From a virus (Duplodnaviria; Caudoviricetes), in the IMG/VR virus record IMGVR_UViG_3300043078_000170: a stretch of DNA of 64,000 nucleotides; one strand, 5' to 3'. Of this stretch, positions 1 to 64,000 are shown piece after piece. The notes beneath the pieces were generated by a model, which did not search any database, was not told the origin of the DNA, and saw nothing but the letters and a program-made list of their open reading frames with translations. Positions within the stretch are counted from its first letter, which is position 1. Each line of letters opens with the position of its first letter. A program made the position numbers and the translations under genes.

Positions 1-48
1 TGTAGTAGCTGTAGTAGCAGCCTTCTTAATAATCTTCTTTGTAGACAT
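1..48 (-). CDS. 5' part of a hypothetical protein running off the window (MSTKKIIKKAATTATT...)
   Basis: ATG at 48 preceded by AAGGAG; AACA-N6-TA motif at 113-124 on the minus strand. Confidence 0.6.
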   Translation of the reverse strand, partial: MSTKKIIKKAATTATT

Positions 49-298
49 AATAATTACTCCTTTAAATTATATTTTTAATTTTAAGTTCTTGGTATACCAA
101 AAAACTTTTCTATACTTTTATGTTAGTACTTAAAATTTTGAATTTAAATTTAAATTTCCATAACTGTGTTAAACATTTCAGAGTTAAAAAATTTAAACAT
201 CGATTCTTTTTATATTTTTTATAAATTTATATTTTTTATAAATTTAATTTAATATATTTTTATTTATTTTTTAAAATTTAAATTTATAAAATAAAATA

Positions 299-306
299 TA
301 TATTAT
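299..306 (+). promoter_or_regulatory. Early-type promoter motif TATATTAT upstream of RNAP beta-N
   Basis: The same motif precedes about 10 + strand units (299, 3049, 26304, 32078, 37062, 43460, 53365, 56558, 63246; variant 30889); resembles phiKZ/AR9 early promoters. Confidence 0.55.
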
Positions 307-377
307 TAAAGGGTAAGATTAAAAAATATAATTTTTAATTTTATAAAATTTTATCTTAAATAAAAAGGAGAAAAATT

Positions 378-1946
378 ATGGCACAATGGAATAAGATGTT
401 AAAAGAGTTGCATAACTCAATTCCAGAAAAATTTAATGAAGAAATATTTCATCTTAAAGAGAAAGACGATATTCTTCAACATATCTCAGATGCTTGTAGT
501 AGTCTAGAAAGTATTCAAGGTATTAAATTTCTGGGAGCTAAAAAGATTGATGAGAGAACTCTTTATAAACCATCAAAGGATATTACAGATATTCCTTATG
601 AACGTTCAAGACTTATTGCTATTGAAATTAAGTTTGAATTAAAAGATCCAAAGAGTTCTGAAACAAAATTAATTAAGAAGAAATTATATTTCCCAAAATT
701 AATTGATGGTTGTTATTATCTTATTGATGATGTAAAATATTATCCAATCTTTCAGATAGTTGATGCAGAAACATATAAGACTAATAATAGTATTACAATG
801 AGAACTTCTTTACAACCTATTGTCGTTAGTAAAAAGAATATTTCTATGACCCCAGAAAATACTTTAGAAGAAATTGAAGGTTATTATACTTTCAGTAAAA
901 TCTTTAATACTAAGATTCCAATCTTTATTTATTTCTTTGCTAATTTTGGAATTACTAATACTCTTAAATATTTTGATTTAGAAGATACTTTTGAAATTAT
1001 TGATAAGAAAAGAATTGACTTTGATGAGCATGAAGATGATTATTTATTTAAACTTGGTTCAATGCTTTATTTATCAGTTCCTAAAAAGTATATGGATGAA
1101 TCGTTACAGAATAAAGTAATGGTATTTACTTTTGTCAATGCTTTTCAGAAGAAAGATAAAGTTTCAACAGAAAAGATTGATGATAAAGATTATTGGATTA
1201 GAAAACTCGGTAGTTATTTTACTAAAAATCAAACTAATTTTGATAATAAAGGTAAATCTGTAAAAGCTTCTTTTGAAAGACTTTTAGATAATACTACTAA
1301 AAGAGTTATTCGTATTCCAGATAGAGATAAGGAAAATATTTACAGCCTTTTAAGATGGTTCTTAATTAATTATGATAGTCTTTTATATCAAAACAATGAT
1401 GACTTGGCTAATAAAAGATTAAGACTTAATGAATGCTTTATTTTCCCACTATTGGAAGTATGGACTCAGGGCGTATTAAGAGTTCTTAATGGAAAAAACA
1501 TTACACTTAAAACTCTTGAATCTTTATTTAGTAATATTCAACCAGATTTTCTTGTTAAGAAGATTAAAACAGCAGATAATCTTAGATATATGAATAATGT
1601 AGATAGTATAGATATTCTTAATAAAATGAAGCTAACTATTGCAGGAAATCAAAGTATTTCTAATTCAAGAGGTGAGATCAGAGGTAAAACTTTGGACCCA
1701 TCGATGATCGGGAATATCGATGTAATTTATACATCGAATAATGACCCAGGTACTACAAGAGCTTTATCAATTGGTGCTAAAGTAAATGATACTTGGCACT
1801 TTACAGAAGAGCCTAATATTATTTCAAATGGCTTTGAAGGTGAAGAATATGATAATCTTGAAGAGCTTGAAGATTCCATCTATGAAGATGTTGATGTTGT
1901 TCAGCTTGGCGATGATGACTTTACTTTTGATATTGATGATGAATAA
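378..1946 (+). CDS. Phage multisubunit RNA polymerase beta subunit, N-terminal half (probably non-virion RNAP)
   Basis: LYFPKLIDGCYYLIDDVKYYPIFQ resembles the beta N-terminal region; TLDPSMIGNIDVIYTSNNDPG resembles [21 protein letters not shown]; early promoter. Confidence 0.8.
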   Translation: MAQWNKMLKELHNSIPEKFNEEIFHLKEKDDILQHISDACSSLESIQGIKFLGAKKIDERTLYKPSKDITDIPYERSRLIAIEIKFELKDPKSSETKLIKKKLYFPKLIDGCYYLIDDVKYYPIFQIVDAETYKTNNSITMRTSLQPIVVSKKNISMTPENTLEEIEGYYTFSKIFNTKIPIFIYFFANFGITNTLKYFDLEDTFEIIDKKRIDFDEHEDDYLFKLGSMLYLSVPKKYMDESLQNKVMVFTFVNAFQKKDKVSTEKIDDKDYWIRKLGSYFTKNQTNFDNKGKSVKASFERLLDNTTKRVIRIPDRDKENIYSLLRWFLINYDSLLYQNNDDLANKRLRLNECFIFPLLEVWTQGVLRVLNGKNITLKTLESLFSNIQPDFLVKKIKTADNLRYMNNVDSIDILNKMKLTIAGNQSISNSRGEIRGKTLDPSMIGNIDVIYTSNNDPGTTRALSIGAKVNDTWHFTEEPNIISNGFEGEEYDNLEELEDSIYEDVDVVQLGDDDFTFDIDDE

Positions 1947-1950
1947 ATAA

Positions 1951-3045
1951 ATGAAGACTAAAACTAATGAAGAGTTCTTAAATGAAATATATGACTTAGT
2001 ACAGGATGAATATTCTGTACTAAGTAAATATATTAATAATAAAACTAAAATTAAATTTCGTCATAATAAATGCAATAATATATTTGAAATTCAACCAACA
2101 CATTTTTTACAAGGTCAAAGATGTCCTTATTGTAGAAAATATAATCCCATTAAAACTACTTCAACAATTGATAAAGAAATTAAAGAATTAACTAATGGTG
2201 AATATATCTTAGTGGGTGAATATAATAACAATAAAGGCTTTATAACTTTAAAGCATCTTAAATGTAATAAAGAATATAAAGTAAAAGCTCATAGCTTTAT
2301 TAATAATGGAGATAGATGTCCTTACTGTAGTAAAACACACAAGAAAACTACAGAAGAATTTATTAAAGATGTTAATAAGCTTTATGGTGATAACGAATAT
2401 ACAGTATTAAGTCCTTATATTAATAACGCAACTAAAATTAAAGTAAAACATAAATGTGGTTATATTTATGAAACAACTCCTAGAAATTTTTTACAGCATT
2501 TTGGATGTCCTAAATGTGCTAATAATATTAAAAAAACTTTAAAAGATTTTAAAGAAGAAGTTAATAGATTAGTAAATGATGAATATACCGTTATAGGAAA
2601 TTATATAAATACAGATACTAATATAAAAATTAAACATGAAAAATGTGGATTTGAATATTATGTAACTCCAAATAATTTCTTAAAAGGTCAAAGATGTCCT
2701 AAATGTAAAAGATCAAAAGGAGAAGAAAGGATAGCTAAATGGCTTAAAGATAATAACTATAATTTTGAAACTCAATATACCTTTGAAGATTGTAAAAATG
2801 AAAGAGTTCTTCCATTTGATTTTAAATTAGAAAAAAATAATAGAATAATTCTTATAGAATATGATGGAGAATTTCATTATAAGCAACAATTTTATTCAAA
2901 GGACTTTGAACTACAGAAGAAAAGAGATTCTATTAAAGATAATTATTGTAAACAACATGAAGATATTGACTTATATAGAATTCCATATACTGAATTTGAT
3001 AATATTGAAAGTATCTTAGAAGGAATTCTTAATAATTATAAATAA
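1951..3045 (+). CDS. Free-standing putative homing endonuclease: 4 zinc-ribbon repeats plus C-terminal Vsr/DUF559-like PD-(D/E)xK nuclease
   Basis: Four ~60 aa HxxC...CPxC repeats; C-terminal LPFDF...IEYDGEFHY...RDSIKDNYC...LYRIPY. Confidence 0.75.
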   Translation: MKTKTNEEFLNEIYDLVQDEYSVLSKYINNKTKIKFRHNKCNNIFEIQPTHFLQGQRCPYCRKYNPIKTTSTIDKEIKELTNGEYILVGEYNNNKGFITLKHLKCNKEYKVKAHSFINNGDRCPYCSKTHKKTTEEFIKDVNKLYGDNEYTVLSPYINNATKIKVKHKCGYIYETTPRNFLQHFGCPKCANNIKKTLKDFKEEVNRLVNDEYTVIGNYINTDTNIKIKHEKCGFEYYVTPNNFLKGQRCPKCKRSKGEERIAKWLKDNNYNFETQYTFEDCKNERVLPFDFKLEKNNRIILIEYDGEFHYKQQFYSKDFELQKKRDSIKDNYCKQHEDIDLYRIPYTEFDNIESILEGILNNYK

Positions 3046-3102
3046 ACATATATTATTAATTTGTCATATAAAGACAAATAAAATTATAGGAGGAAAATTT
3101 AT

Positions 3103-4926
3103 ATGCACAAACATCCGATTGAATTAGTAGAAGAAAGAGAGAATGAATTTAAAGATAATCATTCTTTCTTAGGTCCAACATGTATGATTCCAGGTTTAGC
3201 TTCAACTGATGCCAACAGAGCTCAAATGGACTCATCGCACTTAGAACAAAGACTACAGGTATTAGAACCTCAAGCACCTTTAATTTATACTGGATTTGAG
3301 AATGAATGGGGTAAGTATTCTTCAGGATATTGCCAACTAAAAGGTAAATGGAAGGTTCTTTGTAAGATTGAAAAGAATGACTATAACTATGATTTAATCA
3401 TTAAGAAGATTAAGAATAGTGAAGAAGAAACTAAGAATTTAAAGAATGGTATTAAACCAGAATTTAATCCAGGTGAATATCATGTAATTCAAAGAAATGA
3501 ATGTACTCATCTTACAGAAAAATATGGTTATAAGCATGATAATAAAATCATTGATTCATTAGAAAAAGGTGATATTATTGAAAATAATACAGTATTATTT
3601 AAAGATAATAACCGTGATGAAGAAATGAATTTAACTCATGGAAGAAATCTTAATGTTGTTTATTTGACTTATGGTGGTCTAACAAATGAAGATGCTATTG
3701 TAATTAGTGAAAGTACTTCTAAGAAAATGGGTCACTATGAAGTTAAAATTGTAGATGTATCATTAAACACTAATGATATATTTGTAAATATGTATGGTAA
3801 TAAAAAATTCTATAAGTCTTTCCCAGATATTGGTGAAGATTGTAAAGATGGATTATTATGTGCAACAAGAAGAATTAATTATTCAACTGCTCCAATTACT
3901 TTAGCTGATACTATTAATCTTATTCCTGAAGATGTAAAGTATAGAGGACATGGTAAAGTAGTTGATCTTCAGGTTATTTCTAATATTGAAAATCCTGAAG
4001 AAGTCTTAGATACAACATATAATAAGCAGATTAAGATTTACTATGATAAACAGCAAAACTATTATAAGAATTTTATTGCTTATGTTGAACCAATTGTTAC
4101 TAATTCAGAAAATAAAGTTAGTAAGGATTTAGTAGATCTTTATAACTATTATTGTAGATTAGTTGATCCGAATAATAAATTCTTAGTAAATGATAATCTA
4201 TTTGATCATCTAAGAATTAAGTTTACTATTCTTGAAGAATGCTCATTAGTTATTGGATCTAAATTGGCAGGACGTTACGGAGATAAAGGTGTTGTTTCAG
4301 AAATTAGACCAGATGATGAAATGCCTAAAGTAACTGATTTTGCTGGTCTTGGCAATCCTGATGAAAATTCTAATGTTAATTTCCAGATTGATATGATATT
4401 AAATCCATTAGGTGTTTCTAATAGACTTAATCCTTCTCAGAATATTGAAACAGAAATTAATTATAATAGTAAATATATTAGATATCAGATGGAACAGAAT
4501 TGGAATGAATGGACTCTTGAAGAAGAAAAGAAGTTTTTAATTGACTATCTTAATGTAGTAGATAAAGAAGAATGTGAAAACATTGAAAAGTTCATGGATA
4601 ATTTATCTGAAGAAGAACTTGAGGAACTACTCTTAGAGATAATTAAAAATGGTATTCCAGTTCATCAAGCACCTTTAAATGGAGCTAAAAATATTGTTGA
4701 TCTAGCAAGAATTTATAATTATACTGGCGTAGATCGTACTAAACTTAAAGATATTACTAATACAGTAATATTTGGTGAAAAGTTTATGATGACGCTTAAG
4801 CATATTCCTGCTTCTAAATTTAGTGCAAGAAGTGTTGATCAATTAAGTATTAAGAATATTCCTGTTAAAAGTAATTTGTATAAAGAATATAAGTCTGATT
4901 ATTCTACTAATGCTATCAAGATCGGT
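3103..4926 (+). CDS. RNA polymerase beta subunit C-terminal half, exon 1 (spliced product about 693 aa)
   Basis: DANRAQM, NEDAIVIS, GSKLAGRYGDKGVV, DMILNPLGVSNRLN, MTLKH and KFSARS motifs; ends IKIG just before the conserved EME. Confidence 0.9.
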
Positions 4927-5257
4927 AAATTTTGCTGATGTAAAACTCCTTTAATTGCTGGAAACTCCTTAGTATAAGGACAATCAGCAGCTAATTATTC
5001 TAAGAATTCTTAGAATAAAAGTTCAACGACTATCGAAACCATAAGCTATTATTGAATAGCTGAAGAAGGAAGTAGAGTAGAGCCAAGTGGTTTAGGTTTA
5101 GAGCAATAATCTTATAATTCCTAATTAAATCGAAATGGGGAGCATTTGTTATTATCCAATAACAATGAAGATATAGTCTCAACTCTAGATATAAATAAAA
5201 CTAGAGAAGTTCATAAGAGAACTGCATAAGATTAACGACCTTATGTGAAGATAATTG
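4927..5257 (+). mobile_element. Group I intron without an ORF in the RNAP beta-C gene
   Basis: P1 AUCGGU/GCUGAU with a U-G pair at the splice site; AATTGCTGGAAA, AATCAGCAG, GTTCAACGACTA and AAGATATAGTCT core elements; terminal G5257; splicing restores G-EME. Confidence 0.9.
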
Positions 5258-5515
5258 GAAATGGAAAATATAGGACTTGCTTTAGCAAATCCTGCAAATA
5301 AAAAAGCTATGGAGATTAATAAAAATTATCTTGATGCTTTTGCAAACAATGAAAAAATGAGAATGGATTTAATTGAAACTCAATTATCAGATGATCCTTA
5401 TTGTTTTGACATTGAAAAGTCTGATACTCGTTCAGAAAATTCTAAGATGTTAAGAGCATTCTTAAATTGTATGCAATTAGATATTGAAGAAGATGAAGAG
5501 AATTTTGACGAATAA
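5258..5515 (+). CDS. RNA polymerase beta subunit C-terminal half, exon 2
   Basis: Begins GAA ATG GAA (EME), completing the GEME motif; ends SENSKMLRAFLNCMQLDI, like the beta C-terminus. Confidence 0.88.
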   Translation, partial: EMENIGLALANPANKKAMEINKNYLDAFANNEKMRMDLIETQLSDDPYCFDIEKSDTRSENSKMLRAFLNCMQLDIEEDEENFDE

Positions 5516-5586
5516 TTAAAAATAATTGAAGAGATGAATAAGGAATAAAAAATCCTTATTCATCTTTTATTTTTATATTGGAAATT

Positions 5587-5598
5587 AACAATTTCCTA
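5587..5598 (+). promoter_or_regulatory. Late-type promoter AACA-N6-TA upstream of DNA polymerase
   Basis: Motif recurs just upstream of at least 16 genes on both strands; matches the AR9 nvRNAP consensus. Confidence 0.6.
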
Positions 5599-5618
5599 TA
5601 ACTTAGGAGGTAATTTAA

Positions 5619-7406
5619 ATGGCAAATAGAATTTTTTCAGATGTCCCAAAAGATTCAATGTTTGTGAATTGTTTTTATACATTCTCTGAATATAATGACA
5701 CTAAAGGAGAATATGACCCTGATTCAATTATTGTAGTTCATAAAGATAAAGATGGTAATAAAGGTTATACTTTTATTGAAAAACCTAATTACACTTATTA
5801 TATAACTAAGGATATTGAAAAGCAGTTTAAGAATAATAAAAATGGTTATGAATATCGTTATATTTCTCTTAAAGATGTTATACCAGTAACTGCAAGATAT
5901 TCAAATAGATATAGATCAATGGCTGAACATTCTAATCGTTTGGAAGTTAAAGAATTATATAATAAATTCTCAGAGAAAGGTCTACCTAAAGAAGAAAGAA
6001 GAAAACTTGAAAATATGCATTTATTTAATGAGTTTCATTCTTCAGATGTAGATATTACAGATTATTATATTGATAGATTTATCATGGAAAATAATCAGGA
6101 GAAAAATTCAATTCCAATTGATATATCAACATTTGATATTGAAGTTGATGGTGCAGATTATCCAGGATTTCCTAATGAAGATGATGCACCATGTGAAGTA
6201 AATATGATAACTTATTATAATTTTAAAACTAATAGACTATCTGTATTTATGAAGGAATATGACACTGATACTTTTGAAGAGTTTATAAATGATAAAGAGC
6301 GTAAGATTAAAACTATTAAAGAAGTTAAGGATATTTACAGAGAATATTTTGGTGATTTTTCAGTTAAGCTTTATAGACTAAAATCTGAATTAGATGTCAT
6401 TAAATATTTCTTTATGACTGTAAATAAAGATAAACCAGATTATTGTTGTGCTTGGAACGCTAGATTCGATATCTTTACACTAAAAAATAGACTTGATAAG
6501 ATTCTTGTAGGAACTAATATGACTGCTGAAGATATTATGTGTCCTTCAGACTTTTGTGTAAAGAAAGTTGTTCTTAGAAAAGATGATAGTCAAAAAGCTA
6601 AGAATGATTTTACAGCTAGAACTGACACTTATAATATTTATGGATATACCACATGGCTTGATATGATGGTACTTTATGGAAATATTACAAGACCTCAAGG
6701 TAAAAAAGAATCCTATAGCTTGAATGCTATAGGACTTGAAGAAACAGGACTTGGTAAAGAAAATCTTAGTGAAGAAAATACTAGTATTAAAACTGTATTC
6801 TTAGATAATTATACAAAATTCTTTAAGTATTCTTGCATTGATACATTACTATTGTCGCTTATTGTAAAGAATACTGGATATATAGATCTTCTTCATACAA
6901 TTGTAACATTAACACATACTAGAGCTAGTAAAGCTTTAACTAAAACAGTTTGCTTAAGAAATTATGTAAATATCTTTTATAGAGAAATGGGTTATGTAAT
7001 TTCAAATAATAGATGTAGAGCACATAATGAAACAAGAATTGGTATTAGTGGTGCTTATGTTGCTCCACCAGAATTAATTGATAATGTAGGTGAAATTAAT
7101 GGTATTCCATCTAACAAATGTTTTGATTTTGTAATTGATGAAGACTTATCTGCAATGTATCCAAATATTCTTATAACATTTAATATTTCAAGTTCAACAG
7201 CTTTAAATAGAATTATAGTTAGTGAAAAAACTGGTGAATATGAAACAGTAATGAAGAATAATAAACCAGTAAAGCAAGAAATTATTAAAGATATAACTAA
7301 AGAATTTATGGAGAAGTTTTTGTCAGAAGACTCTGTAAGATATTGTGTTGAATATCATAATCTTCCTGATTATGAAGAAATGTATAATTTATTCAAAGAA
7401 GAATAA
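5619..7406 (+). CDS. Family B DNA polymerase, N-terminal part (3'-5' exonuclease plus motif A) of a split enzyme
   Basis: ExoI FDIEVD, ExoII AWNARFD, ExoIII YSCID, motif A DEDLSAMYPNI; motifs B and C absent. Confidence 0.85.
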   Translation: MANRIFSDVPKDSMFVNCFYTFSEYNDTKGEYDPDSIIVVHKDKDGNKGYTFIEKPNYTYYITKDIEKQFKNNKNGYEYRYISLKDVIPVTARYSNRYRSMAEHSNRLEVKELYNKFSEKGLPKEERRKLENMHLFNEFHSSDVDITDYYIDRFIMENNQEKNSIPIDISTFDIEVDGADYPGFPNEDDAPCEVNMITYYNFKTNRLSVFMKEYDTDTFEEFINDKERKIKTIKEVKDIYREYFGDFSVKLYRLKSELDVIKYFFMTVNKDKPDYCCAWNARFDIFTLKNRLDKILVGTNMTAEDIMCPSDFCVKKVVLRKDDSQKAKNDFTARTDTYNIYGYTTWLDMMVLYGNITRPQGKKESYSLNAIGLEETGLGKENLSEENTSIKTVFLDNYTKFFKYSCIDTLLLSLIVKNTGYIDLLHTIVTLTHTRASKALTKTVCLRNYVNIFYREMGYVISNNRCRAHNETRIGISGAYVAPPELIDNVGEINGIPSNKCFDFVIDEDLSAMYPNILITFNISSSTALNRIIVSEKTGEYETVMKNNKPVKQEIIKDITKEFMEKFLSEDSVRYCVEYHNLPDYEEMYNLFKEE

Positions 7407-7518
7407 ATGAATAAAAAACTCTCTAGGATTTTTTAAGATCCTAGAGAGAAATATTAAAATAAAGGAGTAAATTGGCTAAAATTTAACCTAATGGTTTGTT
7501 TTAAAAGGAGTTAAAAAT

Positions 7519-8280
7519 ATGAAATTAGTTGATAAAGAACTTAAGAATTTCTTAAAGAAAATATACGATCTTAATCAAATAATGAAGAATATTTACAAGG
7601 ATGAACCTAACTTTAGTCCTTCATATATTCTTACAAATAAAAAAGCTATTTATGCAGATATAGATTGTATTCCAGAAATTATTAAATATGATTTTAATGA
7701 ACCTATTGAAACTGAATTTAGAGTAATAGTTCATGCATCAGATTTCTTTTCAGTATTTAAAGATTCAAAGTTTAAAGAAGATATTAAATCAATTGTTATT
7801 AATAAAGATTCTATAGAATTTTATAATGATAATTCAGTTATTTATAAACTTAGTGATGATGAATCTATTATAACTAAAATAGATACTCTTTGTAATAATT
7901 ATGCTGAAAATTGTAGTGATAATCTTTTATGGGATTTTAATTTAAAAGAAGAAATTATTAAAGAAGTTGTAAATAAAAATAAAGAATTAATTCAATTAGT
8001 TTGTGATGTTGATAATGTAGAAGCTTATAATATTAAAGAAATTGATATTGATGAATTAGAAGATATAGCTTACTTTGAAATGTTCTTAAACAAAAAATTC
8101 ATTAATGGAATTTCTTATAAAGAGAAAAAACTTAAAAGTGGTAATAAAATAGAATATACACCAATTCATATTAGAGTATATGAAACACCTAAAAATGATA
8201 TTTATTATGCTGTAAATCTTATTGTATTTCTTAAAAATAAGGATGCTATAGAACATCACTTTATAATCTGTGATTTTTAA
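7519..8280 (+). CDS. Hypothetical protein, possible sliding-clamp-like replication factor
   Basis: AAGGAG RBS; 253 aa, acidic, apparent two-lobed alternating pattern, adjacent to PolB; function is inference only. Confidence 0.4.
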   Translation: MKLVDKELKNFLKKIYDLNQIMKNIYKDEPNFSPSYILTNKKAIYADIDCIPEIIKYDFNEPIETEFRVIVHASDFFSVFKDSKFKEDIKSIVINKDSIEFYNDNSVIYKLSDDESIITKIDTLCNNYAENCSDNLLWDFNLKEEIIKEVVNKNKELIQLVCDVDNVEAYNIKEIDIDELEDIAYFEMFLNKKFINGISYKEKKLKSGNKIEYTPIHIRVYETPKNDIYYAVNLIVFLKNKDAIEHHFIICDF

Positions 8281-8355
8281 TTATTATTTAAAAATATTAT
8301 TAAGAAAGGCTATTATTTTAATAGCCTTCTTTTTTTTATAAGGATGGTGAATTAA

Positions 8356-10166
8356 ATGGCTAAAAATGACGATAAAAAGCAAGCTGAAGAGCTTAAAAAG
8401 AATACTAAAACGAGAATAGGTTTGTTTAGTCGTAACAATTTCTCCAATAAAGTAAGTAACAATCAAAAAAATATTAAAGATGATTTAAACGAACAAGACA
8501 GAAATATAAATTCAGCTTTATTTGGTGGTTATGAAAATACTATTGATCAAATTAATAATACAGAATTAGATCCTACAAAGGCTCTTGAGAAAAAATTAGA
8601 AACTATTAATAATAAATTTAAACCAATAATTGGCGGAAATCCAATGGAATTCTTAAACAGAATTGAAATGGATAATAAAACATCTAATAATAATCCTGCT
8701 GATAAAAATAAAAATAATGGAAAAAATGGAAGAATTAAAAAATTAGAAAATATGCTTAAAAATTCTAATGGTGAATTCTTTCTTGAAGAAAAGGATAGAT
8801 TTTTTAAATATGAAGATTATCGTTTGATTGATTCATATATTCCAGAAGTTTCTAAGTGTTTAGATTTATTTAGAGATTGTATTTTATCACCAGATGATTT
8901 AACTAAAAGATCTTTAAATTATTATTATAATGGAGTAAGTATTGAAGGAAATGAAAATCCAGAAAATAAATTTATTAATAGTAATTTAGAATTATTAGAA
9001 AAAACTTATGATCTTAAAAAGATTATTAGAACGGATATTAGAGAAGCTTGTCAATTAGGTGATTTATTTTATTTATTAATGCCATATGAAGTAGGATTTA
9101 CTAAAATATTTAAAGAAGATAATGTAAATGAATCTTTAGAACATGATTCAAATTTATATGGTGATTATATTACTGAAGATATGTTAAATCTAGATAATGA
9201 TGAGGATTTTAATTCTTTATTTGATGATATGATTTATCTAAATGAAACATCTAATAGAGCTAAAGAAAAGAAAGAAAATATTGAAAGAGCTAAAAAAGAT
9301 ATTTTAGACTCTATTAATAATAATATTAAATTCTATAAAGATCCAACAGATATTCTTTCTGAGAAGAAACAAGAACAACAAAAATCAAAAGATATGAAAG
9401 GTATTAATATTAACGGTAGTATATTTAAAAAATTACCTCCTGAAAATATTATAGTACTAGAAATTGATGATCAAATACTTGGTTATATTTATATTGAAAA
9501 GAATAATATAAATCTACAACATGATAAACAAGGTTCTAGAAATAATAACCCTAATTCATTAAGATCTGGTAATACTGGTTCTTCTATCAATACTTCTGAT
9601 AGTTTAGGTTATGGTTCTAATGATGTATTTAATTCTAGATATGATTATCTTAATAGAGACCAGACACAAATTAAATCTAAATATGCTTTAATATCTCAGA
9701 TTTTTATTAAAGGTATTTCAAAGAAAATTAATAAAGACTTTTTAGTAAGAAATCAGGAGTTTAAAGATTTAATATATACTTTGGTACATGAAGAATATAT
9801 TACTAAAAAAGAAGTTAAAATGACGTTTATTGAACCTCAATATATACATCATCTTAAATTAAGCAGTACTGATATTTATGGTGTAAGTAAAATTAGTAAG
9901 AGTGTATTTTTCTGTAAGATTTATTTAAGTCATTTATTAACTAATTTAATGCAAAAAATTATAAGAGGTCGTGATAAACGAGCGTTCTATATAGAAACTG
10001 GTTTAGATGACGACATGGAAGGTGCAATTCAAGGATTTATTAGAGATATTAAATCTAAAGAACTTACTTCAGGTCATTTAAAGAATATTACAACTATTTT
10101 AAATAGTGTTGGTAGTTTTGAAGATTACTATATTCCTACTATTGATGGACAGAGATCAGTTGAGAT
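8356..10166 (+). CDS. Portal protein (T4 gp20-like), exon 1 (spliced product about 823 aa)
   Basis: RGRDKRAFYIETG and EDYYIPTIDGQRSVEI resemble gp20 RAPERRIFYIDVG and EDFWLPRREGGRGTEI. Confidence 0.8.
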
Positions 10167-10357
10167 TAACATATCAGTCTCCTTATTATCGAAAGATAAT
10201 TTGTAAAATTTCGTGAACTGCTGGGAATTCCTTAGAGCTTTATAGGCTGAAACGGAATAAGTGATTATAGACGGTATAGCTTAAGAACTATAAAGATTGG
10301 ATAATCAGCAACTAAGAATTCTTTTTTTTTTATATTATTGAAAAGGATAAGAATAAA

Positions 10358-11485
10358 ATGAGTGCTAAAAGAAAAACACATGAAGAGTTTATTAAAGAAG
10401 TTAAAGAATTAGTAAATGAAGAATATACAGTATTAGAAAAGTATAAGTCTTCTTCAATTAAAATAAAGATAAGACACAATACTTGTAATAATATTTATGA
10501 AGTAACTCCTAATAAATTTTTACAAGGTAGAAGATGTCCTTATTGTAAATCAAAAGCTATAAGTAAATCATTAATAAGAACTCAAAAAGAGTTTGAAGAT
10601 ATTATTAATAATAAATTTAATGGTGAATATACAGTATTAGGTAATTATATAAATAATAGTGTTAAATTAGAAATAAAACATAATAAGTGTAAGAATACTT
10701 GGATGGTTTCACCTACTAATATTTTAAATAATAGAAGTACTTGTCCTTATTGTTCTGGAAAACATAAATATACAACTAAAGAATATTATAATAAAATTAA
10801 AAATGATACTAATGGTGAATATATTTTAATTAGTGATTATATTAATAATAAAACTAAAGTTAAAATAAAACATACAGTATGTAATAATACATATGAAGTA
10901 AAACCATATCATTTCAATAATGGAACAAGATGTCCTTATTGTTCTAATCATAATACATTAACTTTAGAAAATATTAAAGATATAATTGAAAATAATTTTA
11001 ATTATACAGTTTTACCAGATACTAATTATACAGGATATAAAGACAAATGTTTACATTTAAAGCATAATTTATGTAATAATGATTTTATGATAGATTATGA
11101 TCATTTTAAACAAGGAACAAGATGTCCTAAATGTAATATGTCTTCAGGTGAAGAAATAATTTATAATTATTTAAAAGAAAATAATTTAGAATTTATTAGA
11201 GAATATACTTTTAATGATTTATACGATAAAGATATTAATAAACCTTTAAGATTTGATTTTAGAGTTAACTTAAATAATGATTATATTTTAATTGAATTTG
11301 ATGGAAAACAACATTTTGAAAAATGTTGGTATGACACTGATGAAGATTTAAAACATAGACAATATTTAGATGAAAAGAAAAATAATTATTGTATTAAGCA
11401 TAATATTCATTTACTTAGAATATCTTATAAAGAAATAAATAATATAGATAATATATTAAAAGAAGAATTAAAGCTCAACGACTAA
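10358..11485 (+). CDS. Intron-encoded putative homing endonuclease 1 (4 zinc-ribbon repeats plus nuclease)
   Basis: HxxC...CPxC repeats; LRFDF...IEFDGKQHF; lies between the intron Q and R elements. Confidence 0.8.
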   Translation: MSAKRKTHEEFIKEVKELVNEEYTVLEKYKSSSIKIKIRHNTCNNIYEVTPNKFLQGRRCPYCKSKAISKSLIRTQKEFEDIINNKFNGEYTVLGNYINNSVKLEIKHNKCKNTWMVSPTNILNNRSTCPYCSGKHKYTTKEYYNKIKNDTNGEYILISDYINNKTKVKIKHTVCNNTYEVKPYHFNNGTRCPYCSNHNTLTLENIKDIIENNFNYTVLPDTNYTGYKDKCLHLKHNLCNNDFMIDYDHFKQGTRCPKCNMSSGEEIIYNYLKENNLEFIREYTFNDLYDKDINKPLRFDFRVNLNNDYILIEFDGKQHFEKCWYDTDEDLKHRQYLDEKKNNYCIKHNIHLLRISYKEINNIDNILKEELKLND

Positions 11486-11603
11486 GTGATTATAAGTATA
11501 ATCCAGTGCGAAACACCTAAGTCTTTTTATTTAAGATATGGTGAAGATATAGTCTGAACTTAAGTGTAATGCTTAAGCAGTTTTAAGAAAGGTAAATTGT
11601 TAA

Positions 11604-12503
11604 ATGAGAAAAACACAAGAACAATTTGAAGATGAAATTAATAATAAATTTAATGGTGAATATACAGTATTAGGTAAATATATTAATAATGGAACTAAGA
11701 TTAAAATAAGACATAATAAATGTAATAATATTTGGGAGGTAACGCCTACTAATATTTTAAATAATAGAAGTACTTGTCCTTATTGTTGTAAGAATCCTAG
11801 ATATACTACAGAAATGTTTAAAAATAAGATTAAAGAATTAACTAATGATGAATATAAATTACAATCAGAATATATTAATACAAAAACTAATATTACTTTA
11901 ATTCATAAAAAATGTGGAAATAAATTTGAATTAAAACCAAATGATTTTATTTCTAATGGACAACGTTGTCCTATATGTACAAAAGAAAAACAATATTCAG
12001 CTAAAAGAAAGACTAATGAAATTTTTTTAAAAGAAGTCTTTAATTTAGTTGGTGATGAATATACTTTCTTAGAAAAGTATATTAATAATTCTACTAAAAT
12101 AAAAGTAAGACATAATAAATGTAATAATGAATATAGTGTTACACCTATTAAGTTTTTAAGTGGTAGAAGATGTCCTTATTGTAAGAAATCTTTTGGAGAA
12201 TTAAAGATTAAATCATTATTAGAAAATATGAATATTAATTTTATTCAAGAATATAGATTCGATGATTGTAAATATGAAAGAACTTTACCATTTGATTTTT
12301 ATTTACCAGATAAAAATATTTGTATAGAATATGATGGAGAATTTCATTATTCAGTTCAATATTATAAAGATGATTTAATTAAACAACAAAAACGTGATAA
12401 TATTAAGAATGAATACTGCAAAAATCATAATATTAAATTAATTAGAATATCTTATAAAGATAAAAATAATATTGAATCTATTCTTAAAACGTATTTGAAT
12501 TAA
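11604..12503 (+). CDS. Intron-encoded putative homing endonuclease 2 (3 zinc-ribbon repeats plus nuclease)
   Basis: Same repeats; LPFDFYLP...IEYDGEFHY; lies downstream of the S element, in the P9 region. Confidence 0.8.
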   Translation: MRKTQEQFEDEINNKFNGEYTVLGKYINNGTKIKIRHNKCNNIWEVTPTNILNNRSTCPYCCKNPRYTTEMFKNKIKELTNDEYKLQSEYINTKTNITLIHKKCGNKFELKPNDFISNGQRCPICTKEKQYSAKRKTNEIFLKEVFNLVGDEYTFLEKYINNSTKIKVRHNKCNNEYSVTPIKFLSGRRCPYCKKSFGELKIKSLLENMNINFIQEYRFDDCKYERTLPFDFYLPDKNICIEYDGEFHYSVQYYKDDLIKQQKRDNIKNEYCKNHNIKLIRISYKDKNNIESILKTYLN

Positions 12504-12524
12504 CGACTCAAATAGAACATAATG

Positions 12525-13185
12525 TGATACTGTTCCAGGTATGGATGTAGAAATGGAAAATGAATTTACTCAAATGTTATTAAAATCAATTATCACAGGG
12601 ATGAACGTACCATACAATTATATCGATTCAACTCAGGAAATTGATTTTGCTAGGTCTTTAACAATGACTAATAATCCTTTTGTAAGAGCTATTATTAATG
12701 ACCAAGAAGAATTTGGTAATTTTTATAGTAAGATTATTAGAGAATTATATAAAAATGAATTTGTTAAAGAAACTGGTGGTAAAAAGAAAAGAGTTAGTAG
12801 AAAAACTAAGAATGCTTATTTAAATATAGCTATTGATAATCTAGAACTTAGATTTCCTACTCCTATTTATCTTGTATTAGGTAATATGAATGAACAAATT
12901 CAGAATGCACAACAAACTGCTGAATTTATTACTACTACATATTATCCTGACGATCCTACAGGACAATCTATTGATGCATATCAAAATGAAGTCAATAAGG
13001 CTAATTTTAGAAAAGAATTATATAAAAAGCATTTACTTCCTTCATTGGAATGGGATTCTTTTGATGAAATTTATAAAAAAGTTAGTCAAAATGCTATTGA
13101 AAATGCTATTACTGGTACAATTAATTTTGCTCCAGAAGCTAAAAAGAAGAATGAGCTTGATATGTTAGAAGAAGATGAATTTTAA
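12525..13185 (+). CDS. Portal protein, exon 2
   Basis: Continues DTVPGMDVEMENEF...GMNVP, like gp20 TTLPG...ALNVP. Confidence 0.8.
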
Positions 13186-13190
13186 TATAA

Positions 13191-13228
13191 AACCCTAAAG
13201 GCTAAAAAGCCTTTAGGGAAATTTTTTA
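13191..13228. terminator. Bidirectional intrinsic terminator between convergent portal and tube genes
   Basis: CCCTAAAGGC-loop-GCCTTTAGGG flanked by A/T runs. Confidence 0.7.
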
Positions 13229-13236
13229 TTTTATAA

Positions 13237-14166
13237 TTAAGTACCAGAACTACTATTTGAATTAGTACCACTAGTTGCTTTCTGTGCAGGAGCAAGTAAC
13301 TCTGTACCAGAAAGGTCAATACTAATACCAGCATTTTCTTTATCCCAACCACCAGTAGCAAATGTAGCAAGGTTCTTTTCGCTAGCATCAGAATAAACAC
13401 CATTATTCTGAGGATCAAAGTCTGCAACTGTAAGAATAGGATATGGCTTAGCATAGATAGTATTGTTACCAGTATTATCAGCATCACTAAGTACATTATA
13501 AGCATAGTTATCTACTTCAGGACCTAAATGTAAGTCACCAACAAAGTTAATATCAATTTCAGGTGAATCATGAGTACCTTGTGAATAGTTGAAGTGACCA
13601 AGAGGTAATGAAGTTGGCATTACTGCAGTATAATAAGCAGCAAATTCAATGTTATTCATTGTAACGTTGTTAGCATCAGGACGTGTTACGATATATAGTA
13701 ATTCACCAGTATGGTTTTTAGCACCATATGTACAACCAAATGCTCTAGGATATACAGCAATATCAGTCTCAGGATCACGAATACCAGTAATCCAGAATTG
13801 ATACATATTCTTAATTGGGTTACCAGAGAATTCTTGATGCTTTAATGAGAAGTTAGTATTTGCTTTTTGAATTGATGTAGCATATTCATAAGCATTACCA
13901 TTAAAAGTATGTGTATACTGAGCTGTTTGTAAATCCATATTAGCAAGACCATCAAAAGACTTAAAGTTCTTTTGTGTCATATCAGCAAAGTTTTCATATG
14001 TCTTTTCAACCCAGAATGGTAACTTAGTCCAAATAATAAATGCATAACCTGTTACTAAAGGGTCAAAATCCAATGTTTGTGTGTTCATTTTGCCAGTAAA
14101 CCAGCTACCCTGAACTCTTTTTTGGTCCATATCAAACACGTTTATATTTTTGCCAGGTATTAACAT
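13237..14166 (-). CDS. Tail tube protein
   Basis: Directly downstream of the sheath; W..GIRDP.T and YYTAVMPTSLP...EIDINF tube-like pattern. Confidence 0.7.
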   Translation of the reverse strand: MLIPGKNINVFDMDQKRVQGSWFTGKMNTQTLDFDPLVTGYAFIIWTKLPFWVEKTYENFADMTQKNFKSFDGLANMDLQTAQYTHTFNGNAYEYATSIQKANTNFSLKHQEFSGNPIKNMYQFWITGIRDPETDIAVYPRAFGCTYGAKNHTGELLYIVTRPDANNVTMNNIEFAAYYTAVMPTSLPLGHFNYSQGTHDSPEIDINFVGDLHLGPEVDNYAYNVLSDADNTGNNTIYAKPYPILTVADFDPQNNGVYSDASEKNLATFATGGWDKENAGISIDLSGTELLAPAQKATSGTNSNSSSGT

Positions 14167-14236
14167 ATTTAATTAACTCCTTTCATAAATTAATTTAAAT
14201 GAGGAGTTAATATAAATTTAACTCCTCATATATATG

Positions 14237-17200
14237 TTAAATTGAAGCAGGACAATCAATATTAATTACGATTCTTTCAATTACACCAGTGAATTGAAGT
14301 GTAACGTCTACACGAACAATCTTTTGGATAATATCATAATCAGAAGCATAAACATCAGCTGTTGCAACAGTGCAAGCACCATTGTTAATCCAGTTAGTTA
14401 AGTAACTATTAATTTCAGCAGCCATTGCACTTCTTGTTTCAGAAGTATTAAATTCAAATTGATATGTCTTAGCAATTTTTTCAACATTTCTCTTAACTTT
14501 TAACATTACGAGCATGTTGTTAATCTGTCCTAAAGGACCAGTTGTATAGTTTGTATTCTGAGCACCTATTCTAATAGTAGTAATATCCTTTTCAAGATAG
14601 TTTACCTTATTAGTATAGAGCTTTTCTTTTTGTTCTTCATTTGGATACCAGTCATTAGAAATAAATCCACCAACTACACCACGTCTAGAACCAGCCATAG
14701 GCATATGTCTACCATAGTTATCAATATGCTTACCAAGTAAATCAGCAAGAATATAGGTAGAAGTTAAATTAATATTCTTAGATGTATATTCATCATACCA
14801 AACCTGAGATTGAGAAATAATAGACATGAAGTAAGTAGAATTTGTAAATCCTGTCTTCCAGTCTAAGCAATCTTGGATAGTATTCTGAACTTTAGTATCA
14901 GCCCAATAGAAGAAGTCTTGTCTTTCATCTCTAGCTAATGTGATGATTGCATTCTTAACTGCATCTTCATAGTTAGCATCAAGTATATGGTCAAATTCAT
15001 ATAAGTCCTTATTAAGTACATCTTCATTCCATGTACCCTTATAAGCCTTAATACGAACATCATTAATCTTATTCTTACGAAGTTTTAATGCAGCACTTGT
15101 ACTATTATCATAAGTGAAGCAACCGTCAGAACCTTCAGCAAATCCTAAAGGAGCATTAATATCAGTTACAAGGTTATCATAGCAAAGTGTATTTAATGAT
15201 ACAAGAACCTTATCCTGTTTTTCAATATTAGACTTTACAATATTCTTATTTTCCTTTGCAATAGAGATACTATTAATAATATCTTGAGCACAATAGTATG
15301 GATACTGTAATACAGGTGATTCTTGTGCTGTAGAAGAATCTAAAGGTAATGAATTTTCATTAAGTGAAACTTCTAAAGCATTATTAATTAAATTAGTAAC
15401 TTCAGTCTGTGTTAAATCTTCATTATCTTCACTATTATAATATTCCCAAAGAGTATTTACAGAATATGAAGAACCATTATATTTAATAACAGTATTAGCT
15501 ACATCAATTGTACCAATTAAAGTATTAATAATTTCTGTAATATACTTTTCATTAATAAATGCAGTGATAATATTATGAACATCAGATAATTGACTTAAGC
15601 TTTCAGAAAGAATTTGATAAATTGTTTCATACTTTGTTTGTGTTAAACCATCTACAGTATAGCCATTCTTAATATCATCATACATATCAATTAATGCTTG
15701 ACCACCATAAATCGGTGTTCTACTTTCACCATAATGGTTTTGTCCAGTAATATTAATTAATATCTTTTCAAGAATTGGTAATATACCTCTATAAACGGTA
15801 TCATCATTAGTTTTACCATAATTACTAATATTATATGTAATACCTAATGGGTCAATTTCTGTTTCATTTGTAGCACTTTCAGAGAAATAATAAGCATAAG
15901 GTTCATCATTAGAAGCTTTATATAAAACTTCAAGATCTTGTACTTTATAAGTCTGATAAAGAACTGTATTAATAATATTTGTGATTAAGTAATTAGTTTC
16001 AGTTACAATAGTATCCATTGCTGTATATAATGTATCTAATGTTTCATCACCAAGAATTACAGAAGCATTATTTCTAGCTAAATCAGTACTTAAATCTAAG
16101 ACAGTATTCTTATGAACATTTAATAATGTTAAATAAGTAGATCTTAAATCAAGATCATTATTAATTGTCTTCATTAAATACTTAAGTGAAGAATAGTTAG
16201 AGTAGTCAGTAATAGAACCTTGATTATTAACGATAGATTCAAAACCACCAACAAAAAGATTTAAGATAGTTGTTAATGAGTAATCAGAAGCTGAAATAGA
16301 AGTATACTTCTTAGCATTTGTAATATCATCAACAATAGTATCTTTACCCTTGCCATCTAATTCTCTAGAAATTAATGAAGCATAACTAGCTACCTTATTA
16401 TAGCACTGAGATAACTTACCATTCTTTAATTTTTCAGTAAATACTTCATCAAATACAGGTACTCCTTCAACATCTTCCTTTTTAAAATAATAATTAGAAA
16501 GAAGCTTTGTAATAGATGTATAATTAATATGGTTACTGTCTATAAAATCAGTTATAATTTGGAATGAAGTTAAAGGAATATTAGCTAAAGTATATTTTTT
16601 AGTGGTACCTGGAATTTCATAGTTACCTTCAATATTAAATTGATAGTTCATATATGCACTCATAAATCTTATAAGATTAGTTAAATTAAAGAATTTAACA
16701 CCACTAGAGATATACTTTTCTTTATTATCTATAAACTCTTTATAATTAGCTATTTCATCAGTATTTATAGAACTTTTTTCATTACTTACTACTAAATAAT
16801 TATTAAAGTTATTATCATTAAAATGGGTATAAATTGTATTTAATAAATCATAATAATCTTTAAATGTATAATCATATCCAATTTCGTTATTATCATCAGT
16901 ATAATTTAATACAATATTATAACTATAACCATCTACTGTATGTTTTGGTAGATCAGAGCTTTTTAAAGGTTCAGCATTTTCATCAGTAATATGGAATATT
17001 GTATATTTATCTTCATAAGCCCAATGAGCTATATGCTGACCGGTTTTCGGAATATATAAATATTTTTCAATCAAGGTGCTAAAAATTGTTCCAACAACAG
17101 CTTTTTTAAAAGATCCTATTGTAAGGCTAGTTCCTTTAATAGGTTGTAGTTTAGCTTCACCATTAATATTATAAACTTTTATATAATTGCCAAATTTATT

Positions 17201-19216
17201 TACAGTTCCATCAGAATCATAGCAAGTAAAATCAACAATTGGTATATAATTATATTTAATATCATCATCTGTATCTGAAATAAAATCATCTATATAAGTA
17301 GGATATAATGAACTATACTTACTGCTTGTTCCATCATTATTATGATAACTAAATTTATTATCTGGAAAATAGTCATTAGTATCTGTTAATCCTCTATTAA
17401 GATAATTATTGTTTGTACCATCAATATAAGCAATATTATTTACAATATATTCATAAATTGTTTTATATGTACCATCAAAATATTCTTTAGTTAAAGGCTG
17501 ATAATAATGACCATTATTAATTCCTTTTGTGTCTAAATAAAGATTTTTATAAGAAGTAGTAGATGAATTAGAATTAAATATAGAATAAATTTTAGCATCA
17601 TCACTAACATAATCATAATATAAATCGGCTTCAAGATAATCATCAGAAATTACAAATCCATTATTATTATAAATATCATAGTTAGCTATAAACTGGACAT
17701 ATTTCATAAAGTTATGATAGTAACTAATTAAATGAGTATCTGTTGCTGAAATATAGCCATCTTCGGTAATTGTACTCATCATTTGAGATGTAGAAGTATA
17801 AACTGTATCAACATTTTCATATCCAGTAACTTCACTACCTACATAATTACCATTTTTGTCTTTTAATGCTTTATTGATAATTTCTTGTGTTCTTAAGTAC
17901 CAAGAATGATCTTTTGTATCATCTTTACCAACATAATTAGATTTAAATGTTGCATTATTATAAATATAATAATATCTATCAGAATCCTTTTCATTAGCAT
18001 AAATTAAAGTATTAACTTTATCTGCTAATAAATAAGTATTAGGAGCAAAGTCGCTTAAAATATTACCAATAACTAAATTTAAGTTCTGTGTAATTCTATC
18101 ATTTAATAACCAGTTATAGAAACCTCTCATATAATCAGTTACATATTTCTGATTATTATAAATAACTCTACGACTATTATCAGCAATATCAACAATATCT
18201 GAAGTAGTTTCATCATTATTAGAAATATTTAAAATATAATCGCCATTTGACTGTAGAGCAATACCAGTTGTAGAATATTTTCTTAAAGCAATATGAACAT
18301 CTTCATCCTTACCAGTTGCAGAACTAAAGTATGTTTCACTTTCACCAGTAGAAAGAATTCTACTCTGACCAGAAAGAATATCGATTATATAAGGATCAAC
18401 TTCATCATTGATTATAGTAGCAAGCTTAATATAGTTTTCAGTATTAAACTTAATCTTAATATACTCAGAATAACTATTAACGACATTTTCAATAAACATT
18501 GACTTCTGACTATTTGGATCAATAGCATCTGGATCAAAGCTTACATAATAAGGTCCGTCAATAATATCATAAGTAGAACCACTGTATTTAATAACTTCAA
18601 AAGTATAAATACGGCTTGTCATACTAGCATCATAGGAAGAATTTAAGCGAATTCTAAAACCAAGATCGTTATAATATTCACCTCTTCCTTCAGGATATGC
18701 AATAAAGATAAAGTTATCAATATAGCCATCAGTAGTAGGATAATCAGAACGATCTTCTGATAATTCACTATCTAATAAAGCTTCTGATGTATTATTAACA
18801 CCAATATAAGTAACTAAAGGTCTTAAATAAACATCATTAATTTTAGTTTCATCACCATCAGCGTTGATTACTGCTTTACCATTAGTAGAATTCTTATACT
18901 GAATGTTTAAAATTGCATGAGCATAAGAAGCATCATCAGGTAATAAACGCATAATAACAGCTGAATTACCGTTAGTTAACCACTTTTCGACATTGTAACC
19001 TGCCTGACCATACTTATCAAGGTTAGGTTCACCATACTTGAATAAATATTCAGAAAGTGTATTAACTTGTTGTAATTTATTATCTACACCATGATCAAAA
19101 ACGTCTGCTACAAAAAGAACTTCTCTACTTACAGATGTATCGTAGTTATAATTCTCAGTAGTAATATAAGTTTTAATCGAAGGGTGAAGATACTTTAAAG
19201 TAATTTCACTAGCCAT
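14237..19216 (-). CDS. Contractile tail sheath protein with a large central insertion
   Basis: N-terminal YGEPNLDKYGQ...VIMRLLPDDA; C-terminal AGSRRG, YQFEFNT and VRVDVTLQFTGVIERIVINI. Confidence 0.85.
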   Translation of the reverse strand: MASEITLKYLHPSIKTYITTENYNYDTSVSREVLFVADVFDHGVDNKLQQVNTLSEYLFKYGEPNLDKYGQAGYNVEKWLTNGNSAVIMRLLPDDASYAHAILNIQYKNSTNGKAVINADGDETKINDVYLRPLVTYIGVNNTSEALLDSELSEDRSDYPTTDGYIDNFIFIAYPEGRGEYYNDLGFRIRLNSSYDASMTSRIYTFEVIKYSGSTYDIIDGPYYVSFDPDAIDPNSQKSMFIENVVNSYSEYIKIKFNTENYIKLATIINDEVDPYIIDILSGQSRILSTGESETYFSSATGKDEDVHIALRKYSTTGIALQSNGDYILNISNNDETTSDIVDIADNSRRVIYNNQKYVTDYMRGFYNWLLNDRITQNLNLVIGNILSDFAPNTYLLADKVNTLIYANEKDSDRYYYIYNNATFKSNYVGKDDTKDHSWYLRTQEIINKALKDKNGNYVGSEVTGYENVDTVYTSTSQMMSTITEDGYISATDTHLISYYHNFMKYVQFIANYDIYNNNGFVISDDYLEADLYYDYVSDDAKIYSIFNSNSSTTSYKNLYLDTKGINNGHYYQPLTKEYFDGTYKTIYEYIVNNIAYIDGTNNNYLNRGLTDTNDYFPDNKFSYHNNDGTSSKYSSLYPTYIDDFISDTDDDIKYNYIPIVDFTCYDSDGTVNKFGNYIKVYNINGEAKLQPIKGTSLTIGSFKKAVVGTIFSTLIEKYLYIPKTGQHIAHWAYEDKYTIFHITDENAEPLKSSDLPKHTVDGYSYNIVLNYTDDNNEIGYDYTFKDYYDLLNTIYTHFNDNNFNNYLVVSNEKSSINTDEIANYKEFIDNKEKYISSGVKFFNLTNLIRFMSAYMNYQFNIEGNYEIPGTTKKYTLANIPLTSFQIITDFIDSNHINYTSITKLLSNYYFKKEDVEGVPVFDEVFTEKLKNGKLSQCYNKVASYASLISRELDGKGKDTIVDDITNAKKYTSISASDYSLTTILNLFVGGFESIVNNQGSITDYSNYSSLKYLMKTINNDLDLRSTYLTLLNVHKNTVLDLSTDLARNNASVILGDETLDTLYTAMDTIVTETNYLITNIINTVLYQTYKVQDLEVLYKASNDEPYAYYFSESATNETEIDPLGITYNISNYGKTNDDTVYRGILPILEKILINITGQNHYGESRTPIYGGQALIDMYDDIKNGYTVDGLTQTKYETIYQILSESLSQLSDVHNIITAFINEKYITEIINTLIGTIDVANTVIKYNGSSYSVNTLWEYYNSEDNEDLTQTEVTNLINNALEVSLNENSLPLDSSTAQESPVLQYPYYCAQDIINSISIAKENKNIVKSNIEKQDKVLVSLNTLCYDNLVTDINAPLGFAEGSDGCFTYDNSTSAALKLRKNKINDVRIKAYKGTWNEDVLNKDLYEFDHILDANYEDAVKNAIITLARDERQDFFYWADTKVQNTIQDCLDWKTGFTNSTYFMSIISQSQVWYDEYTSKNINLTSTYILADLLGKHIDNYGRHMPMAGSRRGVVGGFISNDWYPNEEQKEKLYTNKVNYLEKDITTIRIGAQNTNYTTGPLGQINNMLVMLKVKRNVEKIAKTYQFEFNTSETRSAMAAEINSYLTNWINNGACTVATADVYASDYDIIQKIVRVDVTLQFTGVIERIVINIDCPASI

Positions 19217-19373
19217 AATTAATCACTTCGATTGTCTTAAAATATTATAAATTATAAACTATAATACCAAGCCAAGGTATCTACGATTACTAAACTAGAC
19301 AATCTTTCCTTTCCTCATTATTTTTAGCTTAATTCATTTAGTAATCAATTATATTTTTCATAATATAGTTTTA

Positions 19374-19385
19374 TAAAAAAATGTT
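19374..19385 (-). promoter_or_regulatory. Late promoter AACA-N6-TA for the sheath-tube operon
   Basis: AACA TTTTTT TA on the minus strand, about 155 nt upstream of the ATG. Confidence 0.55.
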
Positions 19386-19469
19386 TAGCTCATTAAAGTA
19401 TATTTAGATTTATTATATAAAAAGTAAACATCCATTTATAATTTTTATATATAAAGAGGTGATTATATA

Positions 19470-20384
19470 ATGTTTAATATCAATAGAGACAAATTTTTTA
19501 ATATATTAACAGATTTAAATAAATCATGTAAATATAATGATATAAAAGACAAATATTTTATGGAAGTACCTAAATTTAATAATCTAATGAATTATATTGA
19601 TTTAAATAAATATACTTTAGATTACATGCAAAATAGATTAATAGCTATAAAAAGAAAAGATGTTCCTGCTAATTATATTAAGAATTTAATACTTTGTCCT
19701 ATGTATACTAAAAATAGATTAGACCCTGAAGAATGTGAAAATATTACATTTACTTTTCCAACAGAAAAAAGAAATAGTTATTTAACAGATACTAATAAGG
19801 ATGAAACTAATGAATCTTATTGTGTTAAAGGTTTATTAAATCCAGGAATATTAAATGCTATTTTAGTATATATGCTAAATACTAATTTAATTTCTTATGA
19901 TACTATGATTATATTTAAAATAACAGATAGTAATTCAGATGTTATTGAATATTTACAAAAGAATAGTTCACTTGATGCTTTTAATAATGAATTAATTAAT
20001 ATAATTAACATAAATTATACTGAAAATAAATCAGGATTTTATAATAAAGGTTTTATGGGACAAGTTTTCATAGAAGGAAATAACCCAAGTTCTGTTAATG
20101 AAATAGTTAAAAAAGCTTATGAAATTGAAAGTTTTGATTTTAAATATCATGATAATTTTGAAGTTATGCATAAATCTCTTCCAAAATTAATGGATGGTAA
20201 TAGAAAATTATTAACATATTTTAATGCTAGTGTATATATTGATGATAGATTATTTATATTTAGTGATAAATCAAAAAGTATTAAATTTTCAGTTTTAGTT
20301 GAAGATACTTTCTTAGTAGAATGGAATACTATTGAGAAATTCATAAATCAGTTATATTGTATAATTAAAGGAGATGAGCTATAA
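19470..20384 (+). CDS. Hypothetical protein
   Basis: 304 aa ORF, AGAGGT RBS, late motif at 19427-19438. Confidence 0.7.
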   Translation: MFNINRDKFFNILTDLNKSCKYNDIKDKYFMEVPKFNNLMNYIDLNKYTLDYMQNRLIAIKRKDVPANYIKNLILCPMYTKNRLDPEECENITFTFPTEKRNSYLTDTNKDETNESYCVKGLLNPGILNAILVYMLNTNLISYDTMIIFKITDSNSDVIEYLQKNSSLDAFNNELINIININYTENKSGFYNKGFMGQVFIEGNNPSSVNEIVKKAYEIESFDFKYHDNFEVMHKSLPKLMDGNRKLLTYFNASVYIDDRLFIFSDKSKSIKFSVLVEDTFLVEWNTIEKFINQLYCIIKGDEL

Positions 20385-20779
20385 TGTATATGGATGAAGA
20401 TTATGATTATATATTTATGGAAGGTTATTATGATGCTTTATGTGAAGATATTGAAATAAAAATTAGCGGAAATAAAAATAAAGTTAAAAAAACTAAAGAA
20501 GTAATTGAAAAATATAATCAATATAAAGAAAAAAGAAAAAAGCAAGGAAAAGAAGCTTTAGATATTGATGATTGGATTGAACAACAGAAAAAAGCTAAAG
20601 ATCTTAAGCATGATATGGCAAAGGCTGGAATTAAAATTGTAGGTGCTGCTGGAACGGTTGCTGCAGCAGGTGCTGTAGCTAGTGCTTTTAAGAAAAAGGG
20701 AATTGATACAAATAGTAAAAAAGTAGATATCAATGTTGCACCTAATTTAAATACTATTAACTTAGGAAAGAAAAAATAA
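20384..20779 (+). CDS. Small basic protein with N-terminal EGYYDAL tag (putative head-internal protein)
   Basis: FMEGYYDALCE followed by a Lys-rich region and a Gly/Ala-rich segment. Confidence 0.65.
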   Translation: MYMDEDYDYIFMEGYYDALCEDIEIKISGNKNKVKKTKEVIEKYNQYKEKRKKQGKEALDIDDWIEQQKKAKDLKHDMAKAGIKIVGAAGTVAAAGAVASAFKKKGIDTNSKKVDINVAPNLNTINLGKKK

Positions 20780-20819
20780 TAAAATACCATAAGAGATTTT
20801 ATCTCTTATGGTATATTTT

Positions 20820-21314
20820 TTAATTATAAATTTCGCATAATGCATCATAATATCCATCAATATAAGATTCATTCACCTTACCATATTTTTCACAAGCTTC
20901 TTTAGGATTATCTTTAAAATCTTTAAATATTTTTTTAGCATCATTTTTAAATTGTTTTTTAGCTTCTTCTTTAGATATTTCATTTTTAAATTTTCCATTT
21001 TCATCTTTTTCAAAACCATTAACATATCCACAATCATTAAACGCATCGTGAAGATCTTTTCCAAATTTAACAGTTTTTACAACACCAACAGTACCTGCAA
21101 CAGCAGCACCACTTAATAAACCATTTTTAATCATCCAACCTTTTTTAGATAATGGTTTTTTATTTTTACTGACACATTTAGTAACGTATTTCTTATATCT
21201 TTCATCAATTTTATTTTTAGCTTTATCTTTAATTGTTATTTTTTCATTTGCTTTTTTAGATTCACATAATGCATCGTAATAACCTTCTAAATAAATATCT
21301 TCTAAATTATACAT
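20820..21314 (-). CDS. Basic protein with EGYYDAL tags at both termini
   Basis: YLEGYYDALCE at the N-terminus, YIDGYYDALCE at the C-terminus. Confidence 0.65.
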   Translation of the reverse strand: MYNLEDIYLEGYYDALCESKKANEKITIKDKAKNKIDERYKKYVTKCVSKNKKPLSKKGWMIKNGLLSGAAVAGTVGVVKTVKFGKDLHDAFNDCGYVNGFEKDENGKFKNEISKEEAKKQFKNDAKKIFKDFKDNPKEACEKYGKVNESYIDGYYDALCEIYN

Positions 21315-21333
21315 TAAAATAACCTCATTTCAT

Positions 21334-22716
21334 TTATCCATTCATTCCAAATATACTTTTAATATTTTTCTTTCTACTATCTATTGGTTTTTTATTTCTT
21401 ATATCTAATTGATTTTGTATTTCATATAATTCTGGATCTATATTGCTATTTATTATAGTTTTCATAACATCATCATTGTTATAATTAGCTATTCTTTTAA
21501 ATTGTCTTTCTGTTTTATTAACTTCTTTTGGTTTTTCATCATTAACAGGAGTATCCGAAGTATTCTTAAAGAATTTATTTCTATTATTACTATATAATAG
21601 TACATAAAGACCTATTAAGTAACTCATAGTCAAGTCATCATGTTCTCCTTGCATATGATCAATTTTTCCAGTTCTAGTTCTTATTAATTTTCTTATTTCA
21701 TTAAATAATTCTTGATTGTTAACTAATTCTGGTTTTGTATTAGCTATCATAAATAATATTTCCTCAGTCATAACTTTTCTTTCTTGAGTTCCTGTATTAA
21801 AACCATATTTACGAGTCTCTATACCATTACCTTTATTAGTTTTAAAAATAGAAGTCTTTTTAATCTTCTTTTGTGTGTAATCTTTATCTTCAGTAGATGT
21901 ATAATAAAGATTTTTAGATATAGGAGATTTTTGTAAATATTCAATAAAAGCAGAGTTAAAGTTTCGTTCAGGTATTATAATAGCGTTAGGAACATATTTA
22001 GTAACAAATTCTATTACTAAATTACCAAATTCTAATACTGAGATATTATTATTCTTAAATTTCATAACTTGTTTAAGAGTTATTGGATCGATCAATGAAA
22101 ATGCTGAATAGTCTCTACCTAAACCACCACCAATATCTATAGAAAGACACCAGTTTTTATACATTAGGTTATTAAATGGTTCTAATACATCTATTTTATA
22201 ATTATTAATATAAATAGTTTGTAAATTTTCATTTTTAACATATTTAGACATTTCATCTAATTGTTCTTCAGTAAATATTGACATATTAGAAGCATAAGTC
22301 CACTCAATAAGAATTTCTCTTTTAACTTTAGCCATATCACCTTCAAGTGCTCTTATTTGTGCTTTAAGCCATTTTTCATCTTTTCCTAATTCAGTATGAT
22401 GATATTCAATAAATGTATAACCATTTCCAGAATTTTTATCGAGATAATCTTCTATTTGTTTATCATCCCAATCATACCAACTATAATCAAATTTTGCAGC
22501 TTTTTGAATCATTTCATAGCAGAATTTGCCCTCTGGAACATCGAGGTTGTTCGGAGTTGTAGTGATAGTTATTCCAAAAGGCTGATGAGCTTTTGCAGCT
22601 GCATCAGATGCTTTAGTAAGAGCAGGACGTGCGCTCATGTACATAATTTTATTCATATTTAGAAATGCAAATTCGTCACACCATAGTATAGGAATGTTAA
22701 GACCCCTTCCCAGCTT
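21334..22716 (-). CDS. terL: Terminase large subunit, exon 2
   Basis: GRG...ILWCDEFAF Walker B; ITTTP motif; nuclease SIDIGGGLGRDYSA, IPERN and HDDL. Confidence 0.9.
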   Translation of the reverse strand, partial: KLGRGLNIPILWCDEFAFLNMNKIMYMSARPALTKASDAAAKAHQPFGITITTTPNNLDVPEGKFCYEMIQKAAKFDYSWYDWDDKQIEDYLDKNSGNGYTFIEYHHTELGKDEKWLKAQIRALEGDMAKVKREILIEWTYASNMSIFTEEQLDEMSKYVKNENLQTIYINNYKIDVLEPFNNLMYKNWCLSIDIGGGLGRDYSAFSLIDPITLKQVMKFKNNNISVLEFGNLVIEFVTKYVPNAIIIPERNFNSAFIEYLQKSPISKNLYYTSTEDKDYTQKKIKKTSIFKTNKGNGIETRKYGFNTGTQERKVMTEEILFMIANTKPELVNNQELFNEIRKLIRTRTGKIDHMQGEHDDLTMSYLIGLYVLLYSNNRNKFFKNTSDTPVNDEKPKEVNKTERQFKRIANYNNDDVMKTIINSNIDPELYEIQNQLDIRNKKPIDSRKKNIKSIFGMNG

Positions 22717-24480
22717 CAATAGTTCTTAACATAAAATATCGGTTTTTATAATTAAAAATAATTTGCATTTTATTGTTGGTAATTATAATATTATATAAAA
22801 TCTTTTAAATATTCTTCAAGAATATTTTCTATATTATTAAAATCTTTATAAGTTATTCTTAATAATTCATAATTATGATCTTTACAATAATCATTCTTAA
22901 GTTTATCTCTATTTTGTTGATCTTTTAAATCATTATAATACCAATTCTCAAAATGTTGAATACCATCAAATTCTATTAATAGAATATCTCCATTATCATA
23001 ATCTAATTTAAAATCAAATTTTAGGGGATGATTTTTAGATTTATAATAAAGATCTTTAAATGAATATTGAGTTTTATATTCAATATTATTTTTATCTAAC
23101 CATTTCTTTATTTTTTCTTCACCTTTATAATTTCTACAATTAGGGCATCTTTGACCGTTTAAAAAATGTGTAGGAGACATTTCAAATGTATTATTACATT
23201 TATTATGTAACATTTTAATTTTAGTGTTATAATTCTTATAGTCTTCTATAACACTATATTCAGATCCAACTAATTCAAATACCCTTGACTTAAATTCGTC
23301 ATTAGTTAATTTTTGTTTATCAATATTACATTTAGGACATTTAGTTCCTAATAAGAAATTTGATGGAGATACTAAATACTCATTATTACATTTATTATGC
23401 TTAATTTTAATTTTAGTTGAATTATTAATATATTCACCTAATACTGTATATTCATCACCATACATTTGTTTAACTTCAAATTTAAAAACATCAGTAGTTC
23501 TTTTATTATTCTTTCCACAATAAATACATTTGTTTTTCTTTTTAATAAAATTAGCAGGAGTTATTTCAAATGTATTATTACATTTATTATGCTTAATTTT
23601 AATCTTAGTTGAGTTATTAATATATTCACCTATAACAGTGTATTCATTACCAACTATTTCAAATACTCTTAACTTAAATTCATCAGTAGTTAATTTTCTA
23701 TAAGGATTACAGTAAGGACATTTTTTATATCCATTTAATATATTAATAGCTGAACATTCAAATGTATTATTACATTTATTATGCTTAAATAATAATTTAG
23801 ATTTATTATTAATATAATTACCACCTATTACTTCAAATTCACCATTTTTAAAATTCTTAAATTGTTCTTGAACTTCTTCAAAACTCTTTTGTTTTTTACC
23901 ATTACAATAAGGACATTTTGTAGGTTTATCTTTTAATATATTATAAGCGATTACTGTATATTCATTATTACATAATAAGTGTTTCATTTTAATTATTGAT
24001 CTAGTATTTTTAAATTCATTAGATAAAACTTCATATTGATCTCCAAGATTGGTATTTACAAATTCTTTAAATTCATTAATATTCATAATTATTTTACCTC
24101 ACATTTTAATATATACAAATTGGTTGTTATATATTAAATTTTTTAATATCTAGACTATATCTTCAAGTTTATAAAATAAACTTGCTCTCCGTTTGGGTGA
24201 TATTATTAATACCATATAAACTAATGAGGTATTTAGTTTATTCCTACTCTACTCTCTTCTTCAATTATTCTTTAAGAATAATTTATAATTTCGATAGTCG
24301 TTGAACGTTTATTCTAAGAAGTATTAGAATACTTCGCTGCTGATTGTCTAAAACTAATAATTTTTAAACATTCACGTTTAGAATTGCTTCTTACGTTGTA
24401 GTTTATTAGTTGATAAAGAGTTTCCAGCAATTAGAAGAGTTTATTATAGTGCGAACAAGCTTTTGGAAGAGTAAAATTTT
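22717..24480 (-). mobile_element. Group I intron in terL with an endonuclease ORF
   Basis: P1 AGUGCGGAU/GUUCGCACU with a U-G pair; AATTGCTGGAAA, AATCAGCAG, GTTCAACGACTA and AAGATATAGTCT elements; terminal G22717; splicing gives SADKLGRG in frame. Confidence 0.9.
22791..24086 (-). CDS. Intron-encoded putative homing endonuclease (5 zinc-ribbon repeats plus nuclease)
   Basis: Five HxxC...CxxC repeats; LKFDF...IEFDGIQHF; own GAGG RBS and AACC-N6-TA at 24114-24125. Confidence 0.8.
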   Translation of the reverse strand: MNINEFKEFVNTNLGDQYEVLSNEFKNTRSIIKMKHLLCNNEYTVIAYNILKDKPTKCPYCNGKKQKSFEEVQEQFKNFKNGEFEVIGGNYINNKSKLLFKHNKCNNTFECSAINILNGYKKCPYCNPYRKLTTDEFKLRVFEIVGNEYTVIGEYINNSTKIKIKHNKCNNTFEITPANFIKKKNKCIYCGKNNKRTTDVFKFEVKQMYGDEYTVLGEYINNSTKIKIKHNKCNNEYLVSPSNFLLGTKCPKCNIDKQKLTNDEFKSRVFELVGSEYSVIEDYKNYNTKIKMLHNKCNNTFEMSPTHFLNGQRCPNCRNYKGEEKIKKWLDKNNIEYKTQYSFKDLYYKSKNHPLKFDFKLDYDNGDILLIEFDGIQHFENWYYNDLKDQQNRDKLKNDYCKDHNYELLRITYKDFNNIENILEEYLKDFI

Positions 24481-25077
24481 ATCCGCACTCTTTTCATCTT
24501 TAGGAGATGATAAAGCTTTAATAGTATTATTATTTTCTGCTAATCTAAGCATATTAATATTATCAGTATCATTTTTTAAATTCATATGACTTTTAAGATA
24601 TGGAGGTAACACTTCAATAACATCCATAATACGTTTTAAATTTTCTTGTGAGTCTTGTAATTGTTTATTACTAAATATTATAGTATAATTTTTAGCTTGA
24701 TATAAATAAATCCATGAATACCATACAACTGAACTCCAAGTTTTAAAGTGCTGCCTGGGCAGGCATAATATAATATCTTTATTTTTTATTTGCATATAAT
24801 GCATTGCCATATTGCCTAAATGTAATTCATATTTTACTGCGCCACCAGTAGAATTAATTTTTACAACTTCTCTAATATAATACCAATAATTAATCATTAC
24901 TTCTTTTTGTATTCTAGCTTGCATTTCTAAAGATAAATTAGGATCGTAAGGATCAACACCTTGTAATTTAGAATCATATAGTGCTAACATAAATTTCCAA
25001 TTCTTAATTTTTTTGTCTTTTAATGTTTTAGCCATTTTAATGAAACTAGTATTTTTAGTATTATAATCATAGATCAT
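24481..25077 (-). CDS. terL: Terminase large subunit, exon 1 (spliced product about 659 aa)
   Basis: NYWYYIREVV adenine-binding region; Walker A-like LPRQHFKT. Confidence 0.88.
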
Positions 25078-25131
25078 ATTATATTTACTCCTTTCTTATA
25101 AAATATAATAATAGGTTGAAATAATTATATG

Positions 25132-25309
25132 AAAAAAAAAACTTTTTATTATAATTTTTATTTAGAAAAGAGGTAAAATATTTATGTATTATGAAGATGC
25201 TTATTTAGAAGGTTATTATGATGCCATTCTTGAAAGTGATTATGATGATTATGAAGAAGATGATTATGAAGATGCTTATTTAGAAGGTTATTATGATGCT
25301 TTATTAGAA
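25132..25309 (+). repeat. Left arm of a ~180 bp inverted repeat (promoter, RBS and 42 codons)
   Basis: Reverse complement of 26095-26275 apart from one extra codon and two substitutions. Confidence 0.9.
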
Positions 25310-25753
25310 CAAGGAAATGCTGTAAACAGAGCTAAAAGAAGAAAATTTGAAATAGAAAGAACTAATAATACTCTCCCAATATATGATTCCAATAAAATGG
25401 ATAAAACTACAAAAGCTGGGGAATTTTGGAATACTACTAATTATTATGGTGATAAAGAGCCTGTTTGGAAAAATGCTAAAACTGGAAAAGCTCAAACACT
25501 TAAATTTGATATACCAACTAAAGCTTATTATACAGCAGGAAAAATTGCTAGACATAGACAATTATCAAGAGCTGAAAATGAATTTAGCAAATCAAAAACA
25601 TTACAAAGAAAATTAAACGATGCTAAAAGACAAGGAAAGATTCATAAAGGTTTAAGTGATCCAAATAATTTAGCTAAATATAAAAAGGAAGCAGCTAGAC
25701 AACAAAAACTTAGAAAAAAACCTGGAAAAGGCGGAATTATGGATTTAGTATAA
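25184..25753 (+). CDS. Basic protein with acidic leader containing two EGYYDA(I/L)LE tags
   Basis: MYYEDAYLEGYYDAILE...YEDAYLEGYYDALLE followed by a K/R-rich body. Confidence 0.7.
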   Translation: MYYEDAYLEGYYDAILESDYDDYEEDDYEDAYLEGYYDALLEQGNAVNRAKRRKFEIERTNNTLPIYDSNKMDKTTKAGEFWNTTNYYGDKEPVWKNAKTGKAQTLKFDIPTKAYYTAGKIARHRQLSRAENEFSKSKTLQRKLNDAKRQGKIHKGLSDPNNLAKYKKEAARQQKLRKKPGKGGIMDLV

Positions 25754-25860
25754 AAAAATAATTCTATAAGATTTTATAAAGTCTTATTATTTAACTTTAT
25801 ATTAAAAATAATCCTTAAGAGTTTTAAACTCTTAAGGATTTTATTATATAAAATTTTAAA

Positions 25861-26223
25861 TTACCAACCTAATATTCTTCTACCTTCAGCTCCAGGGTCT
25901 TTCTTTATTCTATCAATTTCCATTTGTCTTCTAGCATTTTGTTTAGCAATATTTCTATTAGAACGATATTCTCTTGAAGCCATTTCCTTAGCACTTTTAT
26001 CGCCTACAAGATCTTCCCATTCTTTTTTTGTGTTGTTTCTTTCTAACATATCTTTTCTTAACTGTTTTCTATATCCTTTAACAGGTTCGCTAATTTCTAA
26101 TAAGGCATTATAATAACCTTCTAAATAAGCATCTTCGTAATAATCATCTTCTTCATAATCATCATAATCACTTTCAAGAATGGCATCATAATAACCTTCT
26201 AAATAAGCATCTTCATAATACAT
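25861..26223 (-). CDS. Basic protein with the same double-tag leader and an unrelated body
   Basis: Leader near-identical to that of the 25184 gene. Confidence 0.7.
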   Translation of the reverse strand: MYYEDAYLEGYYDAILESDYDDYEEDDYYEDAYLEGYYNALLEISEPVKGYRKQLRKDMLERNNTKKEWEDLVGDKSAKEMASREYRSNRNIAKQNARRQMEIDRIKKDPGAEGRRILGW

Positions 26224-26275
26224 AAATATTTTACCTCTTTTCTAAATAAAAATTATAATAAAAAGTTTTTTTTTT
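26095..26275 (-). repeat. Right arm of the ~180 bp inverted repeat
   Basis: Reverse complement of 25132-25309. Confidence 0.9.
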
Positions 26276-26339
26276 GAATCGTATTTAATATATTACTCAT
26301 ATATATATTATAATTATGAATAATATATATTATTCATAT

Positions 26340-26487
26340 TAGTGCAGATATTAAATCCAATAAGCACTTTTAATAAATATTGGAGTTTGTATGTTCCCTT
26401 GAAGAAACTCTTGGTTGAAAAGATATATACCATATAAGAGATAACAGAGTAAAGGTAAATAGTACAAATATATCTTTGGAGGTCATT
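26340..26487 (+). ncRNA. Candidate structured RNA leader, copy 1
   Basis: Homologous to 56602-56754 with compensatory changes in several helices. Confidence 0.6.
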
Positions 26488-26907
26488 ATGACTAAGAATA
26501 TTAATGTAACAGTAACAGCAGCAATCGCAACCGTTATTAGAGAATACAATATCTCCATTAAGATCAAAAGCAGAAATGACATAATTAAGGAGACTGGAAA
26601 AATTTCAATTTGTGCTTGCACAACTTTGGAAAAAGGAAAGTGTCCAATTATTTATTTGGTGAAGGAAGATCTTAGCAAAATCAATAATGACGAATTGCAA
26701 TTTATCATCGGACATGAGCTGGGACATATTATCACAGATAGTGCAGATGAAGAACTTGCTGATCGGTACGGTGAAGCCTGCTCAAAAGGAAGAAACGTTA
26801 ATAAGAAGGTTATATTCCAAAAAATTAAAAAAATCGAAGAAGGCTTGTTAAAAGCAAATCCAAATTTAAGAAAAAGCAATCGTTATGGACATCGGGAAAA
26901 TGCATAA
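26488..26907 (+). CDS. Early HExxH zinc metallopeptidase-like protein (M48/IrrE-like)
   Basis: FIIGHELGHI...EELADRYG; GGAGG RBS supports ATG 26488. Confidence 0.65.
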   Translation: MTKNINVTVTAAIATVIREYNISIKIKSRNDIIKETGKISICACTTLEKGKCPIIYLVKEDLSKINNDELQFIIGHELGHIITDSADEELADRYGEACSKGRNVNKKVIFQKIKKIEEGLLKANPNLRKSNRYGHRENA

Positions 26908-27027
26908 ATGATTAATAAAAATAGAGATGACACGACATAATTATATATACATATATGGTCGTCTCTTTTTTTTTGTATTTTTAATAAAAACTATACTTTA
27001 TATTTTTAAATAGAGAGGTGAAACTAA

Positions 27028-28191
27028 GTGTCAACATTTTTTAATGATGAAGTATATCCAATGATTAAAACAAATGAAACACCTGCAATTACTAAACAAT
27101 TTGAAACTTATGTACATAAATATATGGATAAAAATTCTGAAGTGTTATATCACAATATTCCTAGTAAACGATTATTTTTTACTCCTTCAGATATTAAATA
27201 TCCTTTTGATCTTTTTAAAATATCAGTAGATGAAATAGATAATGTAGTAGCTAAAATTAAAAAAACTAAAGAATGCTATGGTGTTATTAATCAGGTAAAC
27301 TTTCCATTAAACTTTTTAATGGTAAATTTAGTTAGATATTATCATTTAGCTAACAATAAAGCAGGATTACAAGTATCTTTAATGTATTTAACACTATATC
27401 AATATGCTGCATTACATGCAAAATATTTTCAAAAGTTCTTACCTAATGAAGATTGTATGCAATTTACATTTAATAGAGTTTCAGATAAATATTATTTTAG
27501 AAAATATCAATCAGTATTTAAAGCATTATTTGCAACAGTTATTAACGCTCATGAAACACAAAAGAAATCTTTAGAATCTAAAAATGATATGGATATTTTA
27601 AGTTATTTATTAGCGATTAGAACTAGATTAAATAACCAAATGAAATCTTTTGTTAATGAATATATGATAGATTTTAATAATAAAAAATATCTTAAATTAC
27701 AACAAGATTCACAAGATGAAGAAAATTATCGTGAAACATCTAATATGTCTGCTGATTTAGTAATGGTAGTAAATAAAGCTTATAATAAATTTACTACTAC
27801 TAAAGTAGATCCAGTTATTTTAAGAACTGCTTGCGGTATTTGTAAAGCAGAACAAAGTGTAATGAAATTAGCTTTAGAGAATATTAAAGATAATGAATTA
27901 GATTCAATTAGATTATTATTATTATCAATGGTTCAATTATATATTTATAATAGTAATAATAATTCAAATGAAATTGGATCACAGAAATTTGTTACTTATA
28001 TGATATCTGCTTATAGTAAGTCTAATAGTAAAAATGATATAAGCTTAAATATTAAAAAAGTATTAGATAAATTTTTAACTAAATATTGCAATAGATATTC
28101 TAATACTGAAAGAGAAGCTACTAAAGTTATATATCGTAAAGCATTATATATTTATATGGTATTATTAATTAATAAATCATATAATTCATAA
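27028..28191 (+). CDS. Hypothetical protein (late)
   Basis: 387 aa ORF, GAGGTG RBS, AACT-N6-TA upstream. Confidence 0.7.
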   Translation: MSTFFNDEVYPMIKTNETPAITKQFETYVHKYMDKNSEVLYHNIPSKRLFFTPSDIKYPFDLFKISVDEIDNVVAKIKKTKECYGVINQVNFPLNFLMVNLVRYYHLANNKAGLQVSLMYLTLYQYAALHAKYFQKFLPNEDCMQFTFNRVSDKYYFRKYQSVFKALFATVINAHETQKKSLESKNDMDILSYLLAIRTRLNNQMKSFVNEYMIDFNNKKYLKLQQDSQDEENYRETSNMSADLVMVVNKAYNKFTTTKVDPVILRTACGICKAEQSVMKLALENIKDNELDSIRLLLLSMVQLYIYNSNNNSNEIGSQKFVTYMISAYSKSNSKNDISLNIKKVLDKFLTKYCNRYSNTEREATKVIYRKALYIYMVLLINKSYNS

Positions 28192-28216
28192 TTATATATA
28201 AAACAGTAAAGGACGG

Positions 28217-28510
28217 ATGATTATGGCTAGTAATATTTTTAAGTGGGGATTAATTTTATTTAATACAAAAACTAATGATATTGAATATGGTTTCGATAGA
28301 AATTTATCATTTAATTCTTTAATTAATAAATATACTTATTTATATAATAATTATAAAGAAGCTGAAGAAATTTATAAAATTCTTAAAGAAAAATATGATG
28401 ATGATTCTCTATTACTTCCTGAACACGTTCGTAATAATAAAAATATTTATAAAATTAAAATTGCTAGATTAGAATCTGTAATTATTTATGACTTAGAAAA
28501 AGAAGAATAA
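28217..28510 (+). CDS. Hypothetical protein
   Basis: ORF with AAGGA RBS, followed by a hairpin. Confidence 0.55.
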   Translation: MIMASNIFKWGLILFNTKTNDIEYGFDRNLSFNSLINKYTYLYNNYKEAEEIYKILKEKYDDDSLLLPEHVRNNKNIYKIKIARLESVIIYDLEKEE

Positions 28511-28554
28511 ATTATACCCTATAGAGTTTAAAACTCTATAGGGCTTTTTATAAT

Positions 28555-29241
28555 TTATCTTCTTTTCTTTTTATTTGTTTTACAATATTTTTCATAATCT
28601 TTTATGACACGTTCTCTATCTTTTGGTTTAAGATGTTTATATAATTCTAAGTATCTTTTGCTATCTGGAATAGTATAAGTACCAGTTTTTACTCTAGCTG
28701 TAGTATTAATAACTTGTCCATTAACAACTCTTGTAGTAGGAATATCAGCATATCTATTATATTCAATAGTACTAGTAACTTTACCACCTGGAAATATACC
28801 ATTCTTTCTATAAAGTAAATCATTCTTATGACCATAAGTACCATTACCGCTAATAAATGGTTCTTTAAAAGTCTCTCCTCTTTCCATAGCATATTCCATA
28901 GCTTTTACTTTTATATCATCTTTATCACTAATACCTAAAGAACTAGCTATATCACCACTAATATCTCCACCACCTAAAGTTCCAAAAAATCTCATTTTAG
29001 TTGGATTATCAAAATTACCATTTTGAATTTCTAATAAAGCATCATAATATCCTTCTAAATAAGCTTCTTCTTTAATATTTTCTAAATCTTGTTCCAATTC
29101 TTTTCTTTCTTCATATTTTTTCATTCTTCTTTTCCATGTTTTATTAGCATCATCGAGAATTCTTTTACGTTCATATTTACTACAGCAATTTCTATATTTT
29201 TTACTTCTTTTAACTTCATAGATATATTCATTATAAGTCAT
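28555..29241 (-). CDS. Basic protein with internal EGYYDAL tag
   Basis: Starts MTYNEYIYE; internal EEAYLEGYYDALLE. Confidence 0.65.
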   Translation of the reverse strand: MTYNEYIYEVKRSKKYRNCCSKYERKRILDDANKTWKRRMKKYEERKELEQDLENIKEEAYLEGYYDALLEIQNGNFDNPTKMRFFGTLGGGDISGDIASSLGISDKDDIKVKAMEYAMERGETFKEPFISGNGTYGHKNDLLYRKNGIFPGGKVTSTIEYNRYADIPTTRVVNGQVINTTARVKTGTYTIPDSKRYLELYKHLKPKDRERVIKDYEKYCKTNKKKRR

Positions 29242-29264
29242 TTATTAATCACATCTTTTCTTTT

Positions 29265-30089
29265 TTAATTTTTAGGTTTACCCATTTTTTTCCATTCTTT
29301 AAATGTTACATCTTTTCTCTTCTTAGGATCTTTATTTATCCAAGCTCTATATAAATTATGATTATAAGCATTTAAACTTGAAGCAACTGCTACTCCACCT
29401 GCTACTCCACCTGCAGCTACGCCTGCAGCTTTATAAGGAAGTTTAGCATATTTTCGTCTTGAATCTTTAAACGCATCTCTTACTTCTTTTCTACTCATAT
29501 CTTTCATATTTTTTTCATCATAGTATTTAAAAGCGTTATAATGTGTAAAATTATTTTTCTTGCGACACAAATTATCATACTCTTTTTTACTTATTTTACC
29601 TTCTTTATATTCTCTTTTAATTTGTCTCATTCCTATATTAGTATGTATTTTTTCTAAATTTCTTGATGATTTCTTATAGTGTTTAGCATAACGACTAAGA
29701 TGAACTTCATTTAATATATTATAATCATTTTCATAATCATCTATCTTATCTTCATTTATTTCTAATAATGCATCATAATAACCATCAATATAAGATTCAT
29801 TTAATTCTTTTTCGACATCTTTATCATTTTTACGTTTTAATAACCTATAAATACCGTAACCTGCTCCAACGCCTGCTATAGCTGCAGGAGCTCCTATTAC
29901 CGCAAGATTTTTATTATATTTTTTTAATTCTGCTTTTTTTTCTGCTTTTTCTTCATCTTTTTTCTTTTTTTCCAGTTTCGCTTTATATTTTTCAAATTCT
30001 TTTTTATCTTGTAAATTTGTATTATTATTGTTATTTTTAGCTTCATCAAAATAAAAAGTATTTTCTAAAATAAAATCATGATAATTCAT
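29265..30089 (-). CDS. Basic two-segment protein with internal (E/D)GYYDAL tag
   Basis: Starts MNYHDFILE; LNESYIDGYYDALLE separates two K-rich segments, each with a Gly/Ala stretch. Confidence 0.65.
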   Translation of the reverse strand: MNYHDFILENTFYFDEAKNNNNNTNLQDKKEFEKYKAKLEKKKKDEEKAEKKAELKKYNKNLAVIGAPAAIAGVGAGYGIYRLLKRKNDKDVEKELNESYIDGYYDALLEINEDKIDDYENDYNILNEVHLSRYAKHYKKSSRNLEKIHTNIGMRQIKREYKEGKISKKEYDNLCRKKNNFTHYNAFKYYDEKNMKDMSRKEVRDAFKDSRRKYAKLPYKAAGVAAGGVAGGVAVASSLNAYNHNLYRAWINKDPKKRKDVTFKEWKKMGKPKN

Positions 30090-30122
30090 TTAAATACACC
30101 TCTCTAATATTATTAATTTATT

Positions 30123-30830
30123 TTAAGCTATAAATATTTTTCTTCTAGTAGAATTTTTATGAGAATTATTTCTCCATTTTTCTTCTATCTGTTCTTTTTT
30201 ATCTTCAGCTCCTTGTAATTGGTCAATAAACATTTCTATGTTTCCATAAGGAGTTTGAATATTTTGAAATCTAGTACGCATTGTATATAATGTAGACTGA
30301 GTATCAGCTAAAGCATATTTCATAAATTCATCTTCAAGATTTACTGGAATAGTTCCAAAATGATCTGGATGAACAGTATTAGCAATAATAATATAGCTTC
30401 TTACATTATTATAAACAGGATAGATTTCAATCATACCTGGTTCAACATATTTAAAAGTAATAGGATTTGATGTATAAGACATTAAATCAATATTTAATTG
30501 TCTAGAAATTGGATCTCCTAATAACATATCAGCAGCTACTGGATGTAATAAACCTGTAACATAATTTGCACCTAATAGACTTCCACCAATCAATCTATTA
30601 ATACCAATACATTCATTTTGTGTTTTAATATAAAATCTGTTATCATAAGGTTCAACACGATTCTCAGGATCTACAACACAAGTTTCTTGATATGGAAAAT
30701 ACTTTGAAAAAGTTCTTAAAGTTTCATCCTTTAAGTTTTCAATAATTTCTTCATGTGATATTTCTAAATCCATAAATTTAAAACCTAATTTTTTTTCTAG
30801 ACGTTGTATAATTCTAGTACTATTTAACAT
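30123..30830 (-). CDS. Neck/head-completion protein (T4 gp13-like)
   Basis: IIQRLEKKLGFKFMDLEISHEEI resembles gp13 ILRRLGAPIINVELTPDQI; late promoter at 30856-30867. Confidence 0.55.
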   Translation of the reverse strand: MLNSTRIIQRLEKKLGFKFMDLEISHEEIIENLKDETLRTFSKYFPYQETCVVDPENRVEPYDNRFYIKTQNECIGINRLIGGSLLGANYVTGLLHPVAADMLLGDPISRQLNIDLMSYTSNPITFKYVEPGMIEIYPVYNNVRSYIIIANTVHPDHFGTIPVNLEDEFMKYALADTQSTLYTMRTRFQNIQTPYGNIEMFIDQLQGAEDKKEQIEEKWRNNSHKNSTRRKIFIA

Positions 30831-30961
30831 ATTATCATCTCCTTTTATTAGATAATAATTTTCTGTTTTTTATTTAAATTTTCAAATATACATTATATTA
30901 ATGATAAAGTTAAAAATTTTTAGCTTTATAAAATATTATTTAATAAAAGGAGTAAATTATT

Positions 30962-31315
30962 ATGAAGTTCAAGTTTAGTGAATCCTATTCTGTAAACGAA
31001 GAAAAGGGAGTATGCGTTTGCGTATTAAAGTGTAAGAACATTTTTATCGCAAAGACTATTAATGAAGCTCTTAGATTCATTCTTAGAGAATCAAATAGTA
31101 AGGGCGTTAAACTTCCTCCAAACTGTTATATTCCAACTATGTTTAAGGGTACAGCAGTTTGTTATACAGAAGACGAATTTGACAGATCAACAGGACGTAA
31201 GATTGCTAGAGAAAAGGCTTATGACCAGTTTTCTAGATGGGCAGATAAGTATGAATCCAATATTAAGTTTTTAACTGAAGAAGTTCTTAAGAAGTTCAAG
31301 GTAGAAAAGAAGTAA
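30962..31315 (+). CDS. Hypothetical early protein
   Basis: AAGGAG RBS; C.TEDEFD..TGRKIA..KA pattern seen in small phage proteins. Confidence 0.65.
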   Translation: MKFKFSESYSVNEEKGVCVCVLKCKNIFIAKTINEALRFILRESNSKGVKLPPNCYIPTMFKGTAVCYTEDEFDRSTGRKIAREKAYDQFSRWADKYESNIKFLTEEVLKKFKVEKK

Positions 31316-31366
31316 ATAATTTTTACTTAACACTTCTTTATAGTTTCTATAAGGAAGTGACTTAAT

Positions 31367-31720
31367 ATGAAACAACAACAAAAGCAAAAACATAAAACTA
31401 AATTAAATCAAAATCCATTAACTTTTACTAAAAGATTAGTTATATTAATCTTATGGTTGTCTATAGTATGGGTAACTTGGTCTTATATATTAGCAACTAT
31501 TGCAGTAATTAAGTATGGAGAGTCTAGTGTTGTAGAATCTCTTAGTGAGCGTATTGTCGAAGCATTAATAGCTACAATATTAGGTTATTTATGTAAAGCT
31601 TATTTTGAAACTAAGAATGAAGAAAAAAATCGTATTCAAGAAAAACAAATAGATTTGGATTCATCTCAAGAAGAATTACAAGATGACCCAGATCCAACAA
31701 ATCGTAATTATATGGGTTAA
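31367..31720 (+). CDS. Holin-like membrane protein
   Basis: Two hydrophobic helices, charged C-terminus, late promoter, close to the endolysin. Confidence 0.5.
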   Translation: MKQQQKQKHKTKLNQNPLTFTKRLVILILWLSIVWVTWSYILATIAVIKYGESSVVESLSERIVEALIATILGYLCKAYFETKNEEKNRIQEKQIDLDSSQEELQDDPDPTNRNYMG

Positions 31721-31768
31721 AGAGAGTTAATCTCTTTAACCCTATTTATAATCTAGGAGGAAATTAAA

Positions 31769-31960
31769 ATGATCAAAAAGAAGACTTTTATGGTAGTAGA
31801 AACTAAGACTTATTACGTTGAAATTGAAAAGGAAGTTGATGAAGAATTACAAGAAGAAGTTGATTGGGATGCATTAGTTGATAAGCACATTGATGATGAA
31901 AAATATCATATTAATGAAGATCTTGATATTAATGTAATAGAATGTGATGATGAGGGATAA
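31769..31960 (+). CDS. Small acidic hypothetical protein
   Basis: AGGAGG RBS. Confidence 0.6.
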   Translation: MIKKKTFMVVETKTYYVEIEKEVDEELQEEVDWDALVDKHIDDEKYHINEDLDINVIECDDEG

Positions 31961-32144
31961 TACTATGAATAATATTGAAGATCTTGAAAATGCCATTATA
32001 GAAATATTAGAAATAATAACTAAAAATAATAATACTATATTTCCTTTCTAAATCGTAATAAACTTATGAATTAAATTTATATTATTATTATGATTAAACT
32101 GTTCGTTAACAAAAATATAGAACAGAATGAAAGGAGTCATTATT

Positions 32145-32468
32145 ATGACAGCATACGACGCATATGTATTAATGAGTGAGGTTACTGTTGCCTCGTTCAT
32201 TGAAGCTATGGGTGCTCTTATTGGAGCAATCTTCTTTGGTGCTATTACAATGAGCATCTATGGAGGAAAAAAGAGAAACTATCGTTGCTGTGGTTTCTCA
32301 AGATTGCTTGGAGGAATTACTAGATTCTTCTGGGTAATTTTTATCTTCACAATTTCTATTACTGTAATATCCACTGCAGTTCTTGCACTTGATAGTTTGA
32401 ATTACGGTACTGGAATTATTGATCATATGAAAGAAATGTTTTTGAGCATTTTACATATGATCTTTTAA
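32145..32468 (+). CDS. Early membrane protein
   Basis: TATATTAT at 32078, AAGGAG RBS, two hydrophobic helices, terminator at ~32474-32526. Confidence 0.6.
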   Translation: MTAYDAYVLMSEVTVASFIEAMGALIGAIFFGAITMSIYGGKKRNYRCCGFSRLLGGITRFFWVIFIFTISITVISTAVLALDSLNYGTGIIDHMKEMFLSILHMIF

Positions 32469-32591
32469 AAAGTTAGGCACTCCCATAATATTTCAAATTA
32501 AATATATGGGAGTGTCTTTTTTTTTTCATAGTTATATATAAATTTTATAATCCAACATTCAATTATTCTAATTTGAATGGAGTGTTATTTT

Positions 32592-33692
32592 ATGTCTAAT
32601 TATGTATATTCAGGTGTTGATTTATCACAGCACAATGGACAAGTTGATTTTAAAAAGTTAAAAGCTGGCGGTTATGACTTTGTTATTTTAAGAGCAGGCT
32701 ATGGTAGATTAACTTCTCAGAAAGACAAAATGTTTGATTCTTATTATAAAGATGCAGTTGCAGCAGGATTAGAAGTTGGTTGTTATTGGTTTAGTTATGC
32801 AACAACTATTGAAGAAGCTAAACTAGAAGCTAAAGCTTTCTTATCTGTAATTAGTGGTAAGAAGTTTTCATTCCCTTGTTACTATGACGTAGAAGATACT
32901 AAGACTTCTTTAAAGAGTAGTACAAGTAAAGCAACAGCTACAGGAATGGTTAATGCTTGGTGTAAAGCTGTTGAAGATGCAGGTTATAAAGCAGGTCTTT
33001 ATACTTTTTATTCAGCTATTAATAGATTTAATATTAGTGAAATTAAATATGAAAAATGGTTAGCTAAATGGTCTTCTTCTATGGGCACTTGCTCTTCTAC
33101 AGATTGGGCTATGTGGCAATATGCTGTTATGGGTTCTTCTTCTGAAAGCACAAAATCTGGAAAAGTTCCTGGATGTGAAAATTGCTCTGGTGTAGATATG
33201 GATTATTCTTATAAAGATTACCCAAAGATTATTGGTGTGTCTTTCTCAGGTAAAACAACAACTACAACTACAACAACTTCTAATACATCCACATCTACTA
33301 CAACAAGCACTTTAAAGTCTGTTGAAACAATTGCTAAAGAAGTAATTGATGGTAAGTGGGGTAATGGTGATGCTAGAAAGAAAGCTTTAACAGAAGCTGG
33401 ATATAATTATACAGCAGTTCAAACAGCGGTAAATAAATTAGTAAGTAGCTCATCTTCTACTAAGACTACTACGGTTATTAAGACTGGTAGTAAATTAACT
33501 TTAAAGAATGTTAATTTATATGCATCCGCAACTAGTGCATCTGCAACTAAGAAATTAACTGGTACTTATTATGTTTATTCAGATTCAAAGACTAATAATA
33601 GAATTAGAATAACTAATTCAAGTTCTAATGTTGGAAAAACTCCTGCTGGTAATTATGTAACTGGTTGGGTTAAATATTCTGATATTATTTAA
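32592..33692 (+). CDS. Endolysin: GH25 muramidase, Thr/Ser linker, CW_7 repeat and C-terminal cell-wall-binding domain
   Basis: GVDLSQHNG, FVILRAGYG, YYDVED and WQY motifs; KSVETIAKEVIDGKWGNGDARKKAL (CW_7). Confidence 0.9.
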   Translation: MSNYVYSGVDLSQHNGQVDFKKLKAGGYDFVILRAGYGRLTSQKDKMFDSYYKDAVAAGLEVGCYWFSYATTIEEAKLEAKAFLSVISGKKFSFPCYYDVEDTKTSLKSSTSKATATGMVNAWCKAVEDAGYKAGLYTFYSAINRFNISEIKYEKWLAKWSSSMGTCSSTDWAMWQYAVMGSSSESTKSGKVPGCENCSGVDMDYSYKDYPKIIGVSFSGKTTTTTTTTSNTSTSTTTSTLKSVETIAKEVIDGKWGNGDARKKALTEAGYNYTAVQTAVNKLVSSSSSTKTTTVIKTGSKLTLKNVNLYASATSASATKKLTGTYYVYSDSKTNNRIRITNSSSNVGKTPAGNYVTGWVKYSDII

Positions 33693-33735
33693 ATAAAATC
33701 CCTATATGGTTTTTTTAAACCATATAGGGTAATTT

Positions 33736-34146
33736 TTAATTATTCTGATATAAAATAGTCTTATCGTATTTAGTTGCAATTGTATGTTCAATAACACAAC
33801 CACGATACTTTTCCCAATCTTTACAGAAGAAAACATAATCGCAATCAGACATCTTTACAATTGACTGACCTAATAAATAAACTGCATTATTTGAGCTTGT
33901 ATTATATCCATCAATGAATTTAATATTTACATAAGGATTAATAGCTTTAATTAAAACTTCTGCATCATGCTGAGCTTTTTCAATATTACTTAAAATATCA
34001 TTTTCATTTTTTCCATTCATAGGAAGACTGATAAAACATTTAACTTCATTTCTAATTTCTTTTTCTCTTTCATCAACTACTGCTTTTCCAATAACAGTAC
34101 CTAAAATTAAACCTGAAACTAAACCAATTGCTGTTGAACTTTTCAT
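33736..34146 (-). CDS. DUF4406-like (nucleoside deoxyribosyltransferase-like) protein with a hydrophobic N-terminus
   Basis: FISLPMNG...CDYVFFCKDWEKYRGCVIEHTIA. Confidence 0.65.
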   Translation of the reverse strand: MKSSTAIGLVSGLILGTVIGKAVVDEREKEIRNEVKCFISLPMNGKNENDILSNIEKAQHDAEVLIKAINPYVNIKFIDGYNTSSNNAVYLLGQSIVKMSDCDYVFFCKDWEKYRGCVIEHTIATKYDKTILYQNN

Positions 34147-34161
34147 AATAAAATTTCCTCC

Positions 34162-34638
34162 TTAAATACAATATCTCATATAAATAATATTATCCTTTAA
34201 TGAAACCTTAATTTCAAATACAGTTGTCCATAATAAACCTCTTAAAGTTTCATTAATATCACCATAAATCTTTTTTAAAGTTTCATCTTCATTAATAATA
34301 GTTAAAATAGCTAATGTTGTTTTATCTAAGATTTGTTCATTAATTTCTTTAACTATCTTATTAATCTCTATACTTTGTTCAGACTTTTTAGAAAGTCTTT
34401 TTTCATCATATATATAACCCTTTTTTCTAATTGTGAAAATAGGTGTATTTAAACTAATAAATTTTCTTTTACTTGCTGAAGTAAATTCAAAATCTTCTGA
34501 ATCATCAATTAGATTCCTAATTAAATCAATAAAATTTGATAAACCAATATTCTTAAGAATATTCTTTCTCATTTTTTGAATTTGTTCTAGTTCTTGAGTA
34601 TCTTCTTCAGTAAATAAATTTTCTAAATTATTTGGCAT
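34162..34638 (-). CDS. Hypothetical protein
   Basis: 158 aa ORF in an operon with rusA. Confidence 0.6.
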   Translation of the reverse strand: MPNNLENLFTEEDTQELEQIQKMRKNILKNIGLSNFIDLIRNLIDDSEDFEFTSASKRKFISLNTPIFTIRKKGYIYDEKRLSKKSEQSIEINKIVKEINEQILDKTTLAILTIINEDETLKKIYGDINETLRGLLWTTVFEIKVSLKDNIIYMRYCI

Positions 34639-34641
34639 AAG

Positions 34642-35184
34642 TTATTTCATCCTTTCTAATAAAAAGTTTTTTATTTCTTCGTTATCAACTTTTTCATCTA
34701 TATTATTATTTAGTCCATATTTCTTTTCAATATTTTCAGAAATTATTTCACTATCATTATTAAAAAATATTTTTTCTAAACTATCATAAATTGTTTTAGC
34801 ACAATTATCTATATCTGGTTTTTTATTAAAAGGTATATAACCATTTAAAGCATTATATTGTTTTGATATAGACCAACTTAATAGAGGTTTAGAAGTTAAT
34901 GATATATAGCTTTTTATACTATATTCTTCTCCTAAGAAACAAGGTATATTTTTTAAATCAATTTCAGTTAATATTTTTTTCCTTATAACTTCTTTATAAG
35001 TTTTCATGGGATCATAGATATTTCTAAATTTTCCTGAACGAGGTCTCATTTGTGGTTCAATTAATTGATCTATATTAATTTTATAAATATAATGATTATC
35101 ATCTACTTTTTCATAATCAACTGTAATAATAGATTCTTTAATTTTATCATTTTTATTTTTTATAGTATTTTCTGCTATACCCAT
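34642..35184 (-). CDS. rusA: RusA-family Holliday junction resolvase
   Basis: PQMRPR; KKPDIDNCAKTIYDSL...NDSEI. Confidence 0.75.
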   Translation of the reverse strand: MGIAENTIKNKNDKIKESIITVDYEKVDDNHYIYKINIDQLIEPQMRPRSGKFRNIYDPMKTYKEVIRKKILTEIDLKNIPCFLGEEYSIKSYISLTSKPLLSWSISKQYNALNGYIPFNKKPDIDNCAKTIYDSLEKIFFNNDSEIISENIEKKYGLNNNIDEKVDNEEIKNFLLERMK

Positions 35185-35287
35185 AACGTTACTCCTTTAT
35201 TGATTTTATACAAATATGTTAGTTTTATATTTAAATATAAAACTAACTTAATATTATAAAAATTCCATATAGAAAGAAGGTTTATCC

Positions 35288-36100
35288 ATGAATAATCAAC
35301 TTAATGATTTCATAAAACCATTAAAAGGTAGAGTAGAAATTTTTGATGATAAAGGAAATAAAATTAGAGATGTTAATAACTTAATTTTAGGTTCTACTAG
35401 ATTAGCTATTTTATATAATTTATTCAGAGATCCAAAGATATTAGCAACAGGAATTACAGAAGGTTATTTTAAAAAATCTACTAATGATGCTAAGAAAAAT
35501 TATATTCCAACTATTTGTGGATTTATGTTTGGTTGTAATGGTGCAAACGTTTCTAATCCAAGTATATTAAGAGTACCAAGTCCTAGAGATAATTTTACAT
35601 CAACTGGATCATTAGATAATAATAGTACAAGTTTTATTCCTGTTTCATTATTATCTTTAGCTAGTACAAGTGGTGAAATGCTTAATACTTCAGGAAGCTT
35701 TCAGAATGTTGATGAATTCATTACAAACCCTGTAATTAGTTCTTCAGTTATTTCTAATCAAGAAACAAGCACTGTTAAATATTTTACGCCTGATTCATTA
35801 GAAGATGAAGGAAATTATTATTGTAAAGCAATTAATACTTCTAACTCTTCTATTAGTATAGATTCAGAAAATTATGAAATTGAATATATTATTAAATTTG
35901 AAATTGGACCTTATGATTTAATTGGTAAATCATTTAATGAAATTGGTTTAGTATTAGCTAATTGTGATTTAACAAATGGTGTAATTACTGATGTTGATAC
36001 TTCAACAGTAGTATTAGCAAGTAGACTTACATTTGATGAAATTTCATTATCAAGACAGCTTTTAGCTTCATTTAATATTAGATATCATATTTACATTTAA
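35288..36100 (+). CDS. Putative virion structural (baseplate/tail) protein
   Basis: LKGRVEIFD...NLI and FNEIGL...SRLTF...YHIYI pattern; S/T/N-rich. Confidence 0.5.
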   Translation: MNNQLNDFIKPLKGRVEIFDDKGNKIRDVNNLILGSTRLAILYNLFRDPKILATGITEGYFKKSTNDAKKNYIPTICGFMFGCNGANVSNPSILRVPSPRDNFTSTGSLDNNSTSFIPVSLLSLASTSGEMLNTSGSFQNVDEFITNPVISSSVISNQETSTVKYFTPDSLEDEGNYYCKAINTSNSSISIDSENYEIEYIIKFEIGPYDLIGKSFNEIGLVLANCDLTNGVITDVDTSTVVLASRLTFDEISLSRQLLASFNIRYHIYI

Positions 36101-36138
36101 TAAAATCCCTAATACCTTAAATGGTATTAGGGAAAAAT

Positions 36139-36981
36139 TTATTTACAATTACATATTGCTTTTAAATTCTTAAATTCTACTAACTTTAATGTATTAGCAG
36201 TTTCCATAATAGTATAGTCTAAAATAGTTTCAAGCATTGCCATATCCTGAAGATTATCTGGATCAGTTAAATCTGTATTATCAATAGTTTCTTGAATATT
36301 ATTTTCAAATAAATATCTAAATAATGATTTACTAGGATCTACATATTTTTCTTCATTTATCAAAGATTCTTTAATAATTGATGCTTTCTTTTCATTCTTT
36401 AAACTATCAGCAGTTTTAAGCTTAATACATTCAATAACATATGAAGTTAGCATATTTTCGCTATTTACAGTATTTTCAATTACTCTACCTAAATCACAGC
36501 TATTATGATTAACTAATTCTTCTTTAAGCATATAAACACCAGTCTGAAAAATATCATCAAAACCACTATTTTCTTTAATAGACATCATTCCATTTTGATT
36601 ACATAAATCATAGAATTCATTAGTATGCTCTCTAATATATTGATAGTTAGCATTCTTAATAACATCATCTACTAATAATGATTCATATACAGTATAGAAG
36701 AATAAATCTCTTGTAAGATTATCAATTTGTTCATTAATATAATTAGTCTTCTGATTTACTTCATATGTATCATTCTTTTCCATTTTATGCCTTGTTGAAA
36801 TATTTGAATAAAAACTTTCTTTTAAAGCTTCATGCTTTTTATAATCAATAATATCATCAGTTTCTCTTAAAGCATCAAATGATTCTAAAAGTTCTTGAGT
36901 TTTAGCAGATCTTTCTCTTCTCTTCTGAGCTGCTTTAGTATTATAGGTACTTAGAATTTTTTCTTCATGAAAATGTTGCAT
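36139..36981 (-). CDS. Hypothetical late protein, possibly a head component
   Basis: Late promoter at 37013-37024; many L/I-x-E-S sites. Confidence 0.6.
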   Translation of the reverse strand: MQHFHEEKILSTYNTKAAQKRRERSAKTQELLESFDALRETDDIIDYKKHEALKESFYSNISTRHKMEKNDTYEVNQKTNYINEQIDNLTRDLFFYTVYESLLVDDVIKNANYQYIREHTNEFYDLCNQNGMMSIKENSGFDDIFQTGVYMLKEELVNHNSCDLGRVIENTVNSENMLTSYVIECIKLKTADSLKNEKKASIIKESLINEEKYVDPSKSLFRYLFENNIQETIDNTDLTDPDNLQDMAMLETILDYTIMETANTLKLVEFKNLKAICNCK

Positions 36982-37146
36982 TTTCGGTACACCTCACTTT
37001 TCTTAAAAAATATAACTTTTTGTTTTAAATGTTAAAATGTATTTAATTATAATACTAAATATATATTATAATTGTGATAAGAGAGTAATGCTCCCTATAA
37101 AGACTCCTTATCTTATTTATAATTTATGGGTGCGGAAAGGTCTATT

Positions 37147-37416
37147 ATGGCTACTATTTATTTAACTTCAAAGGCAAAACTCAACATTCAGCTTACTGAG
37201 GGCGGTAGTCCTCTTTATGCCCGTGTCGAGGTGGAAGGACTTCCTCTCCAGCCTAGAAGCAACCTTGGCGGTATCTATCCTAATTTGGAAGATATCGTAG
37301 AAGGACTTGGATTCTATGGATTCACCTTCACAGACTTTGGTACTGATGAAACCGCTGAATCGGTAGGAATTCTTTCCAATGAGAAGCTTGAAGAGATTAT
37401 GAATATTGTCAAGTAA
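37147..37416 (+). CDS. Hypothetical early protein
   Basis: TATATTAT at 37062, GAAAGG RBS, higher GC than flanks, own terminator. Confidence 0.6.
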   Translation: MATIYLTSKAKLNIQLTEGGSPLYARVEVEGLPLQPRSNLGGIYPNLEDIVEGLGFYGFTFTDFGTDETAESVGILSNEKLEEIMNIVK

Positions 37417-37530
37417 CTCATGAAAAAAAAAAATACACTATCAAACTGCGTTAGGGAAACCAAGTGGTTATGTGTATTTTTTTTTTAATAAAAAGCTAAA
37501 GGTTTAATAAACCTTTAGCTTTTATTTTTT

Positions 37531-40500
37531 TTATAATTTATAAGTAATATTAATTACATAATCATATGTAGAATATTTAAGTAAATCAAATATATCATCA
37601 CTATATGTAATAGTATCTTCATTAGTTTTAATTACTGATTTCTTTACATTTAAATATTCAGGAACATACACTCTTATTTCATCTTTTGTCATTTCATTAA
37701 AATCAAAATCATTGTCAATTAATTGATAGTCATTATTTTTAGAACTATTATTACTATCTACAATATCACTAAATATACCGTTATATTTAATATATTTAAT
37801 AATTGGGAAATTATTTTGTAATGAAACTATTAAATTGGATATAGGCAATATTAATTCATCGTTTGTTTGTTCTACAAAGTCTGAAATATATTTTTTAATT
37901 TCTTCATCCTTTTCACTAGTAATACTTTCATTAACATATATTGTAAAATCTAATATAATATCAGTTCTTCCTAAATAATTGTACTTAGTATAAGAGTTTG
38001 TAGTTACAACTGTATTTTTATAAGGATTATAATCATCAGCTTCTATATCAACTTCTTCATTAGTTTCAGAATCTAAATAAGTAGTTTTAGTTATAGCTTC
38101 TTTATTAAAATAGAAGTATCTTGAAGGTCCATAAGTATTATAAAACTTCATATCACAGTTTGTATTATTTTCTAATCTAGGTAATAAACTATCAACAATA
38201 TCTATAAATTTATTTAAAATATCATAAATCATTTCTGGTCTAGCCATATAATATCTTAATGAAATTAATGGAACTAATTCTAAATCATAGGTATCATTAT
38301 CTTCATCATAAGTTACTATTGAACTCATAAGACTAGACATATTTTGATACATCTTTACAGTATTTGAATTATTAATTACTGTAGCTAAAACATAGTTACT
38401 AATTTCATCTCTACTATTGGCAGAACCATCTACATCATCATCTGTTCTAGATAATACAATTGAATTAACCAATAATTCATCAGTGCTTACAGCAATTGTC
38501 TTATTACCAGTTGCAGATTTAGTACTTCTATATACATTATAGAACATAACTGCTACTCTATCCATACTATCTACATTTGATAATATACTATAACCTAATT
38601 GACCTAACATATTTACAGCTTCTTTATCTCTTCTATAAATAACAGGGCTTTCTGAATCAGGATCATTATTAGAATAGTCTGTAGAAATTAATTTTACATA
38701 ACTTTCACTATTTTCATCAACATTTTCACTTTCAGTAATTTTAATAATACTTTGAATTTCAAATGTAATATATTTATAACCATCTTTATCAAATGTTTTA
38801 GTAATTTTAATATTATCATTAGTGTTTCCAAAATTAGCTTGTGCTTCATCATAATATAATTTATGACCAATTTCCACATAATAAGTATCATCTGTTGTAG
38901 AAAATACAAAATTAGGAATAACTATTTTAACATAACCATTTAATAATAAATGATTAGTGTCTGCATCTTTATTAGTAACAGGATAAGAATCTTTAATAGT
39001 AATTGATAATTTACCATCTTTAAGGCTATGTTCATTACTAAAATAAGAAATAACACCCATTGAATTTAAATAATCTTCATTACTAGACCAATCAAATTCT
39101 TTATCTTCATAGAATTGATAATTGTTTCCTGATGTACCGCTTGAATTAGAATTATCTAAAGCAACTGGTAAGAATAGAACTGAATCAACACTTCTATAAC
39201 CTTTCCAAGGATCATTATCAGTAGTACTATAATATTCTGATTGATTTGTTAATTCACTACATTCACTAAATTCCATAGGAGAAGTATCTGAAATAATTTC
39301 AACAGGATCTTCAATAGTCTGAATAAAACCAACTGGGAAAGGATAATACCAATCAGCTTTTTCATCTTTAGTTTGTGTAGCTGCTAAGTTTTGATCGTAT
39401 AATAATATACCTATTTGGAAACAAATATCTTCTTCAATAGGAACTGATTTATATAATTGACTTCTATAATTATCGCTTGATGAAGAATTCTTATATAAGC
39501 AATTATACATATTAAGCATTCCACTATTAAATGTATAATCAGTAGCTAATTCTGCTTCATAAGTATAACTATAAGAAACTACACCAGATGTATTTGTTTC
39601 AACATCTTTTAATTTAAAGAAGAAATGACCAAATGTTTTAGAATCTTTTGCATCAGTCATAATACATTTAATAACTACTTTATTCTTTAAATCACTATAA
39701 CTTAAATTAGTATTTAAATTAAATGATAATTTATATACATTAGAATCTAGTGTATATTTATTTGTAGCTGTAGGACTAATATCTTTAGATATTGAAAGAG
39801 TACTTATACTAAATGATGCACCTACTTTACTATTTAAATATTTATAGTCTAATGAAACGCTATTGTTAATATCCATATTATAATAAGTAGCTTTTAAAAA
39901 TGGTTCAGTTTCAATAGAAATCATAAATGGAATAGTATATACTAATTCATCACTATCTACTTCAAAGAATTGCATTATATCATATATACTAGTTAAATTA
40001 TCAAGAGCTATTTCATAAGAAGCTTTCTTTTGATCAATAATATTTTGGAAATAATTATTGTCTAAAATATATTTGATATAATCTTGTGAATATCTTATAT
40101 TATTAGTTTTATCAAAATAATTTTCAAAATTATCTACAACTAAGTCACTATCTGTTTTTAAAGCATTATAATTAGGAACATCTCTTACATAGTTACATTT
40201 AACTATAGAATGTTCTTTAATAGCTAATTTAGTTTTTTTAGTTTCACCATTAGATGTTGAAGTTGTATCACCTACAGAAAGTAAATCGTCTGCTTTAATA
40301 ATTAAATGAGGAGCTGTATTAGTAGGTAAAACACGTTCATTTTCATCTCTTAATAATAAGAAATTACAATAAATTCTTTTAATTACATCATCCTGCTTTT
40401 TTAAGAATTGAATTGTACTACCATTTATATTTAAAGATTCATTAACAGAATCAAAGAATTTTAATAAATCATTATCAGTAATAATATTATTTCTAGTAGT

Positions 40501-41703
40501 AAGTCTTTCTAGAATTTTAGTTTTTTGTCCATAGATATCTAATCTATCTTTACCACCAGAAGCACCATCACTGATAGTTTCACAAGTGAAGTCTAAATAA
40601 CTATATGTAGAGTTATTAGTAAACTTCATAGTTACTCCACCTGAATAATCAAAATTAGCAGCAGTACCTAAAGTAGTATAAGTTCTAAAATAAATAGTAG
40701 AACCAGATGTTGGCACAAATCCATTAATACTATCTGAAGAAAATGATATTTGAAGAGTATTATCGTTTAAATAAGTATAATAAGCATAATATTCTTCTTC
40801 AGTAGGAGTATAAATATTATTAAAATAAAGATTTAAATTAGTCATTACTCCATTAAATTCGTATCTAGCATCAAAGAATGCTAATTGATTATCAAATGTA
40901 AATGTATGATATAAACTACTAGGATTACTTTCTGAAGTTGTAATAGTTACTTCATTAGTGGTCTTTTCAAATTGATATACTTGGAATCCAATATATACAT
41001 AATCTACACTATCTACATTTTCTTTCCAAACTTTTAAATAAGGTAAAGTACCTTCTTCTTCAGCAGGTGGAAAGCTTTCTGAAGTTGTATCATAATTTAC
41101 AGTATAACTATATGAATAATCATCATCAGATGAACCACTAATTTGTTGTATAGTTAATATAATTGGATAAGGTAAACTAAAATTATAATTACTTATAGTA
41201 AATAAAGTATTATCTCTAGTGAATGTTAGAGTATATACTTTTAAAGTATTTGAATCAGCATTAGTAACAGTATCTAATGATACTTCTTTTAGCATAGAGC
41301 TACTAGTTAAGCTACTTTCACTAATAGACATTTTAAGATACATTGTAGAAGGTGTAGCAGTATCAATTGGTACATTATAAATTTTTGCAAAATTATAAAC
41401 ACTTTCTGGTAATATAGCTGTATTTAAAAAATGTTCATCGTATAAGAAATTTTTATGATATACAGCATTTTTAATTTCATTAGAAGCTAATTCATTAAAA
41501 TAACCAAAAAATGAAGATTTTAAAGTACTGATATAAGGATTTCCTGAATTATCAATACCAAAATACTTTTGAATTAAATCAGACCAGTTATCAAATACAT
41601 TATAAGATGTTGAATTAATCTTAATTAAAGACTTTTCAACTGTATCTACAGATGGATCTGAATAATCTGTAGTAGGTATATTATTTGTAATATCAATAGC
41701 CAT
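37531..41703 (-). CDS. Baseplate wedge protein (T4 gp6/baseplate J-like)
   Basis: EHFLNTAILPESVYNFAK...ATPS; TTLGTAAN; ASGGKD...RNNIITDND. Confidence 0.7.
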   Translation of the reverse strand: MAIDITNNIPTTDYSDPSVDTVEKSLIKINSTSYNVFDNWSDLIQKYFGIDNSGNPYISTLKSSFFGYFNELASNEIKNAVYHKNFLYDEHFLNTAILPESVYNFAKIYNVPIDTATPSTMYLKMSISESSLTSSSMLKEVSLDTVTNADSNTLKVYTLTFTRDNTLFTISNYNFSLPYPIILTIQQISGSSDDDYSYSYTVNYDTTSESFPPAEEEGTLPYLKVWKENVDSVDYVYIGFQVYQFEKTTNEVTITTSESNPSSLYHTFTFDNQLAFFDARYEFNGVMTNLNLYFNNIYTPTEEEYYAYYTYLNDNTLQISFSSDSINGFVPTSGSTIYFRTYTTLGTAANFDYSGGVTMKFTNNSTYSYLDFTCETISDGASGGKDRLDIYGQKTKILERLTTRNNIITDNDLLKFFDSVNESLNINGSTIQFLKKQDDVIKRIYCNFLLLRDENERVLPTNTAPHLIIKADDLLSVGDTTSTSNGETKKTKLAIKEHSIVKCNYVRDVPNYNALKTDSDLVVDNFENYFDKTNNIRYSQDYIKYILDNNYFQNIIDQKKASYEIALDNLTSIYDIMQFFEVDSDELVYTIPFMISIETEPFLKATYYNMDINNSVSLDYKYLNSKVGASFSISTLSISKDISPTATNKYTLDSNVYKLSFNLNTNLSYSDLKNKVVIKCIMTDAKDSKTFGHFFFKLKDVETNTSGVVSYSYTYEAELATDYTFNSGMLNMYNCLYKNSSSSDNYRSQLYKSVPIEEDICFQIGILLYDQNLAATQTKDEKADWYYPFPVGFIQTIEDPVEIISDTSPMEFSECSELTNQSEYYSTTDNDPWKGYRSVDSVLFLPVALDNSNSSGTSGNNYQFYEDKEFDWSSNEDYLNSMGVISYFSNEHSLKDGKLSITIKDSYPVTNKDADTNHLLLNGYVKIVIPNFVFSTTDDTYYVEIGHKLYYDEAQANFGNTNDNIKITKTFDKDGYKYITFEIQSIIKITESENVDENSESYVKLISTDYSNNDPDSESPVIYRRDKEAVNMLGQLGYSILSNVDSMDRVAVMFYNVYRSTKSATGNKTIAVSTDELLVNSIVLSRTDDDVDGSANSRDEISNYVLATVINNSNTVKMYQNMSSLMSSIVTYDEDNDTYDLELVPLISLRYYMARPEMIYDILNKFIDIVDSLLPRLENNTNCDMKFYNTYGPSRYFYFNKEAITKTTYLDSETNEEVDIEADDYNPYKNTVVTTNSYTKYNYLGRTDIILDFTIYVNESITSEKDEEIKKYISDFVEQTNDELILPISNLIVSLQNNFPIIKYIKYNGIFSDIVDSNNSSKNNDYQLIDNDFDFNEMTKDEIRVYVPEYLNVKKSVIKTNEDTITYSDDIFDLLKYSTYDYVINITYKL

Positions 41704-41723
41704 CTTCTATATTTCCCTCCTTA

Positions 41724-43394
41724 TTATAAGAATCCACCGAAATATTTTAAGAATGTTTCGGTTGCTGCTGATGCTTGCTCATAAACAGATTGCTTTGTTT
41801 GATTTATATATTCATTTAATGTAGCAGGCATTGAAGTTCCAGTAGTCGCTGCAGTTTCTAATAATTTTTGAAAATTTGCTGTTCTTACTGCTGTTTTATA
41901 TTCAGAACTATTAGAATATTCTGATCTAGATAAAATCTTTTCAGATTTCTGTTCAACAGTAGTTTCATAAGTTTCTAACTCTTTTTTATATTCATCTTCA
42001 GTTAATTCTCCATTATCATATAATTGCTTTAATGCTTCTTTTTTAGCATTAACTGTATCATCATCTATTTCTAAAGCTTTTTTAGTTTTTTCTACATAAT
42101 CATTATAAACACTTGTGTTACTAGATGTTATAACACCCATTTTTAATTCAGACATAGTTTCAACTGCATTTGATAAAATATTTTGTCTTAGTTGATCCCA
42201 ACTTGATGTTGAATAATTTGAATTAGTTGCTGCTGTTTTAGAATCACCTGTTGATCCTGATTCATTTGCATTATTACTAAAACACATTACTAAAGTACGT
42301 TTAGTAGAATTTTCTGCACTATTAAATGCTGTTTTACTATTAGTAGTATCATAACTTCCTTCACTAGATGTTTTTATTTCTACATGGTCATAATTCTTTT
42401 CAAACATAAAATCTCTTCCATCATTACTAAATGTATAACTATTAGATGAAGAAGAATTAGATGAAGTGCTACTTGAAGAAATAACTGTTGTATCTTCATT
42501 AGGATCATATACATTAAAAGTAGAATAACCATAATTACTTTGTAAAGAGCTTAATGAAGCTGTTGCAGTATCTGAAGAACCATCACTAGATTCTTTTTTG
42601 GTATAATTAAATATATTTGCAGTAGAATTAGATACTGCATTAAAATCATATATAATTTGAGGATTTAATTCTTCTTTATATTGATATGCAAATGTAATTG
42701 TTGTTTCAATAGCATTTCTTGAAGTAATATCACTCAATACTAAACTTGATAAAGGAACATTAGTTGGATATATTCCAGTATATTTAGTAAAATATAAAAC
42801 AGTTCTCATATCAAAGTCTAATAAAAAGAAATAAAGAGAAGATGTAAAATCTAATATACGATTATCTCTAGTTGTTTGTGTTGGTTCGTGTAAACCATAA
42901 CTAGTTACTTCTATATAAGTCATCCATGCATAAAATATTTTAGTAATATCTAAATTTTTAGTTTCTGCAAAGTTAACTGTTAAAGAACTTTCAGCAGTAA
43001 AATTATCAATAGTTGATGCAGGTAATATTTGTTTCCAACCATAATAGTTTTCATAATCTTCAATAGTTTTCATACCAAAGTCTTTTAATGTAATACCTTT
43101 AAATCTATTAGTACATAATTTAATAAAAGGAGATGTAGAGCCTCCTCCTGAATATTGTAGCTGTTTTAATATATATGAATCGGTACTATTTAAATAAGAA
43201 AATAATTGATTAGAGTCTAATAATGTTTCACAACAATCACCATTTTCATAAATATTCATAGAAGGTGTTGTTAAAAAAACTATTGGTAAACCACCCATAA
43301 ATGGTTCAGTGTTTTCTCTTAGTCTATATGGATTAAAATTATTATATATATTAACTTCACCATATTTATTACTTACTATACTTGCAGCATTCAC
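41724..43394 (-). CDS. Tube-fold baseplate/tail initiator protein (gp48/gp54-like) with C-terminal extension
   Basis: FAET..LDITKIF.AW..YI and YTGIYPTNVP...ITFAY tube-like pattern. Confidence 0.5.
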   Translation of the reverse strand: MNAASIVSNKYGEVNIYNNFNPYRLRENTEPFMGGLPIVFLTTPSMNIYENGDCCETLLDSNQLFSYLNSTDSYILKQLQYSGGGSTSPFIKLCTNRFKGITLKDFGMKTIEDYENYYGWKQILPASTIDNFTAESSLTVNFAETKNLDITKIFYAWMTYIEVTSYGLHEPTQTTRDNRILDFTSSLYFFLLDFDMRTVLYFTKYTGIYPTNVPLSSLVLSDITSRNAIETTITFAYQYKEELNPQIIYDFNAVSNSTANIFNYTKKESSDGSSDTATASLSSLQSNYGYSTFNVYDPNEDTTVISSSSTSSNSSSSNSYTFSNDGRDFMFEKNYDHVEIKTSSEGSYDTTNSKTAFNSAENSTKRTLVMCFSNNANESGSTGDSKTAATNSNYSTSSWDQLRQNILSNAVETMSELKMGVITSSNTSVYNDYVEKTKKALEIDDDTVNAKKEALKQLYDNGELTEDEYKKELETYETTVEQKSEKILSRSEYSNSSEYKTAVRTANFQKLLETAATTGTSMPATLNEYINQTKQSVYEQASAATETFLKYFGGFL

Positions 43395-43588
43395 TTTAAT
43401 TCACTTCCTTTATATAAAATTTATATTAGTTTGTTGTATATAGTAAAATTTAATAAATATATATTATTTACATGGAAAAGGAGTTAGACTGCATCCACGT
43501 ATCTCTATAAAAAACTTAATATTGTAGGCTAAACAACGGTCGTGTCTACATGCTCTTTCCTAATATTAAATTTTAGGAGGAGATTATT

Positions 43589-43774
43589 ATGGTTTTTAAA
43601 AATAATAATAAAAAATTTAAATCTACAAATAATAATAACAAGGTTATTGAAGATAAATTTCCATTCCCAGAATGGTGTAATTTATTTCCGAGCAAAAACA
43701 ATTTTAACAAACATCAAAGTAAAAATATCGGAGATGCAATAGCTTGTTTAATATCATTAATTTTGGACCATTAA
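43589..43774 (+). CDS. Small early protein embedded in a structured transcript
   Basis: AGGAGG RBS, TATATTAT at 43460, terminator at 43822-43858. Confidence 0.5.
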   Translation: MVFKNNNKKFKSTNNNNKVIEDKFPFPEWCNLFPSKNNFNKHQSKNIGDAIACLISLILDH

Positions 43775-43898
43775 AAAATTAGTGATAAAAGCCTAATTAT
43801 CTTTTCTAAAGAGTTACGTGGAGGGCAATATTTACTTTTGAATATTGCCCTTTTTTTTAACAACTTTTTATATTTTTATTAGAAAGGAATGATAATTT

Positions 43899-45245
43899 AT
43901 GGCAAGTTTTAACGACTTTATTCAAAGAGCTGCAGGACGTGCAAATAGAAGAGTAAGTGCTGGTAAGACTATTGATATTTATAATGGAAATTCTATTAAA
44001 AAAATGACCAAAGATATGATATTACAATTTCCTATTTTAGTATCACAGAATATTTCTCAAGATACAGTTGCAACTTTAGCTGCAGGATTTGAAGTTGAAA
44101 ATACAATCATGTTAAGATTATTGTTACAGAATGATTTTGGTACTCTAACAAATGGTTCTGGCGATTTAATTTCATCTTTAAGAAAAATTCATACAAATAT
44201 AGAAGGAAATCCAACATTTTTGGAAAGTTTAAAAGAGTCTAATAAATCTCTTTCAATTCCACTTGAGGAAAAGTTTTGTATGTGGTCTTTAAACGAAAGT
44301 ACTTTACCTAAATACTTAAATGAAGATAGTCATTCAGAAGTAGATAACGATGCTAGAAATAATAGAAATATTGATTTAGGTCCTTTAAGTGTTAAAGATA
44401 ATTTACATAGACAAAATAAAACAACTACTGATGTGAAATTTATAGATAATGCTCCATTTAATCCAGATATGTTTAAAAAGGTAAATGATTTACAACCAAC
44501 TTTCGTTAAAATAAAGATTTCAGTTTCAAATTCAACAACAACCGAAAGAGAAGGTGGTTTTGGAGTTAAACTTGGTAAATTTGGTATGAGTAAAGAAGGT
44601 AGTCCTTTAAGTGTTGGTAGCGATTTAAATGTAGGATATGGTAATACAAAAAATATATCAAGAACTTCTTTAGATGAAAAAGAAATTATTTTTGGTGTAA
44701 AGTGTATGGCACATCCATTAAAATCTGAAGATATTATATTTAATATTGGTAATGAATTTAAAAATTCTACTTTATTTAAGTTTGTTAAATGGACCACTGG
44801 TGAGTATGGATTCTTTAAGGGACTTGGAGAAATAGTATTTGACTTTACTAATATGAAAAATACTGGTATTCAAGCTGCTAAAACTTCTAACTATTGGTGG
44901 TATAAACTTAGAAAAATGAAGAATGAAAATAAACAAATTTTCCATTCTTCAACAAGTAATAAAAATGCTCCTATTAAGACATCTACATTAGTTATAACTA
45001 AAGATGAAGTTGATTATATTGCGACAACTTATAGAATTGATTTATCAATGCCTAAATTTGCACAAAAATTAATGAATTCTCTTTATTTATTAAATTTTGC
45101 ATATATTGATGAATCTACAGAAACAGTTTATCTTTATGATGAACCATCTGCTAGTTATACTGTTAAAAAGTTTAATGATTTTAAGAAACAAAAGAAAGCA
45201 ACACCAATTAATATTGATGATATTAAATCATTATTCGGTAGATAA
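43899..45245 (+). CDS. Hypothetical late (probably virion) protein
   Basis: 448 aa ORF, late promoter at 43859-43870. Confidence 0.65.
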   Translation: MASFNDFIQRAAGRANRRVSAGKTIDIYNGNSIKKMTKDMILQFPILVSQNISQDTVATLAAGFEVENTIMLRLLLQNDFGTLTNGSGDLISSLRKIHTNIEGNPTFLESLKESNKSLSIPLEEKFCMWSLNESTLPKYLNEDSHSEVDNDARNNRNIDLGPLSVKDNLHRQNKTTTDVKFIDNAPFNPDMFKKVNDLQPTFVKIKISVSNSTTTEREGGFGVKLGKFGMSKEGSPLSVGSDLNVGYGNTKNISRTSLDEKEIIFGVKCMAHPLKSEDIIFNIGNEFKNSTLFKFVKWTTGEYGFFKGLGEIVFDFTNMKNTGIQAAKTSNYWWYKLRKMKNENKQIFHSSTSNKNAPIKTSTLVITKDEVDYIATTYRIDLSMPKFAQKLMNSLYLLNFAYIDESTETVYLYDEPSASYTVKKFNDFKKQKKATPINIDDIKSLFGR

Positions 45246-45266
45246 TAAAAGAAAGGAGAGTTTAAA

Positions 45267-46442
45267 ATGGCATATATTAATAATATAAATCCAGATAGAT
45301 TTTGTATTGATTATATTTTAACTGAAAATTTTTATGATAAAGATTCTGTATTAATTTCTTCTAATTTTTTAGCAAGTCTTAATGAAGAACAAAAAATGAA
45401 TTTAGCAGATATGATGGGAACAAGTGCGGTTAAAAATTCTGAAAAGAAAATTGAAAAGCTTACTAGAAAAGGTGCTTTTTTTGATTTACCTAAAACCAAA
45501 GGTGATTTTAAAAAATCTAAAGCTTATCCTATTACAAAACAATGTATTTCTATGCTTAAACCTATAATGGATAAAGCAAAGGGTAAAAATACAGTAGAAG
45601 CTGTTACTGCTTTTCAAGCTTGTGATGCAGCAGTTTCTAATCTCGAAAAAAATATAAAGTATTTTGAAAGAGCTTTTAGTACAAATGACTCTGCTAATAT
45701 TTTATGTTATTTAACTATTGCAGCAGCAGTTGTTGAATTTACATCAATTATTTTAATTAATTCTACTTCAATTACTGAAGAAAATATTTTAATTTATAGA
45801 GATCCTCCTAAGAATAGCTTAATAAAAAATATTCTTTACAAGAATATTAATAAATTTAATGATATTTGTAGAAATAATAAATTAAAATTAAATGAAGAAT
45901 TAGAAGCTAAAGTTGAAGAGTATAATATGATTCATCACGAAGCAATCGGAGAAATTGCTACAATTGCTGGTGGTGTTGGTACAAAATTAGCAGGTATGGG
46001 TGCTGCTGTTAGTGCTGGATTAGCTGCTCATCCTGTATTAGCTGCAGGTGTTGGTGTTGGTTTAATTGCTAGTAGTATATTAGCTCTTGTTTATTTAACT
46101 AGAACTCTTATTTGCTATTTCTATTTTAAGAAAATTCAACTTTCTGAAAGCTTAAAATATGTTAGTGGTATGGTTGAAGCTAATGGTTTAGCTGTTAGTA
46201 ATGGCAGTCCTAAAGATAAGAAAGTTGGAACTAAACAATCTAATTTAGCTGTAAAATTAAAGAAGCTTGGTGAAGCCCTCGATAATGATAATAAACAAGC
46301 TCAACATAATACTGTTGCAACATTAAAGAAAGAAGATGCACAAACATCTAGAACTATTGAAGATAAACTTAGTCCTGATAATAGACAGGAAGTTACACCT
46401 AGATCTGATATTGATAACCTTGGCGATAGTTTATTTATATAA
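45267..46442 (+). CDS. Hypothetical virion protein with a long Gly/Ala-rich hydrophobic segment
   Basis: GEIATIAGGVG...GVGVGLIASSILALVYL; AAGGAG RBS. Confidence 0.65.
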   Translation: MAYINNINPDRFCIDYILTENFYDKDSVLISSNFLASLNEEQKMNLADMMGTSAVKNSEKKIEKLTRKGAFFDLPKTKGDFKKSKAYPITKQCISMLKPIMDKAKGKNTVEAVTAFQACDAAVSNLEKNIKYFERAFSTNDSANILCYLTIAAAVVEFTSIILINSTSITEENILIYRDPPKNSLIKNILYKNINKFNDICRNNKLKLNEELEAKVEEYNMIHHEAIGEIATIAGGVGTKLAGMGAAVSAGLAAHPVLAAGVGVGLIASSILALVYLTRTLICYFYFKKIQLSESLKYVSGMVEANGLAVSNGSPKDKKVGTKQSNLAVKLKKLGEALDNDNKQAQHNTVATLKKEDAQTSRTIEDKLSPDNRQEVTPRSDIDNLGDSLFI

Positions 46443-46481
46443 ATTAAAAACCCTTAAGGATTTATTCCTTAAGGGTTTATT

Positions 46482-46937
46482 TTATCTAAAATTTACTATA
46501 GGATATTGATAATAATAATATTTATTATAATCAACATCTGTAATATTTAATTCTTCTAAAATGGTATTAATTAATAATAAATTAACTGGTTTACTACCAA
46601 ATATCATTCTTTTTAAATAAAAGTCATCTTCATCATTATTACAATTGAAAAAATTATTAAGAAATTGATTTAACTTATTTTCCGATAGAATAAAATTATC
46701 TTTTAGATTAAATTTTTCATATCTTTTATAAATATCATAAATCATAATAATAGATCTAGATAAATCTTTTTTAGTTGGAATTGATTTATTAGCATCTGTA
46801 TAATAAAATCTATCTTCATCTAAATTATATTCTAAAGAAATTTCATATGAAATTTCTTTCATTTTAGCTTTTCTAAATAACTTTTTAGGTTGTTCTTCAA
46901 CTTCAGTAATTTTGAATTTTAAAATTGGAATATTCAT
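46482..46937 (-). CDS. Hypothetical protein
   Basis: AGGAGG RBS. Confidence 0.6.
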   Translation of the reverse strand: MNIPILKFKITEVEEQPKKLFRKAKMKEISYEISLEYNLDEDRFYYTDANKSIPTKKDLSRSIIMIYDIYKRYEKFNLKDNFILSENKLNQFLNNFFNCNNDEDDFYLKRMIFGSKPVNLLLINTILEELNITDVDYNKYYYYQYPIVNFR

Positions 46938-47036
46938 CTATCTTTCCTCCTTTATTTATAATAATTATTTATTATTTTTAAAATTTATATTTTTTAACAT
47001 TAGGTTATATTTTTTATTTAGAAAGGAATGATAATT

Positions 47037-47582
47037 ATGATGGCAAGTGAAGTTATGCAAGTAATTAATAATGCTGATAAAATTGGCAATAATGTATTTA
47101 ATTTCTTTGTAAAATTTAAACCATATGAACTATTATTAGTTGAAAAGAAAAAGCCTTTAACTGCTGATGGAAATTCACTTTTAGACAGAGATACTTTAAT
47201 TGAATATATAAATGATCCAACAAAACCTCAATATAATAAGAAAAATTTAATTCCAATATATGATGATATTAAAGCTAGAATGGATTGGAAAGAAGTTTCT
47301 GCTATTTGGCAAACAACTCAAACAATGATTGATTGTGAAAGATATGATCTTACTAATGCCAAATTAGAATCAGAAAACTGTGTTTCTTTTGTTGATAGAA
47401 CAAATGGTGAAAGATTATATATGGCTTCTGATCAGGTTCTTAATATTATGACATATGAATATAAAGAAAAATGTAAAATGGTTAATCCTGAAACTGGAGA
47501 AGTTGAAGAAGTATTAATTAATCAAGGTAATGATTCTCGTGGAACTGAAAAACATAGAACAGCTCTTTGGTATAGAGATTAA
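47037..47582 (+). CDS. Hypothetical late protein
   Basis: Late promoter at 46996-47007; GAAAGGA RBS. Confidence 0.6.
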   Translation: MMASEVMQVINNADKIGNNVFNFFVKFKPYELLLVEKKKPLTADGNSLLDRDTLIEYINDPTKPQYNKKNLIPIYDDIKARMDWKEVSAIWQTTQTMIDCERYDLTNAKLESENCVSFVDRTNGERLYMASDQVLNIMTYEYKEKCKMVNPETGEVEEVLINQGNDSRGTEKHRTALWYRD

Positions 47583-47619
47583 TAAATTCCCTAATGACTA
47601 TAAGTCATTAGGGTTATTT

Positions 47620-48993
47620 TTATATTTGAATTAATTCAATAGCAGATGTTGTATTAAAAGCAGAGGTTTGATTGTTACTATCACTAACTCTGCTAAATCT
47701 AAAATAATATCCATTCATACTATATCTACCATTTAAACTTTCATAATTTTCTGATTCAAATTCAATAACAAATGGTTTAAACCAAGAACTAGGATCTAGT
47801 ATAGCTTCATTTAATAATAATTCTATTTGTCTTGTATAAGCTGATTGTAGCAAATATTCTTTTTCCTTATTAGTATTATTATATTTATTAATATAAGATT
47901 TAACTTTTTCAATACTATTTTCTTCTGTATCAGTATAATCATATTCTCTTACTTGTTCATAATATGCATTATCATCTCTTGAATAAGTATTTACAATAGT
48001 ACCTAAAGCTTCTTTAATATATTGTCTTCTATCTAATATCTTAATTTTATCTGGAGTAATTGTTATATAATTATCATCTCCAATTTTAGCTAATCCACCG
48101 CCAGTATAAGTAGTAAAATCAATACCTTCTTCTAAATTACTAGAAAATGATACATTAACTTTATTAATACCAGTTTCAATATAATAATTCTTAGGCATTA
48201 CAATACTTTGATCAAAACCATAAAACATCTTTAAACCTCTGTCATATACACCATAATATTGGTCAAGATATTCTATAGCATAAAAAATATTTGATGGAGG
48301 AAAAATAATTTGTTTATATTCTCTTATATTATCTGGACTAACTATATAAGTTTTATTATTAAGATTTTCAGTAATTAGTGCTAGCATTTGCATTATATTA
48401 CAATTTCCATAAACACCTGAAAATAAACTTTTATTAGCGTTTAAACATTCTACTGGAATCATCTTTAATTCTATTGGTGCAAATTTAGTATATTGATCAT
48501 TTTGTTCATATAATAATTCATCTGTATTAATAGGTGAACTTTCCTGTTTAACTTTTTTCATATTAAATGACCATAATGTATCATACATATTTGCAGTATC
48601 TACTTCTGTAGTTGCATTATACATTAATTCAAATTTAATTTCTAATTCATCATCAAATTGTATTCTAGGAATATAAGTAATTGGTACATCTAATCTAAGA
48701 GATATTAAAGGAAATACATAATGATCTAAATTTACTTCAACTTGTACTATAGTTGTATAATTTAATAAATCATATACTTCTCCATTTGAAAATATTAAAG
48801 ATAAATTAGGTACATAACTATATCTTTTTGGATAAGAAGACTTTGAAGAAGAAACATCTTCAGTAGCATTTGTATTATAAACTTCTTGATCGGTTGCTAC
48901 ATAATTCATAGAAGCTTTAATATTATCTAATCTATCACTAGTAGTTTTTTCTTTTTCTAATGTTTTTAATATTTTTTCAGTTTCTACACCCAT
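47620..48993 (-). CDS. Putative baseplate hub/tail protein
   Basis: YKQIIFPP...AIEYLDQYYGVY and LNGRY near the C-terminus; baseplate neighbourhood. Confidence 0.45.
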   Translation of the reverse strand: MGVETEKILKTLEKEKTTSDRLDNIKASMNYVATDQEVYNTNATEDVSSSKSSYPKRYSYVPNLSLIFSNGEVYDLLNYTTIVQVEVNLDHYVFPLISLRLDVPITYIPRIQFDDELEIKFELMYNATTEVDTANMYDTLWSFNMKKVKQESSPINTDELLYEQNDQYTKFAPIELKMIPVECLNANKSLFSGVYGNCNIMQMLALITENLNNKTYIVSPDNIREYKQIIFPPSNIFYAIEYLDQYYGVYDRGLKMFYGFDQSIVMPKNYYIETGINKVNVSFSSNLEEGIDFTTYTGGGLAKIGDDNYITITPDKIKILDRRQYIKEALGTIVNTYSRDDNAYYEQVREYDYTDTEENSIEKVKSYINKYNNTNKEKEYLLQSAYTRQIELLLNEAILDPSSWFKPFVIEFESENYESLNGRYSMNGYYFRFSRVSDSNNQTSAFNTTSAIELIQI

Positions 48994-49120
48994 TTATAAA
49001 TCAACTCCTTTTTTATAATAATTTTTTATTATTTTATTTTTTTAATATAAAAAATTAAAATTAACAAAAAATTTATAAATTATATAATATTAATATTAAT
49101 AAGTTAAAAGAGGTGATAAT

Positions 49121-49735
49121 ATGGCTAAATTTGATCAAAGTTATATTGATGCAATTAATAGATCAGCTAAAGGTATTAATTTAAATACAAGTGATTTATA
49201 TCAAATTTATAAAGAAAATAGCACTGAAGAAGCTAATCGAATTATAGAACAAATGGTAAAAGCTAATCAAGAAGCTGTTTTAAGTAATAGTACTAATACT
49301 GAAATTAGAGATATATCATTAAATGTTACCGACTTTAGAAAATTAGAAACTTATATGAATAAAGAAGCTGTAGCTAGAATGATTCAACATATTTTAATCA
49401 CCAAGCAAGGAACTTATCCAAATAATCCAGATTTTGGTGTAGGTATTGAAGATTATTTATTTGAATTGGCTACTACTAGTGTTAAAGCTGAACTACAATC
49501 TGTTATTACAACTCAAATGAATAAATGGTTAAATAATGAATTAGGTAAAACTGATATAACTACAAAACAAGAAATTCAATTTTTAAGATCAAATAATGAT
49601 GCATATGTAACTTTAGCTATTTTTTTCACTGTATATGATACAAATCAAAATGGTAATACAGATGAATATAAAGTTAGTTTATTTTATACTGGTGATTCAT
49701 CAAATAGAAAAGTTATATCCAAGATGGATTTATAA
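49121..49735 (+). CDS. Baseplate wedge/sheath initiator (T4 gp25-like)
   Basis: ILITKQGTYPNNPDFGVGIEDYLFE. Confidence 0.7.
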   Translation: MAKFDQSYIDAINRSAKGINLNTSDLYQIYKENSTEEANRIIEQMVKANQEAVLSNSTNTEIRDISLNVTDFRKLETYMNKEAVARMIQHILITKQGTYPNNPDFGVGIEDYLFELATTSVKAELQSVITTQMNKWLNNELGKTDITTKQEIQFLRSNNDAYVTLAIFFTVYDTNQNGNTDEYKVSLFYTGDSSNRKVISKMDL

Positions 49736-49765
49736 AAAATATATAATTAGAAAGGAATAAATACT

Positions 49766-51037
49766 ATGGCTAAAAAAGTTGCTTTTACACCAGATGATAT
49801 GGTGAATAATGATACTGGTGCTAATCCAGAGATGCTAGCAGCTATGGAACGTGCTAGAAATGAAATGAGTGGAGGTTTAGATCTTAAAGCTCCTTCAACT
49901 AATAATGGTGATTCTTCTTCTACAACTACTAAGAAAAGAAGTACTTCTAAGAAGAATAATACACCTACTAAAAAGGATGGAAGTCTTTCTTCAAGAGAAA
50001 TTATTACACAGAAAGAAAAGGCTAATCCTAGCCCTCTTTATATGAGTGATAGACATGAAGTAGTTACTGATATGAAGGTAAAGATTAATGAATTACTTCC
50101 TAATATGAATATTGATTTAAATAATATTGTAATTTCAGATAGTCTTAATAGCCTTGAAAAGCATACTAACCTTGATTTAGTATTCAATAGTAAGCCTACT
50201 TTCCAAGTAGCTTTACCTCAGAGTTGTTATACTGTTTATATGGAAGCTCTTAAGTATCAAGATATTGATGCTATTACTACTTCTACAATGGATGAATATC
50301 ATACTACATTAAAAATGTATCAGATTATTCATAGTAGAATGCAGGCTACAAGTATTGGTGCAATTAGTTTTGATACTTTCTGTGAATGTACTTCATTCTT
50401 TGATTTACAGAATCTATTTTATGGCTTACATATGCAGACATTCCCAGGAACTACTAATTTTGATTTTAAGTGTATTCATTGTCAGCATTCATTCTCACAA
50501 GCTATTCCAAATGATTCTCTTGTATTTAGTAAAGATGCAAAGATCTTTGAAAGACTTGAAGAAGTTGCTAAGAATGCAGATACACCTGATAAGGTTAAGG
50601 CTGGTTCATTAATTGCAGAACATAAGAGAATTTGTCTTGATCAGTCTAAAACTATTATTGATATTCGTATTCCATCTCTTAAGGATCAGCTTAATATTCT
50701 TAAGTCAACACCTGCTGATAAAATGGAAGAAATGGCTGATGATTTAGCTACATTGTTATTTATTAAGAATGTATTAATTCTTAATGTACCAGAAACTATT
50801 GCTAAGAATTCTCCTGTTTATTATCCAGTGACAGCACAGAATCAGGTTATCAATGTACTTAAGGAATTATCTATTAATGATACAAAGCAGTTAGCAAAGG
50901 CAATTGATGAATGGACCGATAAGTATAAGACTGAATATAGAATTCCAAGCTTTAAGTGTCCAAGTTGTAAGAAAGAACTAGGCAATATGCCAGTTGACAT
51001 GGAAAATGTACTTTTTCGTCTAATGCTCAGCCAATAA
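49766..51037 (+). CDS. Baseplate hub/tail assembly chaperone (T4 gp26-like)
   Basis: FKCIHCQH and FKCPSCKK zinc motifs; IRIPSLKD. Confidence 0.55.
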   Translation: MAKKVAFTPDDMVNNDTGANPEMLAAMERARNEMSGGLDLKAPSTNNGDSSSTTTKKRSTSKKNNTPTKKDGSLSSREIITQKEKANPSPLYMSDRHEVVTDMKVKINELLPNMNIDLNNIVISDSLNSLEKHTNLDLVFNSKPTFQVALPQSCYTVYMEALKYQDIDAITTSTMDEYHTTLKMYQIIHSRMQATSIGAISFDTFCECTSFFDLQNLFYGLHMQTFPGTTNFDFKCIHCQHSFSQAIPNDSLVFSKDAKIFERLEEVAKNADTPDKVKAGSLIAEHKRICLDQSKTIIDIRIPSLKDQLNILKSTPADKMEEMADDLATLLFIKNVLILNVPETIAKNSPVYYPVTAQNQVINVLKELSINDTKQLAKAIDEWTDKYKTEYRIPSFKCPSCKKELGNMPVDMENVLFRLMLSQ

Positions 51038-51234
51038 GTAAAGATATTGTTGGAAATGAAAGAGTTAAAGAACAATACAAAAATAGTGCTACATTTTTAT
51101 TATACTTAGTTGATCTATTTGAAGGAAAGATATCTATAGATCAATTATTAAATATGGAATACTCTTTATTATTAGCTATGAAAGAAGTTAAAGAAAAGAG
51201 TATTGAAGAGAGTAGAAAGAAATCACAGCATTAA
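50998..51234 (+). CDS. Start-less -1 frame ORF, probable frameshift extension of the chaperone
   Basis: 78 open codons overlapping the chaperone end; FLLYLVDLFEGKISIDQLLNMEYSLLL. Confidence 0.45.
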   Translation, partial: HGKCTFSSNAQPISKDIVGNERVKEQYKNSATFLLYLVDLFEGKISIDQLLNMEYSLLLAMKEVKEKSIEESRKKSQH

Positions 51235-51271
51235 TGACTGAGCATATATTTTATAATTTATAGAAAGTTGG

Positions 51272-51634
51272 TTGAATCATATGATTTATTTTTATTATAA
51301 TGATCTTTTACAACCATCTGACCATTTAGATAAAAGTAAATTGGAAATGTTAACTGATTTTGATAAAGACAATTTCATAGAATCGTTAGGTAAAAAATTT
51401 GGATACCAATTTAATTGTCTAATAAATATTTTAAATTTAGAAAATATCCCTTATGATGTTATAAAGGGATTTAATTATATATCAGAAGATAGAGAAATTT
51501 GTAATTTTGAAAAAATATCGTTTGAATTTGATAATTCAAACGATATTAACGATATTATAGATAAATATGGTTTAGATGGTATATTCAATATAGATAAAGA
51601 AAATAATAATTATACATTTATTATAAAACATTAA
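51272..51634 (+). CDS. Hypothetical protein
   Basis: About 120 aa ORF upstream of the chaperonin. Confidence 0.55.
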   Translation: MNHMIYFYYNDLLQPSDHLDKSKLEMLTDFDKDNFIESLGKKFGYQFNCLINILNLENIPYDVIKGFNYISEDREICNFEKISFEFDNSNDINDIIDKYGLDGIFNIDKENNNYTFIIKH

Positions 51635-51646
51635 GGAGCTAATAAT

Positions 51647-53308
51647 ATGGAGAATAAACTTATATCAAGTAATTCTTCAAATATTGTTGAAGAAAATGAT
51701 TATAGAAATATTTCTGAAAAGACTTTAGAAACTATTGCTAATAGCTTAAGAAATTCTTTAGGCTATTATGGTTCTTCAACTATTATTGAAGATAAAGTTA
51801 ATGGACATGTTGCGACTAAAGATGGTTATACTATTTTATCATCTTTAAAATTTGAAAGTCCTTTAGCTACAACTATTTATGAAATTATTAAGAAGATTTC
51901 ATTTAATTTAGTACAGACCGTAGGTGATGGAAGTACTTCTTCAGTAGTTATAGCACAATCATTATTTACAGTATTAAATAATGCTATGAAAGATGATGGA
52001 GCACTTAGTAAGTATTCACCTAAAGAAGTCTTTGATACATTAAAATCTATTGAAGAAATTATTTCAAAAGGTGTTAAAGAAATGGCTACACCTATTGATG
52101 AAGATAATTTTGATATTATTAGAAAAATTGCTGAAGTATCTAATAATAATGATGCTAAAGTAGGTTCTAATATTTATGATATTTATAAGGTTATTGGAAA
52201 TGATGGTTTTATTTATTTAGAGAATTCTAATGATTCTGAAGATCATTTTAAATATTTAAATGGTCTTGAATTTGCTACAGGAATGATTGCAGAGGATTTT
52301 TCAAATAATAAGAATAAACCAGAATGTAATTTTAAAGAACCTTTTATTTTTATGTGCAATGATAGATTAGATTCTACTGACTTAAATTATATGGTAGATT
52401 CTGTAGGTAATTTAGTTGCTAGACATACTAAACCTATGGTTATTATTGCTAAAAGCTTTTCAGCAGAATTTGTTTCTTGCTGGATCATAAATAAAAAGCA
52501 AAATCCTGATTTTAATATTTGTTTAGTTGATTTTAATTTTGCTAATAAAAATCAAGAAGAAATATTTAAGGATATTGCTTTATATACTAAGAGTACTATC
52601 TACGATAAGACTTTTAATTCAGCAGATGATTTTAAAAAGAATTTTTATACTATGCTAGGTTCTTGTGATGAAATTTCTATTAGTAATAAAACTACTAAGC
52701 TAGTTGGTCGTAAATGTTCTGATAAAGAACTTGAAGATCGTGTCAAGTATATAGATGAAGAGATTCAAAAGTTTAAAGATCTTAAGGATGAATCATTCGA
52801 TAGTAGAATTTTCCAATTAGAAACTAGAAAAGCTAATTTAAATTCTACAATTGTTAAATATTATGTAGGTGGGGATACTGAATTAGAAAAGAATAATCGT
52901 AAGTATCTAATTGAAGATAGTATTTTTGCTTGTAAAGCAGCTTTAGAAACTGGTTATGTTTGTGGTGGTAACTTAGCTATTCCAAAGTTTATTAATACTT
53001 ATATGAGTAAAACTGATATGAGTAGTTTAGAAAATATTTTATTTAAATTAGTTAAAGAATCTTTCATTCAATGTTATAAATGCGTTTTAAATAATGCTTC
53101 TATACCTTCAAATGATATTAATAATATTATTGAACAGTGTGTTAATAACGATGTTATTTATAATCTTAAGACAAAGCGATATGAAACTGAAAAGGAAACT
53201 TACATTGTAAATTCAGCTAAGACTGAAATTGAAATACTAAAAGCAGTAATTAGTATTATTGGTATTCTAGTAACATCTAATCAATTTATTTGTAAGAGCT
53301 TAGTTTAA
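51647..53308 (+). CDS. groEL: Phage GroEL-like chaperonin
   Basis: ATKDGYTIL, VGDGSTS, VGGDTELE and GYVCGG motifs. Confidence 0.88.
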   Translation: MENKLISSNSSNIVEENDYRNISEKTLETIANSLRNSLGYYGSSTIIEDKVNGHVATKDGYTILSSLKFESPLATTIYEIIKKISFNLVQTVGDGSTSSVVIAQSLFTVLNNAMKDDGALSKYSPKEVFDTLKSIEEIISKGVKEMATPIDEDNFDIIRKIAEVSNNNDAKVGSNIYDIYKVIGNDGFIYLENSNDSEDHFKYLNGLEFATGMIAEDFSNNKNKPECNFKEPFIFMCNDRLDSTDLNYMVDSVGNLVARHTKPMVIIAKSFSAEFVSCWIINKKQNPDFNICLVDFNFANKNQEEIFKDIALYTKSTIYDKTFNSADDFKKNFYTMLGSCDEISISNKTTKLVGRKCSDKELEDRVKYIDEEIQKFKDLKDESFDSRIFQLETRKANLNSTIVKYYVGGDTELEKNNRKYLIEDSIFACKAALETGYVCGGNLAIPKFINTYMSKTDMSSLENILFKLVKESFIQCYKCVLNNASIPSNDINNIIEQCVNNDVIYNLKTKRYETEKETYIVNSAKTEIEILKAVISIIGILVTSNQFICKSLV

Positions 53309-53430
53309 TTTATTTTTTTTTTACTCTAAAGGAAGAAAATTCCTTTAGAGTATTTTTTTAAGTATATATTATAGCTTTGATTATTAAATTATTTATAATC
53401 AAAATAAATATTATAATGAGGTGTATACTT

Positions 53431-53622
53431 ATGAACAAAATTAAAATTAAAGATTTTGAACGAGTACTTAATGAAAATAATTTTATATATGTACGATGTA
53501 AAGGAGGACATCGAATATATAAAAGAACGACCGATAATGCTATTTTTGTATTACCAGGTCATAAAGGAAAGGAAGTGAATGGTGTTATCATGTGTAATTT
53601 CAAAAGAAAATATTTAACTTAA
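53431..53622 (+). CDS. hicA: HicA-family mRNA interferase-like protein
   Basis: LNENNFIYVRCKGGHRIYK...VLPGHKGKEV; GAGG RBS. Confidence 0.7.
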   Translation: MNKIKIKDFERVLNENNFIYVRCKGGHRIYKRTTDNAIFVLPGHKGKEVNGVIMCNFKRKYLT

Positions 53623-53677
53623 TAAAATTAATATGTTAAAAATTATTAAATTTAAATTTCAGGAGGAAAAAAAAAAT

Positions 53678-54715
53678 ATGAACAGTGTATTTTCAAATAG
53701 AATTTGTATGTTAAATGATGGAAAGGTTATTTGGGAAAATTATAATGAAGAAAAAGATTATGTTAAAAATATTATATTGAATAATGATAATATTTTTCTT
53801 ATAATTGATAAATTCAATAAAGGCTATGATATTTCCGAAATATTTTCAGAATTTATGTCAACTGATAATAATTGTCATTTAATTTATGATAATGATTATA
53901 ACGTTAAAAAATCATATAATGAAGTAAAAACATATGACGAGATTTTTAAATTAGTATCAACTGATATTTTAAATGATGTAATTGATTGGGATATAATTAA
54001 TGATATTGTAAAAATAATTAATGATATTAATGATTATGGAAAGAAACTTTGTAATAATAGAAATTTTTCAGATTTATTAAAAGAATATTGTGATGTTGAT
54101 GATGTTAAATTAAATTTAGAAGACATTGATGAATCAGAAAGAGAAACTAATAAATTTGATAAATTTAAAAATCAAGTAATAAATGATATAAAAGATTATT
54201 GCAAAAAAAGAAAAGTTGATATTGATTATGAAGATGACAATCCAAAAATTCCTATTGTACCATCTGATATAAATAAAGATTCATGGGATATTTTAAAAAA
54301 TTTTTACAATCCAGCCGACTATAAAAAATGCTCTAATAGTTATTATAATTCATCAATTTATTATGAAAAACGTGCTACAATGTTTTTATATAATTGTTAT
54401 TATTATGATAATTATATTAGCAATTATTCAAATTATTTTATATTATTCTTTATAACAGAACAAATGGATGTAAAAAAATTTACAAAAGAAAATTTGTCTA
54501 ATACATCAATGATTATTAATTTATCACTTTTAGCTAAAAGCTTAGAAGAGGGTAATGTTCTAAAAATGATAAAAGATTTTTTGTTAGATGTTATTAACTA
54601 TTTAGATTGTAATTTTGATAGATTAAACGATAATTTATACAATCAATATAGTTGTATAAATTATTTAATGAATATTAATAAAACTTGTAACGAAATGTAT
54701 TCTTTATTTATTTAA
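53678..54715 (+). CDS. Hypothetical protein
   Basis: AGGAGG RBS; follows hicA. Confidence 0.6.
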   Translation: MNSVFSNRICMLNDGKVIWENYNEEKDYVKNIILNNDNIFLIIDKFNKGYDISEIFSEFMSTDNNCHLIYDNDYNVKKSYNEVKTYDEIFKLVSTDILNDVIDWDIINDIVKIINDINDYGKKLCNNRNFSDLLKEYCDVDDVKLNLEDIDESERETNKFDKFKNQVINDIKDYCKKRKVDIDYEDDNPKIPIVPSDINKDSWDILKNFYNPADYKKCSNSYYNSSIYYEKRATMFLYNCYYYDNYISNYSNYFILFFITEQMDVKKFTKENLSNTSMIINLSLLAKSLEEGNVLKMIKDFLLDVINYLDCNFDRLNDNLYNQYSCINYLMNINKTCNEMYSLFI

Positions 54716-54736
54716 TGAATGAAAGGAAATGACTTT

Positions 54737-55276
54737 ATGTTTACTAATATAAAAGAAAAGAAGCCAAAAGAAGAAGGTTTATACGTTTGTAGAATTCTTA
54801 ATGATGATGGCTCAATTGATTATCGAATTGATGAATATCGCATTCCTACAGTATTTGAAGAAAAATATGAAGGAATAGTAGAAGGATTCCAAAAAGATTT
54901 CGGTAGTCTTTTAAAGACTGAAGGTTATATGAAAATATCAGATGATTATGAAAAGCATATCATAAAATTTGATAAGAATGGAGTAGCTTCTATATTTATT
55001 AAAGGTGAAGAATTTAATCTTCAATTGGGTAATTGTAAATTAATTAATGGAGATACTAATCCAAAGATTTATGAATATCCATTAATTGGTTATTATGGAG
55101 ATACTACTATTAATTCTTATATTGATATTTATTGCTTTAATGATAAAACAAATAAAGTAGTAGTTCCTGAAAGTGAATTCACTAAAATTATAGAAGAATC
55201 AGGTGATGAAACTTTAAAAGAATATATGAATAAGTATTTTAGTATAAATATTTTAGACTTATTTAATAACAGATAA
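54737..55276 (+). CDS. Hypothetical protein
   Basis: AAAGGA RBS; KEKKPKEEGLYVC DUF551-like start. Confidence 0.6.
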   Translation: MFTNIKEKKPKEEGLYVCRILNDDGSIDYRIDEYRIPTVFEEKYEGIVEGFQKDFGSLLKTEGYMKISDDYEKHIIKFDKNGVASIFIKGEEFNLQLGNCKLINGDTNPKIYEYPLIGYYGDTTINSYIDIYCFNDKTNKVVVPESEFTKIIEESGDETLKEYMNKYFSINILDLFNNR

Positions 55277-55388
55277 AAAACTTTTAAAATTATTTTAATT
55301 TGGTTACCATATTGTATTTAATTATACAATATGGTAATCTTTTTTTTTTGGAACTTTTTATTATATTTTATAAGAAGGAAGTGATTTT

Positions 55389-56066
55389 ATGGCTAATAAT
55401 TCTAGATTACAACTTAATCCAGAAGATTTGGATAAAGAATATAATATGCTAGAATCTGAATTAGAATCATTAGATTTATTATTTAATGATGCTAAAGCAA
55501 GATTAGATGCTATGTCAAAATATCCTACAAAATCTAATCCTGTTTTCATGGCTTCTCAAACAGCTAATTTAATTTCTATTAAAGAAAAACGTTTAAATAT
55601 AATTAAAGAATTAACTAATATTAAAAAATCTAAAATGGATATGGAACTTAAAATGTTTACAGCTAATAATAAACTTGATGACCAAAATACAGGCGTTAGT
55701 AAAGAAATTCTTGATATTTATAGACTACTTAACAAAAATGATAAAAGTACTTTATTAGAAGAAACTATTAATGATAATAAAGAAGAATTAATTAATGAAC
55801 CAAGTGATGAAGAAATTGATAGAATATTTAAAGAAAGATTATCTGAAGATGAAAAAGAAAAGAAAGATCAAACTAAATTAGAGCAAATTTTGCCTGATGA
55901 ATATAATATTGTATGTACTAAAGATAAGACATTATATATTATAGATGAAGATTATAATATTATTGATGATTGTAATTTTGATACTTCAGTTATTAATATA
56001 GTTAAAGTTGAAGATGAATACGCATATGATGAAGATAATAATACATATGAGGTGGTGGAAATATGA
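55389..56066 (+). CDS. Hypothetical coiled-coil/acidic late protein
   Basis: AACT-N6-TA upstream; AAGGAAG RBS. Confidence 0.6.
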   Translation: MANNSRLQLNPEDLDKEYNMLESELESLDLLFNDAKARLDAMSKYPTKSNPVFMASQTANLISIKEKRLNIIKELTNIKKSKMDMELKMFTANNKLDDQNTGVSKEILDIYRLLNKNDKSTLLEETINDNKEELINEPSDEEIDRIFKERLSEDEKEKKDQTKLEQILPDEYNIVCTKDKTLYIIDEDYNIIDDCNFDTSVINIVKVEDEYAYDEDNNTYEVVEI

Positions 56067-56482
56067 ATAGTTCTAATTATTTAGTAGAAGGTATAATCCA
56101 AAATATTAAATTAAAAAATAAAATGAAAAAAGATGCTGCCGCTCAAAATAAAAAAAGCAATGAAAGACAGTTAAAATATATTGCATATCAACAACGTGGT
56201 GGTAAATTAAGTATTGAAAATTTTGAAGATCCAGAAATGTTACAATATGAAAAAGATCATAATAAAAATCCTAAATTATATAAGAACTTTAAAACATGGA
56301 AAAAGATTAAATATCAAGAAGCTACTGATAAAGCTAACTTAGAAGAAAAGATTTCTAAGAATAAAAGAAGAAGAGCACAGGCGGAGCATGAAAGTTCTAT
56401 AGCAGAAAAAAATAGAATTAAAAATAAACAAATGGAAAGTTATATGGAAGGATATCGAGATGCTTTGTTAGAAATTTTATAA
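56063..56482 (+). CDS. Basic protein with C-terminal EGY(R)DAL tag
   Basis: Ends QMESYMEGYRDALLEIL; starts MNSSNYLVE. Confidence 0.65.
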   Translation: MNSSNYLVEGIIQNIKLKNKMKKDAAAQNKKSNERQLKYIAYQQRGGKLSIENFEDPEMLQYEKDHNKNPKLYKNFKTWKKIKYQEATDKANLEEKISKNKRRRAQAEHESSIAEKNRIKNKQMESYMEGYRDALLEIL

Positions 56483-56601
56483 TGCTTAAATATTCCTATA
56501 GAGAAAATAATCTCTATAGGAATATTATTAAACCGTATTAAATCATATATTTGTATATATATTATAATTGTGAATAAAGTAAATAATTACTTATATTCAT
56601 A

Positions 56602-56754
56602 TATTAGAGTGGATATTTAATTCTAGTGGCTCTTAAATAAATACTAGAGTTTATATGTTCCCTTGAAGAAACTCATTGCCTGAAAAGATAGGGCGACTGA
56701 TATGAGATAACAGAGTAGGGGTAAAATAATATAAATAATATCTTGGAGGCTATT
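56602..56754 (+). ncRNA. Candidate structured RNA leader, copy 2
   Basis: Homologous to 26340-26487 with covariation. Confidence 0.6.
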
Positions 56755-57003
56755 ATGGCTAACTTCAATTCTACAAAGAAAAACTACAATAAGGGTTACA
56801 ACAATGGATATTGCAATGGTAAGAATGTCGGTACTATTGTTGGATTGGCTGTTGGAGCATCTATTGGAGCATGCTTTGGAGCAATGATTTCAGGTCTTTC
56901 TCATGATTTCAGTGACATCAGAGAATATGACCGTATTAATCATGACGCTGAAAAGCTTATTGAGAGACAGGAGAGATTGAATAATATTTATAGAAATAAG
57001 TAA
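56755..57003 (+). CDS. Early glycine-zipper membrane protein
   Basis: GTIVGLAVGASIGACFGAMISG; GGAGG RBS; terminator at ~57024-57088. Confidence 0.6.
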   Translation: MANFNSTKKNYNKGYNNGYCNGKNVGTIVGLAVGASIGACFGAMISGLSHDFSDIREYDRINHDAEKLIERQERLNNIYRNK

Positions 57004-57145
57004 TTCAGTTTTCTTCTAGCTCTAAAAAAAAATATATGTGGGCGCTGCAATTGAAAAACTAATGTTTCAGCGCCCATATTTTTTTTTTATATATAAAAAC
57101 TACTATTTATTATAATTTTTTTTTTTGATAGGAAGGTGTAAAATT

Positions 57146-57883
57146 ATGCTTAAATTTTTAGAGCAAGATGGAGATTCTATTAGATTTACTGGAGATATTT
57201 TAAATGTATATATACCGAAAAATTATTTTGAATCAAATATAGCTGTTTATAACGGTAATGAAGTAAATACTATAGCATATTTCTTTTTTGAAGTAAAATC
57301 ATTTGCTATGGAAGAAAAAGATGAAATGGGTCATATTTATACATTTAAACTTCCATCTAGAATTGTATTTGAATTTGATGATAAAAATTCTAAAACTTTA
57401 AATATTAAAGATACTGGTGAAATTCAATATGATGTATTAACAATGAATCGTGGTTCTATATTTGTTAAGAATATTAATGTAGAAGAATCTGGTAAAAATG
57501 CTGGTGACTTTTTAAATATGTTATTATATGGAAGATTTTTACCATTAATACCATATGAAGAAATTGTTAAAATTTTTATGGAAAATATGTCTATTAATAA
57601 AATGGATTTAGGTTGCCAGAATATAATATATGAAATGATGATCGGTGAATTAATGAGAAATAAGAAAAATGTTAAAGAGCCTTTTAGAAAAGCTATTAAT
57701 AAGCAAAATATTAATTCAATTGATTATAAAAATATTAATCTTAAAAATATTGCATTCTTTAATAGTACTTATACTGCAATTGGATTTGAAGATTTTAATA
57801 AGGCAATGATTACTTCTACTGCTAAAAATATTAACAATGAAAAAGAAATTATTTCTCCTGTTGAAAAGATTCTTAAATATTAA
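57146..57883 (+). CDS. RNA polymerase beta' C-terminal fragment (probably virion RNAP)
   Basis: NIIYEMMIGELMR resembles KHIEVIVRQMLR; NSTYTAIGFEDFNKAM resembles SFISAASFQETTRVL; late promoter at 57098-57109. Confidence 0.6.
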   Translation: MLKFLEQDGDSIRFTGDILNVYIPKNYFESNIAVYNGNEVNTIAYFFFEVKSFAMEEKDEMGHIYTFKLPSRIVFEFDDKNSKTLNIKDTGEIQYDVLTMNRGSIFVKNINVEESGKNAGDFLNMLLYGRFLPLIPYEEIVKIFMENMSINKMDLGCQNIIYEMMIGELMRNKKNVKEPFRKAINKQNINSIDYKNINLKNIAFFNSTYTAIGFEDFNKAMITSTAKNINNEKEIISPVEKILKY

Positions 57884-57924
57884 AAATTTCCCTATAGAGT
57901 TAATCTCTATAGGGTTATATTATT

Positions 57925-58704
57925 TTATTTGTTACAATATTTCTTAATAATAAGATTCTGTACTTTATAAATCTTATTAGAATTAAAAGCAACATCTAAA
58001 ATATTCTTTTTAAAATTATCACCATAACTAATATCTACAAAATCATTATCAATAAAAATTTTAGTACACCAGAAATTACATTCAATCATTGGATCATTAG
58101 CAATCATTAATTCAATTAAATCTTCAGCATATAATTTATATTCTTTAATAGTTTCAATGTTTTCTAAGAAATTATAAATTTGATTTAAATATTCGTTAGG
58201 AATAATTCCTTTAAAATTAATATAAGTCTGATCCTTAGTATTAATAGTTCTATTAGGAAATTCTTTAATGTGATCTATAAAATAATTATAAAATAAACTT
58301 TCTATACCATCTTCTATATAATTAATTAAGAAATTATAAATCATATGAATATAATGAATTTTATCATCAATAAGTAAGCTTTCACTAAATGTAATTTTAA
58401 AATCAAATTTATTTTCAATATTATTTAAAATATCAATAATAATTTCTTCTACTGTCTGTTCTAAGCTAGGAATAAATTCTTCATTATCTTTATATTTTTC
58501 TTTAAGAAATTTATATTTCTGTATAAAACTTTCAAATACGTCACTACTATTTCTAGGAGGTTCATCTTCATCAAAAATTCTATCAATCTGTTGATTAATT
58601 GTATCTAAAGAAATCTCTGAAGAAAGATTACTTAAAATATCCTTTTGGTCATAATTGCTTAAACTAGTATCTTCTTTTTCACTAAGCATCATTATAGTTT
58701 CCAC
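57925..58704 (-). CDS. Hypothetical late protein
   Basis: 259 aa ORF; AACA-N6-TA at 58720-58731. Confidence 0.6.
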   Translation of the reverse strand: METIMMLSEKEDTSLSNYDQKDILSNLSSEISLDTINQQIDRIFDEDEPPRNSSDVFESFIQKYKFLKEKYKDNEEFIPSLEQTVEEIIIDILNNIENKFDFKITFSESLLIDDKIHYIHMIYNFLINYIEDGIESLFYNYFIDHIKEFPNRTINTKDQTYINFKGIIPNEYLNQIYNFLENIETIKEYKLYAEDLIELMIANDPMIECNFWCTKIFIDNDFVDISYGDNFKKNILDVAFNSNKIYKVQNLIIKKYCNK

Positions 58705-58801
58705 CTTTCATTTATAAATTATTAAGTTGTTATATTTAATTTTTTATATTAAAATTTATAATTAACTAATTAATTAGTATTTTAAATAAGGAGTGAAATA
58801 A

Positions 58802-59482
58802 ATGAAATCTGAAATACATGAAGAACATGAATTCTATGATAAAAATAAGGATAAAGACAAAAAAGATAAAAATGAATGTCAGGTATATTGTGTACCTAAT
58901 CTTAAAGATATTATAGAAAATTATAAGAATATAGATAATAATGATCCATATTCAATTGATAAAGCTAACTGGAGTTTTACTTATAATCAATTACAATGTG
59001 TTAAGAATTTTCCAGAAAAAGAAGCAGAAGAATTTATTAAGAATAATTTAAATTCAGAGGATATAATTCATCCAAAAGTATTACAACAATTAATAGAAGA
59101 AAAAGTAAATGATTTAATAGATAATGGAGAAGATATTTCTAATAAATTAGTAACTGCTAGAATTTCATTAGATAATGATTTTAATAGAGTTATTAATATT
59201 GATGTAAATGAAAATGCTAATTTCTCTAATTGCATGGTTGAAAGTGTAAATGTTGAATTACCACCTTTTAATGATTTAATTAAAGAGCAAATTAAATTAT
59301 TATGTAATACTATGATGTGTGGTTATTTAGATGATGAAGAATTAGAAGAATTTATTAAAGAAAGAATTGAAGACTATAAAGAAAGTCCCTATACTACAGA
59401 TTGGTTAGAAGGTTATATTGAAGGATTCTTAGATAATGATGGATATATCGATGGAATTATTGAAGGCTTTAATAATGATTAA
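58802..59482 (+). CDS. Hypothetical acidic protein
   Basis: AAGGAG RBS. Confidence 0.6.
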   Translation: MKSEIHEEHEFYDKNKDKDKKDKNECQVYCVPNLKDIIENYKNIDNNDPYSIDKANWSFTYNQLQCVKNFPEKEAEEFIKNNLNSEDIIHPKVLQQLIEEKVNDLIDNGEDISNKLVTARISLDNDFNRVINIDVNENANFSNCMVESVNVELPPFNDLIKEQIKLLCNTMMCGYLDDEELEEFIKERIEDYKESPYTTDWLEGYIEGFLDNDGYIDGIIEGFNND

Positions 59483-59550
59483 CAGATTATTATTGTATTA
59501 TTTTTACCGCAGATACAATAAACCATGTATAAAGGGGATGAAAAAATTTT

Positions 59551-59697
59551 ATGTATGAACCAACATTCGAAGATATGTTAAAAGATATTAATAAAGATCT
59601 ACCAGAATCTGAAATAACTAATCATTTTAAAGGACAAGATGATCGTGGTTGGTACACTGGAGAATGTAATTATCAATATAAAGATTGGAATGATTAA
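59551..59697 (+). CDS. Small hypothetical protein (48 aa, not in the ORF track)
   Basis: MYEPTFEDMLKD...; AAGGGGA upstream; followed by a hairpin. Confidence 0.35.
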   Translation: MYEPTFEDMLKDINKDLPESEITNHFKGQDDRGWYTGECNYQYKDWND

Positions 59698-59738
59698 TAA
59701 TAAAAGAAATAAAGCTTAATAAGCTTTATTTCTTTTTT

Positions 59739-61070
59739 TTATTTATTATTTTTTAAATCTTTTAAGAATTGATCCAATTCTTTTTCAGATTTACTATCTT
59801 CTCCCATTAATAAATTAATTCTATTTAATATACCCATATCAGCATAACATACAACTGTATAAGTAGTATTTACCATAGGATTCTTAGTTTTAAGAATTAA
59901 ATCTTTTTCATCAACTTCATAATTTTCTGGGAATAATAATCTACCATTAATATATAAATCTATTGTAAATACTTTACTCATTTTAATTTTATATTTCTTT
60001 AATAAATCACAAGCTTTATGCACATTTAAAGGTAATACTGATTTAAGGTCAACTTCATCATATTCAACATTAACTTCAGGTAAGAAATTTCTTTTCATTA
60101 GAATATTTCTATTATCTTTAGTATATGGTATATAATCTTCATTCATAACTAATGAGAATCTATAAGTACCATCTTCATAATCATTAGGATTAGTTAATTT
60201 TACATTCTTAAATCTTTCCATATTATCTAATTCCATAATAAATGTTGATGGTGTCCATAATTCAGCTGTTATATTATATTCAATTTGAGAATTTTGAATA
60301 ACATTTTGTCTCATATTTCTATTTTGATTAGACATATCAGGATAGTTTATTAATATATTAGCAGGATATCTGAACATAAATCGATTATTACCAGTACTTA
60401 AATCTTTAGCCATATAAATACCATTATAAGAATATTGTAACATAAAATCTTCCATACGTTCTAAATCTGCATTTTCATTTAAATTATAATTAAGCCTATT
60501 TGCAATATTTTGAATTATAAATGGAGGTACTTGTGTTTGCACGAATACTTTATTAAGAAAAAACCATCCATTAGTTTGGAAATTTTGATCTATATAGGAA
60601 ATAGTATTCCATCCTTGAAGTTCTGAATTAACCCTAATACCTATTCTAAAATTAATTTTAGTTCTTTTAAAAGCATTAAATATTCTTATACCAGTATTTT
60701 GATCTTCAAATATAAGATTATAATTCTTTCTTAATTTTTTTAAATATACCCAAGAAGTATCTGTAAATAAAGTAGGTAAATCTCCCATATATCCTTGCGT
60801 TAAATCAAATTGAGGTTGAATAAATAAATAAGGACGTTTTTTAACTTCAAAGTAATCTTTTTGAATAGCACTTGCAGCCATTGTAGTTGATATATAAGTT
60901 TCCTTAAAGAAGCTTTCAGGAAATTTAGATTTAAAATATTCAGTAATATAACTAGTAACTGAACCAATAATTGATGATAAAGAATTGGTTGAACTACATA
61001 CTGAAATAGTGCTATAAGTTTGATTTACTATTTTTTCTTGATTAGCTGGATTTCCAAAAGTAATATTCAT
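59739..61070 (-). CDS. Hypothetical late (probably virion) protein
   Basis: AACA-N6-TA at 61100-61111; AAAGGAAG RBS. Confidence 0.6.
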   Translation of the reverse strand: MNITFGNPANQEKIVNQTYSTISVCSSTNSLSSIIGSVTSYITEYFKSKFPESFFKETYISTTMAASAIQKDYFEVKKRPYLFIQPQFDLTQGYMGDLPTLFTDTSWVYLKKLRKNYNLIFEDQNTGIRIFNAFKRTKINFRIGIRVNSELQGWNTISYIDQNFQTNGWFFLNKVFVQTQVPPFIIQNIANRLNYNLNENADLERMEDFMLQYSYNGIYMAKDLSTGNNRFMFRYPANILINYPDMSNQNRNMRQNVIQNSQIEYNITAELWTPSTFIMELDNMERFKNVKLTNPNDYEDGTYRFSLVMNEDYIPYTKDNRNILMKRNFLPEVNVEYDEVDLKSVLPLNVHKACDLLKKYKIKMSKVFTIDLYINGRLLFPENYEVDEKDLILKTKNPMVNTTYTVVCYADMGILNRINLLMGEDSKSEKELDQFLKDLKNNK

Positions 61071-61231
61071 ATAAAACACTTCCTTTCTTTTATATTTAAT
61101 AAAGAGATGTTGAATTATAAAAAATTATATACCCTTATGGAATAAATCCATAAGGGTATATTGAAACTTTTCTACTATCATTATTTTTTACCATAAAAGG
61201 AGTCATCATAAAATAAAAAGGAGGAGACTCA

Positions 61232-61319
61232 TGGTGGATGAGGTAGGAATCGAACCTACGGTGTTTCAAGTGTAACAGATTTACAGTCTGCCGTCATCGC
61301 CAACTAGACATACTCATCC
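61232..61319 (-). tRNA. tRNA-Tyr(GTA)
   Basis: GGATGAG/CTCATCC acceptor stem, CAGA-CTGTAAA-TCTG anticodon arm, long variable arm, GGTTCGATTCC T-arm, encoded CCA; late promoter at 61325-61336. Confidence 0.95.
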
Positions 61320-61414
61320 ATTTATATAAATTTGTTATTATATATTTTTATAATTAATTTTTTTATATTAAAAATAACATTTATATAAATAATATAAAAA
61401 AGGAGCTGAAAATT

Positions 61415-61936
61415 ATGGAAGAAAATGCAATAGATATTAATGAAACAACTTCTAAAGAGAATAAAGAATTCGAACAACCAGATGTTGAAATTTTTGATAG
61501 CTTTGAAAATTTCGATGTTTTAACTGATTTAGTATTTGAAGGTAAAGAAGATGTTAATCTTAGAGATATTGATTATATGTGCAATTATATTTCTAAATAT
61601 GAAGGTTGTGAAAATTGTATACTAAATTCTGGAAGGGTATGTGGTTTTGCTCTTCTATTAAAGAAATTTGGTACGACTAGTAGTTTAAATAATAATATCT
61701 TAAATTGGCTTAATGATAATCCGCCGACAAGTTTCTTAATGGATATTAAAGAAAAAATGCCTAATGTAGATATTGATGATTATAATATACCAAATTTTTG
61801 TGTACAAAGTATTTATGGAAAAGATTGTTGTGAATGTCTTATAGAAGATTCTAGTAAATTTGATAAGAAAGATATTTTATGTAGAAAGTGTTGGAGAACA
61901 CCTATGGAAGAAGAAATTAGAAAAGATTATCATTAA
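61415..61936 (+). CDS. Cys-rich hypothetical protein
   Basis: CENC and CRKCW motifs; AAGGAG RBS. Confidence 0.6.
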   Translation: MEENAIDINETTSKENKEFEQPDVEIFDSFENFDVLTDLVFEGKEDVNLRDIDYMCNYISKYEGCENCILNSGRVCGFALLLKKFGTTSSLNNNILNWLNDNPPTSFLMDIKEKMPNVDIDDYNIPNFCVQSIYGKDCCECLIEDSSKFDKKDILCRKCWRTPMEEEIRKDYH

Positions 61937-61978
61937 AAATAACTCTTAAGGAATATAATTTCCTTAAGAGTTTTATTA

Positions 61979-62641
61979 TCAAGAATTAGAATGAGTATGA
62001 TTAATATAATCACTAATAATAGTATCTACTGAAGAAGCTATCAATGAATCAATATATTCTTTAAGATTAGCATAACTAGATACTAAGTCTTCATCTAAGA
62101 AGTCCATAATATTTTCAATATTTTCTTCATCTGTGTCTAATCTTTCATTAATATCATCAATAGTACTAATTTTATTTTCTTTAAATTTATAAATCTTATT
62201 AGTATTCGTAACTGTTTTATCTTCATCTACTTCAATAATATCAGTTAATATTTCATTATTATTTTCTACTAAAGCTGAAGTATCTTCAATATTAAGATTT
62301 TCATCTAGATTTCTTAATAAAGCGTAATCGTGTGAAGACATTAATCCATTATCTGAAGCAGTTGATAAATCAGATTTACTTCTAGATTTTAAATAATTAT
62401 CGGTACTATTATAGAATATTTGTGTATCACCGCCATTATATCTTAATAATAATGCTCTATTAGCACTTGAAGTATCATTCATATTATCAACTACATATGC
62501 CACATAATTATCCGAATTTAATTCTAATGTTTGTATGGTATCTTCAAGATAATCATTAAAATCTTCAGGTGTTTTTGTAGTATCTGAAGTATTATCAGTT
62601 ATAATTCTAAATTCTAATTCAATTGAATTACTATCTGCCAT
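61979..62641 (-). CDS. Putative tail/baseplate-associated protein
   Basis: STASDNGLMSSHD fibre-like motif; C-terminal NHTH like spike tips; downstream of the OB-fold gene. Confidence 0.45.
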   Translation of the reverse strand: MADSNSIELEFRIITDNTSDTTKTPEDFNDYLEDTIQTLELNSDNYVAYVVDNMNDTSSANRALLLRYNGGDTQIFYNSTDNYLKSRSKSDLSTASDNGLMSSHDYALLRNLDENLNIEDTSALVENNNEILTDIIEVDEDKTVTNTNKIYKFKENKISTIDDINERLDTDEENIENIMDFLDEDLVSSYANLKEYIDSLIASSVDTIISDYINHTHSNS

Positions 62642-62654
62642 TTATATCATCTCC

Positions 62655-63203
62655 TTAATTATAAGACCATTTAATTTTAGTTGATACATTAACTTTAGAA
62701 GTATTTCTAGTATTATTTTCACTTTCAACTTTAATAGTAGTAACTCCATCAACTTTATTACTTTCAATTAATGCAATAGATTCTCCTTCAGTTAAGAATA
62801 ATACATTTTCATAAATACAATTATTAGGATTATCATTTAAAAATGATACTAATACTTTTTCACCAACATCTGGTACTACTTCTTTAATAAATTCTTCCTT
62901 AGTAGTAGTTGTAGTACTTCTATCTAGTAATACTCTAGCATATACATATTCTTGTTTATCTATTTTAGTAGTTAATTTTACATCATCATTTAATAAATGA
63001 CTTGTTGATATATCTACTGAGCTATCTATATTATTAATTGCAGGATTATACATATAACCAAATAATTCTGGAATAAATACTTTTATTTGTAAGGTATTTT
63101 CAAATTCTGAGTTATCTAATACATAACCTATATAATAACCACTAAAATTAAATCTATCTATAATTTTATTTTCAAATAAACTATAATTATTCAATAAAAT
63201 CAC
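62655..63203 (-). CDS. Baseplate spike OB-fold protein (T4 gp5/VgrG N-terminal-like)
   Basis: YIGYVLDN...QIKVFIPEL and VPDVGEKVLVSFLNDNPN. Confidence 0.65.
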   Translation of the reverse strand: MILLNNYSLFENKIIDRFNFSGYYIGYVLDNSEFENTLQIKVFIPELFGYMYNPAINNIDSSVDISTSHLLNDDVKLTTKIDKQEYVYARVLLDRSTTTTTKEEFIKEVVPDVGEKVLVSFLNDNPNNCIYENVLFLTEGESIALIESNKVDGVTTIKVESENNTRNTSKVNVSTKIKWSYN

Positions 63204-63316
63204 TCCTTTATAATGAAAAGTTTAAATAAGAATTTATTTAAAATATATATTATTTTATTGTATTTAAAAATAATTTTTAAATATAATAATTAATTATTAA
63301 AAGGAGGAAAAAAAAA

Positions 63317-64000
63317 ATGATATTAACTAACGAACAAGAAATAGCTATTGAAAAAGCTAAAAAATGGTATCTAAGTGATAATAGAAAACCATTTGTAATT
63401 ATGGGAGGTGCAGGAACTGGTAAAAGTACAATTGTTAAGTATATTATTGAATCAATTGGTATTGATAAAGAAGTTAATACTAAATATGTAACATATACAG
63501 GTAAAGCAGCTTCAGTATTAATCAAGAAAGGTAATAAAACTGCAACAACTATTCATAAACTCATTTATGATCCAATATTTGATAAAGATGGTAATGTAAT
63601 TGGTTTTGATTTAAAAGAATCTTTAGATGAATTTATTAAATTAATTATTGTAGATGAATTCTATATGGTTAATAATCAAATAATGAAAGATCTTTTATCA
63701 TTTGGTATTAAAATTATTTGTCTAGGTGATAATAATCAATTACCACCACCATTTGGAGAAGTAAATGAATTATGTCAAAATCCAGATGCTTTATTAACTG
63801 AACCATTGAGACAATCATTAGATAATCCAATTATTTATTTAGCAGAACAAGCTAGAAAACATAAATTCTTAAAAGTTGGTAATTATGGAGATGGTATTAA
63901 TGTAATTAGAAAATCAGATTTAGATTTAGAACGTTTAATGAATTGTGATCAAATAATTGCAGGTAAAAATGATACAGTTAAAAAACTTAATAGTTTTTAT
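63317..64000 (+). CDS. SF1B helicase (Dda/RecD2-like), truncated by the window end
   Basis: LTNEQ, GGAGTGKST, TYTGKAA, TIHKLIY, IIVDE and LGDNNQLPP motifs. Confidence 0.88.
   Translation, partial: MILTNEQEIAIEKAKKWYLSDNRKPFVIMGGAGTGKSTIVKYIIESIGIDKEVNTKYVTYTGKAASVLIKKGNKTATTIHKLIYDPIFDKDGNVIGFDLKESLDEFIKLIIVDEFYMVNNQIMKDLLSFGIKIICLGDNNQLPPPFGEVNELCQNPDALLTEPLRQSLDNPIIYLAEQARKHKFLKVGNYGDGINVIRKSDLDLERLMNCDQIIAGKNDTVKKLNSFY

Follow-up and report, generated by a model that had tools for sequence, protein, structure and literature searches.

A repeated, covarying pseudoknot leader in front of unrelated small genes of an AR9-like jumbo phage

Two paralogous leaders and their genes

The window, by which we mean the whole stretch of 64,000 nucleotides analyzed here, contains two paralogues of one structured 5' leader, at 26339-26490 and 56604-56757. 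Each stands between a promoter and a small ORF, and the two cassettes comprise the following promoters and genes.

26280-26317, plus strand: early promoter of copy 1, with the CGTATTTAAT element at 26280-26289, the core ATATATATTAT at 26301-26311 and a 6-nt spacer
26488-26907, plus strand: gene of copy 1, a mini zinc metallopeptidase of 139 amino acids with an HExxH motif, M48/U49-like
56532-56571, plus strand: early promoter of copy 2, with the ACCGTATTAAA element at 56532-56542, the core ATATATATTAT at 56555-56565 and a 6-nt spacer
56755-57003, plus strand: gene of copy 2, 82 amino acids, with a hydrophobic segment that resembles a glycine zipper; no family match

An earlier note on this DNA, made from the sequence alone, had aligned 26280-26490 with 56534-56757 and had described a duplicated RNA leader with invariant cores and covarying helices upstream of two unrelated genes. 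The repetition is genuine and far exceeds what chance would give. Its alignment covers about 230 nt at a column identity of 85%, beginning about 50 nt before a TATAAT-like box and extending a few bases beyond the start codon. Among the cores, one of 19 nt is found exactly twice in the window (0.01 expected), and the third core is also found exactly twice. The unpaired blocks are invariant between the copies and the stems diverge, a pattern which would argue for specific recognition. The downstream ORFs of the two copies proved unrelated, as had been claimed.

A perfect hairpin, CCTATAGAGA ... TCTCTATAGG, at 56493-56520 immediately precedes the promoter of copy 2. It is a probable terminator of the preceding operon and would insulate the second cassette.

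Phage of origin and related records

The GC content is about 25% across the window, and the majority of its ORFs are without Pfam family. Pfam detects domain 6 of the RNA polymerase subunit Rpb2 in the ORF at 3103-4938, and the best named relatives of this ORF are the non-virion RNA polymerase beta subunits of the Bacillus phages AR9 and PBS1 (42% identity). Other genes of the window encode a chaperonin and a tail-tube-like protein. Because of this gene content, the window is taken to be a fragment of an AR9/PBS1-like jumbo phage that is represented in metagenomes only. The phage encodes its own tRNA-Tyr (GTA anticodon; 61232-61319, minus strand).

The nearest record, an IMG/VR contig of 134 kb with an estimated completeness of 52% (G001), is about 98% identical to the window over the window's length. 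G001, G003 and G004 represent the same phage (99.99-100% identity). G002 and G005 are one further sequence, which does not overlap G001 and comes from samples shared with it; most simply, it is another part of the G001 genome. Other relatives are G006, G007 and the complete 306-kb genome G008 (IMGVR_UViG_3300032030_000005), with RNA polymerases that are 72-79% identical.

Copy number and distribution

Exact-motif scans of IMG/VR located the element in five contigs only, from four related samples. A covariance model (R1) was built from seven sequences and found two more divergent paralogues, with 84 and 54 bits; the refined model (R2) scores all copies at 100-172 bits. Altogether there are 12 covariance model matches in related contigs, which add four paralogues to the two in the window. 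The copies fall into five sequence types (A and A', B, C, D, E; type D at G001:4427), and there are probably six copies per genome.

Outside this phage, the searches were negative. Apart from contigs of the same phage, three IMG/VR pattern scans gave chance matches only. There was no true match in a metagenome pattern scan with the tail WWARTA (which excludes type A as found in the window, type D and type E), none among the 105 chance matches of a scan of a genome collection, and no blastn match of the element in 50,697 phage records. Model R2 found nothing significant (E 0.05) in the whole genomes of AR9, Listeria phage LPJP1, Staphylococcus phages SA1 and Madawaska and Bacillus phage BpSp. 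The same is true for G006, G007 and G008, where weak matches reflect a shared RBS context only.

The earlier note had not recognized the leader as a known riboswitch or ribozyme. In agreement with this, a tRNA is the only Rfam match at gathering score in the whole window, and permissive scans of both copies against Rfam 15 (E up to 10) gave chance-level matches only, with E values of at least 1.3. A literature search found no paper describing the leader. The leader is thus uncatalogued, and it belongs to the broad and known kind of structured cis-acting mRNA leaders.

Cassette genes are accessory

Each copy of the leader heads a different small ORF, of 82-155 amino acids. The six downstream proteins have no significant similarity to each other, and a family match exists for one of the six only, the copy-1 metallopeptidase. 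This protein has no orthologue in G006 or G008. More generally, the conserved neighbors of both cassettes are present in G006 and G008 and the cassette genes are absent, which identifies the cassettes as lineage-specific accessory content of variable regions. In the G006 interval that matches cassette 1, other small genes follow an early promoter with a short leader.

The DNA upstream of copy 1 is rearranged between strains (window 24842-26274 versus G001 43206-43966), with a 470-bp segment inverted.

Early promoter and predicted transcription start

The early promoter of AR9, which is used by the virion RNA polymerase, has been mapped experimentally as AAATATATATTAT, followed by six nucleotides and a G at +1 (PMC5312081). 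Many AR9 early promoters also have an upstream ccgtattaaa element (PMC5312081, Table S2). Copy 1 matches the AR9 early consensus at 12 of 13 positions and copy 2 at 11 of 13, both with the 6-nt spacer, the G and the upstream element. Hence, an AR9-type early promoter precedes both copies, in line with the earlier description of the downstream genes as early. The exact core promoter, six nucleotides and G are found upstream of all nine distinct copies. Matches to sigma-70-like promoters were no commoner than in shuffled sequences.

Based on the core, the 6-nt spacer and the G, transcription starts were placed at G26318 and G56572, which would result in 5' UTRs of 170 and 183 nt by homology to the mapped AR9 promoters. 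By the same homology, leader-bearing mRNAs are predicted to be made by the injected virion RNA polymerase.

The folded element is not part of the promoter, because the same promoter also heads other, mostly short leaders elsewhere in the window, and because only about 6 of about 28 early-promoter matches (in G001 and G002) are followed by the element.

Most transcripts predicted from AR9-type early promoters open with a hairpin at or adjacent to +1. In the window, such hairpins follow the plus-strand promoters at 313, 3063, 30903, 32092, 53379 and 63260, and there are many more in G001, G002 and G008. A hairpin at or next to +1 is a general 5'-end feature of this phage lineage.

Fold of the leader

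The predicted elements of the two copies are listed below from 5' to 3'.

26318-26335, plus strand: start of copy 1 at a G 6 nt past the core, and 5'-terminal hairpin P0, present in every predicted fold
26339-26385, plus strand: pseudoknot domain of copy 1, with Ha 26341-26345/26364-26368 and Hb 26356-26362/26378-26384
26346-26351, plus strand: 5' strand of P1 of copy 1, in loop L1
26369-26377, plus strand: A-rich loop L3 of copy 1
26386-26468, plus strand: long arm of copy 1, with P3 26386-26392/26462-26468 and P4 26397-26400/26452-26455
26401-26403 and 26448-26451, plus strand: loop-E-like part of the copy-1 arm, GAA opposite AGUA
26408-26440, plus strand: distal arm of copy 1, with P5 26408-26412/26436-26440, P6 26413-26415/26429-26431 and apical loop 26416-26428
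26470-26493, plus strand: 3' end of copy 1, with the P1 3' strand 26470-26475, SD GGAGG 26478-26482 and AUG 26488-26490
26481-26485/26489-26493, plus strand: P7 of copy 1, a small SD/AUG hairpin predicted with high probability
56572-56598, plus strand: start of copy 2 (G56572) and P0 hairpin
56604-56649, plus strand: pseudoknot domain of copy 2, with Ha 56606-56610/56629-56633, Hb 56622-56628/56642-56648 and the P1 5' strand 56611-56617
56650-56735, plus strand: long arm of copy 2, proximal helices P3 56650-56656/56729-56735 and P4 56661-56664/56718-56721
56672-56706, plus strand: distal arm of copy 2, with P5 56672-56676/56702-56706 and P6 56677-56680/56692-56695
56737-56757, plus strand: 3' end of copy 2, with the P1 3' strand 56737-56743, SD 56745-56749 and AUG 56755-56757

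The leader comprises about 150 folded nucleotides. P0 is followed by the 5' strands of Ha and P1, by Hb (with the 3' strand of Ha and an A-rich stretch as its loop), by the arm of P3, P4, P5 and P6, and by the 3' strand of P1, with the SD 2-3 nt further on. All helices listed in the earlier note are present, namely Ha (AGUGC/GCACU versus AGAGU/GCUCU), Hb, P3, P5 and the helix that closes just before GGAGG; P4, the apical P6 and the 5'-terminal P0 are additional. The proposed pseudoknot also holds: Hb crosses Ha in both copies and both helices covary, as expected for an H-type pseudoknot. As P1 joins the long first loop of this pseudoknot to the 3' tail, a three-way junction of P1, Hb and P3 results.

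Loops differ in how well they are conserved among types. L3 is A-rich with an AAUAAA core in four of the five types and is deleted in type E. In the triplex class of H-type pseudoknots, adenines of the third loop form minor-groove triples with stem 1, a candidate role for those of L3. The apical loop on P6 and the internal loop between P3 and P4 are invariant in most types. AGUA opposite GAA is the sequence signature of the sarcin-ricin or loop-E module. As a sequence pattern, it adjoins P4 in every type except D, namely in A, A', B, C and E. Type D keeps the helices and has lost both the loop-E and the apical-loop consensus, so that either these loops are dispensable or the type D copy is decaying.

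P7 pairs the last two bases of the SD with codon 2 or part of the AUG, and there is a compensatory change between types A and B. We regard this predicted hairpin as tentative.

Two alternative assignments were rejected. Pairing between the apical loop and the 3' tail is possible in types A to C and unsupported in type D, and the covariation agrees better with P1. A K-turn at the loop between P4 and P5 lacks the helix-adjacent GA.

Minimum-energy folds of both copies have an identical nested architecture. The folding energies of the single sequences are not better than those of shuffled sequences (z scores +0.67 and +0.18), and hence the support for the fold is purely comparative.

Covariation of the helices

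Nine distinct sequences were aligned with MAFFT, blind to structure. In the seven-helix model, 90% of the pairs are standard pairs, compared to 38-57% in controls with the 3' partners slid by 1-3 columns. Changes on both sides occur in 16 of 36 pairs of this alignment, versus 1-9 in the slid controls. Shuffled alignments have a mean covariation score of 0.153, compared with 0.316 for the real one, a value that none of 500 shuffles reached; as the shuffle test ignores relatedness, we rely mainly on the slid controls. In the model-fitted alignment, 94.6% are paired and 15 of 35 pairs have double changes. From the blind alignment, RNAalifold recovered Ha, P3, P4 and P5 unaided, with 10 of 23 pairs compensated.

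All seven helices covary. Ha is located outside the covariance model, and it differs in every type yet always pairs. Both sides have changed in four of its five pairs and in three of the seven pairs of Hb. For P1, the support comes from types D and E, in which both strands have changed. The covariation noted earlier between the two copies of the window is thus strengthened by homologues, since seven more sequences keep the pairing.

The copies all belong to a single phage species (two strains that are about 98% identical, and a non-overlapping contig from the same samples). As paralogues of one species they represent few independent events, and gene conversion between them could inflate the apparent conservation. 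Judged from the comparison of all types, we consider the leader a real and reproducibly structured cis RNA.

Simpler leaders in a relative

In G008, whose RNA polymerase is 72% identical, a recurring pseudoknot leader of about 70-80 nt is found behind the same promoter, in front of unrelated small early genes.

68869, 228021, 286248 and 298094, plus strand: starts of G008 pseudoknot leaders
115730, minus strand: start of a further G008 pseudoknot leader

These leaders consist of a 5' segment, an H-type pseudoknot with A-rich third loop and the SD, and their stems differ yet stay complementary. They resemble the element of the window in promoter type, in the structured 5' end, in a first stem of about 5 bp, in an AAUAAA-like third loop and in the location just upstream of the SD. 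They differ from it because they lack P1 and the P3-P6 arm, and they are missed by its covariance model. No publication on leaders of the G008 type was found.

The element of the window looks like an elaborated variant of a G008-like module, with the first loop enlarged to provide P1 and an arm of 85 nt inserted before the SD. As the relative uses the simple pseudoknot, the arm is an addition with its own constraint. The earlier suggestion of a new cis-acting RNA is therefore valid in that there is no Rfam match, and has to be qualified for the pseudoknot module, which resembles the simpler leaders of G008.

Comparison with known systems

The pseudoknot in the leader of T4 gene 32 is a translational operator, a site of protein recognition and nucleation upstream of the RBS, through which translation is repressed. 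It is likewise a phage 5'-UTR pseudoknot upstream of an RBS. The T4 operator is single-copy and autoregulatory and consists of a small pseudoknot and unstructured AU-rich RNA, whereas the leader of the window has six copies, unrelated genes and a large extra arm.

The xrRNAs of flaviviruses and plant viruses, located in viral UTRs, combine a three-way junction with a pseudoknot that involves a strand 5' of the closing helix, and are defined by a ring topology. The likeness of the leader to xrRNAs fits a role in blocking 5'-to-3' exonucleases. However, sequence or Rfam similarity is lacking, and the pseudoknot partner of the leader is in a hairpin loop and not in the junction.

PeSLs of T4-type phages consist of a sigma-70-type promoter and a terminator stem-loop of about 50 nt (PMC2839356). 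Like the cassettes of the window, they are repeated and head non-essential ORFans in hyperplastic regions, and recombination between copies can shuffle their cargo (PMC2839356). In contrast to the window's leaders, they have neither a complex folded leader nor a covarying pseudoknot, and the promoter in the window is of the AR9 virion polymerase type. We do not count the cassettes as PeSLs, given a phage polymerase promoter in place of a sigma-70 promoter; repetition in variable regions is common to both. Antiterminator RNAs of the HK022 put type are promoter-proximal and allow the polymerase to pass terminators further downstream. This type was also rejected, as there is no terminator-like site in or just downstream of the copy-1 leader (26100-27100) and the fold is unlike the two put stem-loops.

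AR9 early transcripts are described as having long 5' UTRs and a predicted shared UTR motif of unexplained function (PMC5312081, Fig. S3). Phage group and promoter class are the same as for the leader; model R2 finds nothing in the AR9 genome.

Possible roles of the leader

There is no intrinsic terminator or terminator-like site in the leaders, which points to control of translation or stability. No conserved helix competes with the fold for the SD, which is largely open apart from the weak P7. Together, these two observations argue against a classic attenuator, and there is no positive sign of a switch.

The reading that we prefer, tentatively, is that of a factor-bound module for post-transcriptional control and stability of early mRNAs. 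The early mRNA would present, in this order, the +1 hairpin, the H-type pseudoknot, P1, the long arm and then the SD. The knot directly before the RBS could shield the body of the message from 5'-to-3' decay, and it could also govern access of the ribosome to the SD. A putative trans factor (a phage or host protein, or the ribosome) would dock onto the invariant unpaired nucleotides of the arm and co-regulate the subset of early accessory genes that have the leader. Placement, +1 hairpins and the knot at the RBS fit message protection and initiation control. The arm contains about 45 constrained unpaired nucleotides that relatives dispense with, and it is found on a subset of early genes only, which suggests a specific partner.

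Rather unlikely, in our view, is a constitutive barrier or enhancer that needs neither factor nor ligand. Here, the fold would stall an RNase J1-type exonuclease (putative in the host) and present the SD. This would make sense of a 5' strand tucked into a hairpin loop beside a three-way junction, directly upstream of the SD, and the +1 hairpins on most early transcripts of the phage and of G008 suggest pressure to protect 5' ends. In AR9, moreover, early 5' ends respond poorly to a 5'-phosphate-dependent exonuclease (PMC5312081). The simple pseudoknot at the same spot in G008 can be read both ways: it fits a barrier, but it is apparently enough there, and the roughly 45 invariant unpaired nucleotides of the added arm exceed the obvious needs of a roadblock. 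That only a minority of early genes carry the leader also counts against this reading.

A translational riboswitch is unlikely. In this case the junction, the loop-E arm and the pseudoknot would together serve as an aptamer whose ligand, a small molecule or an ion (such as a nucleotide-derived signal that reports the state of the host), gates the SD/AUG hairpin. The leader has the hallmarks of a conserved aptamer, with a pseudoknot, stems that covary, and junctions and loops that do not change, and occurs in several copies before different genes. What is missing is an expression platform. P1 ends 2-3 nt from the SD and the hairpin takes up part of the AUG together with the final two bases of the SD, but there is no conserved alternative pairing, UUCC-GGAG provides 4 bp only, and a terminator is lacking. 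In addition, the controlled genes share no pathway, and the range is limited to one phage species. A more specific version, in which a phage aptamer of new fold senses a host-state or immune-signal molecule and switches on an early accessory (possibly counter-defence) regulon, is more doubtful still.

A self-cleaving ribozyme that trims the 5' end of the message is very improbable: the core is compact, pseudoknotted and highly conserved, and phages are rich in small ribozymes, but there is no Rfam ribozyme similarity at E values up to 10 and no recognizable catalytic core, and type D alters much of the core. We give as little credence to the absence of any function at the RNA level, with a PeSL-like mobile promoter-leader cassette being homogenized by recombination or gene conversion. 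The same leader type is indeed found with different genes (A before the metallopeptidase, A' before another ORF), the homology block extends from the promoter to about 7-10 nt inside the ORF, and the variable regions in question are filled with other genes in relatives. Yet gene conversion leaves unexplained why changes are concentrated in helices and compensated on both strands (seven helices, with fixed loops), and mobility of a cassette is compatible with an RNA function. The remaining probability belongs to functions outside these readings.

Post-transcriptional control is poorly understood in jumbo phages that use RNA polymerases of their own. The leader provides a handle on the survival and translation of early messages in a hostile cell, on protein- or ligand-controlled leaders as phage regulons, and on the movement of cargo genes by promoter-leader cassettes. 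Its immediate reach is limited by a known range of a single uncultured phage species.

Other readings of the locus and further early RNAs

The invariant UAUGUUCCC block (26391-26402 and 56655-56666) reads as a mini-ORF, Met-Phe-Pro. A mini-uORF was rejected as the main function: AUG-UUC-CCN is invariant, but the ORF has 3, 7, 8, 15 or 17 codons, and there is no conservation of the SD-like GGAG that precedes it. An anti-SD role of the invariant UUCC was also rejected, because its 4 bp are far weaker than P1, P3 and P4 together. Coding on the minus strand was dismissed as well, since copy 2 lacks an equivalent of the 83-aa ORF that overlaps copy 1.

In G008, the stretches behind early promoters with starts at 52717, 53055 and 150316 (all minus strand) are structured and ORF-poor over 150-250 nt and end in terminators consisting of a hairpin and U-run. 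They may represent early RNAs that stand alone.

A different leader, about 70 nt long, follows a third exact early promoter of the window (37044-37150, plus strand, start at G37076). It has its 3' end, AUGGGUG(G)CGGAAAG before the AUG, in common with a leader at G001:3560 (G001:C1:3540-3640), and the two may be members of another small leader family, one whose RBS is unusual.
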